Shown: positions 1 through 9,244 of the stretch, one piece after another | Layout: each line of letters opens with the position of its first letter | How positions within the stretch are numbered: position 1 is the stretch's first letter | Source of the DNA: a virus | Taxonomy: Duplodnaviria; Heunggongvirae; Uroviricota; Caudoviricetes | DNA length: 9,244 bases | IMG/VR virus record: IMGVR_UViG_2778261537_000007 | Direction: 5' to 3' (one strand) | Made by a program: the position numbers and the translations under genes | The notes under the pieces: model-generated | Database searches by the model: none | What the model was told of the DNA's origin: nothing | Seen by the model: only the letters and a program-made list of their open reading frames with translations

Positions 1-7895: not shown

Positions 7896-8015
7896 ACAAC
7901 ATTTCGAGAACAGTTTTCATTAGCGGTCAGCAGGCGCTAGATACATCGAATTGATGTGCCGCGCGATAAATGTACCTATTCTATCAAGATAAATTACACC
8001 GACGCGGCATTAGAA

Positions 8016-8588
8016 TTACAGCTCAGATTGAGTTTGGCGCTTCTCTACAGGATGATAACGATAAATCGTCGATACACCGATATCGTAAATAATTGCCAAC
8101 TGTTTCCTGCTGTAGCCATTTTCGATCAACCTCGCTATTTGCTCATGTTGTTCTTTTGTCAACTTCGGGCGACGTCCGCCAATGCGTCCCTGTTCGCGTG
8201 CAGCTGCCAGTCCGGCCAGTGTTCTCTCAACAATTAATTCACGTTCCATTTCTGCTAAAGCACCCATGACATGAAAAAAGAAACGCCCCATGGGTGTTGA
8301 TGTGTCAATACTGTCTGTCAGACTACGGAAATTAACACCTTTTTCCCGCAACTCCTCTATAAGCGTGATAAGGTGTTTCATACTTCTGCCAAGCCTATCC
8401 AGCTTCCAGACAACCAGCGTATCTCCTTCTGATAACGTTCTGAGCAGCTTTTTCAAGCCTGGTCTGGCTGACTTTGTTCCGCTTATTTTATCTTCAAAAA
8501 TCAGTTCACATCCTGCGCAGTTCAGTGCATTTCTTTGTAAATCTGTGTTTTGGTCATTTGTTGACACACGAATGTAGCCAATTTGCAT
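8016..8588 (-). CDS. serine DNA invertase (Hin/Gin/Cin/Pin/Min family resolvase-invertase)
   Basis: N-terminus MQIGYIRVSTNDQNTDLQ with the catalytic-Ser context, plus VVWKLDRLGRS, FRSLTDSIDTSTPMGRFFFHVMGALAEMERE, GRIGGRRPK and a C-terminal HTH-like region. ORF track starts at TTG 8597; I prefer ATG 8588-8586 (AGG 9 nt upstream), giving 190 aa. Stop TAA 8018-8016. Confidence 0.93.
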   Translation of the reverse strand: MQIGYIRVSTNDQNTDLQRNALNCAGCELIFEDKISGTKSARPGLKKLLRTLSEGDTLVVWKLDRLGRSMKHLITLIEELREKGVNFRSLTDSIDTSTPMGRFFFHVMGALAEMERELIVERTLAGLAAAREQGRIGGRRPKLTKEQHEQIARLIENGYSRKQLAIIYDIGVSTIYRYHPVEKRQTQSEL

Positions 8589-8610
8589 GAAAAACAACCT
8601 CTTTGTTTAG

Positions 8611-8640
8611 TTAAAAATACATCGTTGGTATAGGTAGGGA
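8611..8640. repeat. degenerate tandem copy of the crossover-like site, between the invertase start and site A
   Basis: At a fixed 30-bp offset, 8611-8640 matches 8641-8670 at 20 of 30 positions, including the CGTTGGT core (8623-8629 versus 8653-8659). Confidence 0.5.
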
Positions 8641-8642
8641 TT

Positions 8643-8668
8643 AAGACTAAAACGTTGGTTTAGGGGAA
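8643..8668 (+). other. putative invertase crossover site A at the 5' boundary of tail-fibre segment 1
   Basis: AAGACTAAAACG-TT-GGTTTAGGGGAA, an imperfect palindrome (CTAAA/TTTAG arms). The right half resembles the GGTTT-type half-sites I recall for hix/gix. Contains the in-frame TAA (8648-8650) immediately before the segment's first codon. Confidence 0.55.
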
Positions 8669-9163
8669 GGCTCGGCGCTGCCCGTTGGTGTACCTATTCC
8701 ATGGCCCTCAGCCACACCGCCAACGGGGTGGCTGAAATGCAATGGTGCAGCATTTTCTTCTGAAAAGTACCCAAATCTGGCAAAGGTTTACCCAACGTTA
8801 AAATTACCTGATTTACGCGGTGAATTTATCCGTGGCTGGGATGATGGGCGCGGGGTGGATGCTGGCCGCGCTTTGCTTAATTGGCAGCCACACACAATTT
8901 TGGACCATGCACACTATATGGAATTATGGACAGGGGACGGACTCGCCGCAGGAAGTGCACGGGAAGGCGTAAATCCAGGAATACTAGCTACATACGGTGA
9001 CGGGGGAATAGTTAAAACGGACGAACCCGGTCATAAGGTGCCTTCCTCACTACGAGCTATTAGCTCTCGTAGTGTTAAACGTTATGGTGAAATTAGTGGA
9101 AATGTAGGTACAGAAACTCGCCCTCGCAACGTTGCATTTAATTACATCGTAAGGGCGGCATAA
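8651..9163 (+). CDS. tail-fibre C-terminal (receptor-binding type) variable segment 1; promoterless, start-codon-less cassette
   Basis: Open frame from the TAA at 8648-8650 to TAA 9161-9163 (170 codons). Translation contains …YPNLAKVYPTLKLPDLRGEFIRGWDDGRGVDAGRALLNWQ…, the motif I recognise from invertible tail-fibre C-terminal domains. The ORF track's 8855 GTG start is inside this domain. Confidence 0.8.
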   Translation, partial: NVGLGEGSALPVGVPIPWPSATPPTGWLKCNGAAFSSEKYPNLAKVYPTLKLPDLRGEFIRGWDDGRGVDAGRALLNWQPHTILDHAHYMELWTGDGLAAGSAREGVNPGILATYGDGGIVKTDEPGHKVPSSLRAISSRSVKRYGEISGNVGTETRPRNVAFNYIVRAA

Positions 9164-9182
9164 AAACGTTGGATTTGGAGAA
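9157..9182 (+). other. putative invertase crossover site B at the segment 1 / segment 2 boundary
   Basis: GGCATAAAAACG-TT-GGATTTGGAGAA matches site A at 18 of 26 positions with an identical 10-bp core AAAACGTTGG. It holds the stop codon of segment 1 and opens segment 2 in the same codon register. Confidence 0.55.
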
Positions 9183-9244
9183 CGGTTACTGGAGGCTGAT
9201 GGGTACTTTGAATTACCGGGAGGATTGCTGCTGCAATGGGGGCA
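9165..9244 (+). CDS. start of a second tail-fibre C-terminal segment (partial, runs off the window)
   Basis: From 9165 the frame reads NVGFGERLLEADGYFELPGGLLLQWG with no stop to the window edge. It begins with the same N-V-G-x-G-E junction as segment 1. Confidence 0.5.

What the first reader, a model, noticed from the sequence alone, without database searches (positions are those of the whole stretch)
8588..9244. Multi-cassette tail-fibre DNA-inversion array next to a serine invertase
An intact Hin/Gin/Cin-family invertase gene starts at 8588. Within 60 bp begins an array in which two directly repeated ~26-bp sites (8643-8668 and 9157-9182; identical core AAAACGTTGG; 18/26 overall) each form the 5' edge of a start-codon-less tail-fibre C-terminal segment, in an identical codon register (stop-N-V-G-L/F-G-E). 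The left arm of each site supplies the stop of the preceding segment. This layout is not the simple two-site Mu G / P1 C arrangement, where the alternative ends face each other around assembly genes. It matches what a multiple-inversion system needs: several silent 3' cassettes, all inverted relative to a constant 5' tail-fibre gene part that should lie on the minus strand beyond the right edge. The functional outcome would be combinatorial host-range switching.
Basis: partly seen in the sequence, partly recalled or inferred. Interest (0 to 1): 0.75.

Follow-up and report, generated by a model that had tools for sequence, protein, structure and literature searches.

The report
Min-type tail-fibre shufflon, P1-like plasmid
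This is the left edge of the already-known "Min" multiple-inversion system of P1-like phage-plasmids, in which a serine invertase shuffles silent tail-fibre tip cassettes onto one constant fibre gene to change host range; the only unusual point is that the second cassette here is a type otherwise seen only in chromosomal P2-like prophages.

Summary
A complete 190-aa serine invertase lies on the minus strand (8588→8016). Two direct 26-bp crossover sites (8643-8668 and 9157-9182, 18/26 identical) each open a start-less tail-fibre tip cassette in the same register around a central TT. The core AAAACGTTGG occurs twice against 0.01 expected.

The invertase is 190/190 identical to that of pMCR_SCKP-LL83, whose array is published as 99% identical to p15B min. 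Near-identical plasmids show what lies beyond the window: 5 to at least 9 sites, plus-oriented on the invertase side and minus-oriented on the fibre-gene side, one tail-fibre assembly gene in the centre, and the constant S gene part on the minus strand.

Two same-hospital 95,815-bp plasmids with this exact invertase differ at 2,339 columns. After two in-silico inversions at site centres they differ at 4 of 20,001.

The unusual point is cassette 2 (9171-9244). It is a gp53-like tip, 100% identical to a silent cassette of chromosomal P2-like prophages. It is found on no plasmid and is joined to the array exactly at the site centre. Interest is low overall.

The parts
8016..8588 (-). min-type serine DNA invertase gene (190 aa), transcribed away from the array
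   Evidence: Pfam Resolvase plus HTH_7. Full-length match to Gin 3UJ3/4M6F, E about 1e-92, with Ser9 present. It is 190/190 identical to the invertase of pMCR_SCKP-LL83 and of L001/L004-L007, 1 aa from pJIE250-3, and 74% identical to P1 Cin.
8499..8570 (-). Predicted recombinational enhancer (Fis-dependent in Cin/Gin/Hin), at nt 19-90 of the invertase gene
   Evidence: 58/72 (81%) identical to the enhancer annotated in P1 cin, at the same position in the gene. Assigned by homology only; Fis binding was not tested.
8643..8668 (+). Crossover site 1, invertase-proximal outer site (12-2-12, centre TT at 8655-8656)
   Evidence: The left arm AAGACTAAAACG is invariant at this position in all 16 arrays examined, while the right arm and cassette vary. 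It fits the 26-bp invertase consensus tabulated in PMC4134206.
8654..9163 (+). Silent cassette 1 (type T0): 169 codons plus TAA, a start-less tail-fibre C-terminal tip
   Evidence: Collar domain PF07484. The same cassette type occurs invertase-proximal, inner-plus and inner-minus in other plasmids.
9157..9182 (+). Crossover site 2, inner site (centre TT at 9169-9170); its left arm contains the stop codon of cassette 1
   Evidence: The left arm GGCATAAAAACG is the standard inner-site arm of Min arrays. The right arm GGATTTGGAGAA is that of the silent site of P2-like prophages. All database matches to the window break at 9178-9182.
9168..9244 (+). Silent cassette 2: start of a gp53-like (PF21882) receptor-binding tip, cut by the window end
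   Evidence: Window 9164-9244 is 81/81 identical to P2-like prophages in 29 E. coli chromosomes and to 0 plasmids. It is 98.8% identical to IMG/VR contig L003. No homologue was found on any Enterobacterales plasmid among 72,556 PLSDB records.
7708..7884 (+). Decayed 5' remnant of a P1-type cin gene, marking the left boundary of the module swap
   Evidence: The 94% alignment of P1 to the window ends at 7884. The translation has two in-frame stops, one replacing the catalytic Ser codon. The P1 record notes the same remnant in p15B.

Best explanation
The window holds the invertase end of a Min-type multiple DNA-inversion system on a P1-like (Punavirus) phage-plasmid.

Shown here:
- The invertase is a Hin/Gin/Cin/Pin/Min-family serine recombinase.
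- Each 26-bp site is two 12-bp half-sites around a TT.
- In the complete arrays of relatives, all sites on the invertase side point one way and all sites on the fibre-gene side point the other way.
- Exchange occurs at the TT. The left arm stays in place and the right arm moves with its cassette.
- The TT sits at codon positions 2-3 in the constant S gene part (CTT) and in every silent cassette (GTT), so any cassette brought next to the constant part is fused in frame. Its stop codon lies in the left arm of the next site.

Inferred from the family:
- Min dimers at two inverted sites synapse with a Fis-bound enhancer, located in the 5' part of the min gene about 85-155 bp from site 1, on supercoiled DNA. 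They cleave at the TT, rotate 180 degrees and religate.
- The topological requirement suppresses deletion between direct sites, so the array is stable.
- Repeated nested inversions permute the order and orientation of cassettes. Each lysogen lineage then makes virions with one of 5 to about 10 alternative fibre tips, which is bet-hedging on host range.

In this window cassette 1 is a standard member of the pool. Cassette 2 is a gp53-like tip that most likely entered the array by site-specific exchange with a compatible site of a P2-like prophage.
For: Backbone: DdrB, DarA, Hdf, LydB and LydA domains, 94% identity to P1 over window 5559-7884, and 218 matching plasmids, mostly about 95 kb and non-mobilizable.

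Invertase identity: together with the published equivalences to p15B Min (PMC5786510, PMC6906374).

Architecture: site maps of 16 arrays show 5 to at least 9 sites. Plus-oriented sites always lie on the invertase side and minus-oriented sites on the Sc side. The invertase-proximal and Sc-proximal left arms never change.

Shuffling: the same cassette types occupy different positions and orientations in different plasmids. At least seven different types (T1, T3, T4, T5, T12, T14, T16) are found fused to Sc.

Inversion isomers:
- L005 becomes collinear with L004 in one 3.6-kb HSP after a single in-silico inversion between site centres.
- L024 and L025 (same hospital, both 95,815 bp, invertase WP_001165547.1 as in the window) go from 2,339 differing columns to 4 of 20,001 after two inversions at site centres. 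The 4 remaining differences lie outside the array.
- The exchange interval there is bounded to 7 bp (TTGGTTT) by polymorphisms in the arms.

Expression: there is no promoter excess inside the array.
Against: Nothing in the window itself shows inversion. Only two direct sites are present, and the constant part, the inverted sites and the rest of the array are inferred from relatives.

The second cassette is of a type never seen in a Min array, so this particular array may be rearranged, a cointegrate, or (less likely) misassembled.

The enhancer is assigned only by 81% similarity to P1's. The effect on host range was not tested, and the receptor specificities of the cassettes are unknown.

Only one tail-fibre assembly gene serves the whole array, and in some isomers it is antisense to the fibre operon (L004, L025). 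How the other tips fold is unexplained.
Confidence: 0.9

Rival explanations
1. It is a simple two-site Cin/Gin-like switch. The extra direct sites and cassettes would be inactive relics of duplication, so only the outermost pair recombines.
For: Classical P1 and a related P1-like lineage (L021, whose invertase differs by only 4 aa) do use two sites. Some cassettes in some records are frameshifted.
Against: Inner sites are used as breakpoints. L024 to L025 needs exchange at the inner sites 11301 and 9389, and L005 to L004 needs exchange at the inner site 9748. Inner cassettes of one plasmid are the expressed, Sc-fused cassette of another. Most of the frameshifts sit in homopolymer runs of noisy assemblies (L001, L002).
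Confidence: 0.03
2. The rearrangements are made by RecA-dependent homologous recombination between the conserved ~220-bp 5' parts of oppositely oriented cassettes, not by the invertase at the 26-bp sites.
For: Cassettes share 82-93% identity over about 220 bp after the site, which is enough for occasional homologous exchange. Cassette number varies between plasmids, which invertase action alone does not explain.
Against: In L024/L025 the exchange interval is bounded to 7 bp. The base immediately 5' of TT (C or G) stays in place, and the polymorphic base 6 nt after TT (A or G) moves with the cassette. Inversion exactly at TT leaves zero mismatches inside the array. An intact invertase with an enhancer homologue sits next to every array.
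Confidence: 0.04
3. The junction of cassette 1 to cassette 2 (site 2) is an assembly or library chimera between a Min plasmid and a P2-like prophage in the same genome. The real array would continue with an ordinary collar cassette.
For: The junction is unique. It is absent from PLSDB, 5,426 complete E. coli genomes, GTDB representatives, IMG/VR and JGI metagenomes. The window ends 77 nt after the point where it becomes identical to the L003-type context and 81 nt after that point for the L008-type context, which resembles a de Bruijn graph branch. Short-read contigs often break inside these arrays.
Against: A normal Min inner site and the P2 silent site share only about 9 nt (AAACGTTGG) in a row, far below any assembly k-mer. 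A graph-based join would therefore need reads that really span the junction. The join is exactly at the chemically expected crossover point and keeps the reading register, which a random chimera would not do. The left end of the window is not at a repeat, so the window may simply be an excerpt.
Confidence: 0.12

Closest known systems
Min multiple DNA-inversion system ('Min shufflon') of plasmid p15B of E. coli 15T- (Sandmeier, Iida, Arber and co-workers 1990-1992; described in PMC6109161)
   Same: - P1-related plasmid-prophage backbone.
- A serine invertase, identical to that of pMCR_SCKP-LL83 (whose array is published as 99% identical to p15B min) and 1 aa from the pJIE250-3 invertase (published as 98.5% identical to Min).
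- The invertase is oriented with its 5' end toward the array, next to a cin remnant.
- Several 26-bp sites in both orientations.
- One constant S part with alternative 3' cassettes.
   Different: The arrays seen here have 5 to at least 9 sites. From memory, p15B was described with six; I could not check this because the primary papers are not held. The window's second cassette is a gp53-like tip that does not belong to the collar-type pool. The p15B sequence itself (X62121) was not available for direct alignment.
Cin / C-segment of phage P1 (and Gin / G-segment of Mu)
   Same: The same recombinase family (74% identity to Cin), the same 12-2-12 site with a TT centre (cixL CAATCCTAAACC-TT-GGTTTAAGAGAA), an enhancer in the 5' part of the gene (81% identical), the same flanking genes (lydC, lydA, lydB, darA on one side; S, R, 16, bplA on the other), and the same purpose.
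   Different: P1 has two sites, two long Sv-U sets facing each other, and cin transcribed toward the segment with cixL overlapping its 3' end. Here there are many short cassettes (143-169 aa), each with its own site, a single assembly gene, and the invertase pointing away from the array.
Invertible tail-fibre segments of P2-like / e14-like chromosomal prophages (for example EC958 Phi2, PMC4134206; L008 and L003 here)
   Same: Near-identical site design and reading register: Hc ends ...LLAY-L-G-L-G-E at TTCTCGCATACC-TT-GGTTTGGGAGAA, and EC958 Phi2 has GAGAGATAAACG-TT-GGTTTGGGGGAA. This is the source of the window's cassette 2 (81/81 nt). In-trans action on prophages with truncated invertases has been proposed (PMC4134206).
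   Different: These are two-site systems on integrated prophages of an unrelated phage family. In L008 the invertase is reduced to a 108-bp remnant.
R64-type shufflon (Rci) and the bifidophage Rin shufflon
   Same: The logic is the same: many silent 3' cassettes, each behind a short site, shuffled onto one constant 5' gene part, with inversion favoured over deletion.
   Different: Those use tyrosine recombinases and asymmetric sites (PMC11850598, PMC6109161). Here the enzyme is a serine recombinase, so this is analogy, not membership.

Membership tests
Hin/Gin/Cin/Pin/Min (Din) serine DNA invertases | Small (~190 aa) serine recombinase with an N-terminal catalytic domain carrying the nucleophilic Ser9/10 and a C-terminal helix-turn-helix | tested here: met
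   PF00239 (E 2e-51) plus PF02796 (E 3e-15). Residues 1-185 align to Gin 3UJ3/4M6F at E about 1e-92, and the motif YIRVST contains Ser9.
Hin/Gin/Cin/Pin/Min (Din) serine DNA invertases | 26-bp crossover sites made of two imperfect inverted 12-bp half-sites around a 2-bp core where strands are exchanged | tested here: met
   The sites have the form ...AAAACG-TT-GGTTTxGGGGAA and fit the consensus in PMC4134206 Table 3 and P1 cixL/cixR. Exchange maps to a 7-bp interval containing the TT.
Hin/Gin/Cin/Pin/Min (Din) serine DNA invertases | Fis-dependent recombinational enhancer in cis, inside the 5' part of the invertase gene | tested here: inconclusive
   Window 8499-8570 is 58/72 identical to the annotated P1 enhancer at the same gene position. 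Fis binding and function cannot be tested with these tools.
Hin/Gin/Cin/Pin/Min (Din) serine DNA invertases | Recombination restricted to inversely oriented sites on one molecule (inversion, not deletion) | tested here: met
   This rests on comparison only. All reconstructed events are inversions between opposite sites, and the rule of plus sites on the invertase side and minus sites on the Sc side holds in all complete arrays examined. Cassette number does vary, so rare deletions or gains occur.
p15B Min multiple-inversion system | The recombinase is Min | tested here: met
   The link is indirect. The invertase is identical to that of pMCR_SCKP-LL83 and 1 aa from that of pJIE250-3, which the literature equates with p15B min and Min at 99% nt and 98.5% aa (PMC5786510, PMC6906374). 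X62121 itself was not available.
p15B Min multiple-inversion system | More than two crossover sites, in both orientations, defining overlapping invertible segments | tested here: inconclusive
   The window holds only two sites, both direct, because the array is cut at 9244. In relatives with the identical invertase and flank the feature is met, with 5 to at least 9 sites.
p15B Min multiple-inversion system | One constant 5' tail-fibre gene part to which alternative 3' cassettes are fused in frame | tested here: inconclusive
   The constant part is not in the window. In relatives, Sc ends ...VLDY-LGLGE at a site with the same centre and register, and at least seven cassette types are found fused to it. 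Both window cassettes have the matching register.
p15B Min multiple-inversion system | P1-related plasmid-prophage context (lyd/dar genes on one side, S-R-baseplate genes on the other) | tested here: met
   The left side is in the window. The right side is seen in relatives.
P1 Cin / C-segment two-site switch | Exactly two sites flanking two opposed Sv-U gene sets, with cin reading into cixL | tested here: not met
   A second direct site lies 514 bp after the first, the cassettes are short, and the invertase is in the opposite orientation.
R64-type shufflon | Tyrosine recombinase Rci acting on asymmetric sfx sites | tested here: not met
   The recombinase is a serine resolvase/invertase.

The most novel reading that the evidence does not exclude
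Site 2 may be the footprint of an invertase-catalysed exchange between two different phage systems. In this reading the Min enzyme of the plasmid recombined an inner site of its own array with the compatible silent site of a chromosomal P2-like prophage whose own invertase is defunct. That would either fuse the replicons or, after a second exchange, capture a foreign receptor-binding tip (gp53-like) into the Min array. If so, multi-cassette arrays grow by site-specific capture of cassettes from unrelated prophages in the same cell, and serine invertases move host-range determinants between phage families.
Probability: 0.3. Interest if true: 0.55.

Novelty: already known. Interest (0 to 1): 0.22.

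Why it matters
The system explains how a very common family of E. coli and Klebsiella phage-plasmids, many of which carry resistance genes such as mcr-1 and ESBL genes, can present up to about ten alternative receptor-binding tips from one fibre gene. That is relevant to their host range and to the spread of the genes they carry.

It also has practical consequences:
- The silent cassettes are routinely mis-annotated as independent "phage tail protein" genes.
- The array breaks short-read assemblies.
- Near-identical outbreak plasmids can differ by thousands of alignment columns purely through inversion.

None of this is new in principle. The one lead worth following is the foreign gp53-like cassette joined exactly at a crossover site. 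It could give a concrete example of cassette exchange between P2-like and P1-like phages.

Tried and rejected
1. Extending the window: exact-pattern scans for the cassette-1/cassette-2 junction found nothing in GTDB genome contigs, JGI metagenome contigs or IMG/VR. BLAST found no contiguous match in PLSDB or in 5,426 complete E. coli genomes.

2. A "reciprocal junction" test: I joined the P2 left flank to a Min collar cassette and searched for it. It matched 169 records, but inspection showed these are another P1-like lineage (L021) with a two-site system that shares this invertase-proximal flank. The test does not discriminate between hypotheses and I rejected it as evidence.

4. The primary p15B papers and the Johnson review are not held. 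The published number of p15B sites is therefore quoted from memory only.

5. I considered the window's right end as a de Bruijn graph branch (77 or 81 nt into the shared sequence). The left end is ordinary single-copy backbone, so the window may be an excerpt, and I treat this as weak evidence.

6. L001 and L002 were dropped as reference arrays because of many homopolymer frameshifts.

7. I judged structure prediction, RNA-family searches and the representative-protein search unnecessary for a system identified at 100% protein identity.
Full report
**1. What is in the window**

The window is a piece of a P1-like (Punavirus) phage-plasmid. On the minus strand it carries:
- hxr-like (303-611)
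- ddrB (601-3588, ddrB-ParB domain)
- ddrA (3601-3966)
- darA (3963-5882, DarA_N and DarA_C)
- hdf (5884-6495)
- lydB (6473-6916)
- lydA holin (6913-7242)
- a lydC-like holin (7317-7580)

P1 itself aligns at 94% to window 5559-7884. About 218 PLSDB plasmids match the right-hand 1.3 kb. Most are ~95-kb non-mobilizable E. coli, Klebsiella or Salmonella plasmids, and one is a Punavirus phage genome. The exact DdrB protein occurs in 721 blocks of the assembly collection, so the lineage is very common.

**2. Checking the observation**

The invertase gene is complete: 8588→8016 on the minus strand, 190 aa, Resolvase plus HTH_7. It aligns full length to Mu Gin structures at E about 1e-92 and has Ser9.

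Fifty-five bp from its ATG lies site 1 (8643-8668, AAGACTAAAACG-TT-GGTTTAGGGGAA). Site 2 (9157-9182, GGCATAAAAACG-TT-GGATTTGGAGAA) lies 514 bp further on, in the same orientation, with 18/26 positions identical. The 10-mer AAAACGTTGG occurs only at these two places, against 0.01 expected.

Cassette 1 (8654-9160, 169 codons, TAA at 9161-9163) has a Phage Tail Collar domain and no start codon at its 5' edge. Cassette 2 reads VGFGERLLEADGYFELPGGLLLQWG to the window end. Relative to the central TT, both read N-V-G-(L/F)-G-E in the same register.

At site 2 the TAA that ends cassette 1 is in a different frame from cassette 2, because there are five A's rather than four.

**3. What lies beyond the window**

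Relatives with 0-2 mismatches over window 7900-8668 and an identical invertase protein show the whole structure:
- A run of plus-strand cassettes, each preceded by a site GGCATAAAAACG-TT-GGTTT(G/A)GGGGAA.
- One tail-fibre assembly gene.
- A run of minus-strand cassettes with their sites.
- The constant part of the S tail-fibre gene on the minus strand, followed by R, gene 16, bplA and so on.

Sc ends ...VLDY-L-G-L-G-E at a site TTCTT(G/A)ATTACC-TT-GGTTT.... The TT occupies codon positions 2-3 both in Sc (CTT) and in the silent cassettes (GTT). Exchange at TT therefore fuses any cassette in frame, and the stop of each cassette lies in the left arm of the next site.

In 16 arrays I found 5 to at least 9 sites. 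Plus sites always lie on the invertase side and minus sites on the Sc side. The left arm next to the invertase (AAGACTAAAACG) and the one at the end of Sc never change.

**4. Evidence that the sites work**

- A common pool of cassette types appears in permuted order and orientation. It includes T0 (the window's cassette 1), T1, T2, T5, T7, T12 and T16. T0 is invertase-proximal in the window, L005 and L006, inner-plus in L004 and L007, and inner-minus in L011-L013 and pMCR_SCKP-LL83. At least seven types are found fused to Sc in one plasmid or another.
- L005 and L004 differ by a 2,064-bp inverted block whose ends are two site centres. After in-silico inversion they align as one 3.6-kb HSP.
- The strongest case comes from two K. 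pneumoniae plasmids from one hospital, NZ_LR890206.1 and NZ_LR890724.1. Both are 95,815 bp and carry the same invertase protein as the window. They differ at 2,339 alignment columns. After two nested in-silico inversions at site centres (7807×11301, then 7807×9389) they differ at 4 of 20,001 positions, all in the Sc repeats outside the array.
- Polymorphisms in the arms bound the exchange to the 7 bp TTGGTTT. The base just 5' of TT stays and the variable base 6 nt after TT moves with the cassette. That excludes homologous recombination and matches the chemistry of serine invertases. The expressed fibre changes from Sc-T1 to Sc-T4.

**5. Mechanism**

Shown: the enzyme family, the site structure, the orientation rule, exchange at the TT, and in-frame fusion.

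Inferred from established knowledge of Hin/Gin/Cin:
- Dimers bound at two inverted sites assemble with a Fis-bound enhancer on supercoiled DNA.
- They cleave with a 2-nt stagger at the central dinucleotide, rotate subunits by 180 degrees and religate.
- The required topology disfavours deletion between direct sites.

The stretch homologous to the P1 enhancer lies at nt 19-90 of the gene (window 8570→8499) and is 81% identical. The silent cassettes have no start codon at their 5' edge, and there is no promoter excess in the region (1 match against 2.9 expected).

**6. Comparison with what is known**

This is the Min multiple-inversion system of plasmid p15B. [quoted passage not shown] It differs by one residue from the invertase of pJIE250-3, reported as 98.5% identical to Min (PMC6906374). 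The "Min shufflon" is described as a serine-recombinase system that makes multiple inversions giving variable tail fibres (PMC6109161).

The window also shows the p15B-type module boundary. A decayed 5' remnant of a P1-type cin lies at 7708-7884; it has two in-frame stops, one replacing the catalytic Ser codon. It is followed by min in the opposite orientation. The P1 GenBank record notes the same similarity pattern for p15B.

Compared with P1 Cin (74% identical), the system differs in having many short cassettes with individual sites, a single assembly gene and an invertase that points away from the array. It resembles R64 and Rin shufflons in logic only, because those use tyrosine recombinases. 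I could not read the primary p15B papers. That p15B has six sites is from memory.

**7. The one unusual feature**

All database matches to the window stop at 9178-9182. From 9164 onward the window is 81/81 identical to a silent gp53-like cassette (PF21882) of P2-like prophages in 29 E. coli chromosomes and 0 plasmids. It is 98.8% identical to an IMG/VR prophage contig. No Enterobacterales plasmid in PLSDB encodes a homologue, and no complete genome has a collar-cassette end joined to this cassette.

The P2-like system uses the same site design and register: Hc ends ...LLAY-LGLGE at TTCTCGCATACC-TT-GGTTTGGGAGAA, and the silent site is TTTTCTTAAACG-TT-GGATTTGGAGAA. In L008 its invertase is a 108-bp remnant.

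Site 2 of the window is therefore a Min inner left arm joined at the TT to a P2-type right arm. A normal Min site and the P2 site share only about 9 nt in a row, so a k-mer assembly chimera is unlikely. The join is where a site-specific exchange would put it.

The possible explanations are:
- an array that captured a foreign tip;
- a plasmid-chromosome cointegrate made by Min acting in trans (in-trans action is proposed in PMC4134206);
- less likely, an artefact.

My attempt to find the reciprocal junction was uninformative, because that flank is also native to another P1-like lineage.

**8. Verdict**

Interest is low. The gp53-like cassette at site 2 is a modest lead on how such arrays acquire cassettes.

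Noticed in passing
window 9164-9244 (site 2 right half and cassette 2); L008 6965-7291; L003 8147-8452: The second cassette is a gp53-like tip, 81/81 identical to silent cassettes of chromosomal P2-like prophages. It is present on no plasmid in PLSDB or in complete E. coli genomes. It is joined to a standard Min inner left arm exactly at the central TT.
   Followed up: partly
window 7708-7884 (+): This is a decayed remnant of the first ~59 codons of a P1-type cin gene, with its promoter region upstream. It has two in-frame stops, one replacing the catalytic serine codon. It marks where the Min module replaced cin and the C segment, and it carries a second, probably inert, enhancer-like copy.
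   Followed up: partly
L024 (NZ_LR890206.1) and L025 (NZ_LR890724.1), locus 7807-12254: Two same-hospital K. pneumoniae plasmids of identical length differ only by two nested inversions in the array (2,339 differing columns reduce to 4). Inversion isomers like these would inflate SNP or alignment distances in outbreak comparisons.
   Followed up: yes
L004 10650-11261, L005 ~10710-11319, L025 8315-8926, and all other complete arrays: Each array has a single tail-fibre assembly gene. It always follows cassette type T3 and converges on type T4, so the centre looks like an ancestral two-site segment. In several isomers this gene is antisense to the fibre operon, so how the other tips fold without a co-transcribed chaperone is unexplained.
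   Followed up: no
L004-L007, L024, L025 annotation tables: The start-less silent cassettes are annotated by PGAP as independent 'phage tail protein' genes with arbitrary TTG or GTG starts. This is an annotation artefact of invertible fibre loci, as PMC4134206 also notes.
   Followed up: no
L001 10744-15263; L002 10743-13732: Many cassettes in these two records are frameshifted at the G-run of the right half-site (GGGG versus GGGGG) and elsewhere, and the invertase of L002 is split into 'Hin1/Hin2'. This is probably long-read homopolymer error rather than biology.
   Followed up: partly
L004 11775-13457, L005 11319-13598, L021 8489-11710, L024 5391-8240: The constant part of the S fibre gene varies greatly in length (expressed proteins of 560 to about 1,070 aa) through different numbers of an internal repeat of roughly 100 aa (Phage_fiber_2 units). 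The only 4 differences between L024 and L025 lie in these repeats.
   Followed up: no
L021 (NZ_CP019075.1) 6405-8486: Another P1-like plasmid lineage has an invertase only 4 aa different from Min but a classical two-site segment with two assembly genes. Its invertase-proximal flank is the same as that of the P2-like prophage L008. This shows that invertase and site modules are shared between P1-like plasmids and P2-like prophages.
   Followed up: partly
L007 2454-3662, L015 6559-7767, L021 745-1951: An IS200/IS605-family TnpB element is inserted between ddrA and ddrB in several relatives. It is absent from the window.
   Followed up: no
L015-L018 contig ends; gp53-like cluster members P0022, P0023, P0029, P0032: Short-read contigs frequently end inside the array or begin right at a crossover site, including 1-2 kb contigs that start at ...FGERLL. 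This is consistent with these segments existing in more than one context in the sequenced cultures.
   Followed up: no

What the first reader, a model, noticed from the sequence alone, without database searches (positions are those of the whole stretch)
8611..8668. Tandem 30-bp duplication of the crossover-like site over the likely invertase promoter
8611-8640 and 8641-8670 match at 20 of 30 positions at a fixed 30-bp period, both carrying CGTTGGT. The upstream copy lies only 23-52 bp from the invertase start codon, where the invertase promoter must be. A second, weaker invertase-binding site here could give autoregulation of invertase expression, or could be a quasi-site that captures aberrant inversions.
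Basis: seen in the sequence. Interest (0 to 1): 0.45.

Follow-up and report, generated by a model that had tools for sequence, protein, structure and literature searches.

The report
Decayed pseudo-site beside Min crossover site
Next to a known DNA-inversion crossover site of a P1-like plasmid lies a weak look-alike that covers the invertase gene's probable promoter, but it lacks the bases the enzyme family recognises and drifts in close relatives, so it is most likely a harmless leftover, not a second binding site.

Summary
8611-8640 and 8641-8670 match at 20 of 30 positions. CGTTGGT occurs only three times in the window, at 8623, 8653 and 8683. The right-hand copy (A, 8643-8668) is a known site: it is 25/26 identical to mixMl''L' of the p15B Min multiple-inversion system, in a P1-like phage-plasmid. 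The left-hand copy (B, 8613-8638) fills positions -25 to -50 before the invertase ATG, where the best, weak sigma-70 candidate lies.

B does not look like a recombinase site. It scores 5 bits on a Min-site matrix, against 21-43 for real sites. It matches 6/15 positions of the published Din consensus, against 9-14 for known sites; 16% of random 26-mers do as well. Both outer recognition triplets are missing. B exists only in the Min clade. In 36 of 54 related viral contigs its core reads ACCAACT or ACCAGCT, while site A's core is invariant in nearly all relatives that have a site. No recombinant junctions at B were found. The third CGTTGGT is simply Pro-Val-Gly codons.

Best reading: a decayed pseudo-site or junction relic embedded in the min promoter. 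Interest is low.

The parts
8016..8588 (-). Serine DNA invertase gene of the Min type (Din family), 190 aa.
   Evidence: Translation. Pfam Resolvase (E 2e-51) plus HTH_7. 73% identical to Mu Gin and about 75% to a P1-like Cin. The near-identical plasmid pJIE250-3 (H17) carries an invertase reported as 98.5% identical to Min of p15B (PMC6906374).
8598..8603 (-). Shine-Dalgarno sequence AAGAGG, 9 nt before the ATG at 8588.
   Evidence: Read directly from the sequence. Conserved in the Min-clade leaders.
8614..8619 (-). Candidate -10 hexamer TATTTT of the invertase promoter (positions -31..-26). Inferred, not shown.
   Evidence: Best sigma-70 weight-matrix candidate in the leader, 4.3 bits and weak. 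Unrelated leader families (P2-like, Mu, L031) place a candidate -10 at the same position, -33..-26, though it is not the top-scoring one in Mu, L031 or L063. The stricter consensus scan found no minus-strand promoter.
8613..8638 (+). Copy B: pseudo-site AAAAATACATCG TT GGTATAGGTAGG, the left half of the reported tandem repeat. It occupies -25..-50 of the invertase leader.
   Evidence: 17/26 identical to site A. Min-site matrix 5.0 bits against 21-43 for real sites. Half-site scores 0.4 and -11.8 bits. Din consensus 6/15. Core varies in sister lineages.
8639..8644 (-). Candidate -35 hexamer TTAATC (positions -56..-51), abutting the outer end of site A. Inferred.
   Evidence: The spacer to TATTTT is a suboptimal 19 nt. 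The alternative -10, TGTATT, has a 17-nt spacer.
8643..8668 (+). Copy A: functional-type 26-bp crossover site AAGACTAAAACG TT GGTTTAGGGGAA. This is the invertase-proximal mix site.
   Evidence: 25/26 identical to p15B mixMl''L' in PMC3241671 Table 3. Matrix score 39.5 bits. Din consensus 12/15. The core AAACCAACGTTT is kept in nearly all relatives that have a site here; rare variants such as AAACCAACATTT occur.
8651..9163 (+). First alternative tail-fibre C-terminal cassette of the invertible region. It reads through site A (NVGLGEGSALPVGVPIPWPS...NYIVRAA*).
   Evidence: Translation. Pfam Phage Tail Collar domain, E 6e-15.
8683..8689 (+). Third CGTTGGT. It is part of the codons CCC GTT GGT (Pro-Val-Gly) of the cassette and is not a site.
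   Evidence: Matrix score -32.6 bits and Din consensus 5/15. Relatives show synonymous changes here, such as CCTGTTGGT and CGTTGGC. The 30-nt distance from A equals the 10 codons of V-G-L-G-E-G-S-A-L-P.
9157..9182 (+). Second mix-type crossover site, GGCATAAAAACG TT GGATTTGGAGAA, overlapping the cassette stop codon.
   Evidence: Matrix score 31.8 bits. Din consensus 12/15. The repeat finder family D2. Same layout as the internal sites of plasmid pEC00592_4.
8504..8518 (.). Fis-consensus 15-mer inside the invertase gene (+71..+85). Probably part of the recombinational enhancer.
   Evidence: The motif G..YR..W..YR..C is found at the same coordinate, with a nearly identical sequence, in Mu gin. 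The enhancer role is inferred from established knowledge of Gin and Hin and was not tested.

Best explanation
The window carries the invertase end of the Min multiple-inversion system of p15B-type P1-like phage-plasmids. Site A (8643-8668) is the real invertase-proximal mix site. Strand exchange at its central TT joins alternative tail-fibre C-terminal cassettes to the constant part of the fibre gene.

The 54-nt stretch between site A and the min start codon is the gene's leader. It carries a weak sigma-70 promoter (candidate -35 at 8644..8639, -10 at 8619..8614) and a Shine-Dalgarno sequence.

Copy B (8613-8638) is a degenerate pseudo-site sitting in the spacer and -10 part of that promoter. 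It is a decayed remnant of crossover-site or cassette-junction sequence, left by past rearrangement in this recombination-prone region. It is no longer kept as a recombinase target and today serves only as promoter and leader DNA.

Shown: the identity of A, the poor site quality of B, and B's restriction to one lineage and its drift there. Inferred: the promoter position and the relic origin.
For: 1. The system is identified. A is 25/26 identical to mixMl''L'. The invertase is Min-type. A complete relative has at least seven such sites in both orientations, at cassette junctions and at the constant part of the fibre gene.

2. B lacks what the family recognises.
- Min-site matrix: 5.0 bits, against 21-43 for real sites. 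It ranks 4th of 18,438 positions, level with chance hits at 327(-) and 928(-).
- Family half-site matrix: 0.4 and -11.8 bits, against medians of 12.8 and 11.3 for real halves.
- Din consensus: 6/15, against 9-14 for the 13 published Hin, Gin, Cin, Pin, Min and PinB sites scored. Both outer TTC/GAA triplets are absent, and 16% of random 26-mers also reach 6.

3. B resembles A in particular (17/26) rather than the family consensus. That is what a decayed copy would look like, and not what selection for binding would produce.

4. Comparison with relatives. The P2-like, Mu, L089-type and L031 leaders have no second copy. Within the Min clade the central bases vary: AACGAT 18, AACTAT 18, AACTCT 12 and AGCTAT 6 contigs. 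One variant has 29-nt spacing. Matrix scores of the B homologues fall to -1.1, -0.8, -5.1 and -20. By contrast the core of A is kept in nearly all relatives that have a site.

5. B's left arm, AAATACATCGTTGG, resembles the conserved 3' end of the tail-fibre cassettes, AATTACATCGTAGG (...NYIVRAA*), which normally sits just before a mix site. A's invertase-side half also carries the cassette-type TAA followed by an A-run. The shuffle test gives p about 0.01-0.06.

6. No junctions expected from recombination at B were found, in IMG/VR or PLSDB.

7. The best promoter candidates lie at the same distances from the start codon in unrelated leader families. The leader RNA has no stable structure, z = +1.0.
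Against: - The relic origin is only modestly supported (p 0.01-0.06).
- The leader length of 53-55 nt is conserved across families. This fits neither a plain 30-bp duplication nor an insertion, so the way B arose remains open.
- Binding was not measured. Natural Din sites tolerate deviant halves. Site A's own invertase-side half scores only 4.0 bits, and hixR scores 9/15. Weak binding of one subunit to B's CCTACCTATACC half therefore cannot be excluded.
- Among the leaders examined, the window's lineage alone has the base that completes CGTTGGT. That could be a recent gain rather than drift.
- The promoter assignment rests on weak matrix scores (4.3 bits). The stricter scan found nothing on this strand.
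Confidence: 0.6

Rival explanations
1. Pure chance. An AT-rich promoter leader happens to resemble the adjacent site, with no shared ancestry and no function.
For: - About one tandem match of at least 20/30 is expected per 9-kb window (my own binomial estimate, not a tool result).
- An unrelated 17/26 match to A exists at 327(-).
- B's matrix score equals that of the chance hits.
- Its Din consensus score of 6/15 lies within the random bulk.
- TRF does not call the repeat.
- Homologous leaders score progressively lower.
- The third CGTTGGT is explained by codons.
Against: - The chance of a 17/26 match falling inside the 54-nt leader next to A, in the same orientation, is about 0.001-0.004.
- The matches include a contiguous ACCAACG centred exactly on the would-be crossover dinucleotide.
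- There is additional resemblance to cassette 3' ends.
Confidence: 0.2
2. B is a low-affinity Min operator over the -10 and spacer of Pmin. When Min accumulates it fills B, perhaps helped cooperatively by a dimer on A 30 bp away, and represses its own transcription.
For: - B covers -25..-50, exactly the core of the best promoter candidate.
- It keeps the central ACC AA CG and is in tandem with A.
- One half (CCTACCTATACC) is in the top 1.2% of random 12-mers.
- From my own knowledge, not checked here: serine recombinases can autoregulate through sites overlapping their promoters. Tn3/gamma-delta resolvase does so at res, and Hin at hixL has been reported to.
Against: - Both outer recognition triplets are missing, and the second half scores -11.8 bits.
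- Two thirds of contigs with this leader have ACCAACT or ACCAGCT, and one variant shifts the spacing to 29. Yet these lineages keep intact invertases at 92-97% identity.
- P2-like and Mu relatives have a leader of the same length with no such copy.
- A 30-bp centre-to-centre distance (about 2.9 helical turns) puts the two sites on nearly the same face. No cooperative tandem binding is known for Din invertases (own knowledge).
Confidence: 0.12
3. B is a quasi-site that occasionally takes part in strand exchange with inverted mix sites, giving aberrant inversions. The fibre gene would then read ...VGIGRD-stop.
For: - B has the same central dinucleotide, TT, as the mix sites.
- From my own knowledge of work on P1 Cin quasi-sites (titles cited in PMC4134206): quasi-sites with only partial similarity can recombine at low frequency if the central dinucleotide matches.
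Against: - No relevant B-left/true-right junction was found. The 7 pattern matches in IMG/VR are an unrelated gene coding for ...TIHSWFRG....
- No reciprocal junction was found.
- The best-ranked PLSDB matches are all the native 130-bp arrangement in two pieces, among 162 matching records.
- Site quality equals that of random sequence.
- The product would truncate the tail fibre, so this would be a liability and not a function.
- Assemblies cannot detect events as rare as 1e-5 or below.
Confidence: 0.05

Closest known systems
Min multiple DNA-inversion system of plasmid p15B (min invertase plus six mix sites; GenBank X62121; Sandmeier/Iida/Arber)
   Same: - Site A is 25/26 identical to mixMl''L'.
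- In the complete relative pEC00592_4, the site at the constant part of the fibre gene is the same as mixQ''R' apart from a 1-nt loss in that record (TTCCCTAAACC AA GGTAATCAAGAA).
- The internal sites share the CGTTTTTATGCC halves.
- The invertase of a 98.9%-identical plasmid is 98.5% identical to Min.
- The host is a P1-like backbone carrying darA/ddrA/hdf/lyd genes.
   Different: Nothing essential differs; this is that system. Copy B is not among the six published mix sites listed in PMC3241671. I could not read the original p15B papers to see whether the pseudo-copy was ever noted.
Gin/gix of phage Mu and the invertase modules of P2-like prophages (Din family)
   Same: - The layout is the same: the invertase is transcribed away from the invertible segment.
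- The crossover site ends 53-55 nt before the start codon.
- The best promoter candidate is at the same distance.
- There is a Fis-type motif at +71..+85 of the gene.
   Different: Their leaders are unrelated in sequence. They share a conserved TGGCAT(C/G)AT and contain no second site-like copy.
Quasi (pseudo) crossover sites of P1 Cin (cixQ)
   Same: B has partial similarity to a true site, with an identical central dinucleotide.
   Different: cixQ sites were defined by observed recombination. No recombination product of B was found. B also lies in direct repeat only 30 bp from A, so the two cannot synapse with each other.
res of Tn3/gamma-delta resolvase (several recombinase sites over divergent promoters, giving autoregulation)
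   Different: The res subsites are conserved, are bound by dimers and are needed for synapsis. Din invertases use a Fis-bound enhancer instead of accessory sites. B is neither conserved nor consensus-like.

Membership tests
Din-family 26-bp crossover site (hix/gix/cix/pix/mix): copy A, 8643-8668 | [quoted passage not shown] | tested here: met
   A matches 12/15 consensus positions, within the 9-14 range of known sites. It is 25/26 identical to published mixMl''L'. Matrix score 39.5 bits.
Din-family 26-bp crossover site: copy A | It lies at the boundary of an invertible segment, in frame with alternative tail-fibre C-terminal cassettes. Partner sites exist in inverted orientation. | tested here: met
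   The reading frame NVGLGEGSALPVG... runs through A into a Tail Collar cassette. The complete relative has three sites in each orientation plus the site at the constant part of the fibre gene.
Din-family 26-bp crossover site: copy B, 8613-8638 | Match to the dix consensus and to real half-sites. | tested here: not met
   B matches 6/15 positions; the random mean is 3.8 and 16% of random 26-mers reach 6. Half-site scores are 0.4 and -11.8 bits, against 8-13 for most real halves. The Min-site matrix gives 5.0 bits against at least 21 for real sites.
Din-family 26-bp crossover site: copy B | Conservation of the core and central dinucleotide among relatives that share the recombinase. | tested here: not met
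   The core reads ACCAACG in 18, ACCAACT in 30 and ACCAGCT in 6 of 54 IMG/VR contigs with this leader. It is absent from the other leader families.
Din-family 26-bp crossover site: copy B | Bound and cleaved by the invertase, with recombination products observed. | not testable with these tools
   Only indirect evidence is available: no B-derived junctions in IMG/VR or PLSDB. Binding needs EMSA or footprinting.
Autoregulatory operator of a serine recombinase (res-like) | A recombinase-binding site overlapping the recombinase promoter. | tested here: inconclusive
   Overlap with the best promoter candidate is met, since B covers -25..-50. The promoter is only a weak prediction, and the binding-site criterion is not met by sequence.
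Small serine recombinase / DNA invertase (Min): ORF 8016-8588 | An N-terminal resolvase catalytic domain plus a C-terminal HTH_7 domain, with high identity to Gin, Cin and Min. | tested here: met
   Pfam PF00239 (E 2e-51) plus PF02796 (E 3e-15). 73% identical to Gin and about 75% to Cin. A near-identical plasmid's invertase is 98.5% identical to Min.

The most novel reading that the evidence does not exclude
In the p15B/P1-like sublineage a single base change (ACCAACT to ACCAACG) has recently turned promoter DNA into a weak Min half-operator. A Min dimer anchored on mix site A, 30 bp away, could then reach over the -10 and spacer of Pmin and damp its own synthesis. This would be a newly evolving res-like autoregulatory arrangement in a Fis-dependent DNA invertase.
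Probability: 0.1. Interest if true: 0.35.

Novelty: already known. Interest (0 to 1): 0.12.

Why it matters
If B were a working operator or quasi-site, it would show how a DNA invertase limits its own level, or how multi-cassette inversion systems make mistakes. The evidence instead shows an ordinary, well-studied system (Min of p15B) with a drifting look-alike in its promoter.

The practical lesson is for annotation. Similarity to a neighbouring crossover site is not enough to call a second site. The consensus recognition positions and conservation in relatives must also be checked.

A minor useful by-product is a comparative picture of the invertase leaders:
- a constant spacing of 53-55 nt between the site and the start codon;
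- a common promoter position;
- a Fis motif at the same coordinate in this gene and in Mu gin.

Tried and rejected
- A three-copy array with a 30-bp period (8623, 8653, 8683) acting like res subsites. Rejected: the third copy is Pro-Val-Gly codons, varies synonymously in relatives, and scores -32.6 bits and 5/15.
- B as a regulatory RNA or structured leader. Rejected: the leader RNA folds at -5.9 kcal/mol with z = +1.0, and Rfam gives no hit in the window.
- B as a simple 30-bp tandem duplication or insertion. Doubtful, because the leader is 53-55 nt in every leader family.
- Search for junctions produced by recombination at B. The 7 IMG/VR pattern matches are an unrelated helix-turn-helix gene. 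The reciprocal pattern gave 0 hits. The best PLSDB hits for a synthetic junction query are all native, two pieces spanning 130 bp.
- A consensus-strength promoter. The simple scan found none on the minus strand; only weak weight-matrix candidates exist.
- Literature. The p15B papers (PMC329034, PMC53420), the P1 genome paper (PMC523184) and a Hin/Gin review (id recalled from memory) are not held. Full-text searches for invertase autoregulation were mostly noise. Statements on Hin/hixL autoregulation and on the cin/gin promoters therefore rest on my own knowledge and are marked as such.
- One collection scan was wasted on a mistyped pattern that matched only one sister lineage.

Full report
**1. 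What the window is**

The whole window matches hundreds of P1-like phage-plasmids (Punavirus; PLSDB records of 80-110 kb) at 98-99.7% identity. On the minus strand lie darA-operon and lysis genes (ddrA, ddrB, hdf, lydA/B/C). They are followed by a 190-aa serine recombinase at 8016-8588(-), which has Resolvase and HTH_7 domains.

To the right of the recombinase, on the plus strand, an open frame without a start codon encodes a tail-fibre C-terminal cassette with a Tail Collar domain.

The recombinase is 73% identical to Mu Gin, about 75% to a P1-like Cin, and 82-85% to invertases of P2-like prophages. Plasmid pJIE250-3 is 98.9% identical to the window (H17). Its invertase is reported to be 98.5% identical to Min of p15B, and its tail-fibre gene 95% identical to that of p15B (PMC6906374). 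Another P1/P7-like plasmid carries a region 99% identical to the p15B min region (PMC5786510).

Unlike P1 cin, this gene points away from the invertible segment, as Mu gin does.

**2. The observation**

- 8611-8640 and 8641-8670 match at 20/30 positions.
- The repeat finder gives 19/24 for 8611-8634 against 8641-8664.
- TRF gives nothing.
- CGTTGGT occurs only at 8623, 8653 and 8683, an exact 30-nt ladder.

Treated as 26-bp sites (12 + 2 + 12), the three are:
- A = 8643-8668, AAGACTAAAACG TT GGTTTAGGGGAA
- B = 8613-8638, AAAAATACATCG TT GGTATAGGTAGG
- C = 8673-8698

B lies 25-50 nt upstream of the ATG at 8588.

**3. Copy A is a known site**

On the invertase-sense strand A reads TTCCCCTAAACC AA CGTTTTAGTCTT. 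This is 25/26 identical to mixMl''L' of p15B as tabulated in PMC3241671. The one difference, T/C at position 7, is also polymorphic among relatives.

A complete relative, pEC00592_4, has three further sites in each orientation at cassette junctions, plus the site at the constant part of the fibre gene. That last site is the same as mixQ''R' apart from a 1-nt loss in that record. The window itself holds a second site at 9157-9182, over the cassette stop codon.

**4. Copy C is coding sequence**

In the cassette frame, site A encodes N-V-G-L-G-E-G-S-A-L and C encodes P-V-G. The 30-nt offset is therefore ten codons. Relatives change C synonymously, for example CCTGTTGGT and CGTTGGC. C scores -32.6 bits and 5/15.

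**5. Copy B is not site-like by the family's own criteria**

I built a weight matrix from 34 distinct real Min-clade sites.

| Sequence | Score (bits) |
|---|---|
| Real Min-clade sites | 21-43 |
| A | 39.5 |
| Site at 9157 | 31.8 |
| B | 5.0 |
| Unrelated position 327(-) | 5.4 |
| Unrelated position 928(-) | 4.6 |

I also built a family-wide half-site matrix from 71 distinct invertase-proximal sites. Real halves have medians of 12.8 and 11.3 bits. B's halves score 0.4 (top 1.2% of random 12-mers) and -11.8.

[quoted passage not shown] B matches 6, and 16% of random 26-mers do as well. Both outer TTC/GAA triplets are missing from B.

So B resembles A in particular, at 17/26, but not what the enzyme family recognises.

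**6. Is the resemblance more than chance?**

The per-position probability of at least 17/26 identity to A is 2e-5 to 7e-5. One such chance hit exists elsewhere in the window. For the roughly 58 positions of the adjacent leader this gives about 0.001-0.004. The resemblance is therefore probably not pure chance, but it is far from overwhelming once after-the-fact selection is allowed for.

**7. Relatives**

I took the upstream regions of 167 related invertases from IMG/VR, GTDB genomes and phage records. The core of site A, AAACCAACGTTT, is essentially invariant across roughly a hundred loci with 80-100% invertase identity; a few rare variants occur. Sequence diverges immediately beyond the core.

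The P2-like majority and Mu have unrelated leaders sharing TGGCAT(C/G)AT, and no second copy. Two other leader families (L089-type and L031) also lack it.

The B-type leader occurs only where the invertase is at least 92% identical. A pattern scan of IMG/VR found 54 relevant contigs. The six bases at the centre of B are AACGAT in 18 (the window type), AACTAT in 18, AACTCT in 12 and AGCTAT in 6. So CGTTGGT is complete in only one third of them, and the would-be central dinucleotide itself changes in one lineage.

One variant has a 1-nt deletion between A and B, giving a period of 29. Matrix scores of the B homologues are -1.1, -0.8, -5.1 and -20.

**8. Where the promoter probably is**

A simple sigma-70 weight-matrix scan of twelve representative leaders gave only weak candidates (3.5-6.8 bits). 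In most of the leader families scanned, though not the L089-type or the Yersinia leader, a candidate has its -10 at -33..-26 and its -35 at -56..-49. In Mu, L031 and L063 it is not the top-scoring candidate; the best Mu match, TTTCCT-16-GATAAT, lies within gixR itself.

- P2-like and Mu: a TGn-extended CAT(C/G)AT.
- This window: TTAATC (8644..8639) and TATTTT (8619..8614).

The stricter scan found nothing on this strand.

The leader length from the end of the site to the start codon is 53-55 nt in all families. I infer two constraints: the promoter, and the geometry between the crossover site and the Fis-bound enhancer inside the gene. A Fis-consensus 15-mer lies at +71..+85 both here and in Mu gin.

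B thus occupies the spacer and the -10 of the likely promoter.

**9. Where B may come from**

In the Min cluster every internal site is preceded by the conserved cassette end ...AAT TAC ATC GTA AGG GCG GCA TAA (N-Y-I-V-R-A-A-stop). The stop and an A-run form the outer half-site.

- B's left arm, AAATACATCGTTGG, matches AATTACATCGTAGG at 12/14 positions.
- A's invertase-side half, AAGACTAAAACG, has the same TAA followed by an A-run.
- In shuffles the mean alignment score is reached 19 times in 2000, and the maximum 118 times in 2000.

This is suggestive, not proven. In the cassette frame B reads K-Y-I-V-G-I-G-R-D-stop.

The region to the left of A therefore looks like the eroded 3' end and junction of a cassette fused to the min leader. 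The constant leader length argues against a plain 30-bp duplication. I cannot reconstruct the event.

**10. Test for use as a quasi-site**

Inversion between B and an inverted mix site would create AAAAATACATCG-TT-GGTTTRGG... junctions and the reciprocal ...AAACG-TT-GGTATAGGTAGG.
- IMG/VR has 7 matches to the first pattern, all in an unrelated gene.
- It has none to the second.
- A synthetic 100-nt junction query against PLSDB matched 162 records. The best-ranked are all the native arrangement, two pieces spanning 130 bp or more.

Assemblies cannot see rare events, so this only excludes fixed or frequent products.

**11. Other readings checked**

There is no stable RNA structure in the leader and no Rfam family in the window.

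**12. Verdict**

The tandem resemblance is real. Its right half is the known mix site of the p15B Min system. Its left half overlies the probable min promoter.

The left half fails every sequence-based test for a Din site. It is confined to one clade, and it varies at the very positions that are invariant in true sites. The most likely account is a decayed pseudo-site or junction relic with no present recombinase function (confidence about 0.6). The alternatives are:
- pure chance, about 0.2;
- a weak autoregulatory operator, about 0.12;
- an active quasi-site, about 0.05.

The system is already known and the finding is of low interest.

Noticed in passing
window 9157-9182: A second mix-type crossover site (GGCATAAAAACG TT GGATTTGGAGAA; 31.8 bits; Din consensus 12/15) overlaps the stop codon (9161-9163) of the first tail-fibre cassette. 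The window therefore reaches into a multi-cassette, Min-type invertible cluster.
   Followed up: partly
window 8504-8518 (invertase codons 24-29); Mu gin L005 at the same gene coordinate: A Fis-consensus 15-mer, GCGCAGGATGTGAAC, lies at +71..+85 of the invertase gene. It is nearly identical in sequence and position in Mu gin (GTGCAGGATGTGAAC). It is probably one Fis site of the recombinational enhancer. A second site 48 bp away was not found with the strict motif.
   Followed up: partly
leaders of L002-L167 (upstream of the invertase start codons): The distance from the end of the crossover site to the invertase start codon is 53-55 nt in five unrelated leader families. P2-like and Mu leaders share TGGCAT(C/G)AT at about -36..-28, which looks like an extended -10. 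In Mu the best sigma-70 match (TTTCCT-16-GATAAT) lies inside gixR itself.
   Followed up: partly
window 8016-8588 compared with L004 (phage JL22 cin): The invertase here is transcribed away from the invertible segment (Mu gin layout). P1-type cin is transcribed towards it. The closest leaders outside P1-like plasmids sit in contigs of about 36 kb that look like P2-like prophages. This suggests the Min module was exchanged between P2-like phages and P1-like plasmids.
   Followed up: no
L022, L028 and L031 leaders (plus strand, cassette frame): In sister lineages the frame running from the invertase start region through the B homologue and site A into the cassette has no stop codon (…LFREKYIVGIGRDKDENVGLGEG…). 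L031 even has an in-frame ATG (MLLDSSVFEVKNVGLGEG…). The window has two TAA stops there. Whether a free-standing cassette protein is ever made is unknown.
   Followed up: no
L017 (IMGVR_UViG_649989947_000012): This invertase is 98% identical, but its upstream region is completely different, with no crossover site within about 120 nt. The match starts at residue 3, so it may be a rearranged or truncated copy.
   Followed up: no
L168 (pEC00592_4) around 968-1010 and 5440-5470: Single-base losses in G or T runs inside sites and cassettes (GGGGAA to GGGAA; cccgttgtgtacc) shift the fibre reading frame at the junction with the constant part. These are either real frameshifts or homopolymer assembly errors.
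   Followed up: no
plasmid hits H12, H30, H36: Some otherwise near-identical plasmids carry an insertion annotated as an RNA-guided endonuclease TnpB family protein within the stretch that matches this window.
   Followed up: no
window 327-352 (minus strand): AGGACGACGACGATGATTTGGGTGAT matches site A at 17/26 and scores 5.4 bits on the site matrix. This is a chance look-alike, and it calibrates how little copy B's score means.
   Followed up: yes
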